The notes beneath the pieces were generated by a model, which did not search any database, had not been told where the DNA came from, and saw only the letters and a program-made list of their open reading frames with translations. From assembly GCF_049075655.1 (NCBI RefSeq), contig NZ_CP157522.1, positions 384,001 to 448,000 on the forward strand: a stretch of DNA of 64,000 bases. Reading direction: 5' to 3'. This document shows, piece by piece, positions 1 to 64,000 of the stretch. Origin of the DNA: Methanothermococcus sp. Ax23 (lineage in GTDB: Archaea > AGJL01 > Methanococci > Methanococcales > Methanococcaceae). How positions within the stretch are numbered: the stretch's first letter is position 1; each line of letters starts with the position of its first letter. The position numbers were made by a program, and so were the translations under genes.

Positions 1-6
1 TACATA

Positions 7-942
7 TTGGTAGTTGTAAATCTATTAAAAGATTCAAAATTTTTAGAATGGATTTCATTGTCCATATTAAGCTACACCAATAGGATTTATATAATGTTGA
101 TTGTTTTAACCTTGTTTTTGTCTTCAATAATTACAAATGACATTGCATTATTCGTAATTATTCCAATTACCGGAATAGTGTCTAAATATATTCAAATGAG
201 CAGTAGGGATTTAGAGAAGCTCTTTATATTAGAAGGAATCTCTGCAAATATTGGAAGTGCATTAACTCCTATTGGCAATCCTCAGAATCTTTTTATATTT
301 CATTATTATCAGTTGGACAGTTTTGAGTTTATAAAAAATATGATACCATATGAGCTCTGCGGAATATTGGTTCTACTACCATTTTTAAATTTCAAGGGAA
401 TAAACTCCATTCATTTTAAAAAGATGGAATTTAAGTATGAATGGATAGCATATATTTTAATATTTATTTTAGTGGTTCTTTCAGCGTTAAATATTATAAA
501 TTATATTTATTTATTTCCAATAATGGCAATTATTTTAATTTTAAAAAGAGTTAAAGTTGATTATCTGTTTCTTTTAACATTTTGTGCCTTATTTATCGAT
601 ATTGAGGGGATTAAACATTTGGGAATTATGGACTTATTTTATATACCTTGCAATGGCATTATCTTAATGGTATATTCGTCTATTCTTTCCCAAATTCTAT
701 CAAATGTCCCTACAACAATTCTACTATCGAATTTATATCCTGACTGGATTTCAATTGCCTATGGAGTTAATGTTGGGGGAAACGGAACACTAATTGCATC
801 CTTTGCAAATTTGATAACATTGAGATTATCCAATGGAAAGATTGGCGTGATTAGGTTTTTAATATTTGGAGGGCTGATATATTTATTACATTTAATTTTG
901 TTAATTATATATGTATCTGTGATAAATAAATGGACAATATAA
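7..942 (+). CDS. ArsB/NhaD/SLC13-type ion transporter permease (5' part probably upstream of the window)
   Basis: Very hydrophobic ORF with ITNDIAL, ANIGSALTPIGNPQNL, SNVP and NVGGNGTLIASFANLI motifs of the IT superfamily. Confidence 0.75.
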   Translation: MVVVNLLKDSKFLEWISLSILSYTNRIYIMLIVLTLFLSSIITNDIALFVIIPITGIVSKYIQMSSRDLEKLFILEGISANIGSALTPIGNPQNLFIFHYYQLDSFEFIKNMIPYELCGILVLLPFLNFKGINSIHFKKMEFKYEWIAYILIFILVVLSALNIINYIYLFPIMAIILILKRVKVDYLFLLTFCALFIDIEGIKHLGIMDLFYIPCNGIILMVYSSILSQILSNVPTTILLSNLYPDWISIAYGVNVGGNGTLIASFANLITLRLSNGKIGVIRFLIFGGLIYLLHLILLIIYVSVINKWTI

Positions 943-984
943 ATTAAATTAATAAAATAAATTAATACATTAATGAGGGATACT

Positions 985-2319
985 ATGGATAAGGATAATA
1001 ATAAAAATATGGATTTAATGGACGAAACTATAAAAATATCATCAGATTTAATTAAAATAAATTCAGTTAATCCGGCATTTGGTGGATTGGGGGAAATGGA
1101 AAAGGCAGAATACGTATTAACTAAATTGAATGAGTATATACAAAAGTATAATATAAAAAATTATTCAATAAAGCAATACAATACAAAGGATGATAAGGAC
1201 ATAATACGACCAAATATTGTGGCAAAGTTCGATTTTGGAAAAGATAGAACACTCCATATAATTTCTCATCTTGATACTGTTCCAGAGGGAGATTTAAATC
1301 TTTGGAACACGAATCCTTATGAGCCAGTAATTAAGGATGGGATGATATATGGAAGAGGAAGCGAAGACAACCATAAAGCAATAGTTTCATCCCTGTTATT
1401 GTTAAAAATGATTTTTGAAGATGAAAATAAAGATAAAATTCCAAAATATAATTTGTGCCTAATATTTGTATCAGATGAAGAATGCGGCAGTAATTATGGT
1501 ATTCAACATATATTAAAACTTGACAAAAACCCAAAGGGCTTTTGTAAGTCAGCGAATCCGAAGGATTCGCTTCGATATGAAAAAGAGATTTTTGATGAAA
1601 ATGATTTAATAATAATCCCAGATTTTGGAACACCTGATGGAAATTATATAGAAATAGCAGAAAAAAATATACTATGGATTAAATTTAAAATTAAAGGAAA
1701 ACAATGTCATGGAAGCACACCAAACGATGGAATAAATACCGATGTTCTAATGTTCAATTTTGCAAATAACCTTTACAATATGCTCTATACTAAATACGAC
1801 AAAAAGGATGAGTTATTTTCTCCGTCATACTCAACCTTTGAGCCTACCATGATTTTTAACAATGTTGAAAATGTGAATACCATTCCGGGATATGTGGAAT
1901 TATGCTTTGATTGTAGAATACTCCCAGATTATGATGTCGATGAGGTTTTAAAAGATATTGATGAATTTATTGGTGATTTTAAAAATAATATTGATAAATA
2001 TTTAAAATACTACGATAAAGAGGAAGAGAAAAACATATCAATTGAATATGAAATCCTACAAAAGGAGCTCTCACAAAAAACACCTGAAAACTCTGAAATA
2101 GTTGTCGAGCTCGGGGATGCCATAAAAAAGGTATTAAACAAAGAACCGATTTTATGCGGTATGGGAGGAGGCACAGTTGGAGCATTTTTAAGGGCAAAAA
2201 ACTATGATACGGTTGTTTGGGGCATTGGTGAAGAAACTGCCCATCAACCAAATGAACATATAAAACTCGAAGATTTAATAAAGATGGCTAAAACATACTA
2301 CGAAATTTTAAAAGAATGA
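985..2319 (+). CDS. M20 family metallohydrolase (DapE/ArgE-like) carrying a 19-aa in-frame insertion
   Basis: HLDTVP, YGRGSED, DEE, GKQCHGS and AHQPNE motifs; GAGG RBS before ATG 985 (track ORF starts at 973). Confidence 0.85.
   Translation: MDKDNNKNMDLMDETIKISSDLIKINSVNPAFGGLGEMEKAEYVLTKLNEYIQKYNIKNYSIKQYNTKDDKDIIRPNIVAKFDFGKDRTLHIISHLDTVPEGDLNLWNTNPYEPVIKDGMIYGRGSEDNHKAIVSSLLLLKMIFEDENKDKIPKYNLCLIFVSDEECGSNYGIQHILKLDKNPKGFCKSANPKDSLRYEKEIFDENDLIIIPDFGTPDGNYIEIAEKNILWIKFKIKGKQCHGSTPNDGINTDVLMFNFANNLYNMLYTKYDKKDELFSPSYSTFEPTMIFNNVENVNTIPGYVELCFDCRILPDYDVDEVLKDIDEFIGDFKNNIDKYLKYYDKEEEKNISIEYEILQKELSQKTPENSEIVVELGDAIKKVLNKEPILCGMGGGTVGAFLRAKNYDTVVWGIGEETAHQPNEHIKLEDLIKMAKTYYEILKE
1518..1578. 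repeat. 61-bp two-hairpin repeat, copy 1 (in-frame inside the M20 hydrolase)
   Basis: ACTTGACAAAAAC-N9-TTTTGTAAGTCAGCGAATCCGAAGGATTCGCTTCGATAT; near-identical copy at 9576-9636. Confidence 0.9.
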
Positions 2320-2373
2320 AATAATAAATAATAAAAGTAAATAAAATTAATTAATTAAACCTACGGTGATTAA

Positions 2374-2970
2374 ATGAAAATCTACTTTGCAACGGGAAAT
2401 CCAAACAAAATTAAAGAGGCTAATATTATTTTAAAGGATTTAAAGGATATATCAGTTGAGCAGATAAAATGTCCTTATCCTGAAATTCAAGGAACATTGG
2501 AAGAGGTTTCAGAATTTGGAGCAAAATATGTTTATGAAAAAATGAATTATGAAAATCATGGATTTTCAAATCCAGTGGGAAAACCAATAATTGTTGAAGA
2601 TAGTGGGTTTTTTGTGGAATCACTCAATGGATTTCCGGGGACATATTCAAAGTATGTTCAAGAAACATTAAGAAATGAAGGTATCTTAAAACTTTTGGAA
2701 GATAAGGAAGGCGACGACAGAAGAGCATATTTTAAAACAGTAATAGGATACTGTGATGAAAAGGGCGTAAAATTGTTTAAAGGAATTGTAAAAGGGATGG
2801 TTTCCTATGAAATAAGAAGCAAAGGATATGGTTTTGCATACGACAGTATTTTTATTCCAGACGGGGAAGATAGAACTTTCGCAGAGATGAAAACGGAAGA
2901 AAAAAGCGAAATATCCCATAGAAAAAAAGCGTTTGAAGAGTTTAAAAAGTTTTTATGCAATATGCAATAG
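2374..2970 (+). CDS. rdgB: dITP/XTP pyrophosphatase (RdgB/HAM1)
   Basis: [26 protein letters not shown] and SHRKKA motifs. Confidence 0.93.
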
Positions 2971-3003
2971 TTTATAAATTATATACTATAATTTTTTGAT
3001 ACT

Positions 3004-3363
3004 ATGAAAACTTTTGAAATATATCCAATAGGAAGTATTAAACAGTTAGAGAATAGAACAGTTTTAAACATTTTTAAAGAATATCGTGATGGATTGGATG
3101 GATTAAAAGAAGGTATGGGGATTTTATTACTCCTATGGTTTGATAGAAGCGATACTCCAGAAAAAAGAAAGATATTGAAAGTCCATCCAAGTGGAAATCC
3201 TAACAATCCAATTAGGGGTGTGTTCTCCACAAGAGCTCCCGTTAGACCAAATCCAATAGCAGCATATACTGTCAAGATTTTAAAAATAGATGAAAATAAT
3301 ATATTTATCGAAAAAATCGATGCCTATGAGGATACGCCAATAATTGACATTAAAATAGCTTGA
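3004..3363 (+). CDS. tsaA: TsaA/TrmO-family tRNA methyltransferase (UPF0066)
   Basis: RGVFSTRAPVRPNPI and IDAYEDTPIIDIK motifs. Confidence 0.85.
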   Translation: MKTFEIYPIGSIKQLENRTVLNIFKEYRDGLDGLKEGMGILLLLWFDRSDTPEKRKILKVHPSGNPNNPIRGVFSTRAPVRPNPIAAYTVKILKIDENNIFIEKIDAYEDTPIIDIKIA

Positions 3364-3399
3364 AATTAATATAATAATTATTTAATTATATTTTATTAT

Positions 3400-4056
3400 T
3401 TATTTTTCTGCACATATAACAACAAAACTTCCTTCATCATCCTTTTCATTTAATTTAACGCGATTATATACTATATTTTTATATCCAAGTTCTTTCAGCC
3501 AGTTTAAAACTTCATTTAAAGAATAAAACGTTGCATCTTTATAGAATTTACTTTTTTCTTTTTTAGATTCATAAAATTTTCCCAGTGGGCTGTCTTTATC
3601 AATCGTGCCTATAATTAGTGTCCCGTTAGGTTTCAAAATTCTTTTTATCTCTTTGAGCCCTTTGATAGGGTCTTTTAAAAAACACAGTGTTGTGGTCATC
3701 AATACATAATCAAAGAATTCATCTTTAAATGGAATATCCTCTGCAACCCCTTCATATACATTTATTCCTCGCTTTTTTGCAATTTCTGCCATGGATTTCG
3801 AAGGTTCCAATCCATACTCAATACCCAGCGGTTCTGCAAACCTCCCAGTTCCCACCCCAATTTCTAGACCCTTCTTTTTTTCTTTGGGTTTTACAAATCT
3901 CTGATTTGTATAACCTGTTTTCCTTTTGGATTTTGGAATAAATTTCTTAACGGCGTCGAGCTCTAACTCATACATTTTCTTATTTTCATCATACCATTTA
4001 TCATATTCTTCTGCATATTCATCAAATGAAGTTTTGGAATGAGTTTTATCTGTCAT
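3400..4056 (-). CDS. Class I SAM-dependent methyltransferase with a hairpin-derived insertion
   Basis: LEIGVGTGRF motif I, AEDIPFKDEFFDYV, RILKPNG. Confidence 0.88.
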   Translation of the reverse strand: MTDKTHSKTSFDEYAEEYDKWYDENKKMYELELDAVKKFIPKSKRKTGYTNQRFVKPKEKKKGLEIGVGTGRFAEPLGIEYGLEPSKSMAEIAKKRGINVYEGVAEDIPFKDEFFDYVLMTTTLCFLKDPIKGLKEIKRILKPNGTLIIGTIDKDSPLGKFYESKKEKSKFYKDATFYSLNEVLNWLKELGYKNIVYNRVKLNEKDDEGSFVVICAEK

Positions 4057-4182
4057 ATTTTCATACTCTCTGCTTATAGTTTATTTTATTTTTTATTTAA
4101 CTTTTTATTTTTTATCAATATTATGTCTATATAACATTATATTTTTAAACTATAAACTTATAATTATCATTATGGTGATAGT

Positions 4183-4488
4183 TTGATTGAGGAAATCATT
4201 ACGGAATCAAAGGATAAGGACGGCGTTTTAATTGATGTGGAAATCTCGCCAAATGCAAAGAAGAATGAGATTGGCGGCATTAACGAATGGAGAAAAAGGC
4301 TTATCATAAAAATAAAAGCACAGCCGATAGAGGGCAAGGCAAACAAGGAGATTATAAAATTTCTCAAAAAGATATTTAAAAAAGATGTGGAGATAGTTTC
4401 TGGATTAACCTCTTCGCAAAAAACGGTTCTTGTAGTTGGAGGAAATAGGGAAGAAATAATAAATATAATTACTCGGCAGTTGAAATAA
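4183..4488 (+). CDS. DUF167/YggU (UPF0235) family protein
   Basis: ISPNAKKNEI, IKIKAQPIEGKANKEII, GLTSSQK motifs; TTG start after GGTGA. Confidence 0.85.
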   Translation: MIEEIITESKDKDGVLIDVEISPNAKKNEIGGINEWRKRLIIKIKAQPIEGKANKEIIKFLKKIFKKDVEIVSGLTSSQKTVLVVGGNREEIINIITRQLK

Positions 4489-4601
4489 TAAGACGTGAAA
4501 ATAAACCTAATCTAACTAAAAACCGTAGAAAAAGATAAAAAAGATAATAAAAAAGATAAAAAATAGATTATAAATTAAATTGATTAAAATTATGTGATAT
4601 T

Positions 4602-5789
4602 ATGGAATCTATAAATTACGCCTTAGAAACATACAGGATATGCTCACCAAAGGAAACCTGGAAAAGAATAGAACATATATTAGATAAAATAAATATTATA
4701 AATATGGAGAGAATAGACAATCTGGACAGAATAGGGATTCCAGTTTATTCTGCAACAAGATTAACTAAAAGTGGAAATGTAAAAATCCACCCTGGAAAGG
4801 GGGCAACAGATATTCAAGCAAAGGTATCCTCTGCAATGGAAGCTATTGAAAGATATTCCGCGGAATTAAGTGAAGAAGATAAAGATAAAATTATAAAAAA
4901 TCCCAATAATCCTGTGGATTTAAAGGAGCTCGTGCTTTCAAATGAAGCATATAGAAATTTAAATAAATTAAACAATATTGAATGGATTAGCGCAACCGAT
5001 ATAATCAACGATGAAACTGTTGAGGTTCCAATAGATGCAGTATTTCACCCATATCCAGGGAAACTATTTAGAAGCCATACAAACGGTATTGCATCTGGAA
5101 ACTCATTGGAAGAGGCAATTTTTCATGCTACTTTTGAGGTTATAGAACGAGATTCTTGGAGCATTTCTGAGATTTCCAAAAACACCTATAAAAAAATAAA
5201 TATAGATGGAGCAAAAAATCCAATAATACATGAGCTCATGGAAAAGTTTGAAAATGCCAACATAAATGTAGTATTGAAAGATTTAACCAGTGAAGTGGGT
5301 ATTCCAACAGTGGCTGCTGTGTCGGATGAAGACGTTTTAAAAGACCCTGCTCTTTTATGTATTGGTGTAGGCTGTCATATCCATCCAGAGATTGCAGTAA
5401 TTAGAGCATTAACTGAGGTTGTTCAGAGTAGAGCAACGCAAATACAGAATAAGAGGGATGATACAATAAGGGGGGATATCGTAAGGAAAATAGATTACGA
5501 TAGGATGAAAAAGATACATAAAAAATGGTTTGAACATAACGATGAGATAAATATAGAGGATATGGAAAATAATGCGAAATTTAACCTAAAAAAAGACCTG
5601 AATACAATTAAAGAAAAGCTAATTGGTTCTGGGTTTGATAGATTAATTGTTGTGGACTTGAAAAAAACCGATGTAGATGTTGTGAGAGTCATAATTCCAA
5701 AAATGGAAGTCTATTGCATGGATAGGGATAGAGTATCTCCGTGGATAAGAGATAGAATTAAAAAGATAAAAAATGAAAATAAGAATTAA
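4602..5789 (+). CDS. ycaO: YcaO-family protein (McrA glycine thioamidation)
   Basis: GKGAT..QAKVSSAMEAIERY, TNGIASGNSLEEAIFHATFEVIERD and RALTEVVQSR motifs; methanogen context. Confidence 0.85.
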   Translation: MESINYALETYRICSPKETWKRIEHILDKINIINMERIDNLDRIGIPVYSATRLTKSGNVKIHPGKGATDIQAKVSSAMEAIERYSAELSEEDKDKIIKNPNNPVDLKELVLSNEAYRNLNKLNNIEWISATDIINDETVEVPIDAVFHPYPGKLFRSHTNGIASGNSLEEAIFHATFEVIERDSWSISEISKNTYKKINIDGAKNPIIHELMEKFENANINVVLKDLTSEVGIPTVAAVSDEDVLKDPALLCIGVGCHIHPEIAVIRALTEVVQSRATQIQNKRDDTIRGDIVRKIDYDRMKKIHKKWFEHNDEINIEDMENNAKFNLKKDLNTIKEKLIGSGFDRLIVVDLKKTDVDVVRVIIPKMEVYCMDRDRVSPWIRDRIKKIKNENKN

Positions 5790-5815
5790 TTCAGCAAAAT
5801 TTTATCATTTTTTTA

Positions 5816-6262
5816 TTATTCCATTATTTTAATATCGAACTGGCAAAAATCATCTCCCAGTCCTGCACAGTGGGTTTCTTTTGCCTGAATACTTTTATTA
5901 AATACTTTTTCTAAACATCCTGCAATGAAACCACCTTCAAACCAGCAAAGGGATTCATTGCATTCGGGTAGCCCACTGCAACTTATACATTCATCAACCC
6001 TAATTTGTAATGGGTCTTCACTAACTATCTCGATTTTTCCTATTTTATAGTCTTCGCAAAATTTAACGATATCATCAATAGTTTTTGGGTTGAGGGATTT
6101 TCCCAATTCTTTTCCAGCATGGTATATTATACCGTTTGCCCCTCGACCCATGTATCTTTCCAAATCCATGAATCTTATCAATCTAAAAACTGTTATATCT
6201 ATGTCTCTGCCTAAATCTTTTCTATTCTCTGATGAAAGCTGATTTATATCAAATTTTACCAT
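5816..6262 (-). CDS. V4R (4-vinyl reductase) domain protein
   Basis: ECISCSGLP, LCWFEGGFIAG and ETHCAGLGDDFCQF; probable ATG at 6262. Confidence 0.85.
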   Translation of the reverse strand: MVKFDINQLSSENRKDLGRDIDITVFRLIRFMDLERYMGRGANGIIYHAGKELGKSLNPKTIDDIVKFCEDYKIGKIEIVSEDPLQIRVDECISCSGLPECNESLCWFEGGFIAGCLEKVFNKSIQAKETHCAGLGDDFCQFDIKIME

Positions 6263-6461
6263 GAAATCACACACTATTGTAAATTTGGTAGGGTTATTCT
6301 GAAAATTATGCACATGTGTAAAATTAACAGAAATAACTATGTTTAGGAGATATATAAATATTTCATTTTTTTTAATAATCATATTTAAATAATTAATAAT
6401 ATCTATCAAATATTAAAATACATCCATTAAAAAAATAAATTATAAATTGTATTAGTTAAAA

Positions 6462-7511
6462 TTAATTCATTTTACAATTAAATATTCCAATAACCTCTAA
6501 TTTTTTTAAACATTCCAACAAGTCCTCTTTTTTAACATCATCCACTAAAACTACCACAATCCCACCACCGCCCGCACCTGAGAGTTTTGCACCATACCCA
6601 TATTTTTTCCCAGCTTCTACAACCTCATCCATCTTTTCAGTAGATACACCCAATTGTTTTAATAATTCATGGTTTTTTACCATCAATTTGCCCAACTCTT
6701 CCACGCTGTTTATGAGCTCCGCCTTATCAACAATTTCACCAATGGACTTAAATATCTCATTCTTTTTTGGATGATTTGCAACCTCATTTACGAGCTCCGC
6801 TGTTTTTTTCTTTCGTTCCTCAACATGGACTATTAAGAAATTACATTTTTTAAGTAGATTGTATAGGTTGGAGTCATTCATTGGTTCGATGTTATTATTT
6901 TTAATTTTTAATATGGTGCCGTATGTGATAGTTGCAGTATCTGTTATGCTGGCTTTTCCCTGAACTTCCTTTTCAACAGAGTATGCTATTTTAGCTATTT
7001 CATCATCTGGTAGCGTTATATCGTTTGCATGCAAAAATGACTTAATCACTGTAATAATTACAGAAGCCGATGAACCTAAACCACAGCTTACGGGAATATT
7101 TGAAAAAATATTTAGCTTAAAGGATTTTAAACTACTACCACCTAAATCATTGAAATTTAACAAATTTTTTTCAATTAAATAATTTGCAACATTTTTTAAA
7201 GAACATACAACATATTTCAAATCATTTTCATAATCGTATATATTTATATTTGGAATATCTTTAATATTTACCTCAATACATCTGTTTAGGTCTTTCAAAT
7301 TTATAGTTATTTTTTCACTGTCGGAGCTCCTGCTAATTTCCCCCCTAGTTTTTAAATTAACTGCCATTGAAATTGCTCCATACCCATCAACTACTGCATG
7401 TTCTCCAAATAGTATAATTTTGGAAGGAGTTTCAATAATATTGTTTTTGTTGTTTTTGTTTTTATCCTCATCTTTATTTTTATTAATTTCACTATTAAAA
7501 ACGCTATCCAT
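6462..7511 (-). CDS. mvk: Mevalonate kinase
   Basis: PSKIILFGEHAVVDG, PVSCGLGSSA and AKLSGAGGGG GHMP motifs. Confidence 0.92.
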   Translation of the reverse strand: MDSVFNSEINKNKDEDKNKNNKNNIIETPSKIILFGEHAVVDGYGAISMAVNLKTRGEISRSSDSEKITINLKDLNRCIEVNIKDIPNINIYDYENDLKYVVCSLKNVANYLIEKNLLNFNDLGGSSLKSFKLNIFSNIPVSCGLGSSASVIITVIKSFLHANDITLPDDEIAKIAYSVEKEVQGKASITDTATITYGTILKIKNNNIEPMNDSNLYNLLKKCNFLIVHVEERKKKTAELVNEVANHPKKNEIFKSIGEIVDKAELINSVEELGKLMVKNHELLKQLGVSTEKMDEVVEAGKKYGYGAKLSGAGGGGIVVVLVDDVKKEDLLECLKKLEVIGIFNCKMN

Positions 7512-8917
7512 TATCCCCACCTTCTAAGCCTCTTCAATACAACAACATCTTTATTGCTCACTTCCCCATTAAATTCAGCGGTCAAATATCCTTTTGTTCC
7601 AAAGGAGCCTTTTATTTTGCCTTTTATGTTTTTTTCTGGAATAATTATTTCCTCTCCAATGAGTTTTTCAGCGGAAGGTTTTGAGTTTGCTAATCCTTCA
7701 ATAAATATTCTATTTTTATCTATTTTTATGGTTCCAGTTCTCTCAACCTCTTTTTTAATATTTAGGTCTTTTATTCCCACAAAATCAACTATTTCACCTT
7801 TACCACATATCCTAAGTGTTGTAGGCGGCAAATCCAACCGTGTTATAAGTATATTGTCCCCTAATTCTGCCATTACCTTTTCATCCAGTTCAAATGCACA
7901 GTAGCATTCATCCCCTTTTGCAATCTCCTTTAAAATTATATTTTCGGTTTTTCCGTTAATCTCCATCTTTTTAAATGGAACGGCAATTGCAGGAACAATT
8001 AACATTCCAACATTTAAATGAACCTTCATTTTTGGCTTTAAATTATACCTAAATATATCTGATATTTTTATTTTTGCCACGATTTTATCAACGATTTTTA
8101 ATTTAGTATCTTTTGATGTTAAGACGCAACCTCTAAACACCTGTTTTGCATCAACGCCGTGAAGTGCCATTCCAACCCTATCGCCCGCGTATGCCTCCTT
8201 CACATCCTTTTTGAATCTTTGAATACTTTTAACTTTTACATCCTCCATATTTAACGGCAAAATCTTCAATTCATCGCCAACTTTTACGCTACCTTTTAAT
8301 ATTGTTCCAGTGATTACAGTGCCTATACCCTTTATTGGAAAGGCATGGTCTATGGGCATTTTAAAATAATCTTCTGTATTTCTAACAATATCCATACTGT
8401 CAAGGGTTTCCTTTATAGTGTTTTTCAAGTCATCTATTCCTATATTCTCCTTTGCAGAAATCTTTAATATTTTGCTACCTTTTAGGTTTTCCGTTGAATT
8501 TAAAACAGCATTTACAAATGTTTCTGTCCTTTTTATATCTTCATCTGATGCTATATCCATCTTGGTTAAAACCACAATTGTAGGTATTTTAAAATAATCG
8601 AGTATAAGAAGATGCTCCCCAGTCTGCGTTTTTGGCCCCTCTCTTGCATCTACAACCAGAAGTGCCAAATCGATAATATCTGCGGCACTAACTACCGCCT
8701 TTATTAAATCCGCATGTCCTGGTGCATCTACAAGAGTGATTAGATAATCGTCTATGCTAAATGATGAAAAACCAATATCTATTGTAATTCCTCTCTTTTT
8801 AGATTCTGGAAGTCTATCAAGAGATGATGTGGAAGCTATTTCCGTTAAAACTCTCGCCAGTGATGTTTTCCCGTGGTCTATATGTCCAAATATTCCCAAG
8901 TTTATGTTCTTAACCAT
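7511..8917 (-). CDS. selB: Selenocysteine-specific translation elongation factor SelB
   Basis: GHIDHGKT, RGITIDIGFSSF, DAPGH GTPase motifs; archaeal SelB length and C-terminal domain. Confidence 0.9.
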   Translation of the reverse strand: MVKNINLGIFGHIDHGKTSLARVLTEIASTSSLDRLPESKKRGITIDIGFSSFSIDDYLITLVDAPGHADLIKAVVSAADIIDLALLVVDAREGPKTQTGEHLLILDYFKIPTIVVLTKMDIASDEDIKRTETFVNAVLNSTENLKGSKILKISAKENIGIDDLKNTIKETLDSMDIVRNTEDYFKMPIDHAFPIKGIGTVITGTILKGSVKVGDELKILPLNMEDVKVKSIQRFKKDVKEAYAGDRVGMALHGVDAKQVFRGCVLTSKDTKLKIVDKIVAKIKISDIFRYNLKPKMKVHLNVGMLIVPAIAVPFKKMEINGKTENIILKEIAKGDECYCAFELDEKVMAELGDNILITRLDLPPTTLRICGKGEIVDFVGIKDLNIKKEVERTGTIKIDKNRIFIEGLANSKPSAEKLIGEEIIIPEKNIKGKIKGSFGTKGYLTAEFNGEVSNKDVVVLKRLRRWG

Positions 8918-9069
8918 GATATCCCTTAAATTTATATTTTATTAAAAATAATATAGAATAATATAGAATAGGAATAATTATAAAATAATAACCGTCTATT
9001 TATAGAGTGATTATTTATAAGGTAGTTTATAGTAATGTGCTTATATTAATTATAACTTATGGTGATATA

Positions 9070-9555
9070 TTGATACCTGATTCATTGAAAAAAGAAATAT
9101 TAATAATGGGATGTGGCAATTTATTATTTGCAGATGATGGATTTGGATATGAAGTAATTACACGACTGGAAAAAATGGAGCTCCCAGAAAATGTTGAAAT
9201 AATTGACGCTGGAACTGGCGGTTCGTTCTATTTGATGTCAATAATGGATGGAGAATGCAAGGTTAAAAAAATAATAATCGTTGATATTATTGATTTTGGT
9301 TTGCCCCCTGGAACATTGAAAAAGTTTGGTGTGGAGGAGCTCCCAAATATTGATAAATATAACTTTGATGCTCACGACCTTCCACTTGCACCTTATTTGA
9401 TAGATGCCGATAAAAAAGGTATAGATATCGTAATAATTGGATGTCAGGCAAAAGAAGTATCCAATCCCGACATTAAGATAGGTTTGACTGATGAAGTCAA
9501 AAATTCCCTTGATGATGCAATTAAAATGGTTTTAGAGGAAATTAACAAAAAATAG
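9070..9555 (+). CDS. frhD: F420-reducing hydrogenase maturation protease FrhD
   Basis: GCGNLLFADDGFG, IIDAGTGG and DAHD motifs; TTG start after GGTGA. Confidence 0.85.
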   Translation: MIPDSLKKEILIMGCGNLLFADDGFGYEVITRLEKMELPENVEIIDAGTGGSFYLMSIMDGECKVKKIIIVDIIDFGLPPGTLKKFGVEELPNIDKYNFDAHDLPLAPYLIDADKKGIDIVIIGCQAKEVSNPDIKIGLTDEVKNSLDDAIKMVLEEINKK

Positions 9556-9575
9556 GATTTTTATTTTTTTATTTT

Positions 9576-9636
9576 ACTTGACAAAAACACTTCAAGTTTT
9601 TGTAAGTCAGCGAATCCGAAGGACTCGCTTCGATAT
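9576..9636. repeat. 61-bp two-hairpin repeat, copy 2 (intergenic)
   Basis: Matches 1518-1578 except for the apical segment of hairpin 1 and one base in hairpin 2. Confidence 0.9.
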
Positions 9637-9657
9637 ATTTATTTTTATTTTTTTCCA

Positions 9658-9742
9658 TTGTGTGATTAAATTATTCACACAATCGTAATGTTTATATACC
9701 ATTAAATTTACTTATTAATATGTGATTAAATTATTCACACAT
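9658..9742 (+). promoter_or_regulatory. fsr promoter: TATA box flanked by two identical palindromic operator-like sites
   Basis: TGTGATTAAATTATTCACAC at 9661-9680 and 9721-9740 (60 bp apart) with TTTATATA between them. Confidence 0.7.
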
Positions 9743-9816
9743 GACCCAATCTAGCTTATATTACTTACTGTATAAATATTTTTAATATTTAATATTTTCC
9801 AACAAAGGTGGTAAAA

Positions 9817-11670
9817 ATGTACGAATGGAAGTTAAATGAAATCGTTGATAACGGACTATGTGCCAAATGTGGAACATGTGTTGTAGTATGTCCAAATAAC
9901 CTATTGGCATTTGAGGATACTCCAAAGCTAACTGATGAATGTTTAAGAAAAGGACACGGAATGTGTTATGACGTATGTCCAAGAGTTTCATCAGGAAAGT
10001 ATCAAATAAAAATCAGGGAAAACTTCAAAGAAGAGTATTTCTACGGAAAAGGAGATGTAGAAGGACAGGATGGTGGAGTAGTTTCAACATTTTTAAAGTA
10101 CCTATTGAAAAACAAAAAAATAGATGGGGCAATAGTAGTTGGGGATGAATGCTGGAAACCGGTATCATTAATTGTCCAAAATCCTGATGATATAGAAAAG
10201 GCGGCAAAATCAAAATACGCTATATCAACATTGGATGCTTTAAGGGAAGCAGGCGAAATGGGTATTGAAAAAGTAGCAGTCGTTGGACTACCATGCCAGA
10301 TAGCAGGTCTTAGAAAACTTCAATACTTCCCATACTTAGCAAAGTATGATGGAGAACTGGGTAAAAATGGAAAGTTGGCAAAATTACCAAAAATAGAATA
10401 TCTCATTGGATTACTTTGCACTGAGAAGTTTGAATACGATGGATTAAAAGAAACCCTTGCAAAAAACAACATAAACATTGAAGATGTAAAGAAATTCGAC
10501 ATTAAAAAGGGTAAATTAATAGTAATTACAGAAGATGAAGAGTATAAAATACCTTTAAAAGACATTGAAATGAATGCTGGCTGTAAGATGTGTAGGGACT
10601 TTGATGCAGAAATGGCTGATGTATCAGTTGGATGCGTTGGAAGTCCAGATGGATATTCAACAGTTATAATAAGAACTGAAAAAGGGGAAGAAATTAAAAA
10701 CGCAGTTGAATTAAAAGAAGGTGTAGATTTAGATGCAATTGAAAAATTGAGAGAATTGAAACTTAACAGATTTAAAAAGGAACTTGAAAGAAGAAAAGAA
10801 AATAACGAAAAGATATCATTCTACTGGGTTGCTGACTATGCTGGAGTTGGTAAAAGGGCAGATGGAACTCACTTCCTAAGAATCAGAGCAAAACCTGCTG
10901 GATGGTACTCAATTGATGAAGTTAAGGAGATTGTAAAAATAGCTGAGAAATATAACGGTAAAATAAAAATGACAAACAGAGGAGCCTTCGAAATCCACAA
11001 CATAAGTCCATTTGATGCTGAAGACATGGCATTAGAGCTCGCTGAAAAAGACCTCCTTACAGGTTCAGAGGGACCACTTGTAAGGGCAACCCTTGCATGT
11101 CCTGGGGAAGGAAACTGTGGAAGTGGGCTGATAAACACCACAGAGTTATGCTCAATTATTGAAGATAATTTCAAAGAGCATCCCGCACCATACAAATTCA
11201 AAATTGCAATAAGTGGATGTCCGAACAAATGTGTAAGACCTCAAATCCATGAAATAGGTATAGCAGGAGTTAAATTCCCAATAACTAATGAAAACTGTAA
11301 TGGATGCGGAAGATGTGCAGATGTTTGTAAGATTGAAGCCATAGACATTAGAGGGGAAACTTCATACACAAACTACAATGTATGTATAGGTTGTGGTAAA
11401 TGTATAAAGGCATGTCCAAATGAAGGTAGGGACATAAAAGAAGAAGGATACATGGTATATGTCGGCGGAAAATCAGGAAGGGAAGTAATTGAAGGAATAA
11501 GCATGAAATTAATGAGTGTAGAAGAAATACTTAACTTAATTGATAAAGTATTAATTGTATATCATAAATATGCTAAAAAACCACAGAGAGAGAGACTAGG
11601 GGCAGTTATGGCGAGAGTTGGAAAAGGAAAATTCTTAGAAGAAGTTAAAGAATTGATGGAAAAAGAATAA
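9817..11670 (+). CDS. fsr: Coenzyme F420-dependent sulfite reductase
   Basis: N-terminal FrhB-like half (GQDGGVVS, VGLPCQ, GLLCTE) fused to a siroheme sulfite reductase half (ACPGEGNC, SGCPNKC) plus ferredoxin; MYEWKL start. Confidence 0.9.
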   Translation: MYEWKLNEIVDNGLCAKCGTCVVVCPNNLLAFEDTPKLTDECLRKGHGMCYDVCPRVSSGKYQIKIRENFKEEYFYGKGDVEGQDGGVVSTFLKYLLKNKKIDGAIVVGDECWKPVSLIVQNPDDIEKAAKSKYAISTLDALREAGEMGIEKVAVVGLPCQIAGLRKLQYFPYLAKYDGELGKNGKLAKLPKIEYLIGLLCTEKFEYDGLKETLAKNNINIEDVKKFDIKKGKLIVITEDEEYKIPLKDIEMNAGCKMCRDFDAEMADVSVGCVGSPDGYSTVIIRTEKGEEIKNAVELKEGVDLDAIEKLRELKLNRFKKELERRKENNEKISFYWVADYAGVGKRADGTHFLRIRAKPAGWYSIDEVKEIVKIAEKYNGKIKMTNRGAFEIHNISPFDAEDMALELAEKDLLTGSEGPLVRATLACPGEGNCGSGLINTTELCSIIEDNFKEHPAPYKFKIAISGCPNKCVRPQIHEIGIAGVKFPITNENCNGCGRCADVCKIEAIDIRGETSYTNYNVCIGCGKCIKACPNEGRDIKEEGYMVYVGGKSGREVIEGISMKLMSVEEILNLIDKVLIVYHKYAKKPQRERLGAVMARVGKGKFLEEVKELMEKE

Positions 11671-11764
11671 CCCTTCCAACCTTGCTTTTTCTTACTCTAC
11701 TATCTTCTTATTTTAATAACTTTATTTTAACTATTTATTATTTTTTTATTTTATAGGGGATTTT

Positions 11765-12110
11765 ATGAACTATAATGTTGTTTTTCATCTTGAAGATGGC
11801 GATTTAGAAAGGCTCAATATTGCCTCAACATGAGCTCTAACCTATTAAAGAATATAAAAACCGCTAAAATTGCAGTGGTTTCAACCCACAATGCTCCAAA
11901 GTTATTTTTAAAAAAGAACTTAACTGGGGATACATACGAAAGGATAAGATTTTTGGCATCTAAAAATGCAAAATTTTTTGTATGCCATAATGCCTTGGAG
12001 GACTTGGGCATTCATGAATCAGAACTTATTGTTGAATGTAGGTAATTCCCGCAGGAATAGTTAAGCTCATAGAACTTCAAAATAAGGGTTTTGCATACGT
12101 TAAACCTTAA
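11765..12110 (+). pseudogene. DsrE/DsrF-family (COG1416-like) pseudogene with two single-base deletions
   Basis: Three frame segments join: MNYNVVFHLEDGDLERLNIA / NMSSNLL..KFFVCHNAL..EC / VIPAGIVKLIELQNKGFAYVKP*. Confidence 0.75.
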
Positions 12111-12227
12111 TACATGAGGGCGTATAAAATTCACATTAATTAAACTTTTGAATATATTAATTATCTTATTCTTTAACATAATACTACTTACTTATTTTTA
12201 AAAAATGTAAGAAATTACCAAGGTGAT

Positions 12228-12920
12228 ATGATGAAGAATATTAAGGAGCTCGGTAAGATGATGGAAGAACTATTAGGATTAAACTATCCAGCAGTTGCCG
12301 TAAAACTTGCAAAATCCCATGATGATATACCAGAAGGATACAGCGAGATAAACGATAAGATAAGACACTGTGAAATGATTCAAAAAGTAAGAAAAGAAGG
12401 CATAAAATTCTATGCCACAAATGAAAATCATTTATGTAAAGGGGGAGCTCATAATATTGGGGTCAATCAAAGTCCCAATATAGAAGACTTGGAAATAAAA
12501 TTACATGTGAAAATGGGAAATTTTAAAACCCATGAAAGTTCAAAGAAAACCATGGAATTGGTTCCGAAAATTAGAGAACAAATGTATGCAAGTGTTTATG
12601 CACCGCTAAGTGATGCAGATTTTAAACCTGATTCAATAGTTGTAATTACCACCCCAAAGATAGGGCTTAGGTTATCCCAAGCATTATTATACAAGAAAGG
12701 TGGGAGAATCCATGCAAGCTTTGCAGGAACTCAGTCTTTATGTGGCGATGCAGTTGCAGCAGTTAAACTCAATGGGACAGCAAATGCAACATTGGCATGT
12801 AATGGTTCAAGAAAATATGCAAAAATCGAAGATAATGAGATGGTGATTGCATTCCCTCCATCGGAATTAGAAAATATAATTGACGCATTGAAACATTTTA
12901 GAGAAGCATGGAACAAATAG
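12228..12920 (+). CDS. DUF169 (COG2043) family protein
   Basis: PAVAVKL, RHCEMIQ, HLCKGGA, PDSIVV, QSLCGD and CNGSR conserved cysteine motifs. Confidence 0.82.
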   Translation: MMKNIKELGKMMEELLGLNYPAVAVKLAKSHDDIPEGYSEINDKIRHCEMIQKVRKEGIKFYATNENHLCKGGAHNIGVNQSPNIEDLEIKLHVKMGNFKTHESSKKTMELVPKIREQMYASVYAPLSDADFKPDSIVVITTPKIGLRLSQALLYKKGGRIHASFAGTQSLCGDAVAAVKLNGTANATLACNGSRKYAKIEDNEMVIAFPPSELENIIDALKHFREAWNK

Positions 12921-13429
12921 TTAAAATTGCCTTTGATAAATTTTTTACATATATATTATTTTTCGTAAATGAAATTTTTTGTAGGTATTTGCCACCGTAT
13001 GTTTTATTCAATATTTACAGCAATATATATTAAACGTTTTTTCTTATTATTGTGTTATTTCCATAAATGTTGTGATAAGACTATATTCATTTATAACTTT
13101 ACAATATAAATGTGAGCTCCGCCAAAGAATTAAAATAGTAAAAAACATAGCTATGAACTTAACAATATAAAAACGTGCAAATATACAAATGTATATTATA
13201 TTTGAAATATCTTGAAATATAATCATCATAGCAAAATAACAATATTCATAATAATGATAAACAGAAATTGAAAATAAAATACACCATATTCACTATGGAA
13301 TATGGTTAAACAATTGCTCCTTATCCACTACGGAATAAGGATTAAACATATGAGAAAAGAAAATAAGGTTATTGCAATAAATAATATATTGCAATATTTA
13401 ATGGCTTATGCGGAATTAAATGCATAAAA

Positions 13430-13738
13430 TTAGCTTCTTAATTCAATTTCAATTTGAACAGCTTCTGGAATTCTTATTTTCATAATGTGTTTCATGGTTC
13501 TTTCGTCTGCTTCTATATCGATTACTCTTTTATGAACTCTCATTGTCCATCTATCAAAGGTTGATGAACCTTCACCATCTGTTGATTTTCTTGTTGTAAT
13601 TTTCAATGTTTTTGTTGGTAATGGGATTGGTCCTGCCATATCTACTCCAGTTTTTTCTGCGATTGCTCTTATCTGATTGCAAACTCCATCTAACTCCTTA
13701 TGGTCTGTGCTGCTTAATTTTATTCTTGCCTTTTGCAT
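13430..13738 (-). CDS. rpsJ: 30S ribosomal protein S10 (uS10)
   Basis: [24 protein letters not shown]. Confidence 0.97.
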
Positions 13739-13834
13739 AATATCTCCTTCGTAGTTTAAATTATGTTTGATAAAAATATAATAAATATATAATAAAAAAA
13801 TAAAAAAAGGAAGAAATAATTAATTTCTACCTAA

Positions 13835-15121
13835 TTATTTGTTTTTTGCTTTAACATCTATACACATACCAGCTGCAACTGTCATACCCATATCTCTGAT
13901 AGCGAATCTACCGAGCTGTGGGATTTCTCTTACGTTTTCAATAACCATTGGTTTTGTTGGAACGATTTTAACGATTGCAGCATCTCCTGCTTTCAAGAAG
14001 TCTGGGTTTTCTTCTTTAACTTCACCAGTTGCTGGGTTCAATTTTTTGAGGAGCTCTGTGAATGTACATGCTACCTGAGCTGTGTGAGCGTGGAATACTG
14101 GTGTGTATCCTGCTGTGATTACTGATGGGTGCTGTAAAACAACAATCTGTGCTGTGAATTCAGCAGCTACTGTTGGAGCGTTGTCTGGGTGTCCTACAAC
14201 ATCTCCTCTCTTGATGTCCTTCTTACCTACACCTCTTACGTTGAAACCAACGTTGTCACCAGGTTCTGCTTTTGGAAGCTGTTCGTGGTGAGCTTCGATT
14301 GTTTTAACTTCTCCTGAAACACCAGCAGGTTCAAATACAACTTTGTCTCCTGGTTTCATAACTCCTGTTTCTACTCTTCCTACTGGAACTGTACCTACAC
14401 CAGTGATTGTATATACATCCTGGATTGGGAGTCTCAATGGTAAGTCAACTGGTTTTTCAGGTGGCTGGAATGTATCGATAACTTCAACCAATGTTGGTCC
14501 TTTGTACCATGGCATGTTGTCTGATTTGTTAACTACGTTGTCTCCGTGGTATGATGCTACTGGAACGAAGTGTATGTTGTCAGGGTTGTATCCTAACATT
14601 TTCAATAACTGGTTTGAAAGCATATCTTTCATTGCTTTGTAATCTTCTTCGCTGTAATTTACTGTGTCCATTTTGTTAATTGCAACAGCTAACTGGTTTA
14701 CACCGAGTGTTCTAATTAAGAAGATGTGCTCTCTTGTTTGTGGTTGTAATCCTGTTTTAGCGTCGTTTACATCACATACTAAGATAGCAGCATCTGCCTG
14801 TGAAGCTCCTGTAATCATGTTTTTAATGAAGTCTCTGTGTCCTGGACAGTCCACAATTGTTACATCGTATTTTTTACTTTCGAATTTTTTGTGAGCTACG
14901 TCGATTGTAACTCCTCTTTCTCTTTCTTCTTTTAAACCATCCATAACGTAAGCGAATTCGAATCCTGCTTTACCTTTTTCAGCAGCTTCTCTTTTCAATC
15001 TTTCTAATACCTGTGGGTCAATAGCTCCACTGTCTAATAATAATCTACCAACTGTTGTGGATTTACCAGCATCTACGTGTCCGATAAATGCAACGTTTAG
15101 TACAGGTTTTTCTTTTGCCAT
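13835..15121 (-). CDS. tuf: Elongation factor EF-1 alpha
   Basis: [30 protein letters not shown]. Confidence 0.98.
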
Positions 15122-15309
15122 AATCTTACCTCCAAATATGTTTATTTTATTTATATTTTAAAAATTTTTTTAAAATATTTATAATATTTTAAGTATTCTG
15201 GAATTTAAGGGTTTTTAAAAGGAATAATTAAATTTATAAGGATTACAAAATTGTAATATTCATTATACCAAAGGGGTATATATATTTTGTGGTGATTTAC
15301 ACCACAACA

Positions 15310-17493
15310 TTAATCTGTTTTCAATCCTTTTCTTTCTCTTATCTCTTTTATAATTTTTGGTTGCAATTCGTTAGGGACTCTTTCGAATCCTCCAAACTCA
15401 ACACTCCATAAACATCTACCTTGGGTAGCTCCCCTAATTGCACCTGCAAATCCAAACATTTCTGAAACAGGAGCTTTTGATTTGATTAATGTCATATCCC
15501 CTTCCTGTTCCATATCCAATATCTGTCCTCTTCTGTTGCTGAGCTCTCTCATTGCATCTCCCATGTAGTCCTGTGGTGTGTTTATGAATACCTTCTGGAC
15601 AGGCTCCAATAACACTGGTTTTGCCTGCATAATTGCATCTCTGATACCAAATCTTACAGCAGGTATTAACTGAGAAGGACCTCTGTGGATTGCATCTTCG
15701 TGGAATACTGCATCTACTAATTTAACTTTTACTCCCTGACATTTTTCAGCTGCCAATGGACCGTTTCTTACAGCTTCTTTGAAACCTTCGATTATCAATT
15801 CTCTTGCTTCGTCCAATTGAACAATACCTCTTGTCATGTTGAGGAGCATGTTTCCTTCATAGATGGACATTACTCTCTTAGCTTCTTCCTTATCAAGTCC
15901 TGCTTCAACTAAAATTTTTTCTGTTTCCTGAGGTGTCTTTTTCTTGAAGTCTTCGTCTTTGATTTTTCCTTCCTTGTATGCTTCATATACTGTTTCTTCC
16001 AATGGCTCTACTACGAAGTATAATTTGTTGTGCTTGTTTGGTGATTTACCTTCTACCTCAGGTGATTTTCCAGTTACTGTTTCTCTATAAACAACGATAG
16101 GTTCCCCAACTTCTACCTCAATACCTGCATCTCTTCCTATCTTTGTATTTGTAATAACTTCAATGTGGAGCTCACCCATACCACTGATTAAGTGCTCTCC
16201 TGTTTCTTCGTTAATTTCAACTTTTACTGTGTTGTCTTCTTTTGCTATCTGTCTTAAAACTTCAATTAATTTTGGAAGGTCTTTTGTATTTTTAGCTTCA
16301 ATTGCTACGGTAATTACAGGCTCACTTACGTGTGTAATTGATTCAAATGGTGGTTCAAGTATGTTGCTTGGGCTACATACTGTTTCCCCTGCACTTGCTT
16401 CCTTCAATCCGGTTAAAGCACAGATGTTTCCTGCTGAAACGCTTGAAACTTGAACTCTTTCAGCACCCATGAACACAGCAACCTGCTGAGCTCTTGCTTT
16501 CTGCTTTGAACCTACCAAGTATAACTCTTCACCTTGTTTTATTCTACCACTGAACAATCTGCATGCAGATATAGCACCAGCGTGTTTATCTACGATGATT
16601 TTTGTAATTACACCAGCTAATGGACCATTAGGGTCACAATTAACCATTGCTTTACCAATTTCTGATTCCAAATCTCCTTTCCAGATGTTTGGAATTCTGT
16701 ATTTCTGTGCTTCTACTGGGTTTGGAAGGTGTTTAATTACCATGTCCAAAAGAACTTCATGAAGTGGTGCCTTTTGAGCGAGCTCCTTCTGGTTTTCATT
16801 TTCACAGTAGTCTATAATATCTTTAAATGAAATGCCTGTTTTTTTCATGTATGGAACGGAAATTGCCCAGTTGTGGTATGCTGAACCAAATGCAACACTT
16901 CCATCCATAACATTTACTACCCATTCATTTTTGAATTCTTCTGAAGCCATTTTTTGAATTAATTTATTTACATCGTTGATAATTTTTGTAAATCTATTCA
17001 TCAATTCTTCTGGGGTTAATTTTAACTCATTTAACAATCTATCTACTTTGTTGATGAATAAAACAGGTTTTACCTTTTCCTTTAAAGCCTGTCTTAAAAC
17101 TGTCTCTGTCTGAGGCATGATACCTTCAACAGCACATACAACAACAACAGCACCATCAATAGCTCTCATTGCTCTTGTAACGTCCCCACCAAAATCAACG
17201 TGTCCTGGTGTGTCGATTAAGTTAATTAAAAATTCTTTTCCATCATATTCGTGTACCATTGACACGTTTGCAGCATAGATTGTAATACCTCTTGCTGCTT
17301 CCTCTTCATCAAAATCAAGTGCTAACTGGTCTCCTGCAAGGTCTTTGGAAATCATTCCTGCCCCTGCTAAGAGGTTGTCTGATAATGTTGTTTTACCGTG
17401 GTCAATGTGTGCACAGATACCAATGTTTCTTATTCTATCGTGGGTTTCCATCAAGCTTTTAACTTTTTCAACCATTTTTGCTCTTCTTCCCAT
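15310..17493 (-). CDS. fusA: Elongation factor EF-2
   Basis: [21 protein letters not shown] and HEDAIHRG diphthamide loop. Confidence 0.98.
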
Positions 17494-17643
17494 AATCTCA
17501 TCCTCATGATGAATTTATACAGTTCATAATTTGTGAATATATTTTCATTAAATTTGTTTAATTATATAATGAAATTGGTTTAAATACATTTCTAAGGAAT
17601 AGCTACTCATATAATAAAAATAATAAATAATAAATTAATTTTA

Positions 17644-18210
17644 TTATCTTGCAGATTGAGCAACTCTTTCTTTTTCTTCTTTCTTTCTTACTGCAAAGCT
17701 TCTCTGCATATCTGCTTTTGAAGCGAAGATTATTTCATCAGCTAAACACTGTGCAAAGCTCTTTTTGCTTTTATGTGCTGATTGCATTGCACCGAGTGCT
17801 ATATTTCTTAAAGCTGTATCCAATCTTCTTGATGGCGATACATCAACTGATTGAAGGAATGCAATACCTCCGTAGGAGATTCTTGTAGTTTCTTCCCTAG
17901 GTCCTGCATTTTCCAATGCATCAACAAGAACTTGAACAGGGTTCTGCTTTGTTCTCTGTTCAATTATATCAAATGCTTCTTCAATTGTGCTCAATACTAA
18001 ATGTTTTTTACCTGTGTTGTGTTCTTTTCTCATCAAGTTGTTTGCCAATCTTTCTACAATGTTCATTTTAGCCTTATCAAACATCTTTTTTGAGTTTCTT
18101 CCTGCACTGTGTGGCACAAATACTGGTGCTGTATTTATGTATCCTCTTAAACTTGGGTCTCTAACAACAACTTCTGTGGTATCCCATTTATTGAATAATT
18201 TAATTTCCAA
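17644..18210 (-). CDS. rpsG: 30S ribosomal protein S7 (uS7)
   Basis: [42 protein letters not shown]. Confidence 0.97.
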
Positions 18211-18248
18211 TATCTCACCTTCTTTAATTTTTTTAGATATTATATATT

Positions 18249-18692
18249 TTATCTCTTAACTTTTTCTTGTCTTCCTCTAACAAGCTCTTTTAATGAGTTC
18301 TTACCTACCATAACCACTTTGTATCTAACTCCTGGAATATCCCCTTTTGCCTGTCCTTTTGGACCTCCAATTCCCTCAATTACAACTTCATCGTGCTCAT
18401 CTATGAAGTTTATAGCGTGGTTTCCAGGTGCAAATGCTGTAACAACTCTACCGTTTTTAATTAACTGAACTTTAACACATTTTCTGATAGCTGAGTTTGG
18501 CTGTTTTGCCTCCAATCCAACTTTCTCAACAACAATTCCTCTTGCCATCGGAGCTCCTTCCAATGGGTCTGATTTTTCTTTTAATTTTAAAACTCTATTT
18601 ACATATTTGTACTGGTGCCATCTGCTTTCTTTTCTTTTTAAGACTAATTTCCTTCCAGCAAATTCTCCTCTTGGGGATTTACTTCCTGACAT
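18249..18692 (-). CDS. rpsL: 30S ribosomal protein S12 (uS12)
   Basis: [26 protein letters not shown]. Confidence 0.97.
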
Positions 18693-18740
18693 GCTATTAT
18701 CACCTTAATATTTTGTAAAGATATTTTAAGCATTTAATAT

Positions 18741-19304
18741 TTATTCATTACTTTCTGAAACTACTTTTTCTGTTTCAGGTTCTTTTGCTTCCGCACTGCT
18801 ATTTTCTGCTTGTGCGCTTTCAGGTTTTTCAGTTTTTTCAAATTTTTTAGGATATTTTCCTTTTGGTTTTTTCCTAGGTTCTGAAACCACTTTAATATTC
18901 TTTATATCTGAAAGTCTACTGACGATGCCTACTGCTCTATCGATATTTTTTCCTCTGTTTCCGATAATTGTTCTTCTCAATTTAGGATGTACTCTAATAT
19001 ATACGACCACGTCGTCCCCAAATTTTTTTATCCAGACATCTTCCAACTTCAATGGAGCGAATACATTCCTAACAAATTTTTTCAAATCTGTGGAGTATTC
19101 AATAATATCTATCTTTTTACCAAATTTTTCCATGGCAGTTTTTACATTCTCTCCACCTTTCCCGATTGCTGCACCAACATCTCCTTCCTTAACGATAAAA
19201 ACAATTCTTTCATCGTCAGAAATACAGTCCATTACATCCGCACCAGTCATTTTTTCAAAAAGGCTAATTTTCATCATGTCGTCTCTCGTAATCTTGACCT
19301 TCAT
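18741..19304 (-). CDS. nusA: Archaeal NusA (two KH domains)
   Basis: GAAIGKGGENV and IIGNRGKNI KH motifs; conserved operon position. Confidence 0.92.
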   Translation of the reverse strand: MKVKITRDDMMKISLFEKMTGADVMDCISDDERIVFIVKEGDVGAAIGKGGENVKTAMEKFGKKIDIIEYSTDLKKFVRNVFAPLKLEDVWIKKFGDDVVVYIRVHPKLRRTIIGNRGKNIDRAVGIVSRLSDIKNIKVVSEPRKKPKGKYPKKFEKTEKPESAQAENSSAEAKEPETEKVVSESNE

Positions 19305-19318
19305 TAAATACCACCTAA

Positions 19319-19627
19319 TTATTCTTCGTTATTTTGTATTACATTTAAAATAGTTGAGTTCCCAGGTTCAATAACTACCAGTGCAGAAACAGGGAAAGGT
19401 TTTCCACAAATAGCGCCCAATTCTAATGATGTTGAGCTATGTTTGTAAATTGGAATATTAGATAATTCTGCATAATACATTATATCGTTCATAACATCCT
19501 TTGCACAGTTTCCTGCCAATATTATTAAGTTTCCTTCGCCGTGTTTCACAAGTTTCATTGTTTGTTTTGTTCCCAACACTACATTTCCAGTATCTACTGC
19601 TACTCTTATAGCTCTGTTTATATCCAT
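19319..19627 (-). CDS. rpl30e: 50S ribosomal protein L30e
   Basis: [22 protein letters not shown]. Confidence 0.96.
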
Positions 19628-19865
19628 AATAATACCTCCTTCTCATTTTTACTCCAGAGGTCCTTCCTGACTAAGTTTCGTTTTTTATTCAGTGAAGTCC
19701 TCAATATTGTATATAGTATTTTATATAAAGATTTATAACCATAGTAAATAGCTAAAAGTCATTTTTATACTTTTTGTATAATTGTATATTTAAATGTTAA
19801 AAAAGATTTAAAGTTTATTTGTATATTTAAAAATATATTAAAAATAAAATAATTAATTATTTATT

Positions 19866-21146
<1,281 letters not shown>

Positions 21147-21228
21147 TTATGATGAATAAAAAATATGTTAATTAAAATATGGGAGTTTAAATTCAAATTT
21201 GAATTTTATAGTTTCCATAATATCAAAT

Positions 21229-23895
21229 TTATTCATATTTTGATTTAACCTTTGTAAATATTTTATCCAAATCCACAGCTTTTCCATGGTCTGCTTTGGA
21301 TGGGTCCACATAATCCTCTCCATAAGCGAACTGAACAATGAGTCCTTTTGAATCTCTTACGGTACCATCATATTCTGCTTTTAAGTCTTGAAGAGCATTA
21401 ACGAGTCTTCTCTGCATATATCCTGACTGTGCAGTTCTGACCGCCTGGTCGACAAGCCCTTCTCTTCCCCCCATAGCGTGGAAGAAGTATTCTGTTGGTG
21501 AAAGACCTTTCTTATAACAGCTTCTAACGAAACCGTGTGATTTTGCAGATAAACTACCTTTTTCAAAGTGTGGAAGTGTTCTTCCTCTATAACCTCTGAA
21601 AACCCTGCCACCCCTGACAGCCTGCTGACCGACACATCCTGCCATCATTGTAATGTTCAACAATGAACCTCTTGCACCGGTCCTTGCCATCACTGCGGCA
21701 TGGTTATCTTCACCTAAATACCTCTCTGCAATCTTACCTGCTTCATCCCTTGCTTTACCAAGTATCTGCATAATATAAGCTTCCCTTGATTCTTCTAATC
21801 CTCTACCTGGCAGCGGTTCAAGAGTTCCCTCTTCATACTGTTTGATAATCTCTTCAACCTGCTCCTCTGCCTTGTCCAGTGATTTTTGAATCTCTTCAAT
21901 TGCCTCTTCTGGAATATCCTCATCATCGATACCTGTGGTGAATCCTTTTATCATCATTGCTCTGATGGACATTTTAGTTGCAGCATCCAAGAATTTTCTT
22001 GCCTCTTCTGAACCAAATTCCTTAACTATCATGTTTAATATAATTCCTGCCTCAGAACCGTATCCGTTTTTATCAACGACCCCTTTAATTAACTTACCAT
22101 TTTTGATGATTACATAGGCATCATAAGGGCAGTTTTCTTCCAGACATTCATCACACTTTTTACAGATTTTTGCCCTATATCTTAAATTCAAATCATTTGG
22201 TAGTGTCCTACTGAATAGATTTTTTCCACTGTATAATTCCTTATCATCTTCAACAATATCAGGTTCTCCTAAATCATCTTTAAGACCTGAACCTCTCAAT
22301 ATAATAGATGCCTCATCCTTTGTAAAGTAGGAGCTCGTCAATACATAAGCACCTGAGATGAAATCGTGAATTGCACCAATGATAGGTCCACCATATCTTG
22401 GAGATACTATGTGTTTTTCTACAAGCATTAGAGTTTCAGCCTCTGCCCTGGCTTCTTCTAACTGAGGAACGTGGAGGTTCATTTCGTCCCCATCGAAGTC
22501 AGCGTTATATGGGGGACAAACGCACAGGTTGTGCCTGAATGTTCTATATGGCAAAACTTTAACTTTATGTGCCATGATTGACATCCTGTGAAGTGAAGGT
22601 TGCCTGTTGTAAAGAACAATATCTCCGTCCATCAAATGCCTTTCAACAATCATTCCTTCTTCAATTTTATCAATCCAGACTTCTTTATTTTTATCAGTTA
22701 TTTTTATCTTTAATTCATCTTCCTTTCCATCCCTCGTCCTTACCTTTTTTATAAGATAATTTACACCCGGATGTTTTTCTGAACCATTTTTAAGGAGCTC
22801 CTTTATTTTGCCAATATTGTATCTTGTAACCTTTTCTGGAACTGTTAATTCCCTTGCAATTTTTTCTGGAACTCCAACTTCATTTATACTTAAACATGGG
22901 TCTGGCGAAATAACGGTCCTTGCAGAGAAATTAACCCTTTTACCAGCGAGATTATGCCTAAATCTTCCTTCTTTACCTTTTAACCTCTGTGCAATTGTCC
23001 TAAGAGGTCTTCCGCTTCTGTGTCTTGCAGGAGGCGTTCCCGGTGCTTCGTTGTCAAAGTATGTGTTTATGTGATATTGCAACAAATCCCAAAGGTCTTC
23101 TATGATTAAGTTCGGAGCTCCTCCTTCAATATTTTCCTCCAACCTTTGATTGATTCTAATAATATCCACTAATTTATGGGTTAAGTCATCTTCACTTCTT
23201 TCCCCGCTTTCAAGGGTAATGGATGGTCTTACAGTAACTGGCGGCACAGGAAGAACTGTTAAAATCATCCATTCTGGTCTTGCAACTTCTGGATTTATTC
23301 CCAATAATGTGCAATCCTCATTAGGTATTTTTTCAAGAATTTCCCTAACTTCTGAAGATGTAATCTGTCTTTGAGCTTTTCCATCTATTTGGTAGTAGGT
23401 TGTTGGTTTAGAGTATTTAACATCATATTTAACCTCACCGCAGTATGGGCATATATCTTTTCCTGCGGCTTCTTTTAAAATTTCATCAGCCAATGCCCAT
23501 TTATCTCCACCTTCTTCTTCCAATTTTTTCATCTTTTCAAGATAATCTGCCCTTTTTGTTTCATTTATGGCAACTTTTCCACAGTGCGGACATACTGCCT
23601 TTAAAATCTTATAGATATCCTTTGCAAATCCTATATGGACCACAGGTTTTGAGAGCTCGATATGTCCAAAATGCCCAGGACAGCTACCGACCCTACCACC
23701 GCATGTTTTACAAACTAATCCAGGGTCTATCACACCCAATCTTGTGTCCATCAATCCGCCATCAATTGGATAACCGTCATCATCATAGGTATCTGCTGTT
23801 ACGATTTTTGCAACAGATATTTTTCTAATATACTCAGGAGATAACAACCCAAATACAATCTCTCCAATTTCCTTTGGAACATCAAATTTATCCAT
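21229..23895 (-). CDS. rpoA1: RNA polymerase subunit A' (Rpo1N)
   Basis: Catalytic NADFDGD motif, CPGHFGHIEL, GKEGRFR. Confidence 0.97.
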   Translation of the reverse strand: MDKFDVPKEIGEIVFGLLSPEYIRKISVAKIVTADTYDDDGYPIDGGLMDTRLGVIDPGLVCKTCGGRVGSCPGHFGHIELSKPVVHIGFAKDIYKILKAVCPHCGKVAINETKRADYLEKMKKLEEEGGDKWALADEILKEAAGKDICPYCGEVKYDVKYSKPTTYYQIDGKAQRQITSSEVREILEKIPNEDCTLLGINPEVARPEWMILTVLPVPPVTVRPSITLESGERSEDDLTHKLVDIIRINQRLEENIEGGAPNLIIEDLWDLLQYHINTYFDNEAPGTPPARHRSGRPLRTIAQRLKGKEGRFRHNLAGKRVNFSARTVISPDPCLSINEVGVPEKIARELTVPEKVTRYNIGKIKELLKNGSEKHPGVNYLIKKVRTRDGKEDELKIKITDKNKEVWIDKIEEGMIVERHLMDGDIVLYNRQPSLHRMSIMAHKVKVLPYRTFRHNLCVCPPYNADFDGDEMNLHVPQLEEARAEAETLMLVEKHIVSPRYGGPIIGAIHDFISGAYVLTSSYFTKDEASIILRGSGLKDDLGEPDIVEDDKELYSGKNLFSRTLPNDLNLRYRAKICKKCDECLEENCPYDAYVIIKNGKLIKGVVDKNGYGSEAGIILNMIVKEFGSEEARKFLDAATKMSIRAMMIKGFTTGIDDEDIPEEAIEEIQKSLDKAEEQVEEIIKQYEEGTLEPLPGRGLEESREAYIMQILGKARDEAGKIAERYLGEDNHAAVMARTGARGSLLNITMMAGCVGQQAVRGGRVFRGYRGRTLPHFEKGSLSAKSHGFVRSCYKKGLSPTEYFFHAMGGREGLVDQAVRTAQSGYMQRRLVNALQDLKAEYDGTVRDSKGLIVQFAYGEDYVDPSKADHGKAVDLDKIFTKVKSKYE

Positions 23896-24013
23896 GCAAT
23901 TTCACCCATTAGTATAAATTATTGGCGTTTTAGTGTATATAATAAATATTATGGTAAATATGACAAAAATATAAAATAAAAATATAAATAAAATTTTTTA
24001 TAATCAACGGCAA

Positions 24014-25858
24014 TTATGCCCTATCTTTTAGCTCTAATTTTGGATTGATACCCATACTTCTGAGCTCATCAAGCAATAGTTTAAATGCATAAGGAAGTTT
24101 AACCGGTGGTATCTTTCTATCACTTTGAATGTCTTCGGTTTCTCCACAAACTGGACAGTATTTAATACCTCTTTTATGGTCGTATATTGCAACTTCCCCA
24201 CATTTTGAACATATATAGCATTCGTAAGGGTCGGATTCATCAAACAGCCTTTCTTTCAACAACAATGCTGCACCATGCCCGATAAGAACATCTCTTTCCA
24301 TTTCCCCGAATCTTAAACCACCTTCTCTTGCCCTACCTTCTGTTGGCTGTCTTGTGAGCACCTGTATAGGACCTCTACTTCTTGCATGTATCTTCCCTGC
24401 AACCAAGTGGTGCAACTTCTGGTAGTATGCAATTCCAACGAATATTTCGCATTCCAATTTCTTTCCAGTTTTTCCATCATACATTACTTCTTTACCGTGA
24501 TGCTTAAAGCCGTATTTTTCAAATGTTCTTCTTAAATCCCATTCTTTTTCTCCGCTGAATATCGTTCCATCTACCCTTCTACACTCCATTGCCCCTACTT
24601 TACCACCAATCATCTCTAAAACCTGACCAATGGTCATCCTTGATGGAATTGCGTGAGGGTTGATAATTAAATCTGGAAATACTCCATTTTCTGTAAATGG
24701 CATGTCTTCCTGAGGGACTATAAGACCTATAACCCCCTTCTGACCGTGCCTTGAAGCAAATTTGTCTCCCAATTCTGGTATCCTCAAATCCCTTACTCTA
24801 ATTTTTGCCAGTCTGTTTCCTTCTTTTGTTTCTGACAGAATAACTGCATCTACAATACCTCCCTCTCCATGTCTTACAGTGACGGAGGTGTCCCTTCTCT
24901 GAGATTTTGTTCTTAAAGATATATCCTGTTCCTCCAAAAATCTCGGTGGTGAGGTTTTACCTATGATTACATCCCCTGATTTTACTTCGGATTCTACCTC
25001 TACGATACCATCGTCCCCTAAATTCCTATAAGCATCTTCTGCCCTATATCCTCTAACTCCCTGTTCTGGAACTTCAAATCTATCGAGTTGCCCACCAGGG
25101 TATCTCTTTTCAAAACCTTCATAACTTCTAAAAAAGCTACTTCTACCAAGACCTCTTTCAATGGATGCCTTGTTGATTATAAAAGCATCCTCCATATTAT
25201 AACCTTCATAACTCATTACAGCTACAACAAAATTCTGTCCAGCCGGTCTTTTATCAAATCCAAGTATTTCTTGGTGTTTTGTCCTTACAATTGGAACATG
25301 AGGATAGTGGAGAAGATGCCCTTTTGTATCCATCCTTAATTTTAAGTTCGACATTGGAATACCAAGGGACTGTTTCCCCATCGCCGCTGCCATTGTAATC
25401 CTTGGAGCAGAGTTGTGTTCTGGATATGGAGCAACCCCTGCACCAATACCTAATATAGACATAGGGTCAATTTCCAAATGAGTATGATTTTCATTTAATT
25501 CCTTTTCATAAACTGCAATATACGCATTTTCCTCTTCTTCTGCATCCAAATATTCAATAACTCCTTCATTAACTAAATCTGAGAAAGTAATTTCTCCATT
25601 CCTCAACTTCTCAATATGTTCTTCTGTTAATTTTGGTTTTCCATTTTCAACCACTATCAACGGTCTTATGGCTCTACCTGCGTCTGTTGATATGTGAATA
25701 TCGTTGCTCTCCTCATTATAGGATATCGAAGTATATGGTGAGAGCTCCCCATTTCTTCTTTTTTCCCTTAAATATTTTACAAATTCCTCAGGATTATCTA
25801 CTGAACCTACCAATTTTCCATTAACATACAAATTTGTCTGTTTTTCCAAGGTTTTCAC
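24014..25858 (-). CDS. rpoB1: RNA polymerase subunit B' (Rpo2C)
   Basis: [29 protein letters not shown]. Confidence 0.96.
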
Positions 25859-25966
25859 CTTTTAAATAAAATTTTTAAAGTTATTCTTCTTTTATTATCT
25901 TTATTTTATTATTTTATTTTTATTCTTTTATACTTTATTTTATCTCATATAGCTTATTTCGTTTAA

Positions 25967-27484
25967 TTAATACTCATCTTTAACTGATTTTACGAGGCCT
26001 GATTCCTTTAATAAATTTAATATTTTCTCATCATCTTCATCAGTTGTAACCTTACACATCACTGCAATGTTTTTAACAAGACCACAATTTGGACCTTCTG
26101 GTGTTTCTGATGGACAGATTTTTCCCCACTGAGTTGCGTGTAAATCCCTTGCCTCAAAGTGTGGTTGTGACCTTGACAACGGAGATACAAGCCTTCTTAA
26201 CTGGGAAACCGTAGCAAGATAACTTGTTCTATCCAATAACTGACTTACACCAGTTCTACCTCCCACCCAGTTTCCGGTAGCCATTGCATGCCTTATTCTT
26301 TCAGTTAAAACATCACTTCTAACTGCTGCCTGGATTGAAGGGGATTTGTTTCTTATTGCCTGCCTCTCCAATTGATATTTTATATCTTTCATTAATTGGT
26401 TGAATGAATATCTAAATAAATCTTCCATTAAGTCCCCTGCCAATTTCAATCTCTTGTTTGCGTAGTGGTCTTTATCATCCTCTACCCTAAGACCCAAATA
26501 TAATTCAATAGCGTTTTTTGCCATTCTTCCTAAAAATATGCATTTTTCAATTAAATCTTCTTTTTCTACGCCCATGTGTGGCAATAAATAATTACATAAT
26601 ATTGTTTCAGCCCTTTTAAGTCGGTACTCTTTTGGCTGTCCAGGAGCTACTCTTTTTCCAATATATTCCAGTGCATCCTCTCTTGTAATAATATTGTGTT
26701 CTTCTCTGATTTCCAAAATGTTTGCGATTAACTGCATGGTTATTGTTGGGTCTTCGGATATCATTTTAAATATATCACTATCGTTTTCTGCTCCAAGAGC
26801 CTTCATTAAAATTATCAGTGGAATATTTCCTGACATTCCCGGGAATGTTGCATTTAATCTTCCATCTTCATGTCTTTCCACAGTACATAATGCCCTAAAT
26901 CCATGTCTTGTTGAAAATACTTTTGCAATATAAACTGTTTTACCACTCTTCACTACTTTTTCACATAAAATCCTATTTGGAATTAAATCTTCCTGAGCTA
27001 CTACTGCCTTCTCAGAACCATTAACTATAAAATAACCTAATGGGTCTTCCGGGTCTTCACCCATGCTTATTAATTCCTCTCTGGTTTTTCCATATAAGTG
27101 GCATGCCTTTGAACCGAGCATTACAGGGAGCTCCCCTATATATACTTCAACGGTCTCACCAAGTGTTTCTTCGGTACCATCTTCTCCACCAATAATCGGG
27201 GTCATCTCCAAATAAACAGGGGCTGAATAAGATAGATTTCTTATTCTAGCTTCCATAGGAGTTATTTCTTTAACTGAACCGTCTGCTTCCTTATTTATCG
27301 GTTTTCCTACTCTAATCTTTCCAAATTTTACTTTATATCCGCCTTTAACTTCGGTTTCTACAAGACCTACTTCATCAAGTATTTTTTGGATGCTACTTTC
27401 TATAAATTTGTTATATGAGTCTATATGGTGCTTCACCAAACTATTTTCTTTAAAAAATGAATCAACAATTATTCGGGATTCCAT
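25967..27484 (-). CDS. rpoB2: RNA polymerase subunit B'' (Rpo2N)
   Basis: GYFIVNGSEK, DDKDHYANKR, ETPEGPNCGLVKN. Confidence 0.96.
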   Translation of the reverse strand: MESRIIVDSFFKENSLVKHHIDSYNKFIESSIQKILDEVGLVETEVKGGYKVKFGKIRVGKPINKEADGSVKEITPMEARIRNLSYSAPVYLEMTPIIGGEDGTEETLGETVEVYIGELPVMLGSKACHLYGKTREELISMGEDPEDPLGYFIVNGSEKAVVAQEDLIPNRILCEKVVKSGKTVYIAKVFSTRHGFRALCTVERHEDGRLNATFPGMSGNIPLIILMKALGAENDSDIFKMISEDPTITMQLIANILEIREEHNIITREDALEYIGKRVAPGQPKEYRLKRAETILCNYLLPHMGVEKEDLIEKCIFLGRMAKNAIELYLGLRVEDDKDHYANKRLKLAGDLMEDLFRYSFNQLMKDIKYQLERQAIRNKSPSIQAAVRSDVLTERIRHAMATGNWVGGRTGVSQLLDRTSYLATVSQLRRLVSPLSRSQPHFEARDLHATQWGKICPSETPEGPNCGLVKNIAVMCKVTTDEDDEKILNLLKESGLVKSVKDEY

Positions 27485-27598
27485 ACTTTCCCCCTTGTAT
27501 TAATGTGATTAAAATAATTTAAGATTATTAATTATTAATAATTTAATATATCTATAATGAATTAAAATTGTAAATCGTTTAAAAATAACATATATTCT

Positions 27599-27835
27599 TT
27601 AAATTGTTTTTTTAATGACTAATCTATAATATATACTCTCTTCTGCGGTGGGGCTTTTTCTAGTTATTTTAACAACGTCACCAGCTTTTGCCCCAATTTC
27701 TTCAATAACTGGGTCGGTATCAAATATTTTCGGTAGTTGCTGTAGTTTTATACCATATTTTTCAAGTAATTTTGGAATTTCTTCTTTTGGTATAACTTCA
27801 TGTTTAGGAACCATTTGGTGTGATGACACTTTCAC
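27599..27835 (-). CDS. rpoH: RNA polymerase subunit H (Rpo5)
   Basis: [33 protein letters not shown]. Confidence 0.96.
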
Positions 27836-28122
27836 AATATGGCCTCCGTAGATTTAAAATAGAATAAACTTATCATGTGCATCATACAAAATAATTCCTA
27901 CTACTATTTATTTTTTTCGCTTAATTGCAATTCCTAAAAAAAATTTTTAATAAAAAATATGATAAACATATAATAGGAATATAATAAGAATACAATATAC
28001 TGCCATAATCATTGATAATTATCTTTACTTAAATTCTTTATATTTAATTAATTGTATCCAATATATTTATATATTAGGTTGTTAATAAGCTATAAAAATA
28101 AATTCATAAGGATGATGATATT

Positions 28123-29661
28123 ATGAAAACTATCAAAGAAATTAATGAAAAGATAAAAAACGGAGAAGCTGTGGTAGTGACTTCCGAAGAAATGATTAAA
28201 ATTGTAGATGAAGTCGGTGCAAAAAATGCAGCGAAAGAAGTGGATGTAGTTACAACAGGAACTTTCGGAGCTATGTGTTCTAGTGGAGTATTTTTAAACT
28301 TTGGACATTCAGACCCCCCAATAAAAATGATAAAAACATATTTAAATGGTGTAGAAGCATATTCTGGGCTTGCCGCAGTAGATGCCTATTTAGGAGCTAC
28401 CCAGCCAAATTCAGATGATGATATAGATATTGATTATGGCGGAGCTCATGTGATAGAGGACTTGGTGGCAGGTAAAGAGATTGAGCTCATTGCGGAAGGA
28501 TATACAACAGACTGCTATCCTAGAAAAAGGGTATCTACTACAATAACAATAGATGATTTAAATCAGGCCATACTTCTTAATCCAAGAAACTGCTACCAAA
28601 CCTATGCAGCAGCAACAAACAGCAGGGACGAAAAGATATATACCTACATGGGAACTCTCCTCCCAGAATTTGGAAATATAAACTACTCAGGGGCTGGACA
28701 GTTAAATCCACTTCAAAACGATTATAACAAGGCGACCAAGTCATACAATACCATAGGTATTGGAACGAGAATATTCCTAGGTGGCGGAATTGGATATATA
28801 GTGGGCGAAGGTACCCAGCACAATCCAGACACCGCATTTGGAACATTTATGGTGAAAGGAGATTTAAAAACAATGAACAGCGAATATCTCAGAGGAGCCA
28901 CAATTCCAAAATATGGAAGCACATTATTTGTAGGCATTGGAGTTCCAATTCCTGTTTTAAATGAAGATATTGCAAAAGCATGTGCCATAAGGGATGAAGA
29001 TATTGAAGTTCCAATAGTTGATTATGGAGTTCCAAGAAGGGAACGACCTATTGTAGCAAAAACCAACTATAAAGAATTAAGAAAGGGGGAGCTCACCCTT
29101 GAATTAAATGGTAATGGAACTAAAAAAATCGAAAAGACCATAAAAACTGCGCCCGTATCTAGCTATAAAAAATCTAGGGAAGTTGCAGAGGAACTTAAAA
29201 ATTGGATATTAAATGGAGAATTTTTATTAACTGAGAGAGTCGATGTTTTCGGAAAAGGTTCTGCCAAACCAATGAAAGCAAAGGCGAAACTTGTGGGAGA
29301 TATCATAAGCAAACCTCCAATTGTGGGAAAATCTGACATAACAATTGATGAAGCTTCAAAAATATTAATTGAAAATGATATTAACCACCTGCCAATCGTC
29401 GATGAGAATAATATATTAATAGGTATTTTAACCTCATGGGACATAGCAAGGGCAGTAGCGCAGAATAAAAAATCAATATCCGAAATAATGACAAGACACA
29501 TTATCAGTTCAACAGTTGATGAACCAATCGATGTTGTGGCAAGGAAAATGAGTAGAAACAATATATCTGGCGTTCCAGTCGTGGATAAAAACGGCAAGGT
29601 TTTGGGTGTAGTAACCGCAGAAGACCTATCAAAGCTCATAGGGATGAGAATGAAGATATAA
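28123..29661 (+). CDS. Homocysteine biosynthesis enzyme (DUF39 + 2xCBS; aspartate-semialdehyde sulfurtransferase, MJ0100-like)
   Basis: VDVVTTGTFGAMCSSG, YGGAHVIEDL, TDCYPR, GTQH motifs and a C-terminal CBS pair. Confidence 0.88.
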   Translation: MKTIKEINEKIKNGEAVVVTSEEMIKIVDEVGAKNAAKEVDVVTTGTFGAMCSSGVFLNFGHSDPPIKMIKTYLNGVEAYSGLAAVDAYLGATQPNSDDDIDIDYGGAHVIEDLVAGKEIELIAEGYTTDCYPRKRVSTTITIDDLNQAILLNPRNCYQTYAAATNSRDEKIYTYMGTLLPEFGNINYSGAGQLNPLQNDYNKATKSYNTIGIGTRIFLGGGIGYIVGEGTQHNPDTAFGTFMVKGDLKTMNSEYLRGATIPKYGSTLFVGIGVPIPVLNEDIAKACAIRDEDIEVPIVDYGVPRRERPIVAKTNYKELRKGELTLELNGNGTKKIEKTIKTAPVSSYKKSREVAEELKNWILNGEFLLTERVDVFGKGSAKPMKAKAKLVGDIISKPPIVGKSDITIDEASKILIENDINHLPIVDENNILIGILTSWDIARAVAQNKKSISEIMTRHIISSTVDEPIDVVARKMSRNNISGVPVVDKNGKVLGVVTAEDLSKLIGMRMKI

Positions 29662-29707
29662 TTTAATTAATTTCATATTTTATTATTTATTATATATTGG
29701 TGGTATT

Positions 29708-30106
29708 ATGAAAAAAAGGATATACTACTGGGTAGCCGAGGAATTTATAAACAAACCCATAATCTCAGAAGTGGTATTAAAAACAAAAATTATGGTAAAT
29801 ATACTAATGGCAAAAATAAAACCGCAGGAAAGCTTTTTAATGCTTGAACTAAAAGGAGACGAAAAGCAATTAAACGATGCTTTGGAAATCTTAACAACGT
29901 ATGGGGAAGTTGAAGATATCCCTAAAATAATACAAAAAAATGATGATAAGTGCATAGATTGTGGAGCCTGTTTAGTTCATTGTCCTGTTAAGGCAATAAC
30001 CATGGATGATGATTTCAAAATAGTATTTGATGAGAATGAATGTATTGGATGTAAGAATTGTGTCAAAGTCTGTCCCGTTAAAGCGATAGATGTCTTCGAT
30101 TTATAA
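29708..30106 (+). CDS. NIL domain + 2x[4Fe-4S] ferredoxin (MJ0099-like partner)
   Basis: VNILMA NIL motif, two CxxCxxCxxxCP motifs; follows the DUF39 gene. Confidence 0.85.
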   Translation: MKKRIYYWVAEEFINKPIISEVVLKTKIMVNILMAKIKPQESFLMLELKGDEKQLNDALEILTTYGEVEDIPKIIQKNDDKCIDCGACLVHCPVKAITMDDDFKIVFDENECIGCKNCVKVCPVKAIDVFDL

Positions 30107-30241
30107 TTTATAATTTAATAATTCAATTTAAATTTTGATATTTAATAAAAATAAAATAAAATATTCTATTTTTTAAGAATAAATCATCATATTGCATATT
30201 ATCCGGCAATCTCTTGCAACATAAACTTTTTTGGTGATATT

Positions 30242-31162
30242 ATGAAATGCAGCATTTGTAAAAAAAACATAACTATCTATCATCAACGCCATTCTGGCTT
30301 AAACTTCTGTAAGGAGTGTTTTATAAGCTATGTAAAAAAGAAAGTTAGAAAAACTCTTGGTAAGAATATAATAAAGCAGAACATCAAAATAGGTATGGGA
30401 TTAAGCGGTGGAAAAGACAGTTTAGTAATGGCACATATCTTAAACGAATTTTACAAGCCAATACCTAACTCAAATATAGTTGGTCTTATCGTTGATGAAG
30501 GTATTGAAGGGTTTAGAAGGGATGGAATAGATGCAGCAATTAAATTTTGTGAAGAATACAACATAGAGTATAAAATAGCAACCTTTGAAGACCATATTGG
30601 GTATAATTTAGATGAAATTGTCAAAATAGCGAAAGATAAAAACCTTACAATGAACCCATGTTCATTCTGTGGAGTGATTAGAAGAAAAATATTGAATAAA
30701 ATGGCATTAAATGAAAAATGCAGCTATTTGGCAATAGGTCATAATTTAGATGATATATCCCAGGCTGTAATGATGAACTACATTGAGGGAGATATTAAAA
30801 AATTGGCAATTTTGGGGAAAAATGTAGATAATCCAATGTTTGTTAAAAGAATAAAGCCATTAAAAAACATTCCAGAAGATGAAGTTTTATTATTTGCTGA
30901 TTTGCTTGGAATGAAATATCATAAAGCACCCTGTCCATATTCCTCAATTTCATATAGGGCAGAGGTATCTGATATAGTTGATAAACTTGAAGAAAACCAT
31001 CCCGGAGCAAAATACTCCATTGTTTCAGGTTTTGAAAAACTTTTAGAATATTTGCCTGTTGAGAAGGAAATGAATGTATGTAAATACTGTAAAGACCCAT
31101 CAGCTTCTGAAATATGTAAAGTTTGCATGTTTTTAGAAAAGTTGGGCATACTTGACGTTTAA
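30242..31162 (+). CDS. tRNA 2-thiolation protein (TtuA/Ncs6, TIGR00269-like)
   Basis: N-terminal Zn finger, SGGKDS PP-loop, CSFCGV.RR, GHNLDD, CPY and C-terminal CxxC..CxxC. Confidence 0.87.
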   Translation: MKCSICKKNITIYHQRHSGLNFCKECFISYVKKKVRKTLGKNIIKQNIKIGMGLSGGKDSLVMAHILNEFYKPIPNSNIVGLIVDEGIEGFRRDGIDAAIKFCEEYNIEYKIATFEDHIGYNLDEIVKIAKDKNLTMNPCSFCGVIRRKILNKMALNEKCSYLAIGHNLDDISQAVMMNYIEGDIKKLAILGKNVDNPMFVKRIKPLKNIPEDEVLLFADLLGMKYHKAPCPYSSISYRAEVSDIVDKLEENHPGAKYSIVSGFEKLLEYLPVEKEMNVCKYCKDPSASEICKVCMFLEKLGILDV

Positions 31163-31273
31163 TCATATATATACATTAGTTTATTATTTAATTTTTTATA
31201 TGCTAATATCAAATACTCCTTATAGGGCATTATATAATTTTAGTTAATGATTATTTTGCTTATTTATTTTTAC

Positions 31274-31594
31274 GATAAACCGCCGGGAAAGCCAACGACT
31301 TCAGTCGTTATACAAAACATAGTTTTGTAAAATCTCTTACGAGATTGGATGAGAGGCGGACATTATATCGGCTAGTAAGTAGTAAAATATAAATATGTGA
31401 AGATTAGTAGTAAGTAACGCTACCAGTCCAAGTATCTATGGGTAGGGTTAGTGAAAACTCTACCGCTGGTAGTGGTTGGAAGTGCATAGCGTAGCCCTGA
31501 ACCCATTAATGGGTAGGGATAGTGGGCTTGGCCACCCGTGTAGGGTTAAACCCTACTAAAAGAACCCAACGAGTTCACTCGTTGGAGTAGGTCA
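31274..31594 (+). mobile_element. Non-autonomous IS200/IS605 derivative (PATE-like, 321 bp) of the tnpB element at 47441-48820
   Basis: TTAC|GATAAACCGCC left end and ..GGAGTAGGTCA right end match the reverse complement of the 47441-48820 ends; subterminal hairpins present; no ORF. Confidence 0.88.
31487..31594 (+). ncRNA. TnpB omegaRNA (reRNA) scaffold, orphan copy
   Basis: Colinear with the tnpB 3' end and right end (47441-47550), with compensatory stem changes. Confidence 0.65.
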
Positions 31595-32805
31595 GTGCTT
31601 AACATTTCCTCAATCCTTTCAATCTCTTCAATATCTGCATTGGTGATGGGATATTTTGGAACTGCAAAGCATTTTATTTCCTTGCTTGTTGATATTCCAT
31701 AGGTGCCAATTTCTTTTGCGATATTGATGATTTCGTTTTTATCCATTCCAATAAGTGGCCTTAATATAGGGTATGTTATTCCATTGCTTATTACAGATAT
31801 GTTTTTCAATGTTTGAGATGCAACCTGTCCTAAATTATCTCCATTTACAATAGCTTCACATTTTAGTTCTTCCGCATATTTTTCGGCAATTTTAAGCATG
31901 GTTTTTTTACAGAATATGCATATGTATTTTTCCTTTCCAATATCCTCTAAATTGCTTTTTATATTTTGTAATTCCTCTTTGTAATCCTTAACTATAAGTT
32001 TTGATGTATAATCGTAATCATTCAACACATTAAAGATTTTTTCAGTCTTTTTAAATCCTTCTTCCGACATTTTCAGATGTAAAAATACGGCATTACATCC
32101 TCTTTTGATCATCAGATATGAAGCCACTGGACTATCTATCCCATCGGAAAGCAGAACTAAAACCTTTCCCTGTGTTCCAACAGGTATTCCTCCAACTCCT
32201 TCAATCCTTTTTGTAAAAATATATGCATTATCAATTAACTCTATGCCAATATGTATATCCGGATCTTTAAGATTTACCTTTAAATCAGCATTTAATTTCA
32301 TCTTATTTTTAAGTTTATCAAATTCATTTATTATTACTGCCCCAATATGCCTGCTTAATTCCATTGAATTCATATTAAATTGCTTTTTAATCCTTTGAGT
32401 TTTTACTGCAAAAGTTACGGTTTTATTGACACCAATATTTGCATTGATGTATTGGGTGAGCTCACCCTTAAATGCACCAATTGAAAAATTCTCAATATCT
32501 TTTATATTTAAATCACATTCTAAACATGGACTAAATGAAACTATTCCAGGGATTTTTCTTAAAAGTTCAAGTGATTTATCCATATTATATTTATCAACAG
32601 TCAAAAGCAATCTTGTATGAAGAATCTCCACTTCTGATTCAATATCATATTTTTTAAGCGTCATTTCAATATTATTTTTAAGTATTTGCTCAAATCTCTT
32701 TCTTGTATGTCTTGACTTTGTTCCTATTTCTCCATACCTAATTATTATTTTGTTGTTTGAGTCTTTAATGCTATTATTTTTAATTTCATTTCCTTCAACA
32801 TCCAA
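31546..32805 (-). CDS. thiI: tRNA 4-thiouridine sulfurtransferase ThiI (C-terminus extended by the inserted element)
   Basis: IIRYGEIGTKS, THUMP domain, GGIPVGTQGK, LLSDGIDSPVA, GQVASQT. Confidence 0.92.
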   Translation of the reverse strand: MDVEGNEIKNNSIKDSNNKIIIRYGEIGTKSRHTRKRFEQILKNNIEMTLKKYDIESEVEILHTRLLLTVDKYNMDKSLELLRKIPGIVSFSPCLECDLNIKDIENFSIGAFKGELTQYINANIGVNKTVTFAVKTQRIKKQFNMNSMELSRHIGAVIINEFDKLKNKMKLNADLKVNLKDPDIHIGIELIDNAYIFTKRIEGVGGIPVGTQGKVLVLLSDGIDSPVASYLMIKRGCNAVFLHLKMSEEGFKKTEKIFNVLNDYDYTSKLIVKDYKEELQNIKSNLEDIGKEKYICIFCKKTMLKIAEKYAEELKCEAIVNGDNLGQVASQTLKNISVISNGITYPILRPLIGMDKNEIINIAKEIGTYGISTSKEIKCFAVPKYPITNADIEEIERIEEMLSTDLLQRVNSLGSFSRV

Positions 32806-32906
32806 TGTTTCACCAATATAATATGTTTTTATATAAATATAAATATAAACATAAGATATAATATATTATAATTATTTAAATATATAATTACTAAAATCGT
32901 GAGACT

Positions 32907-33905
32907 ATGATTGATATAAAAGAATTAAAAAAATACTGTAATCCATCTTATTTAACCATTCGAAATGACAAACTAATAATAAACAATAAACGATTAGCAA
33001 GATTATCCAAAGACAAGATAAAAAAAATAGAAGAAGATTTTAGAATCCCAGTGGTTTATTCAAGAAGCTATGAAGATATATCTCAAAAGATGGGAAGATA
33101 TATCTCAAAACATAAGATAATAAGCCCCAGAGACAAAATAATTGTGGGATTAAGCGGTGGAAAAGACAGTTTAGCATTACTGCATCTTTTAGAACCATAC
33201 AGGAGAAGATATGGAATAGAAATTTACGCCATTACAATTGATTTGAACATAAGTAATATTCGACCTTGGAGTGCAGATAACAAAAACATGGACGTTATAA
33301 AAAAACACTGCGAAAGCTTGAATATTCCCCACAAAATTATAGGTTTCGATAAAGATGTTGTCCAGATGTCCAAGATTTTATCGGAAAACACAAAAGGCAT
33401 TGAATATTCCCCATGCTTTTCCTGTTCCGTTGTAAGGAGACATATTCTAACAAATTTTGCCATGGAATTGCTGGAAAATGAAGATACAAATAATAATGGC
33501 GACATAAGCAAAATAAAAATATGTCTTGGTCATACATTAGAAGACAATTCCGACACAATATTGGCAAATATACTTAAAGGAGATGTAATAAAAACATTGG
33601 AACCTTTAAAGAACTTTGATGAAGCAGTATTTGATTTCAAAGAGTTTAAACTTAAATTACAGAAAAGCACAATTATTAGGCCGCTGTTAAGTGTATCTGA
33701 AAAAGATATTGTAAAGGCACTTAATGAATGTAATGTGGATTACTATAAAGATAAGGATGAATGTCCATACAGTAGAAATAAGGGAGATAGTATAAGAAAA
33801 AAAAGCCATGAAGTTCTTGATTATCTTGAAAAAGATGTTGAAAATATAAGAGAAATGATTGTTTCATCCATTTTAAAATCCATAGATTATTATAAAAATA
33901 GATAA
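32907..33905 (+). CDS. TtcA/PP-loop family tRNA thiolation-type ATPase
   Basis: SGGKDS, PCFSCSVVRR, GHTLED, IIRPL, CPY. Confidence 0.75.
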   Translation: MIDIKELKKYCNPSYLTIRNDKLIINNKRLARLSKDKIKKIEEDFRIPVVYSRSYEDISQKMGRYISKHKIISPRDKIIVGLSGGKDSLALLHLLEPYRRRYGIEIYAITIDLNISNIRPWSADNKNMDVIKKHCESLNIPHKIIGFDKDVVQMSKILSENTKGIEYSPCFSCSVVRRHILTNFAMELLENEDTNNNGDISKIKICLGHTLEDNSDTILANILKGDVIKTLEPLKNFDEAVFDFKEFKLKLQKSTIIRPLLSVSEKDIVKALNECNVDYYKDKDECPYSRNKGDSIRKKSHEVLDYLEKDVENIREMIVSSILKSIDYYKNR

Positions 33906-33992
33906 TTATCAGTATAATATAAATATTATATGAATGTAATAACCCTATAAAAAAGAAATATTATGAAAAATATATGTAGAATATAAAACTAA

Positions 33993-34808
<816 letters not shown>

Positions 34809-34881
34809 ATTTTATTTTTGCTTTATTATTTTATATTTAATTTTATTCGTAATTTACAATAAAATGTTTTATGTGAAAATA

Positions 34882-35370
34882 ATGGTTAAAATTAGAAGGT
34901 TAAGGGAAAAGGATATAGATAGAATAATTGAAATAGAAAAGGAATCTTTTGAATATAATTATCCGCCCTTATTAATAAGACAATTATATATGTCTTTTCC
35001 AGACGGATTTTTGGTGGCAGAGGACACTCATAACGGAAATATAATTGGATATGTTATAGCAGTAATGGAGTGGGGAAATGGACATATTGTTTCTATTGCA
35101 GTAGATAAAAACAACAGAAACAAAGGTATAGGCACCCTATTATTAAATGCCGTAGAGGAATATTTATTTACAAACTGCAATGCAAAATATATTGTGCTTG
35201 AAGTAAGGTTCGATAACACAAATGCAAGAAAATTTTATTACAGAAGGGGATACAACGATAAAAGATTGCTACCAAAATACTATGATGATGGTTCAGATGC
35301 CATATTGATGGTGAAAAAAAATCCATATTTAGAATTCAACAATCATCCCATTATTGTTAGCATGTGGTAA
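34882..35370 (+). CDS. rimI: RimI/Ard1-type GNAT N-acetyltransferase
   Basis: GHIVSIAV...RNKGIG, LEVR..N..ARKFY, YYDDGSDAILM. Confidence 0.85.
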   Translation: MVKIRRLREKDIDRIIEIEKESFEYNYPPLLIRQLYMSFPDGFLVAEDTHNGNIIGYVIAVMEWGNGHIVSIAVDKNNRNKGIGTLLLNAVEEYLFTNCNAKYIVLEVRFDNTNARKFYYRRGYNDKRLLPKYYDDGSDAILMVKKNPYLEFNNHPIIVSMW

Positions 35371-35372
35371 AA

Positions 35373-36716
35373 ATGAAAAAAATAACTATTTACTCACCTA
35401 ATTATTACACCTACGGTGCAATGCTTATTGGTGGAGTGTTGAAGGAGAAATTTAAAAATAAATACGATATTAAATTAGTTAGAGCTCTCAATAAAAATAC
35501 CATAAACTTATTTTTAAAATCTGATTTTGTTCTTTTAAGTTTATACTCAACTTTGCATCTTATGGATGAAAATTTAAAAAAAGTAATAGAGCTCATCCAA
35601 AACAATAATAAAAATAACAACAAAAAAACAAAAATATATGTTGGAGGTCCAGTATCCGCCTATCCTGAGATTATTCTAAATGAAATGAATGTTGATGGAG
35701 TAATTTTAGGAGAGGGGGAACTTACTACTCCAAATATTATAGATGGAGACAGAGAAGGACTTGCATACTTGGAAAATGGAGATATAATAACAAATATACC
35801 AAAATCAAAACCTGAGCTCGATTTTTCAAAACCACTAATACCAAAGGATGTAGGAGCTCAGAGTATAAGGGGTGCAAATGTATATATTGAAACCCACAGG
35901 GGATGTATAGGAAACTGCACATTCTGCCAAGTTCCAAAATTTTTTGGAAAGGACATAAGAAGCAAACCTTTGGAATTGGTTTTAGAGGAAGTTAAGGAAT
36001 TTAAAAAGAAAGGCGTTAAAAGAATAGCAATAAGCGGAGGAACGGGAAGTTTATATAATTTCAAAAAAGAAGTAAATAAATCCATGTTTATTGAACTTTT
36101 GGAGAATGTTTCAAAGATAATTGGAAATAAAAACCTATCCATACCTGATATGAGGGTTGATTATGTTGATGAAGACACCTTAAATGCCGTTAAAAAATAC
36201 ACAATTGGATGGGTGTTTTACGGAATAGAAAGCGGAAGCGACAAAATATTAAAATCCATGAAAAAGGGAACAAACAGAGGGAAAAACCTAAATGCTATAA
36301 ATTTAGCAAAAGAGTGCGGTGTGAAAGTTGGAGGAAGTTTTATCGTTGGGCATCCTGAGGAAAAGGAAGTGGATTATTTACTTACAAAGGATTTTATTGT
36401 TGATGCTGAGCTCGACGATGTTTTTGTATCTATTGCAGAACCGATACCAAAAACTGAATTATGCGATTTAATCTTAAATACTCCAAATGATAAAAATCCA
36501 ACATTTAAAACTCATTTGGGGCAATATAAAAGATTGAATTTAACAGAAAGCGAAGCACGATGTTTTGATTTAATGCTTCACGCTGAGAATTGGAAATCAA
36601 ATCCAAATATTTTGACAAAACAGCTGTATTCAATATATTTAAATGAGGCAAAAACACAGGGCAAAGATATAAGAAGTATTACAAATTTAGTATTTAAATA
36701 TAAAAAGTTTTTATAG
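35373..36716 (+). CDS. Cobalamin-dependent radical SAM methyltransferase (MJ0865-like; probable MCR glutamine C-methyltransferase)
   Basis: N-terminal B12-binding-like domain (VGGPVS, GEGE), CIGNCTFC, GIESGSD. Confidence 0.7.
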   Translation: MKKITIYSPNYYTYGAMLIGGVLKEKFKNKYDIKLVRALNKNTINLFLKSDFVLLSLYSTLHLMDENLKKVIELIQNNNKNNNKKTKIYVGGPVSAYPEIILNEMNVDGVILGEGELTTPNIIDGDREGLAYLENGDIITNIPKSKPELDFSKPLIPKDVGAQSIRGANVYIETHRGCIGNCTFCQVPKFFGKDIRSKPLELVLEEVKEFKKKGVKRIAISGGTGSLYNFKKEVNKSMFIELLENVSKIIGNKNLSIPDMRVDYVDEDTLNAVKKYTIGWVFYGIESGSDKILKSMKKGTNRGKNLNAINLAKECGVKVGGSFIVGHPEEKEVDYLLTKDFIVDAELDDVFVSIAEPIPKTELCDLILNTPNDKNPTFKTHLGQYKRLNLTESEARCFDLMLHAENWKSNPNILTKQLYSIYLNEAKTQGKDIRSITNLVFKYKKFL

Positions 36717-36901
36717 GATAAAGTATTAGTTTGTTTTCTTATTTCCAATGCTTTTTTTATGCGAATTAATAATTATTTTATTAGTATTATGATAAGATTA
36801 TAATATGATTATAACAAAATTATGAGATAATCATTTTGGTGATTGAATAAAAATCCCTCTGGGATTTTTATAGCTCACCTTCATTTCATTCAGGTGATAT
36901 T

Positions 36902-37921
36902 ATGAAAAAAAGAATAGAAGCGAACCCATTTAGAAAAATACCTACAATATTGTATCCTGATGAGCTCATGGATAAGGCACACAACAGAGCTGAAAAAGTT
37001 GCAGGGGAGCTCCGAAAAACTACCCGTGGAGAGAGTTTATATAAATCGAGAATTATCGAAGAGCATAAGATAAGAACAACCACATCGGTAATAGCAGATT
37101 ATTTGGCAAATATAATAGCAAAAACTCCATCAGTAGATAATTTAAATCCATTTTATAGGGAAATACTTGAAATTTTGATAGATACTGATGAGTTTAAAAA
37201 ATCTCTCGGAGCTCTACAATGGGCTTCTGAATTTATCAAGAAACTTGGAAACACATATGCAAGGAAGATAAGGAGGGCAAGAACTGCTCAGCAAACTTCA
37301 ATTATAAGAAAGGAATTTTTAGGAAGGGCTTCATCAGTTTTAAAACAAATATACCCTAATTTAGCATGTATTGCTGTTGCAAGGGAAAAATTAAAGAACA
37401 TTCCAACTGTAAAAGATATTCCAACCGTTGTAATAGCTGGATACCCAAATGTTGGTAAATCCACATTATTAAAAAAATTAACAAATGCAGAACCTGAGGT
37501 AAATGCATATCCATTCACAACAAAAGGATTAAATGTTGGATATTCTGACTATGGAATTCAGTTCGTAGATACACCGGGAGTTCTCGATAGACCCATTTAT
37601 GAAAGGAATGATATAGAGCTCCACGCAGTTGTGGCTTTGAACTATCTTGCTGATTCAATAGTATATGTAATAGACCCGACGGAATACTGTGGTTATACTG
37701 TTGAAGAACAGCTGAATTTATTGAATGAAATTGAAAAAACCTTCAAAGTGCCAATAATTGTGGCAATAAATAAAATTGATGTTGAAGGTTATGTGAAAAA
37801 TCTTGAAAAAATAGAGGAATTCTTAAAAGATAAAAACATGGATGTTTTAAAAATATCCACTGAAAAAGGTATTAATTTAGATGAGTTAAAAAAGAAGATT
37901 ATGGAAATAATGGCTGAATAG
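36902..37921 (+). CDS. NOG1 family GTPase
   Basis: GYPNVGKS, YPFTTK, DTPGVLDRP, NKID. Confidence 0.92.
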   Translation: MKKRIEANPFRKIPTILYPDELMDKAHNRAEKVAGELRKTTRGESLYKSRIIEEHKIRTTTSVIADYLANIIAKTPSVDNLNPFYREILEILIDTDEFKKSLGALQWASEFIKKLGNTYARKIRRARTAQQTSIIRKEFLGRASSVLKQIYPNLACIAVAREKLKNIPTVKDIPTVVIAGYPNVGKSTLLKKLTNAEPEVNAYPFTTKGLNVGYSDYGIQFVDTPGVLDRPIYERNDIELHAVVALNYLADSIVYVIDPTEYCGYTVEEQLNLLNEIEKTFKVPIIVAINKIDVEGYVKNLEKIEEFLKDKNMDVLKISTEKGINLDELKKKIMEIMAE

Positions 37922-38078
37922 GAAATATATGTAAAAATTTATATATTTAGCTCTTTTTACCATTATTTTTTATTCTTTTAACAAAAATAACTACAATATC
38001 AATGAAAACATTTATCTATAATTTATGTAAATATATGGATTAATTAACCTAAAAATAAAAAGAGAATAGATATATATT

Positions 38079-38564
38079 TTATTTAATTGGAACGAACATG
38101 GAACCTCTTGTAGCTCCCATACCTGGGGAACCGTGCTGAACAACTTTTCTTGTTGGTGCGAATTCTCCGAGGAATCTTCCAATAGCTTCTTCAACTATTT
38201 TTACTTCATGGAACTCTTTACCGTTGTAGATTCCAAAGGTCAATCCAACCATATCTGGAGTGATTACAAAGTCCCTACAATGTGTTCTAATTACTCTTGG
38301 TTCTTTTCCTCTGTTTAATAATCTTCTTGCCTTTTTAATTTTTATTACCAATTTTCTCTGTTTAGGGGTAATTCCTCTCATCATACTTCTTCTCTGTCTT
38401 GCAGGAATTAATTCCATGAACTTTTTCATAGGCATTTCTTGGAGCTCCTCTAATGTATATCCTTTGTATTTAAACTCCACTCTTCTTCTTGGTGCCACTT
38501 GTTTTTTTGTTTTGGATTTCCTTCTAGGCTTTCCTTTACCGCTAAATTTTTTTTGTCTAGCCAT
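38079..38564 (-). CDS. rpsS: 30S ribosomal protein S19 (uS19)
   Basis: IRTHCRDFVITPDMVG, GEFAPTR, ATRGSMFVP. Confidence 0.96.
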   Translation of the reverse strand: MARQKKFSGKGKPRRKSKTKKQVAPRRRVEFKYKGYTLEELQEMPMKKFMELIPARQRRSMMRGITPKQRKLVIKIKKARRLLNRGKEPRVIRTHCRDFVITPDMVGLTFGIYNGKEFHEVKIVEEAIGRFLGEFAPTRKVVQHGSPGMGATRGSMFVPIK

Positions 38565-38631
38565 TTTTTCACCCATTTTATATTTTTTGGGTCATGACAA
38601 AAAATTATTTGTCAAACCATGTTTTATTTAT

Positions 38632-39354
38632 TTATCTTTTTCCTGTTCTTCTTGCAGCTATGTGTCCTACTTTTCTACCAGGGGATGTTTTTCTTGAAAT
38701 TGTTGTAGGTTTTCCTGTGTGCTGGTGTCTTCCACCACCGAATGGGTGGTCCACAGCGTTCATTGCCACACCCCTAACTTTTGGCCAGATGCTTGCCTTA
38801 GCCTTCATAGCGTGGTATTTCTTACCTGCTTTTGTGATAGGTTTTTCTTTTCTACCTCCACCTGCAACTACACCGATTGTTGCCCTACACATTGGATTCA
38901 ATGTTTTCATAAATCCTGATGGTAATTTCACAATTGTTTTACCAACATCATGTGCAATAATGTGTGCGTAGCATCCACCAGACCTTACAAGTTTTCCCCC
39001 GTCTCCAGGGATTGTTTCAATGTTGTAAACTGGAATACCTTCTGGTATTTCACCCAATGGTAAAACATTTCCAGGTTTTATTTCCGCACTTATACCACAT
39101 TCAATTTCTTCATTGATTCTCATTCCTTCTGGAACCAATATTAATCTTTCTTCCCCATTTTCAAATCTTACCTTAGCTACTGGGGCACTTCTTCCAGGGT
39201 CGTGAAGTATATCTACAATTGTTCCAAGGACTTTGTCCTTTTTCTCCATCTCATCAAATTTTCTATATTTTACTTCTCCTTTTCTCTTATGGGTTGGTGA
39301 GGTATATCTTGGAGTTCCCCTACCTCTGTTTTGGGACATTAGTCTTTTACCCAT
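38632..39354 (-). CDS. rplB: 50S ribosomal protein L2
   Basis: HDPGRSAP, VRGVAMNAVDHPFGGG. Confidence 0.97.
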   Translation of the reverse strand: MGKRLMSQNRGRGTPRYTSPTHKRKGEVKYRKFDEMEKKDKVLGTIVDILHDPGRSAPVAKVRFENGEERLILVPEGMRINEEIECGISAEIKPGNVLPLGEIPEGIPVYNIETIPGDGGKLVRSGGCYAHIIAHDVGKTIVKLPSGFMKTLNPMCRATIGVVAGGGRKEKPITKAGKKYHAMKAKASIWPKVRGVAMNAVDHPFGGGRHQHTGKPTTISRKTSPGRKVGHIAARRTGKR

Positions 39355-39474
39355 TATATCACCTATGAGCTCCTGTTTTAAGTAAATTATTCCTCAATAA
39401 TTAATTAAGTTATTTCCCCGAATATCATTAAATCATGAATAAACTCATGATATTTGATGTAATATCCTGTGAAT

Positions 39475-39735
39475 TTAGTAAATACCTAAATTAGCTGCAA
39501 TTTCTCCTGCATCATATTCATCTTTTAATTTTACATATACTTTTTTCTGACCTTTTGGGGTAATTAATGTGTTTAAGTCCTTTACTTCTGCATTGAACAA
39601 TTCCTTAATAGCGTTTTTAACATCAGCTTTTGTAGCTTTTTTATCAATATAAAATACCAATTTGTTTTCTTCTTCAATGAGTTTCATTGTTTTTTCACTA
39701 ATTATTGGCATTTTGATAACATCAAAGGCATCCAT
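39475..39735 (-). CDS. rplW: 50S ribosomal protein L23
   Basis: PIISEK, NKLVF, KKVYVKL; operon position. Confidence 0.95.
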   Translation of the reverse strand: MDAFDVIKMPIISEKTMKLIEEENKLVFYIDKKATKADVKNAIKELFNAEVKDLNTLITPKGQKKVYVKLKDEYDAGEIAANLGIY

Positions 39736-39790
39736 GCCATCACCTCAATATAAGAATAAATACCTAAAATTAATAAAGTAAATTAAAATA

Positions 39791-40549
39791 TTAGAATCTT
39801 TCATTTAATTTTTCCACAGCTTTTTCGGTCCATAATGTCAATCTTCCAGCGTCTGCACCAGGTGCTATGTGCATTACTCCCAAGTCGTCAGCTGTGATTA
39901 CATCTACACCAGGAAGATTTTTTGAAGCTTTAACAGCATCGCATAAACCGCTTACCACAACTAAAACACTTTTTGGTTTTCTGTATTTTCTTCCCCTTAA
40001 TTTACCAATTCCAGCTCTAATTTTAATTCCATCCTTAGCTCTTTCAACGTCCTTGTCTAAACCTAAGTTCTTAAATGTTTCCAAAACTTCTTTTGTCTTT
40101 TTAAGGTTTTCAAATTCGTTATCTACGATTAATGGAACTGATGGAACTTCATCAATGATATGCCCTCTACTTTTTACGATTTCAGGATTTGCTGATGCAG
40201 CGATTGCACTCATTAATGCTTTCAATCTTTCTTTTCTGTTTATTCTTTCGTGGAGTATTTTCTCTACTTTTGGAGGGTGACATCTTCTTCCGCCTACTGC
40301 CTGAGGAACAAATGCCGCCTGTCCTTGTCCTGTTCTTCTAACTCTTGCTCTACCGTGTCCTTTACCTATTGATTTTGCAGAGGTTCTTTTTCCTGCCATT
40401 GGGTCTACGCCTTTTGGCTGTAATCTTGCAGTTAATGAGGATAAGAACGCCCTTTTAATCAAATCTGGTCTGTATTCTGTTTCAAATACCGCAGGTAATT
40501 CGGTTTCTCCCTTTTCAGAACCGTCCATGTTATAAACTTTAACCTTCAT
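39791..40549 (-). CDS. rpl4p: 50S ribosomal protein L4
   Basis: [27 protein letters not shown]. Confidence 0.95.
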
Positions 40550-40588
40550 TATAACACCCATCCGTGTTTTTATTTATTTTTTAATTAT

Positions 40589-41590
40589 TTAATTTCCTTG
40601 CTTGGACTCTTTACTTATGTATGTTATTTCTGGCAATCCAAACTTATCTTCTGGACATCTTATAGCTCCCCTTAATACAACCATTCTTTTTGCAGGTCCT
40701 TGAACTGAACCTTTAACTAAGACATAGTTGTTTTTAATTTCTCCATAGTGTAAATATCCACCTTTTGGAACTATTTCTTCTCCATTGTTTCCTATTTTTA
40801 AGATTCTCTTATTGTATTCTGTTCTTTGGTGGTATCCTACCTGACCAGCCATTGGGACTGTCCACATAACTCTCTTTGGTGTCCATGGACCGATGGAACC
40901 TGTGTGTCTTCCAACACCTTTGCTCTGGTGTTTTCCGAACTGTATTTTAATACCCCATCTTTTAACAGGTCCTTGGAATCCTTTACCTTTTGTGATTGCT
41001 ATTGTGTCTATGAATTCACCGTCTGTAAATACATCATTTATTGATAATGTTTTACCAAGTATTTCCTTAGCGTATGCCAATCTTTCACTGATATCTTTTC
41101 CACCGATTCTTATCTCAATTATTTCTGGTTTTTTCTTTGGCAAGTTTGTGTTTTTTGGATTTGTGTGAACAATTGCTCTTACTTCTGCAATTTTGTCTGC
41201 CACTTCATCTAATTTCTCCACATTAGCTTTTGGCTCTTTTGGTGCGGTTATTTTTCTGTTTAATTCTTTGTCTAAGTTTTCAGCCCAAACTTCTGTTAAT
41301 GTTTTTAAACCTTTTGTGGTCTTTTCATAAACTCTTATTCCAGCTACTGTAATATCAGGAGCTTCCAATACTGTAACTGGCGTGAATACATCCTGTTCTG
41401 CATTTGGGCTTTTAGGATTATTTTCTTTAATCAAAGCATGTGTTGTTCCTGCCTTATATACAGGGAATGCTTGAAGTCTAACTTTTTCATCCTTTGGCCA
41501 TGACCTGATTTTTGGTACTGGTCTTTTTGCTCTTTTTCTTGGGCTAAATGCCAAAGAACCCCTACGAGGTCTATTTCTTTTCATACCCAT
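40589..41590 (-). CDS. rpl3p: 50S ribosomal protein L3
   Basis: [38 protein letters not shown]. Confidence 0.97.
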
Positions 41591-41861
41591 CGTATAACCT
41601 CCTAATAAATTTGTTAATTTTAATATACTTAGATGATGGTTTAGTGCAATCTATAATTAAAAAATTATTTAACTGCTATTTGAATATAATTTAAAAAAAC
41701 TAAACCTGTCAGTAGCATAAATGCCTTTTCAGGTTTTTCGACATGATGCCTTATTAGTGTTAAGTATTGTTATATATATACTTAACCCTTAGGCACTATT
41801 AAATAATTAAAAAGATATATCTTATTAAAATTGAATATTATATAAAGTTTTTGGTGATTGT

Positions 41862-42461
41862 ATGAATAACACAGAATTAATTAAATATTTCGAAGAAAAA
41901 GACAATCTAAGAGAATCAATATTAAAATTTTCAAGAGAGATAGTGAGAGATTGTGCAATGAATATAAGACATATTCAAAAATTAGACAAAAATATTTCAT
42001 TTGATGAGCTAACTGATAAGCTTAGAGAACTAAACGCAATGGTGGAAAACTATGACGATTTTAAAAAATACCTAAACACACCTCAGCAGGAATATGTGGA
42101 AGCTATTGTATTTTATAATATTGTTTTTAATAACAAATTTTTAGAATATTCTGAATTTAAGGAAAATGATGTAAAGCCAGAAAATTATATTCTCGGACTT
42201 TGCGATGTCATAGGTGAATTAAGACGGATGATTTTAGAGTCAATTAAAAACGACGATGTTGAAGATGCTGAAAAATATTATGGATTCATGGAAAAAATAT
42301 ATGATTTTATAATGAAATTTGATTATTACCACGTAATAGATAGTTTAAGGAGAAAACAGGATATATCTAGAAGTTTATTGGAAAAAACCAATGGTGATTT
42401 AGTTAATTTCATTGAAAATTTAAAATTAAGAAACGAAATTAAAAAATTAAAAAATGAATAA
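41862..42461 (+). CDS. Translin-family protein
   Basis: QEYVEA, YILGLCDVIGELRR and LRRKQD motifs. Confidence 0.8.
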   Translation: MNNTELIKYFEEKDNLRESILKFSREIVRDCAMNIRHIQKLDKNISFDELTDKLRELNAMVENYDDFKKYLNTPQQEYVEAIVFYNIVFNNKFLEYSEFKENDVKPENYILGLCDVIGELRRMILESIKNDDVEDAEKYYGFMEKIYDFIMKFDYYHVIDSLRRKQDISRSLLEKTNGDLVNFIENLKLRNEIKKLKNE

Positions 42462-42504
42462 GTTCTATTTTTTATATTTTAATATATAAATCAATAAATA
42501 TAAT

Positions 42505-42690
42505 CTTCTAAAATAAAAAGTAGGATAGTGGGAATCCAGAAGAAGCCTTTAAAAATCTCAAAATTCACTTCGTGAATTTATACGATGCCGTAGGCAGTAA
42601 TGAAATCCATGGATTTCATTTGATTTCTCGCTATCGCTCGAAAAGGATGCTATCCAAAGTCCAAACATCACTTCGTGATGTTTGGAGCCT
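42505..42690. repeat. Degenerate duplicate of the tRNA-Ile 3' end followed by an array of hairpin elements
   Basis: 42505-42536 resembles 42723-42754; six inverted repeats lie between 42561 and 42686. Confidence 0.75.
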
Positions 42691-42738
42691 AAAAATAGTG
42701 TATGTAAATTAATAGATATATCCTCCTAAAATAAAAAG

Positions 42739-42813
42739 TAGGGCAGCGGGGATTCGAACCCCGGACCACTCGGTTATCAGCCGAGCACTCTAACCAGGCT
42801 GAGCCACTGCCCT
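42739..42813 (-). tRNA. tRNA-Ile (GAT)
   Basis: AGGGCAG/CTGCCCT acceptor stem, CTCGG-CTGATAA-CCGAG anticodon arm, GGTTCGAATCC T-loop; CCA not encoded. Confidence 0.96.
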
Positions 42814-42922
42814 AATTGTCAATTTCACGAATTAAGAACGCAAGATGAAATAAGTTATTTTAGTATATAAACTTTTCTATAATCTAAAAATCCAAATTTA
42901 TTTTAATGGTAAGATAATACCA

Positions 42923-43741
42923 TTATATATCTAGGTTCTTTAAAACTTCTGGAATAACATTTATAATTTCTTCAATCTGCGTTCTTGGAGTAGCATTTAA
43001 ATATTCTCCCAAATGCCTGTTTATTTTAGAACCTAATACGCAAGCTTCTTCTGTTTTATATCCGCAGTATGTGAGGGAAGATACAAGACCTGTAAGGGTA
43101 TCTCCTGTTCCCCCAATGCACTCCATAGCTTCAATTTTTGGACTATTTATGGTATCCAAAATAATTCCATTTTTAACAATATAATCGGTTTCTCCCTTAA
43201 CAAGTAGATATTCTGGCATGTTGTTTTTATACGCCATTTCTATAAGCTTTGGAACTTCTGTATTGTCAATTTCAGATATAAACCCCCTTACATACGCAGG
43301 ATGCGAGCTCTTCTCATCTGCTAAAAAGGCGAGCTCCCCTACATCTGGAAGGAATAAATGAAACTTATTTCCAATACCTGCCGCCTTACCAGCATACATT
43401 CCGCCAGCATCTGCTATTATTTTTGGAGAAAAATCAATTTCTTTAATGCAGGATATTTTTGGTTTTATATAATGGATTACAAGTAAATCATCGTCAATAT
43501 TTTTCAATTCTTCGTAAATTTTCAAACTTCCGCTTCCATCCCCAATATCTCCCGCAGTTATTACAGTGGGAGCTCCCTTATTAAAATATTCAAGTGTTTT
43601 AACTACTGCACCAATCAGAGCTCCTGTTCCCATGGATACTGGAAACTCCTTATTATTTACAATTAATTTACTGCCTTTTAATTCTGCCCTTCCTTTTGTC
43701 AGTTCCAATCCTTCAATGGGCATTGTTCCAGCTATTATCAT
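42923..43741 (-). CDS. Carbohydrate-kinase/YjeF-C-like (NAD(P)HX dehydratase-like) protein
   Basis: GDIGDGSGS, IADAGGMY, VKGETD, GGTGDTLTG ribokinase-like motifs. Confidence 0.7.
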   Translation of the reverse strand: MIIAGTMPIEGLELTKGRAELKGSKLIVNNKEFPVSMGTGALIGAVVKTLEYFNKGAPTVITAGDIGDGSGSLKIYEELKNIDDDLLVIHYIKPKISCIKEIDFSPKIIADAGGMYAGKAAGIGNKFHLFLPDVGELAFLADEKSSHPAYVRGFISEIDNTEVPKLIEMAYKNNMPEYLLVKGETDYIVKNGIILDTINSPKIEAMECIGGTGDTLTGLVSSLTYCGYKTEEACVLGSKINRHLGEYLNATPRTQIEEIINVIPEVLKNLDI

Positions 43742-44301
43742 TTTTCCACCGCCAATTCTTTTGCCTTTTCAAATGCCTTGTTTAGTGTGTATGCACATAA
43801 TGTGTATCCCAATGTTTTTGGAGATTCCTCTTCCTTTATATCTTTAATATTTCTACCCCTCATTTTTAATGTGAGGTATGGAACATCAGGACATCCGCCG
43901 CCGGAGATATTTAAAATATTCCCTTCTTTATCTATTGTTATTTTCATATTTCCGCATCTAACCATTAAATAATCATCATCTAGCTTTTTTATCTTTACCA
44001 GTTCAAGTGGCTTTAATGAATAGTCGTTTAATGATATAAATTTTAAAGGTTCTATATTGTTTTCCCTTAACTCTCGTTTAATGCCCGTTTCTTCAACCAA
44101 ATCATATTCAATTGCCAAATCACAACCTTCTCTAATTTCGGGAGGAGGAGCTACAACGGAAATATTATAATTTTTAAGAATTTTTTCTGATTTCATGGCA
44201 TCTTTAACATTTTTAAATATGATTAGCCCATTTTTATCCATTTTTTCATTTTCTGCTTTATCATCTTTTTTAAAAATAGAAGCTATTTTTTTAAAAACCA
44301 T
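43738..44301 (-). CDS. DUF3343 domain protein
   Basis: F.NVKDAMKSEK, APPPEIREGCDLAI, SGGGCPDVPY. Confidence 0.7.
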   Translation of the reverse strand: MVFKKIASIFKKDDKAENEKMDKNGLIIFKNVKDAMKSEKILKNYNISVVAPPPEIREGCDLAIEYDLVEETGIKRELRENNIEPLKFISLNDYSLKPLELVKIKKLDDDYLMVRCGNMKITIDKEGNILNISGGGCPDVPYLTLKMRGRNIKDIKEEESPKTLGYTLCAYTLNKAFEKAKELAVEK

Positions 44302-44402
44302 GGTTTCACCATTAATTAAACAATAGAAAAGAAATGCAAGATTAGACCACAAATTTGTATAAATAATAACACCAGAATAAAATAGAATGTAAATAATATA
44401 GT

Positions 44403-44876
44403 TTATAAAAGTATTGCTTTAACTAATGGTGCAACATACATATGGAATATGACTGCCCCAACTGCAAGACCTAATACATATGTGATAGCAGTTTTATTCC
44501 CCTCAGCTGCCATAACATAGTTTCTTAATGGACATCCCCCTTGAATCACTGACAAGAATCCCACTCCAAATCCTCCAACACATGCCAATATTAAATGACC
44601 CACTACTGTTCCACTAGCTCCGAGAGGATCCCCCGGAATTGGAGTTAATAATCCTTTTTCTAACATCCACGGAAATGCTGAAATATGCCCCATAGCACTA
44701 AAAATGGCATATCCAATAAATGCACCAGCAATGGTCCCCAATAATCCTTTTAATAAATAGCTATCTTTTATGAGATAAAAATCCCTCATTCCACCAACAA
44801 AACACATTCTTGACCTTTGGAATAAGTAGCCCAACGCTATACCAAACAGCAATGTTCCTATTGCATGAATATACAT
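44403..44876 (-). CDS. YeeE/YedE sulfur/selenium transporter, C-terminal half
   Basis: QRSRMCFVGG.RD and GGCPLR..V.AAEGN motifs; hydrophobic. Confidence 0.8.
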   Translation of the reverse strand: MYIHAIGTLLFGIALGYLFQRSRMCFVGGMRDFYLIKDSYLLKGLLGTIAGAFIGYAIFSAMGHISAFPWMLEKGLLTPIPGDPLGASGTVVGHLILACVGGFGVGFLSVIQGGCPLRNYVMAAEGNKTAITYVLGLAVGAVIFHMYVAPLVKAILL

Positions 44877-44911
44877 AAAATCACCTTCTTTTAACTAAAT
44901 ATTGTCGTTAT

Positions 44912-45409
44912 TTATACATTCTTCTTTAAATAAACTTCACTAGCCACTATAACTCCGATAAACATGGCCACTAAACTTATAAGTGCTATAATATCTCCGT
45001 AGGCAGTCCTAAGGGATTCCCTAACTGGACAACCACCCATTAATAGGGCAAATATAATCACTAAAACACCGAGAACAAAACCTAATATCGGACTGTGAGT
45101 TTGCTTTAATTTAAATTCCTTGTGAGCATTTGAAGCAATAAATGCACCTACGAATATACCAACAACAGTTAAAACAGGAGCATAATTTGAAGCGACTATT
45201 CCAGTAGCAGCGTCTTTAAACACAGGAGCCACAAACAATTTAGTATCGAATATGCCTATTTTATTTACTATCCAATTTACTAAATCTCTTGTATGGCAGG
45301 CTATACAAATACCATATGCAGGTGGTGCGGTTATCTTAAAAAACGCCTGCAATATTGCCGCAGAAAATCCCGCAGCTAAACCCGCCATCAATGGAGTTAT
45401 TTTTTTCAT
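44912..45409 (-). CDS. YeeE/YedE sulfur/selenium transporter, N-terminal half
   Basis: YGICIACHTRD and GGCPVR motifs; hydrophobic. Confidence 0.78.
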   Translation of the reverse strand: MKKITPLMAGLAAGFSAAILQAFFKITAPPAYGICIACHTRDLVNWIVNKIGIFDTKLFVAPVFKDAATGIVASNYAPVLTVVGIFVGAFIASNAHKEFKLKQTHSPILGFVLGVLVIIFALLMGGCPVRESLRTAYGDIIALISLVAMFIGVIVASEVYLKKNV

Positions 45410-45622
45410 ACTTTCACCCATTAGATATTTTAATAACAATTTTATGGAATCTACACTTGTTTTTAGTATGTTTCATAATATATATATCTTACTTTTTAAA
45501 AAATTTAATAATAATAGTGGTTATTAGGTAATTTAATATAAAAAAACCATATATAATAATAAAAATTTTATATAATCAAATGAAAAAAGAAAAACACCAT
45601 ATAACAATACATGGGGGGCATT

Positions 45623-46225
45623 ATGAAACTTACAGAGAAAAGAATTGTATATCTTTGTTTTACAGCAGTTTTGATGGGGGTTGCATTTTTACATTTTTAT
45701 GAGCTCACACCAAAAACCAAAAAGATAGCGGATATTAACGAAGGGGATTATGTCAAGATTACGGGGATTATTCAGGACATGAAGGTAATAAAAGATGATT
45801 ACGGATATATCCAAAAAATTAAATATATCAAAATAAGGGATGATTCCGGGGGAGATTTAAGGATATATGCATTTAAAGAAATAAATGAGGATTTAACTAA
45901 TTATATCAAAAGCACAAATCCTACAATCAAAAAAGGGGATGTTGTTGAAGTAATTGGGACTATTAAAGTATATAATGGATTTTATGAGATAATTTTGGAT
46001 GATATATCCAATTTTAAATTAATTGAAAAGAAAAATTTTAAGAGAGACATATATTTATCTCCAACCCCAACTAATATTTATGCTTCAAAATATGGAAAAA
46101 CATACCATACAACTCAAAATTGTCCGTATGGAAACAAAATAAAGGAAGATAACAGAATTTATTTCTATTCTGAGGAGGATGCAAAAGAACTAGGTTATAA
46201 AAAATGTAAATGGTGTGGGGAATGA
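45623..46225 (+). CDS. Membrane-anchored OB-fold protein with C-terminal Ada-like metal-binding domain
   Basis: N-terminal TM, OB-fold (GDVVEVIG..KVYNG..EI), YH...C...A...GYKKCKWC. Confidence 0.7.
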   Translation: MKLTEKRIVYLCFTAVLMGVAFLHFYELTPKTKKIADINEGDYVKITGIIQDMKVIKDDYGYIQKIKYIKIRDDSGGDLRIYAFKEINEDLTNYIKSTNPTIKKGDVVEVIGTIKVYNGFYEIILDDISNFKLIEKKNFKRDIYLSPTPTNIYASKYGKTYHTTQNCPYGNKIKEDNRIYFYSEEDAKELGYKKCKWCGE

Positions 46226-47430
46226 ATCAGATGTTCAATATATTTAATTTATTTTTTTTATTTTTAGGATGTATTTGTGGAACTTTTACAGGATTACTTC
46301 CGGGAATTCATCCAAATACTCTCATACCAATTTCGTTCTTAATACTTCCATATATCGGTTCTCAAAATTATGTATGTTTTTTAATAGGCATGGTAATTAC
46401 TCATTATTTTATAAATTATATACCTTCGGCATTCATTGGTGTTCCAGACGATGAAACTGCTGTCTCTGTCCTTCCATTGCACAACCTAACCTTAAAAGGA
46501 TATGGATATGAAGGAGTAATATTATGCGGATTTGGTGGATTTGTTGGAATAATTATTTCATTGTTTGTATTGTTTTTATTATACTCTATAAACTTAGATT
46601 TACATGGAGCATACCAATCATTTAAGCCATTTATTCCTTATGTGTTAATTTCATTGTTATTTATCACAGTCATCTTTTCAAAAAACAGATTTTGGAGTAT
46701 TGTTATTATAATTTTATCGGGTTTTTTCGGTATTGAAGCACTGTATAATCATCCGTCTATTAATAATATATTAACTGCAATATTTACAGGGATGTTCGGG
46801 ATTCCCCTATTGTTGGAGAATTTAAAAACAGATAAAATAAATCATCAAATCATCACATTTCCTGATTTAAATCTGTCCATTTTAAAGTCCGCTTTTGCTG
46901 GAACCATTGGTGGATTTATAAGAATATTTTTACCTGCCATTGGCGGAGCTCAGATAAATTTCTTTTTAAGCAAACTCATAAGGGAGGACAATATAAAAAA
47001 TTTCTTAGTGTCTCAGGGAGCAATTACACTTTCAAACGAGGTTTTTTCCATTCTTGCCCTTTTATTAATTGGATACGGAAGAAGCGGAACAGCTGTGGCA
47101 ATAAAAAATCTATCAATTGATTTAAATTTTAATATTATTGTTTATATGCTAATAGTGACTGGGTTAGGATACGCCATTTTGTGCTTTATCTCAAAATATT
47201 TTTTAAGGTATATGTCATATATTAACTATGGAAAAATTTCATTTTATTTAATCCTATTCTGTAGTGCCGTTGTTTTTATATTAGGGTATTTTTCAAATTA
47301 TTTATTTTACTACCTTGTAGTATATGTCGTATCAGCGTGTTTGGGAATATTATGTGTAAAATCTAGGGTAAATATGTCCTACATGATGAGTGTTCTTGTG
47401 TTTCCAACAGTTTTATATTATATTAGTTAA
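46222..47430 (+). CDS. Tripartite tricarboxylate transporter TctA-family permease (DUF112)
   Basis: GTFTGLLPGIHPN and IPSAFIGVPD motifs; many TM segments. Confidence 0.8.
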   Translation: MNQMFNIFNLFFLFLGCICGTFTGLLPGIHPNTLIPISFLILPYIGSQNYVCFLIGMVITHYFINYIPSAFIGVPDDETAVSVLPLHNLTLKGYGYEGVILCGFGGFVGIIISLFVLFLLYSINLDLHGAYQSFKPFIPYVLISLLFITVIFSKNRFWSIVIIILSGFFGIEALYNHPSINNILTAIFTGMFGIPLLLENLKTDKINHQIITFPDLNLSILKSAFAGTIGGFIRIFLPAIGGAQINFFLSKLIREDNIKNFLVSQGAITLSNEVFSILALLLIGYGRSGTAVAIKNLSIDLNFNIIVYMLIVTGLGYAILCFISKYFLRYMSYINYGKISFYLILFCSAVVFILGYFSNYLFYYLVVYVVSACLGILCVKSRVNMSYMMSVLVFPTVLYYIS

Positions 47431-47440
47431 TATTAGGATC

Positions 47441-48820
47441 TGACATACTCCCACGACTGAAGTCGTGGGGTTCTTTAGCAGGGTCTAACCCTACATGGGT
47501 TGCCAAGCCCACTACCCCTATCTCCGTTTAGGAGATTCAGGGCTACGCTACATGAAAATACTTTTTTTAAAATATTCAAAGCCCCGTTAATATCAGCATT
47601 CAACACAATCCCGCAATTACTGCATACATATAAACCCCTATACTTCCTATTACTCTTTTTAACCACACCACAATTACTACAAGTTTGAGAAGTATAAGAT
47701 TCATTAACCTGTTCTACTGTTAATCCCCTTTCCTCTGCTTTATACTGTATCATACTTACTAACCTACCAAAAGGTATCTTGTGTATTTTCTCGTTGTTCT
47801 TTCTACCAATATCAATACTTGAAATGCCCTTGTTTAACTCACCAATGACAACCCTTGAAACTTTGTTATCCACTGCAAAATCGATAATCATCTTACTGAC
47901 CTTATGAAGATAATCCTTAGTGTAGTTTTTCTCCTTTACTGTTAAGTGTGATAATCTTTTGTTATTCTTTAACTCCTGTTTTGTTAGTGCAGACTGTATT
48001 TTCCCCTTTGTTTTAGCAAACCATCGGAATTTAGAAATTAATCTCCTTCCATCGTAGATTACTGCACTGCCCGTGTTAGTTACTGCGGTCGCTAAATTCT
48101 TAATTCCTAAATCAATGCTCAGTATATTGCTTTCTTTAACTGGTTTTTGAATTACTGGTTTCTTATATATTAAATGAAGCATATAATAAGTTATACCATA
48201 GATTTTATGTGGAACTATTTCAACTTCTTTAACCTGCATGGTATCAAGCGGTAGAGTTTTCGATAACTCTACCCATAAGTACTTGGACTTGATACCATGC
48301 TTCTCTTTGAGATAGTTTTTAGTTTGTTTAGATAATGATAACCTTAACTTATTGCCTATGATTTTGAAACCTTGCTTCTTCCATTTTACTGGAAAATGCC
48401 CGTCTTTTGGTTGGTATCGTGGTCTTTTAGTGTGCTGTTTGAAAAAGTTATCCCATGCTATTGTGAGTCTTTGGCATACTGCCTGTGCTGACTGTGAGTG
48501 CAGGTTTTTAAACCAGAAGTTGTTCTTCATTTGAACATCTATTTTATTTGGTTTAATATTTCGTTGTATTACTTTATAATTGGATGTATTCCAGAGTTTT
48601 GATGCTGAGTAGGTTAAATGGTTTATGATTGTTAATTGTTCATTGGTTAGTTTTCTTGTTAGGTTTATTGTCAGCACTCTGGTTACTTGCATGGAATTCA
48701 CCAAATTTATATATGCCATTATTCTAATTACACTCATATATTATGTAGTTGAGCATATAAAAAAATGATGTCCGCCTATCATCCAACGATTAAAATCGTT
48801 GGCTTTCTCGGCGGTTTATC
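47441..48820 (-). mobile_element. IS200/IS605 family (IS1341 group, tnpB only) element inserted 3' of TTAC
   Basis: Left-end hairpin CCAACGAT-TTTA-ATCGTTGG, right-end hairpin CCACGAC-TTCA-GTCGTGG, GTCA terminus; ends shared with 31274-31594. Confidence 0.88.
47475..48692 (-). CDS. tnpB: RNA-guided endonuclease TnpB (intact)
   Basis: RuvC D (SIDLG), E (IGEL), D (NADING); Zn finger CSNC..CSNC; GGTGA RBS before ATG 48692. Confidence 0.92.
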   Translation of the reverse strand: MQVTRVLTINLTRKLTNEQLTIINHLTYSASKLWNTSNYKVIQRNIKPNKIDVQMKNNFWFKNLHSQSAQAVCQRLTIAWDNFFKQHTKRPRYQPKDGHFPVKWKKQGFKIIGNKLRLSLSKQTKNYLKEKHGIKSKYLWVELSKTLPLDTMQVKEVEIVPHKIYGITYYMLHLIYKKPVIQKPVKESNILSIDLGIKNLATAVTNTGSAVIYDGRRLISKFRWFAKTKGKIQSALTKQELKNNKRLSHLTVKEKNYTKDYLHKVSKMIIDFAVDNKVSRVVIGELNKGISSIDIGRKNNEKIHKIPFGRLVSMIQYKAEERGLTVEQVNESYTSQTCSNCGVVKKSNRKYRGLYVCSNCGIVLNADINGALNILKKVFSCSVALNLLNGDRGSGLGNPCRVRPC

Positions 48821-48876
48821 GTAATTTTATTTACTTTCATATTATATCATGGTAATAATATTTAGCTGGTGAAAAT

Positions 48877-50094
48877 ATGGACTTTAAAATAATAGATAAC
48901 GGCGTAATAGCACCAAAAGGATTTAAAGCAAATGGAGTTAAAGAAGGAAAATACGGTGTGGGCTTAATATATTCAGAAAAAGACTGCATAGCAGCTGCAA
49001 CCTTTACAACAAATAAGGTTGTGGCACATCCCGTAAATCTATCAAAGGAAATTTTAAAAAATAATAGGGATAAAATAAGAGCAATTGTGGCAAACAGCGG
49101 TAATGCAAACTGCTTTACAAAAAATGGATACTACGATGCAAAGGAAATGATAAAAGAAACTGCAAAATTGCTAAATATTCCTGAAAACAGCATTTTAATA
49201 GCATCAACTGGAGTAATTGGAAGAAAGATGCCAATGGATATTATAAAAGACAGAATAAAAAATGCATACAATAGATTAACAGAAAAAAGCGATAATAACA
49301 ATACAGCAAAGGCTATAATGACGACAGACAGATTTCCAAAAACCATTGCAGTAGAATTTGAAGTGAATGGAAAAACTGTAAAAATTGGAGGAATAGCAAA
49401 AGGAGCAGGTATGATAGCACCAGATATGCTACACGCAACGATGTTATGCTTTATTACAACAGATATAAAAATAAACAATAGCGATTTAACAAAATCCATT
49501 CAAAATGCAGTAGATAAATCATTTAACAACGCTGTTGTGGATGGGGACACCAGCACAAATGATACGGTGTTTGTTCTTGCAAACGGTGAAAGTGGAGTTG
49601 AATATAAAGAATGTGCCGAGCTCTTCGATAATGCATTAACATACATATGCATAGAACTGGCAAAGATGATGGTAATGGATGGAGAGGGAAGCACCAAGCT
49701 CATGGAAGTTTGTGTAAAGGGCTGTGCATCAGAGGAAGATGCAATAAAAGCATCAAAGTCTGTTGTTAGGTCTTTGCTTGTAAAAACTGCACTTTATGGG
49801 GAGGACCCAAACTGGGGAAGAATCACAGCCGCAGTTGGATACAGCGGTGTAGAGATGGATATGGATAAAATGGATGTGTTAATTTCCGATTTTGAAAAAG
49901 AGGTTTATCTTGTTAAAGATGGTATCCCAATTGCCGACGAGGGAACAAAAGAGTTAGAGCTCGCAGAGGATATTATGAAAAATGACAAAATAAAGATAGT
50001 CGTTGATTTAAAGATTGGAAATTATGAAAACACTTCCTATGGTTGTGATTTAGGGCATGACTATGTGCAACTGAATTCAGAATATACCACATAA
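48877..50094 (+). CDS. argJ: Ornithine acetyltransferase / N-acetylglutamate synthase ArgJ
   Basis: NSGNANC, STGVIG, KGAGMIAPDM..TML, VDGDTSTND, DPNWGRI. Confidence 0.95.
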   Translation: MDFKIIDNGVIAPKGFKANGVKEGKYGVGLIYSEKDCIAAATFTTNKVVAHPVNLSKEILKNNRDKIRAIVANSGNANCFTKNGYYDAKEMIKETAKLLNIPENSILIASTGVIGRKMPMDIIKDRIKNAYNRLTEKSDNNNTAKAIMTTDRFPKTIAVEFEVNGKTVKIGGIAKGAGMIAPDMLHATMLCFITTDIKINNSDLTKSIQNAVDKSFNNAVVDGDTSTNDTVFVLANGESGVEYKECAELFDNALTYICIELAKMMVMDGEGSTKLMEVCVKGCASEEDAIKASKSVVRSLLVKTALYGEDPNWGRITAAVGYSGVEMDMDKMDVLISDFEKEVYLVKDGIPIADEGTKELELAEDIMKNDKIKIVVDLKIGNYENTSYGCDLGHDYVQLNSEYTT

Positions 50095-50256
50095 TTTATT
50101 TTTATTTATATGCTTTTTTCTATTGCTTTTATTTGTTATTTTTTAATATTTTTTTAATATATTAAATTATAGATTTGAATATTTAAAATAATATCAATTA
50201 ACTTTTTTAATAACTTACTACTATCTATTTTAAAAATATTTAACCACGGTGAATTT

Positions 50257-50916
50257 ATGATAATTTTTGGATTATTCGGTAAAACAGGATGTGGAAAAAC
50301 AGAAATTTTACAGGAATTAAAAAAATACCATCCTGTTGTAGATATTGAAGAATGTGGAAACACGAGAGGAAGCGTATTGGGTGATTTATACCACCTAAAA
50401 CAGCATTCGCAAGAGGAATTTGAAAAACTATTAAAGAAACAGCAAGAAAAAGCAGAAGAAAAGGGCTACTGCATCGTAGAATTTGAAGGACGGAAAATAG
50501 GTGGAACAGAAAAACTAAATATTCCTGAACCATTTTCCAACCTGAAATACTACAATTACAGTATAATAATAGAATGCCCCTATGAATGCCAAATACAGCG
50601 ACTTTTAAAATACTACCTTCCAAAAAACAGTATGGAAAAAGAAATTCTTATTTCAAAATTCAAAACCCTTAAAACACTTTTAACTAGGCCTGAAAAATTG
50701 GAGGCGTTGGATAATATACTAGAACTAATTGAAAAGGATGATTATTACAGTGCCGCAGTAGTTATTGAGGAAAAACTATACCGAGAACACTATATGAGGT
50801 CTATTAAAAAAGTTAAACCTGATTTAGTGATTTACAATGAAGACATGGGCAAATCCGTTGAAATAATAAACAATTTTGTCAATGAAAAATTAAAGAAATG
50901 TGGTATAATCAGATAA
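50257..50916 (+). CDS. Selenouridine synthase SelU-like subunit (P-loop half)
   Basis: GKTGCGKTEIL P-loop, RGSVLG, EFEGRKIG. Confidence 0.8.
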   Translation: MIIFGLFGKTGCGKTEILQELKKYHPVVDIEECGNTRGSVLGDLYHLKQHSQEEFEKLLKKQQEKAEEKGYCIVEFEGRKIGGTEKLNIPEPFSNLKYYNYSIIIECPYECQIQRLLKYYLPKNSMEKEILISKFKTLKTLLTRPEKLEALDNILELIEKDDYYSAAVVIEEKLYREHYMRSIKKVKPDLVIYNEDMGKSVEIINNFVNEKLKKCGIIR

Positions 50917-50980
50917 TTTAAATAAATTAATTAAATAGATAACTCAATATAAACCATATAAATAAATTTAAAGGGATATA

Positions 50981-51634
50981 ATGGACGAAGAAATACTTTC
51001 AAGATTATTAACATTTAAAAATGATGTAATATTAGTAATACAATTAAAAGACGGAAGAAAAATGATAACTGATGGTAAAAAAATACTTGCTGGAAAAATA
51101 AGCGGAGAGCTCGCATCATTTATTTTAAATTACTCAAAAAATATTGACTCCCCAACTGTTGTAGAGTATAATGACGAGCTCCTATATTTTGAACCTATCG
51201 ACATTAAAAAATATCTGAGCTCCATAGGAAAAGAGCTTATAGATGAGCTCATCACCATTTCGGAATTTGAAGAGATGGATAAGGATAATATTATAATTGT
51301 AGATGCAAGAGCTCCGAGAGAATATGCTGAAAAAACAATTCCTAATGCCATAAATATTCCGCTGTTTTTAGACGGAGAACATGAATTAATAGGGAAAACC
51401 TATAAAAAAGAGGGAAAAGATAAAGCAATGACTCTTGCATCAGATATCATCGGAGAAGGAATAAAAAGGATAACTAAAACAGCAGTTAAACTTGATAGAA
51501 ACAAGACAGTTGTTGTATTTTGTGCAAGAGGTGGGATGAGAAGTCAGGCCATTGCCACAATCTTTAAATTATTGGGCTTTAAAGTTAAACGATTGGTCGG
51601 CGGATTTAAGAGCTATAATTTAAATAAAAGTTAA
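50981..51634 (+). CDS. Selenouridine synthase SelU-like subunit (rhodanese half)
   Basis: [41 protein letters not shown]. Confidence 0.82.
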
Positions 51635-51654
51635 TGAGAAAATAATAAATTAAA

Positions 51655-52281
51655 TTATATCTTTTTAATTTTTTCAAAAGGTATTGCTCCCTCTCTTATG
51701 AGCTCTACATTATCATCCACTATTTTAATTATTGTAGATGGAGTTTTATATTTACATGTCCCAGTATCAATTATTAAATCCACTTTTTCCTTCAATTCTT
51801 CGCTTATTTCATCAGCAGAGGTTGGAGATTCTTCCCCGCTTAAATTTGCACTTGTTGCAGTTAATGGGATTATGGATAATTCCCTTATTATTTTGCTATC
51901 TGGAATCCTTATTCCAATATAATCCTTTGAAACAATATCTGGTATTATATCTTTTTTCTTCAATATTATTGTCAGAGCTCCGGGTAAAAACTTATCAATT
52001 ATTTTTTTGGAGATGTCATTTGTATATGCATATTTTTCAATATCCTCTTTGTCCTTTAAAAATATTGAAATAGGTTTATTTGGGTCTCTTTTTTTCAATT
52101 CATAAACCTTTTTAACTGCATTTTCATCTAATGCATTTGCACATAGCCCGTAAAGAGTATCTGTCCCGCAAATGATTATTTTTCCATCTAAAATCATCTT
52201 TTTAATGCTTTCTATTTCCTTTTTAATTTTTTCATTTAACTCTTTATCCCCTTCCAAGTCATTCAATTTTACTATCTTCAT
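51655..52281 (-). CDS. Threonylcarbamoyl-AMP synthase (Sua5/TsaC/YrdC)
   Basis: TDTLYGL, LKKRDPNKPI, PGALT, ATSANLSG, PSTII. Confidence 0.92.
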   Translation of the reverse strand: MKIVKLNDLEGDKELNEKIKKEIESIKKMILDGKIIICGTDTLYGLCANALDENAVKKVYELKKRDPNKPISIFLKDKEDIEKYAYTNDISKKIIDKFLPGALTIILKKKDIIPDIVSKDYIGIRIPDSKIIRELSIIPLTATSANLSGEESPTSADEISEELKEKVDLIIDTGTCKYKTPSTIIKIVDDNVELIREGAIPFEKIKKI

Positions 52282-52285
52282 AATA

Positions 52286-53047
52286 TCACTTAATCACAGC
52301 GTCTTTTAATGCTTCTGCACAATAACAACTTTTTTCATAGTCGTAATGTATAAAATCCTCAACTATTTTTAAAATTCTTTCTTCCATTTCCCTTATTGTA
52401 TCAAAAACCTCACTAACTGTTAATTTATGCTTGGATATGCCTGTGCAGTAGTTAGATACTGAACATAATGATGCATAACATATTCCGAGCTCCCTTGCAA
52501 GAACAACCTCGGGGTATCCAGTCATTCCAACAACATCCCCCACAGTTTTATAAAAGTTTATCTCTGCCTTTGTTTCAAACCTTGGTCCTTCTGTGCATAC
52601 ATACACCCCCTCGTTATATTCGTAGTCTCTTTTGTTCAGCATGTCCTTCAAAATATTTATCATCTCTGGACAGTAAGGCTCTGAAACATCTATATGGACT
52701 ACTACACCATCTTCTCCATCGTAAAATGTGCATTCCCTTGCCTTTGTAAATTCTATAAAATCATTTGGAACAAAAAATGTTCCCGGTTTTACATGTTCCT
52801 TCAATGAGCCAACAGAATTTATTGCCAAAATTCTATCAACACCGAGCTCCTTCAACGCGTATAAATTTGCCCGATAGTTTATCTTATGTGGTGGGGTGTT
52901 GTGTTTTAATCCATGCCTAAACAGCAAAACTGTATCATTTTCATCATCTATTAAAACCTTTGATTTTCCGTATTTTGTGTTTATTATTTTCTCTTCGCCT
53001 TTGTTTAATATGGATGATACTCCGGTTCCTCCAATTATTCCTATCAA
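52286..53047 (-). CDS. mtnP: S-methyl-5'-thioadenosine/thioinosine phosphorylase
   Basis: GIIGGTG, RHG..H..PPHKINYRAN, EGPRFETKAE, VVGMT. Confidence 0.88.
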   Translation of the reverse strand: MIGIIGGTGVSSILNKGEEKIINTKYGKSKVLIDDENDTVLLFRHGLKHNTPPHKINYRANLYALKELGVDRILAINSVGSLKEHVKPGTFFVPNDFIEFTKARECTFYDGEDGVVVHIDVSEPYCPEMINILKDMLNKRDYEYNEGVYVCTEGPRFETKAEINFYKTVGDVVGMTGYPEVVLARELGICYASLCSVSNYCTGISKHKLTVSEVFDTIREMEERILKIVEDFIHYDYEKSCYCAEALKDAVIK

Positions 53048-53224
53048 AATACCACCTACTATTTTTATTTAATATAATGTAAATATATTGACATTCGTAT
53101 CTATTATTTTATTATTGACTATATTATCCATTATATCTATCAAATATGATTTATTAAACACAATTCATAAATACAAATAATATCTAATGAATTAAAGGAA
53201 TATATAATACTGGTGATGATTTAA

Positions 53225-53629
53225 ATGTTAAGTAAATTATTTGGTCGTGTAGTTTCTGGAAAAGGCGAAGGAAGATACTATATGTCCCTATTGCCTTACA
53301 AAGAAAAATTTAAAAATATTCTTGGATATGAACCTTATGAAGGCACTTTAAATATTAAATTAGGGCATGAAATAGATTTAAATCAGTTAAAACCAATAGA
53401 AGTGGATGATTTTTATTATAAAAATAATAAATACTATGGGGTTAAAATAATACCCGTAAAAATATGCACAAAAGACTATTGTGTAAAAGGTGCCATCGTA
53501 TATCCAAAAAAAACCGAACATCCCAATAATATAATAGAGATAATAGCACCTATTAAATTGAGAAAGTATTTATTTTTAAAAAACAATGATATTATTATGA
53601 TTACATTAAACGGTGAAAAAAATGAATAA
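53225..53629 (+). CDS. ribK: CTP-dependent riboflavin kinase
   Basis: [29 protein letters not shown]. Confidence 0.9.
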
Positions 53630-54308
53630 TAACATAGAAAAAGCTATTAATGATTTAAAAAATGGAAAAATAATATTAATTTACGATAGCGACGATAGGG
53701 AAGGGGAAACTGATATGGTGGTTGCCTCTGAAAAAATCACACCTGCACACATAAGAACCATGAGAAAAGATGGTGGTGGATTAATTTGCACGGCAATCCA
53801 TCCAGATTTTTGTAAATCAATAGGTATTCCATTTATGGTGGATGTTCTTGATTACGCCTCTGAAAAATTCCCAGTATTAAAGGAGCTCTATCCAAATGAC
53901 ATACCTTATGATGAAAAATCATCATTCTCTATCACAATAAATCATAGAGAAACCTTTACAGGTATTACCGATAATGACAGAGCTCACACCATAAAGAAAT
54001 TTGCGGAGCTCTGTAATGAAAAAAGATTCGGTGATTTTGGAAAAGAGTTCAGAGCTCCGGGACATGTGGTTCTATTGAGGGCTGCCGAAGGACTTGTAAA
54101 AAATAGAAAAGGACATACGGAGATGACCGTTGCACTTGCTGAGATGGCAGGATTAACCCCAATCACCACAATTTGCGAGATGATGGGGGACGATGGAAAT
54201 GCCATGAGTAAAAGCGAAACAAAAAAATATGCTGAAAAAAATAATTTAGTTTATTTAAGTGGTGAAGAGTTGATAAACTACTATCTTGAACACATTGAAG
54301 AAAAATAA
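53622..54308 (+). CDS. ribB: 3,4-dihydroxy-2-butanone-4-phosphate synthase
   Basis: [30 protein letters not shown]. Confidence 0.93.
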
Positions 54309-54379
54309 AATATTAATAAATAATAATTATAGAATTTTTATTTTCATTACTTTATTTTTATATAATCCCTTTTAAATGA

Positions 54380-54865
<486 letters not shown>

Positions 54866-54903
54866 CAACTAAATAATTAATAAAATACTCTGCAATTGAA
54901 TAG

Positions 54904-56368
54904 TGAAGTACCCCTTCCTTACGGAAGGGGCTTCCTGCATCATCCATCTCTTAACAGAGCATGTCAGACAGGCTCACCCCCGCCTTCCGCAGGTGCGTAG
55001 TGTATTTATAATCCAATTAGGTTCTGTCTGTCCAAAGCAAACTTTTTAATATTAACCGCCGCATTAACATCCCTATCATGCTCAGTATTGCAGACAGGAC
55101 ACTTCCAAACTCTATTCTTTAAGTCCAAATTACCATTATAATACCCACAAACAGAGCATATTTTACTGGAAGGTTCAAACCTACCTATTTTTATTATGGT
55201 CTTTCCAAACTTCTCAGCTTTATACATTAGTTTAGATACAAAAGAAGACCATGCTACATCAAGAATTGATTGGGCTAAATTGTGATTCTTAACCATTCCT
55301 TTAACATTCAAATCTTCCAACGCTATGGCTTGGTTTTCCGTGCAAATCAAAGATTTGCAGGACACAAAAATCTTCGATTTTTGCTGTCGCCAATTAATTT
55401 AAAAGAGAGTTTGTGTTGGAAGTCATTCCTTTGATTAGTAATTTTCTCATGTAATTTAGCAAGTTTTAACCTTGCTTTCTCTCGGTTTTTAGAACCTTTT
55501 TGTTTTCTTGAAAGTCTTTTTTGTAATACTTTTAACCTCTGCAAACTCTTTTTGAGATGCTTTGGATTATCTATTTTCTCACCGTTTGATAATATGCAAA
55601 AGTGAGTAATACCTAAATCGATACCTATTGTGGTTTCCTCATTGAATGGTTGTTTTTTAGGAATTGGTTTTCCATCCTCTACTATAATACTTATGAAGTA
55701 TTTACCTGTTGGAGTTTTTGAGATTGTTACTGTTCTCATTTCCCCTTCGAATTTCCTGTGGAGTTTAGCTTTAACCCATCCTATTTTGGGTAGAAATACT
55801 TTGTTATTCTCCCAGTCCAGTTTATAATGTTGGGGAATTTGGAAGGATTGTCTGGGATGTTTTTTGGATTTGAATCTTGGGAAGGATGATTTCCTTCTGA
55901 AAAAGTTGGTAAATGCCCTCTCCAAGTTCAGAGTTGCCCCCTGCAATGATTGGGAGTTTATTTCTTTTAACCATGGGAATTCTTTTTTTAGTGTTGTTAT
56001 GGTTTTGTTTAGTTGGAATCGTGATATTGCCTTGCCTGTTTGTTCGTAAGATTGGATTTTAAGATTTAATGCCCAATTATAGATGAATCTACATGCTCCA
56101 ATGTGTTTGTGGATTAGTGTTTTTTGTTCTTTGTTAGGGTGTAATCTGAACTTGTATGCTGTTAGCATTTTATCACGATGTATTATTTATGTTAAGTATT
56201 TTAGTTGCTGTATTATTTATAATTTTTGGTCAGCTCTCATCCCGCCCTTACGAACGGGGGATGTCTGAGCGGAGCGAAGACATTTTAAAATCACCAACTT
56301 TGTTGGTGAGTAATGGAGCTCTGCTCCATCTGAACCGCAGGTTTTTATAAACTTCTCGCCGACATTAG
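54904..56368 (-). mobile_element. Second IS200/IS605 (IS1341 group) tnpB-only element, disrupted; ends approximate, probable TTTAT target motif
   Basis: Right-end hairpin CCCCTTCC-GTAA-GGAAGGGG then TACTTCA(C); left-end remnant split by hairpin inserts; TTTAT at 56369-56373 (minus). Confidence 0.75.
55006..56168 (-). pseudogene. tnpB: TnpB frameshifted by a 50-bp double-hairpin insertion
   Basis: Removing 55338-55387 fuses both ORFs into 370 aa (..KLIG-ENQAIALEDL..) with GIDLG, EDL, HDRD and CSVC/CPVC intact. Confidence 0.9.
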
Positions 56369-56394
56369 ATAAATAAAATAACTATCATTATTAT

Positions 56395-56994
56395 TTATTT
56401 ACTATATTTTATTAATTTCATGTTGCTTCCCCAAAAACAGGCATGAAATGGATAAAAATCATTTCCTTTGCCGTTGCCATCTACTCGGTATACTGGAATA
56501 TTCTGTTTTTCGGTTATTTTAGCCAGTAAATTATTTACTTGATTAATCCTTTGATTATAAAGTTTTTTATTGATTCCACTATTACCACCCCATGCCTTGA
56601 TGATATGGTCGCTTTCTTTCACCAATGATTTGATATATCTATCATTTTCCAAACCTACCACATAATCCAAGCCATATGTCATTAGGGCATTATTCACATC
56701 CTTTGCATCTGTGGCACGGTATGCAAATATGTTTAAAATATTTAAATACGCCACATCGTGGAATTTTTCATAAACATATTTTTCCACCCTCCTTATTGTA
56801 TTATCTGCCTTTTTCTCGTCTGCTGATGAAGGATTTTTTAAAATTACAGTCATTGTATTTTTGTAATTTTCCCTATCTTTATATTTCATTTCCAAAGTAT
56901 ATCGGTATATCCTGTCTTCCGAAAATACTGCATTTATATTTTTGACATCTATAGCTTCAAAATGTTTAACCTGCCTACCTATTCTGGGGCTCAT
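56395..56994 (-). CDS. DUF1643 domain protein
   Basis: YRYTL, NPSSAD...DNTIRR, NIFAYRATD, AWG motifs. Confidence 0.8.
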   Translation of the reverse strand: MSPRIGRQVKHFEAIDVKNINAVFSEDRIYRYTLEMKYKDRENYKNTMTVILKNPSSADEKKADNTIRRVEKYVYEKFHDVAYLNILNIFAYRATDAKDVNNALMTYGLDYVVGLENDRYIKSLVKESDHIIKAWGGNSGINKKLYNQRINQVNNLLAKITEKQNIPVYRVDGNGKGNDFYPFHACFWGSNMKLIKYSK

Positions 56995-57029
56995 ATTTTA
57001 CCCTTTTTGTAGTTATTATATAGATATAC

Positions 57030-60000
57030 TTAATTCGGGTTAATTCCTATTATTAACCCTTCAACTGTCGATATATTTGTTTTTATTATAATGTTTTTTG
57101 TCTCATTTATATTAATTGCATTAAATTTGAACCAATAGATATTTCCATAAATTCCATTCTCATTATAATCCCCACTTATATTTATTACATTTATACCATT
57201 AGGTTTATCCCAATAAACATAAACATTTTGTGTATTGTTGTATAATATTAGAGATACATTATAACCTTCATTTGTCAACTCTATTGATGCCTTCAAATTA
57301 CAATATCTTAAAATTTCATAATCTGGTCCAAATTCTGATGTCCCAATATTTGGAAGCGTTGCCGTTGCAGTAACTAATGCTCCATTTTTAATCATTTTTC
57401 CAGATACATCTATTATCCCCTCAAAGTTTCCACTCTTATCTGCTGTGAGAGCTCCCAAATATATCCAGCCCTCACCATAGTAGTTGGATAAAACACTTCC
57501 ATCCGATGATATATCATTACCCATTAGATTATCTCCACCGATTAAGTTCGTTACAAGATAAATTTCCACTGTTGCATATGCAAATCCCGAAGAGCTCCCT
57601 TGTGTTTCGTTGCCTATAAACCCTCTTATGTGTAGATGAGTTCCGTCAAAGTAAGCACGAGTTATAACTGGATAATCAATACCATAGTTGGGTTGTGATG
57701 AATTGAATTGTCCGTCGTTGAGGGTTATATAATCATTGAGGAAATCAATTGCTATCTTTCCAGAGTTAATGATTGAGTTCTTTGTTATGACTATATTCTT
57801 TGCACAAGGATTATCTTCTTTATAATGGGACATTACTATGGCAGAGCCCTTTGCATTTCTTATGAGGTTGTATCTTATTATTACATCTTTTGTATATTCC
57901 CCCAAGCTTATCGCCGTCGAATTTCGTGTATCATATGTAATAATTGTATTATCTTCGACTATCAAGTTAAAAACATTGGCGCTTCTTGTTTCAATGCATG
58001 CCCATCCAATTGTATCAATATCCCGTGGCTTATTGCCGCCGCATATATAGTTGTGGTTTATAACTCCTGAAATAGTACTATATGAACCAAACATAATACT
58101 TGGAGTCCAATAACTCCAGATGATATTCTCTTCAATCAGTATGTTTTCCAATTCGCCATCACGACCTAAAAGTATTGGATGGTTTCTTGATAATAAGTTG
58201 TGTATTATTTTCAAATCACTGCAATTTGCAGGATCCCTACTGTCAATTGCTACCCATGAATTGGAAATGAATGTTCCATTTGGATATGCATTAAGAATTG
58301 TATTTTTTATGGTTATATTTTGTCCCCCAACCAAGATTGCTGCTCCAGTATCATCGCTCCAATCGCTAAATTCTCCACCATATATGCTAATATTAAGTAC
58401 CTTGGAGTTATTTGCACAAACTTTGAGAACATTTGTATCAACATTATTTCCATCTATTGCCAACTCAACTCTCTTTATTGCTGTGATTGTGTATTCGTCT
58501 CCACTATCAGGAATTGCATCTTGGCCAATTCCAACTCTTGTTTCCGAATATGCATCTCCGGGGTTATCATCCCTTACAGTTCCATTTGGATAATAAGCAG
58601 TTCCATCTATTATTGTATAGTCATCGGTTATATATGGCAGAGCTCCGATTGTTTTATTTATCTTTATAGTCCACCATACTCCATTTATATCTTGACCATT
58701 TGGATGAACCATTGGAACAAATTTCATATAATTTGCTCCTTGGATTGCATTTGCATTGATTATAAACTGTCTTAGTGTTCCTTGTGCATATCTTGAATTT
58801 GTTGTATTATCAGCATCGTCGTCCCTTGTGTTAACAATTACATCAAAACTATATCCAAAATCAATAGATTCCCCTTTGTAATTTGACGTATTTACTACAA
58901 TATAATGCTCACAAATCCCATCGCTCCAATCATCTGACTGTGAGGCATTCTGTCCCCCGAATTTTTGAATTATTGCCCAATTTGTTCCATTCCATTCTGT
59001 TTGATACGTTTCTTCTGCCCAAATATCATTTATCGTATATCCATTATTTAGCCCCCTTGTTGTATTAACTGTTTTCGAATTTACAACTACAAAGTAAATT
59101 CCATTTCCATTGAATGTAAAGTTATAGTTTCCTGTTGAGTTGGTTGAGGTATTATATAACCATAAATCATTAGCATCTGGCTTATTGTTTCCATTCGAAT
59201 CCTTAACTAAACTTACATTTACATTGGGGATTGGCACATCGGAAGAATCATTAACTCCCAATATTCCAAAATCCTCATATATTGTTCCGTTTAGGATTAT
59301 TCCCCCAACTTGAATTTTAGTAATATTTATAATATTTGTAAGATTATTTTTTAAACTAATATTTACGGTGTAATCGCCTCCATTATATGCAACTATTGTA
59401 AAATTTATTTCCTTTGTTTCATTTGGAGAAATACAATTAATTATTTTAGATGTATAATTACATTCTAATTCATTTGGCAATTCAACTGATACATTTGAAT
59501 TATTTAAATTATAATTTTCCGTATTTTTTATATAAATTGTTAAATTGAAAGTTTCCCCGACATTAACAGTTTTATTATATGCATAAACATTTATATTTTT
59601 TGTATTTTGTTGAATTTCGTATTCATCACTCGTCATATATATTGGATTTGTTGCTCCAATCCGGTATAAGTTTCTATTTGAATAACGTATTTTTCCAATA
59701 GAGTCATTAAATGTATTATTTGTCTCGGTTATTATGATTTTATAGATTCCACATATATTCGAATTTACACTTATAGTTTCCCAAATGTTATTGCCTGTCA
59801 GAATATTGTTATAATATAATGTTCCGTTTGGATAATAAATACTAACATTTAAATTGTCACCATCATAAATAGCAAATTTAAAATTTCCATCTGATTTAAC
59901 ATAATACGATTCGTTACATAATTTATTCGTGTTATATCCCAACATATAAATGAACGGACTTACTAAAAACTTTTCTCTGTTTATAATTGTCATATTGGTA

Positions 60001-62201
60001 AATGAAAGCAGCTTATTTGAAACTTTTAATCTATAATAATCCCCACGTGGATATGTACATGTTGTGTATATTTTAAACTTCCACCATCCATAAATACCAT
60101 TGGTGTTAATTGTAAAGTTGTCCCAAGTGTTTGTAAATCCCCTCGTAGAACCTATCGTAGAGTGGTATGTTCCATAATTCGTCCCATTGGGATAATATAC
60201 ATCTAATTTTATCGAATCCATATCTTCAATAGATATAGTAAATGATGATCTACCATAAGGAACTAGTGTTTTATACCAGTGTTCGAGTATTTTATTTCCA
60301 CTATTGTCTTTTAATCCCACAGTTGCTATATTTGATTCATCAAATCCAACCTGCCCAAGACCTCCATCGTCCACTATAACTCCATTGGTTTTTCCATCAT
60401 CATCCCCGAGAGCTCCATCTTCAAGTGTATATATAATTGTAGTCCTATATTTCCTCATAGGTATGTTGTACCATTTCAATGTATTTGGATTGAATTTATG
60501 ATAACCTATTTTTCTATCCTCTGCTGAAAATTTTGGGTAAGTTATTTTAACCTTGACTTTATACCCTTTTGGAATATCAGTAATTTTAAATTTAATTAAA
60601 TTATATGGTAAGTTGACATTGCTTTTAATGGGAATATTGTCTTTATCAACAAAATACAAATAATCAAATTTTCCTTTATCAATTTTTACGGTAAGGTTAT
60701 ATAATCCATTTCCTTTTGAATCATATATGTGTAAAATTCCAGTTTTATTACCATCCATAAATTCTGTTTTTACATTAAATTTTGGAATATAGAGTTTAAA
60801 TGAGCCTGTAATTTTTCCACTTTCTTTTTTACATTTATCGGTTCCCCCATCTTTTAAGAATATAACAACATGCTTTCTATCCTTTAAAATTGTGTAATTT
60901 ATTGGAGTTAATTTTCCACTAACATTCTCCCAATAATATATATACATGCCTTGTGGAATTTCAAAAGGTAATTCAATAGTTAGATTAACAGCGCGACTCC
61001 CTGAAAGATTATTAATTTCAAAGAAAACATTATCGTTAATATCAATGTCGAATTTTTTAAATTTTCCCTGATTTATATAAAAGTTGAATGGCAGATTATT
61101 ATAAATAACTGTTTTTTTATCAGTATAATTTTTTGTAGTGATTCCCATATACGGCAAATATATTGTTTTATTCAACGTCTCGTTATTGAATTTTGAATAA
61201 AGAACAATCGTGGTGTTTAGCAATAATGGATATATAATATATTCCGAATTATCCAATTTTTTTATAGATATATCTACTTTTTTGTTTAACATTGTTGTTG
61301 CTGTGAGCTCACCATTTGTAGATATTTTCAACTTATAATTTTCAATAGATATGTTTAAATAATGTTTTTCCTTTGGTTTGGTGTAATTTAAAAATATCGT
61401 TTTATTTAGTGTTTCATTGCTAAATTTAGAATAAATTATAATTGTATTGTTCAATATTAATGGATAAACTCGATATAAATCATATCCAATTTCTACTATA
61501 TTTGTCGATATATTTATAGAATCATATATAACATGTAATTTTCCATTAGTTTTTATTTTTAACGAATTGTTTTCATATTTTGTAATTAAATATGGTTTAT
61601 CTGTTCTTGTGATAGAAGTATGGTTTAAACTACAATTTAAGAATACAGTCTTACTAAGTATTTTATTTCCACCATATTTGGAGCAAATATTTATTGGAAC
61701 ATTTAATACTACGGGATGTACCACATATTCATTACTATCTATTTTTATAAATTCCAAAGGTATATCATTCTTTATAGATTGATGATTTTGTGGTGGGGAG
61801 ATATATCCAAAAGGTTCCCCATCTGTTTTTATTGTTATTTTATAACCTTCAATTTTAACATCTAAATAATTATTATTCGTTGAGTTTGTATTTTTAGTTT
61901 TGGTGGAATTATTTGTTTTATTGGTCGTTGTTAATTTAAAGTCATTGTCGCTTTCTGATTTATCTATATTATCAGTCAGACTTTCCGAGTTGTTACTAAT
62001 ATATATATCTGTTTGATTATATACCATAGTTCCATTTGATTGAGTTATTAGCTTATTGGACTCATTAAAATCATTTATACTATTATTTATGGCACTTATG
62101 TGACATGTGATATTTGAAAAATTTACTTCACCACCAATAACGGAGTTTAAAAATACCATGCCAAAAACAACAATTACCAATATTATTTTTAAGTTAATCA
62201 T
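57030..62201 (-). CDS. Large secreted/surface adhesin-like protein (~1720 aa)
   Basis: Signal peptide, many N-x-S/T sequons, three ~75-aa repeats, DGxxGDDDG..NGVIVD motif, SdrD-B-like segment, GTLRQFIINAN motif and beta-helix-like region. Confidence 0.75.
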   Translation of the reverse strand: MINLKIILVIVVFGMVFLNSVIGGEVNFSNITCHISAINNSINDFNESNKLITQSNGTMVYNQTDIYISNNSESLTDNIDKSESDNDFKLTTTNKTNNSTKTKNTNSTNNNYLDVKIEGYKITIKTDGEPFGYISPPQNHQSIKNDIPLEFIKIDSNEYVVHPVVLNVPINICSKYGGNKILSKTVFLNCSLNHTSITRTDKPYLITKYENNSLKIKTNGKLHVIYDSINISTNIVEIGYDLYRVYPLILNNTIIIYSKFSNETLNKTIFLNYTKPKEKHYLNISIENYKLKISTNGELTATTMLNKKVDISIKKLDNSEYIIYPLLLNTTIVLYSKFNNETLNKTIYLPYMGITTKNYTDKKTVIYNNLPFNFYINQGKFKKFDIDINDNVFFEINNLSGSRAVNLTIELPFEIPQGMYIYYWENVSGKLTPINYTILKDRKHVVIFLKDGGTDKCKKESGKITGSFKLYIPKFNVKTEFMDGNKTGILHIYDSKGNGLYNLTVKIDKGKFDYLYFVDKDNIPIKSNVNLPYNLIKFKITDIPKGYKVKVKITYPKFSAEDRKIGYHKFNPNTLKWYNIPMRKYRTTIIYTLEDGALGDDDGKTNGVIVDDGGLGQVGFDESNIATVGLKDNSGNKILEHWYKTLVPYGRSSFTISIEDMDSIKLDVYYPNGTNYGTYHSTIGSTRGFTNTWDNFTINTNGIYGWWKFKIYTTCTYPRGDYYRLKVSNKLLSFTNMTIINREKFLVSPFIYMLGYNTNKLCNESYYVKSDGNFKFAIYDGDNLNVSIYYPNGTLYYNNILTGNNIWETISVNSNICGIYKIIITETNNTFNDSIGKIRYSNRNLYRIGATNPIYMTSDEYEIQQNTKNINVYAYNKTVNVGETFNLTIYIKNTENYNLNNSNVSVELPNELECNYTSKIINCISPNETKEINFTIVAYNGGDYTVNISLKNNLTNIINITKIQVGGIILNGTIYEDFGILGVNDSSDVPIPNVNVSLVKDSNGNNKPDANDLWLYNTSTNSTGNYNFTFNGNGIYFVVVNSKTVNTTRGLNNGYTINDIWAEETYQTEWNGTNWAIIQKFGGQNASQSDDWSDGICEHYIVVNTSNYKGESIDFGYSFDVIVNTRDDDADNTTNSRYAQGTLRQFIINANAIQGANYMKFVPMVHPNGQDINGVWWTIKINKTIGALPYITDDYTIIDGTAYYPNGTVRDDNPGDAYSETRVGIGQDAIPDSGDEYTITAIKRVELAIDGNNVDTNVLKVCANNSKVLNISIYGGEFSDWSDDTGAAILVGGQNITIKNTILNAYPNGTFISNSWVAIDSRDPANCSDLKIIHNLLSRNHPILLGRDGELENILIEENIIWSYWTPSIMFGSYSTISGVINHNYICGGNKPRDIDTIGWACIETRSANVFNLIVEDNTIITYDTRNSTAISLGEYTKDVIIRYNLIRNAKGSAIVMSHYKEDNPCAKNIVITKNSIINSGKIAIDFLNDYITLNDGQFNSSQPNYGIDYPVITRAYFDGTHLHIRGFIGNETQGSSSGFAYATVEIYLVTNLIGGDNLMGNDISSDGSVLSNYYGEGWIYLGALTADKSGNFEGIIDVSGKMIKNGALVTATATLPNIGTSEFGPDYEILRYCNLKASIELTNEGYNVSLILYNNTQNVYVYWDKPNGINVINISGDYNENGIYGNIYWFKFNAININETKNIIIKTNISTVEGLIIGINPN

Positions 62202-62337
62202 ATACAACACCATGCATGCCATTCAAGTATCTAAAATATCCATTCCATTTTTTTAATTGCATATTAATAATCGATTAACTATACGACCCAACACTTGGAT
62301 AAACTCGCCCCCATATTAAAAAAGATTTATTATCCCC

Positions 62338-63426
62338 TTATTCACTATCATCTACTCCACAATTGGAGTTTATGTAGTATATTATTTTATTACCCTCTTC
62401 ATAACTATCCACAATCCCCAATTCCACCATTTTTCTTAAATTATATCTCACAGTTTCAACAGGCATGTCTAAATCTTTGGATATTTTTCGTAAATAGGCA
62501 GGGTTTTTTAATAAATACTCAAAAATCTTTTTTGAAGTTTTATTATTTAAATATGAAAGTGGCAAATCTCTAATATCCATGTCTTTTGGATAATATATAA
62601 CTTTATTTCCTACATTCTTATTTCGAATTAAGTCTGCTTTTTCAAGTATTCTTAAATGCCATGTAATCGTGCTCATACTTTTGTTTAAATTTTTTGCCAT
62701 CTCCCTTAAATGTATTCCTGGATTATTTATTATGTGATTGTAAATCTCTTTTCTAGTGTCATTTGAAAGAACTTTTTCTTTATTATTGGTTGGTACTCTT
62801 CCAATAATGATTATCAAATGAGCTCCGAATTTTAATATAATTTCTTTGGCTCTTTGGGATGCAATGCTTAAATAAGATATTGTTCCAAGCAATAAAGTAC
62901 CAAATATCAACCCATAAGGAATATTTTTAATCATAAAAATATATATTAAATTATATAAAACTTCCTTATTTGGTTTAAAACCACAATATATTTTATTATT
63001 TAATTTAACACATGCCGGAGAACCATCACTATATGTTGCAATAACTTCTCCTTTTTTTGGGAGTTTATACTTTGCCACCACAACTGATGATTTATAATTT
63101 AATGGATCGGTTTTCCAATTTATCAAGGTTATTGTTTCTTTATTTAGATTAGTCGAACCATTTATTGGAATAAAAAGTATAGCATTTTTATTTGTTTCAA
63201 CTGTTTTATTTGATATTAAAACATCATAATCCTTTTTATCCAATATAAACCCCATATTATTTAATAAAGATTTATTTATTCCAATAACTTTGATTCTCAC
63301 AGGGCTTATATAATAGTCTTTTGGAGTATTCACATAAAATGTTGGATTATGTTCCTTATCATATTCTAAAAAGAACGTAGTATTATAACTCATTTTTGTT
63401 ATTTCATATATATTAGTGTGGGTCAT
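62338..63426 (-). CDS. Membrane-anchored winged-HTH transcriptional regulator
   Basis: TM segment followed by RKEIYNHIINNPGIHLRE..TITWHLRILE and a second wHTH (ETVRYNLRKMVELGIV). Confidence 0.75.
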   Translation of the reverse strand: MTHTNIYEITKMSYNTTFFLEYDKEHNPTFYVNTPKDYYISPVRIKVIGINKSLLNNMGFILDKKDYDVLISNKTVETNKNAILFIPINGSTNLNKETITLINWKTDPLNYKSSVVVAKYKLPKKGEVIATYSDGSPACVKLNNKIYCGFKPNKEVLYNLIYIFMIKNIPYGLIFGTLLLGTISYLSIASQRAKEIILKFGAHLIIIIGRVPTNNKEKVLSNDTRKEIYNHIINNPGIHLREMAKNLNKSMSTITWHLRILEKADLIRNKNVGNKVIYYPKDMDIRDLPLSYLNNKTSKKIFEYLLKNPAYLRKISKDLDMPVETVRYNLRKMVELGIVDSYEEGNKIIYYINSNCGVDDSE

Positions 63427-63427
63427 A

Positions 63428-64000
63428 TTACACTCTAACCTCTAATACCTTCATATAAGGATAACCTCTGGTAATGAGATTATATAGTGCTAAAACCTGT
63501 GCAGAAACTACTGCACAGAGACAGAATACTTTTTTACGAATATAACCTTTGATATTAATCCAAAACTTATTCATAAATCGGTTCTTTAATATTGAATTGG
63601 TGTGCTCTATTTTAACTCTTATCTTAGAAACTTCCGAAGGAAGTTTCTTTTTATTTTTCCTACCCAATCTCCGTGGATTATGTGCTGTTATTAGTTCATT
63701 TTTGTATAATTCTATCGCTTTTTTTTAAATCTTTTGAATCATAGCCTGCATCTGCACAGGACTTTTTGGTAGGTACTAATAATTTATCAGCTACTTTACA
63801 ATCGTGAGTATTTGCTGTGGTAAATTCTGCTCTTAATGGTATTCCTAACTTATCTACTGCTAAATGTAATTTAAAGCCTTTAAACATTCCTACACTGTTA
63901 TATCCTATCTTTCCCTCAATATCTGTTTCGTCTTTTATTGGAGTGCTATCGTATATTGACCATTCAGGATTATTTAGTTCAATATATTTATCACCTAATA
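63428..64000 (-). pseudogene. DDE transposase (IS4/IS5-like, DDE_Tnp_1), frameshifted at an A8 run and running off the window
   Basis: YDST, GFKLHLAVD, ANTHD, ADAGYDS and RVKIEHTN motifs spread over two frames. Confidence 0.78.

Follow-up and report, generated by a model that had tools for sequence, protein, structure and literature searches.

A gene-less IS605-family element of Methanothermococcus sp. Ax23, a probable guide-RNA element, that retains a folded segment of the tnpB coding sequence

The mini element at thiI and its family

The window, a 64 000 nt stretch of the Methanothermococcus sp. Ax23 genome, carries at the 3' end of thiI a gene-less copy of the IS605/tnpB family, 322 bp in length (the mini, 31274–31595), as well as a full-length, tnpB-bearing copy of the same family (Table 1). 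An earlier sequence-only reading of this DNA had noticed that both ends are common to the two elements, and the inverted matches bear this out, with TTAC preceding both left ends; it had also given the mini a length of 321 bp and a guide beginning GTGCTT.... In the 34 paired copies found in the genome, TTAC stands before the element (34/34), the element ends in TCAG (34/34) and the next base is variable, so the mini ends at 31595 and the guide, the origin of which in the right flank stands as proposed, begins at 31596 (TGCTT...). Indeed, the closest thiI orthologue (L126, 79–85% identical), which ends LNSK*, fits only a 31595/31596 boundary, and the reconstructed empty site reads LSSKNK*. The fixed tetranucleotide in all paired copies and the empty orthologue show insertion 3' of TTAC without target duplication. 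The mini and thiI have 50 nt in common, and the last thiI codons now come from the element, with the stop inside it, so that the tail SKNK has given way to 16 element-encoded residues (net +12). No ORF of at least 80 aa was found within the mini itself, nor any CRISPR array in the window; the mini guide derives from the flank. In the left end we take AAAG to be the guide tetranucleotide, under the guide/cleavage pairing rule from IS608 work.

The Ax23 genome (G000; 1.67 Mb, 98.9% complete) was compared with relatives (G-numbered genomes) and with further loci (L-numbered); the nearest named homologues of its TnpB place the host in Methanococcales. Scanning G000 for both ends returned the 34 paired elements, namely 27 short ones, one short one interrupted by another IS and six bearing tnpB; three further tnpB copies, located with BLAST, were included manually, giving nine full-length copies. 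The 27 minis (283–405 bp) are gene-less, dispersed and distinct in their flanks, while the interrupted one (G000:C1:1542609-1544034) holds another IS, with a 322-aa ORF, upstream of its own TATA box, and one degenerate copy lies near G000:514050. Common ends with subterminal hairpins, a fixed target, the lack of a gene and the dispersal of copies are as expected of PATEs, or non-autonomous IS200/IS605 elements. Only two of the nine full-length copies have an intact tnpB frame; in the other seven a double-hairpin insert of 47 bp interrupts it. Two profiles for Y1 TnpA gave no match in the G000 assembly (98.9% complete), and excision producing empty sites may therefore have ceased; among 39 relatives, three (G015, G024 and G032) have an intact TnpA immediately next to a tnpB of this type, and three more have a broken or partial one. 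The near-identity of the minis implies recent movement.

Table 1. Features of the window and of the second IS605 family in G000
Feature	Position	Strand	Notes
TTAC target (TAM), unduplicated	31270..31273	+	TTAC 34/34, TTTAC 27/34 paired copies; empty-site orthologue
Left end	31274..31366	+	AAAG, presumed guide tetranucleotide, 31288-31291; subterminal hairpin 31294-31309; remainder to 31366
Double-hairpin insert, 37 bp, within left-end hairpin	31310..31346	+	Optional among copies
Mini TATA-like box TATAAATA	31388..31395	+	31 nt before the G following the first stem base
Module I	31418..31474	+	Outer stem, 13-nt one-sided bulge, 9-bp inner stem, 6-nt loop; from inside tnpB coding sequence
Module II: right-end omegaRNA scaffold	31488..31595	+	GAAC guide 31562-31565, terminal hairpin, TCAG end, predicted loop/3'-end pseudoknot
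Predicted guide from flank	31596..31615	+	Antisense to thiI 3' end
thiI	31546..32805	-	TIGR00342 390.7 bits, residues 20-403; catalytic region intact
Full-length partner, tnpB only, 1381 bp	47440..48820	-	Both-ends pairing
tnpB, 405 aa	47475..48692	-	NF040570 202.9 bits; RuvC D194/E285/D367 present
Module I within tnpB (codons ~131-152)	48236..48300	-	687 nt upstream of module II (starts 47549)
Second IS605 family, full copy L130	G000:C1:372234-373553		TAM TCAC, AmaTnpB-like
Second-family minis (7)	G000:C1 77936, 165433, 591113, 1266359, 1457755, 1587471, 1599378		

Several smaller observations concern inserts and insertion sites. The 37-bp left-end insert is missing from 6 of the 27 minis and from the window's full copy, and double-hairpin inserts of 37–50 bp occupy element ends and break the seven G000 tnpB copies near codon 77; such inserts also enter the module I loop in G015, G017, G023, G027, G029, G032 and G036, leaving the stems undisturbed. 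A 61-nt double-hairpin repeat is present twice in the window (1518-1578 and 9576-9636; 87% alike). The reshuffling of optional modules among near-identical IS605 derivatives in G000 suggests gene conversion. Five minis (G000:C1 524127, 993048, 1135161, 1247043 and 1520822) appear well inside reconstructed empty-site reading frames and are, from rough ORF calls, possible gene disruptions.

A fold common to the mini and the tnpB coding sequence

The sequence-only reading held that the mini had lost all coding sequence and had gained a new 5' domain absent from the full element. Neither statement survives comparison with tnpB: a segment of the mini matches the gene at window positions 48247-48289 (88% over 43 nt), and the supposed novelty, here named module I, is a 60-nt two-helix hairpin from tnpB codons ~131–152, which in the gene lies ~690 nt upstream of the scaffold. 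The structured segment described after the box is itself present, as a nested hairpin at 31418-31474 (z -4.55, with 0/200 shuffles as good), but the full element has the same fold (z -7.59).

When homologous tnpB genes were drawn from related genomes and metagenome contigs, the fold was found to be kept in register in 49 of 55 distinct homologous segments; of the six exceptions, two carry hairpin inserts within the loop and the remaining four are 32–35% identical, although L100, L109 and the related L105, which are among these four, are still matched by the covariance model. In a set of 42 equal-length sequences (39 coding and three mini), 94.6% of 922 cells are paired, against 33–44% in slid controls, 16 of 22 pairs have changed on both sides, and 0/500 shuffles reach the covariation score, in a test that is inflated by the relatedness of the sequences. 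The covariation spans archaeal and bacterial tnpB genes. Module I is the only consensus fold in the tnpB codon alignment, at -18.3 kcal/mol, windows elsewhere reaching -1.1 kcal/mol at best (36 non-redundant genes out of 58, the last codons, with module II, being too gapped to score). Its pairs link different codon positions and force amino-acid changes, and Ser136 is always encoded by TCC (34/34). A separate candidate, mimicry of the TAM by the hairpin tip, was rejected, TTAC being found in only 12 of 42 sequences.

Within G000 the 27 minis differ by 22 substitutions on average, yet 0/459 module I pair cells are broken, and the fraction of variable columns is 0.22 in module I versus 0.73 in the linker. 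The pairing counts largely refute the idea that the mini is a neutrally decaying deletion remnant. The failure to find TnpA and the degenerate copy near G000:514050 would fit such decay, but against it stand the unbroken pairing and the recurrence of the same layout in eight other genomes, and we regard it as very improbable.

That recurrence emerged from a covariance model of module I, which matches 12 of 40 Methanococcales genomes. Among the 30 loci returned, 15 lower-scoring ones from other genomes were inspected and 14 of these, from eight genomes, lie outside tnpB. All 14 have the same order: TTAC or a similar target, left end, TATA-like box, module I, a short linker, module II and right end; the TATA-then-module-I layout is thus seen in minis of nine genomes including G000. 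The ends of the other genomes' minis differ from those of G000 and track the local full elements, and a CCAG/CTGG stem and linker shared among the minis suggest one old mini lineage and not independent origins. Two derivatives, L009 and L004, were found to be without module I, and L009 has both ends.

Putative promoter, predicted RNA and insertion orientation

The TATAAATA box is present at 31388-31395 as had been noted. The distance from TATA box to stem is 31 nt in 27/27 G000 copies and 30 nt in three other lineages, while the spacer itself varies, and from this fixed distance, read with archaeal promoter spacing, the start of the mini RNA is predicted at the first base of module I (near 31418). 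No significant match to the mini promoter region was found in the full copies. Two vent metatranscriptomes have contigs over the element with a summed depth that is higher from 31418 on, the contigs showing no level, strand or ends; the rise is seen in a DNA run too, because the full copies share module I. In one raw-read run no reads fell over the element.

Module I folds as DNA as well (z -3.7 and -8.1), and a third recognition hairpin for TnpA or the replication fork, with any transcript incidental, would account for this and for the retention of module I in mobile minis, as a need in cis for transposition. We think this distinctly improbable: many cells are G-U wobbles, one of them nearly invariant (41/42), a TATA box stands at a fixed distance before module I, and some derivatives with both ends, such as L009, do without it. 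To our knowledge, TnpA requires only the element ends.

Downstream of module I, the right-end scaffold has a terminal hairpin and a guide from the flank, as in TnpB omegaRNA, and the right end, the predicted pseudoknot partners and the flank junction are intact in all copies. By eye, in an informal count, the loop and the 3' end vary together (UGGC with GUCA, UUGAAC with GUUCAA). Changes in the scaffold stems had been described as compensatory and peculiar to the mini; both variants exist but are distributed among mini and full copies. Pairing of the module I bulge with the loop of module II, as a pseudoknot, was considered and set aside, since the loop follows the 3' end instead and no covariation between the modules appeared. 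No Watson–Crick covariation between modules I and II was found (43 rows, effective number about 16; the bulge bases, being invariant, could not reveal any). Module II of the relatives resembles sot0042 from model position 1, below threshold: the gathering thresholds of Rfam sot0042 (RF02656) and HgcC (RF00062) were not reached by the relatives (39.6 of 88 and 29.8 of 50 bits), and in the window Rfam returned nothing at threshold except a tRNA, with no match in the mini.

The gene 3' end is faced by 26/28 minis versus 1/9 full copies (Fisher p 1e-5, on a rough ORF map), eight of the nine full copies being directed at the gene start. Against an intergenic TTAC background of 47%, 16 of 18 intergenic minis point toward the gene 3' end (counted from the listing). 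Such a bias is expected if minis carry an active outward promoter, and it fits selection against that promoter firing into genes. It also bears on thiI, for which a specific role of this copy had been proposed. That the copy is kept for an antisense RNA or for an altered C-terminus is scarcely credible: the predicted RNA does enter the thiI 3' end, the protein does gain a net 12 residues and the same insertion occurs on contigs of other populations, but the antisense orientation is family-wide (26/28) and thiI orthologue tails vary freely. No perfect second genomic site was found for any copy's guide; for the window guide, the whole genome holds no second TTAC-plus-guide site closer than 4 mismatches in 16 nt. 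A search for an empty thiI allele found no element-skipping joint in eight runs, seven with coverage (18 unaligned letters at one X1 contig end lay outside the comparison). thiI is part of a tRNA thiolation gene cluster: on either side of it lie an NcsA/TtuA-like gene and a paralogue with a 78-nt stretch in common (30242-31162 and 32907-33905).

Related systems and the possible roles of module I

That omegaRNAs can stand alone and act in trans, and that PATEs encode such RNAs, has already been stated (PMC10691335; 10.1101/2023.03.14.532601). As far as the accessible text of these papers goes, such RNAs resemble the mini as mobilized guide cassettes with a flank guide and no effector, but a promoter of their own together with a coding-derived module is not mentioned there, and the orientation bias of our minis, opposite to that of full copies, is a further difference. 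A literature search in which few subscription papers were covered yielded no report of minis retaining a tnpB-internal RNA module, and the accessible sections of PMC13639567, PMC13622181 and PMC12558985 contain nothing on a coding-internal module. In our assessment the mini is genuine and under selection; as a non-autonomous guide-RNA element it belongs to a known kind, but the part that it has retained is undescribed.

The nearest parallel is in Halobacterium salinarum, where, according to the available part of PMC4615843, PATEs (VNG_R6334/VNG_R0052) likewise have fused IS200/IS605 ends, no ORF and many copies. The RNA VNG_R6334 was mapped at 268030-268304 (275 nt; PMC4615843), and by our reading of its locus, a pNRC200 PATE that we found via the sot0042 family, the start lies about 25 nt after a TATA-like box, with ~105 nt of RNA ahead of module II and a flank tail of 18 nt. 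TATA-like box, extra 5' domain, scaffold family and flank tail are thus as in the mini. The mini 5' domain, however, is traced to mid-tnpB, whereas that of the haloarchaeal PATE had no match to seven haloarchaeal-plasmid tnpB loci or to the module I model. By the same partial source, the sot0042 RNA of the full element accumulates at 206 nt, from about the start of module II (PMC4615843). ISDra2 omegaRNA/reRNA, in the portion of PMC10097598 available, is like the mini in its right-end hairpin and flank guide and has a 3'-end pseudoknot of the kind predicted for the mini, but its functional RNA and protein regions barely overlap, whereas here a conserved RNA fold lies within the folded-core coding region.

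The proposal of a gene-less parasite that expresses its own guide for TnpB in trans has gained from the fixed TATA spacing, the unbroken pairs, the orientation bias, the two intact catalytic TnpB copies and the Halobacterium RNA; its 'new 5' domain' is wrong. We consider it likely, from sequence comparison, that a transcribed mini captures TnpB in trans and directs the cutting of element-free sites. The mini's own TATA promoter would yield an RNA of ~200 nt comprising module I, the module II scaffold and the flank guide; this would load TnpB made by the few intact full-length copies, and the complex would cut TTTAC plus flank on element-free chromosomes. In a host that we assume to be polyploid, a filled chromosome copy could be at hand. 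Repair from such a copy would then restore the mini, as in the model of 10.1101/2023.03.14.532601, of which part was available.

A second IS605 family of G000 (Table 1) offers an analogy to module I; a search of 39 related genomes at E 1e-60 returned no match to its TnpB. All seven of its minis keep an AAGGCAC and ACGGTT motif pair from the tnpB coding sequence, where the motifs flank a long stem beside RuvC-II, about 400–430 nt from the end; the pair is present in 7/9 second-family homologues (for L153 the scan picked up a second motif lying closer) and as eight unrelated pairs elsewhere in G000. Window folding of nine gapped homologues found no consensus fold in this segment, only the motif pair being shown. 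In the accessible text of PMC10278001, AmaTnpB (TAM TCAC) cleaves with a 126-nt omegaRNA, and its mRNA region 751-875 inhibits cleavage in trans, an effect that the authors suggested arises from pairing with the omegaRNA and not from binding of the protein. By eye, that region encodes the same peptide stretch and motif pair as the second family, so far as the partial source allows, and the minis retain a shortened version of this homologous coding-internal segment; the 126-nt omegaRNA is without the pair yet cleaves (PMC10278001, in part). Like module I, the AmaTnpB region is an RNA feature lying within a tnpB coding sequence, and it influences the nuclease, as is proposed for module I; it differs in clade, in position (beside RuvC-II versus codons ~131–152) and in fold, and module I is shown by covariation. 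Retention by minis goes unmentioned in the available AmaTnpB text. To carry these results over to module I is to argue by analogy.

Our working hypothesis, to which we give an even chance, is that module I is an RNA element bound by TnpB on its own mRNA, which would recruit the protein to the precursor RNA and restrain or time its activity. Placed directly 5' of the mini scaffold, it is proposed to let the mini compete for TnpB, and cutting as such probably does not require it. We favour a recruiter over one half of a scaffold because no pairing between the modules was detected, the Halobacterium module II accumulates alone and the AmaTnpB segment is both dispensable and inhibitory.

The alternative is a bipartite guide, in which module I would be an obligatory 5' half of the omegaRNA like Cas12f tracrRNA stem 2, supplied in the full element from ~690 nt upstream, looped or separately processed, with the mini a fused single guide. 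The order and adjacency of the modules are fixed in all minis, and both profile and fold place the window TnpB (predicted model pLDDT 87.5; nearest folds AsCas12f) closer to AsCas12f than to the TnpB of ISDra2; a two-copy TnpB prediction scored 0.00 and is uninformative in either direction. In Cas12f, stem 2, which is long and kinked, is docked against the second monomer, and RhCas12f requires it (PMC13186708, in part). Cas12f stem 2 and the TranC split reRNA (Jin et al. 2025, as cited in PMC13639567) resemble the mini in having a kinked 5' long stem beside a pseudoknot core, which for the mini is a prediction. Unlike those systems, the mini has no CRISPR array and no detected repeat:anti-repeat pairing, and the parts of the full element lie on one mRNA. 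The lack of inter-module covariation noted above and the 206-nt sot0042 RNA count against a bipartite guide, as does a distant orthologue that is active, with its gene co-expressed, on a 170-nt scaffold starting at a similar motif (PMC10278001, accessible part), and we consider it unlikely. Less probable again is a decoy, by which mini RNA would soak up or dampen TnpB and so limit the damage that dozens of guides could do to the host genome. In its favour are the inhibition of cleavage by the homologous AmaTnpB segment, in the partial source just cited, and the excess of 27 minis over two intact family tnpB genes; however, right end, predicted pseudoknot partners and flank junction are intact in all copies, and homing benefits a selfish element more.

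TnpB is usually seen as a protein with a 3' omegaRNA, and a covarying mid-gene fold that gene-less parasites have kept behind a putative promoter indicates that a further RNA part matters. With this finding the capture of TnpB in trans by parasitic guides can be put to the test, and the unexplained AmaTnpB inhibitory region gains an alternative interpretation; module I may account for orthologues that fail in screens with codon-optimized genes or scaffold-only guides, it bears on the origin of split tracrRNA guides, and the mini offers a ready scaffold of ~180 nt for thermophilic TnpB. Only tentatively do we suggest the wider picture, that TnpB systems hide guide-RNP modules in coding sequence, the guide of a Cas12f-like clade being bipartite, the minis natural single-guide fusions and the second family a repetition with another module. 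Were this picture true, minis could serve as a general map of hidden parts, revealing the minimal RNA.

Two observations from haloarchaeal and plasmid loci may be added. The 5' domain of the haloarchaeal PATE, ~105 nt behind a TATA-like box, is conserved and covarying in five loci (L159 and L163–L166), and at L147:1590-1780, on an archaeal plasmid, a short repeat array, CRISPR-like by eye, directly follows a tnpB-like gene.
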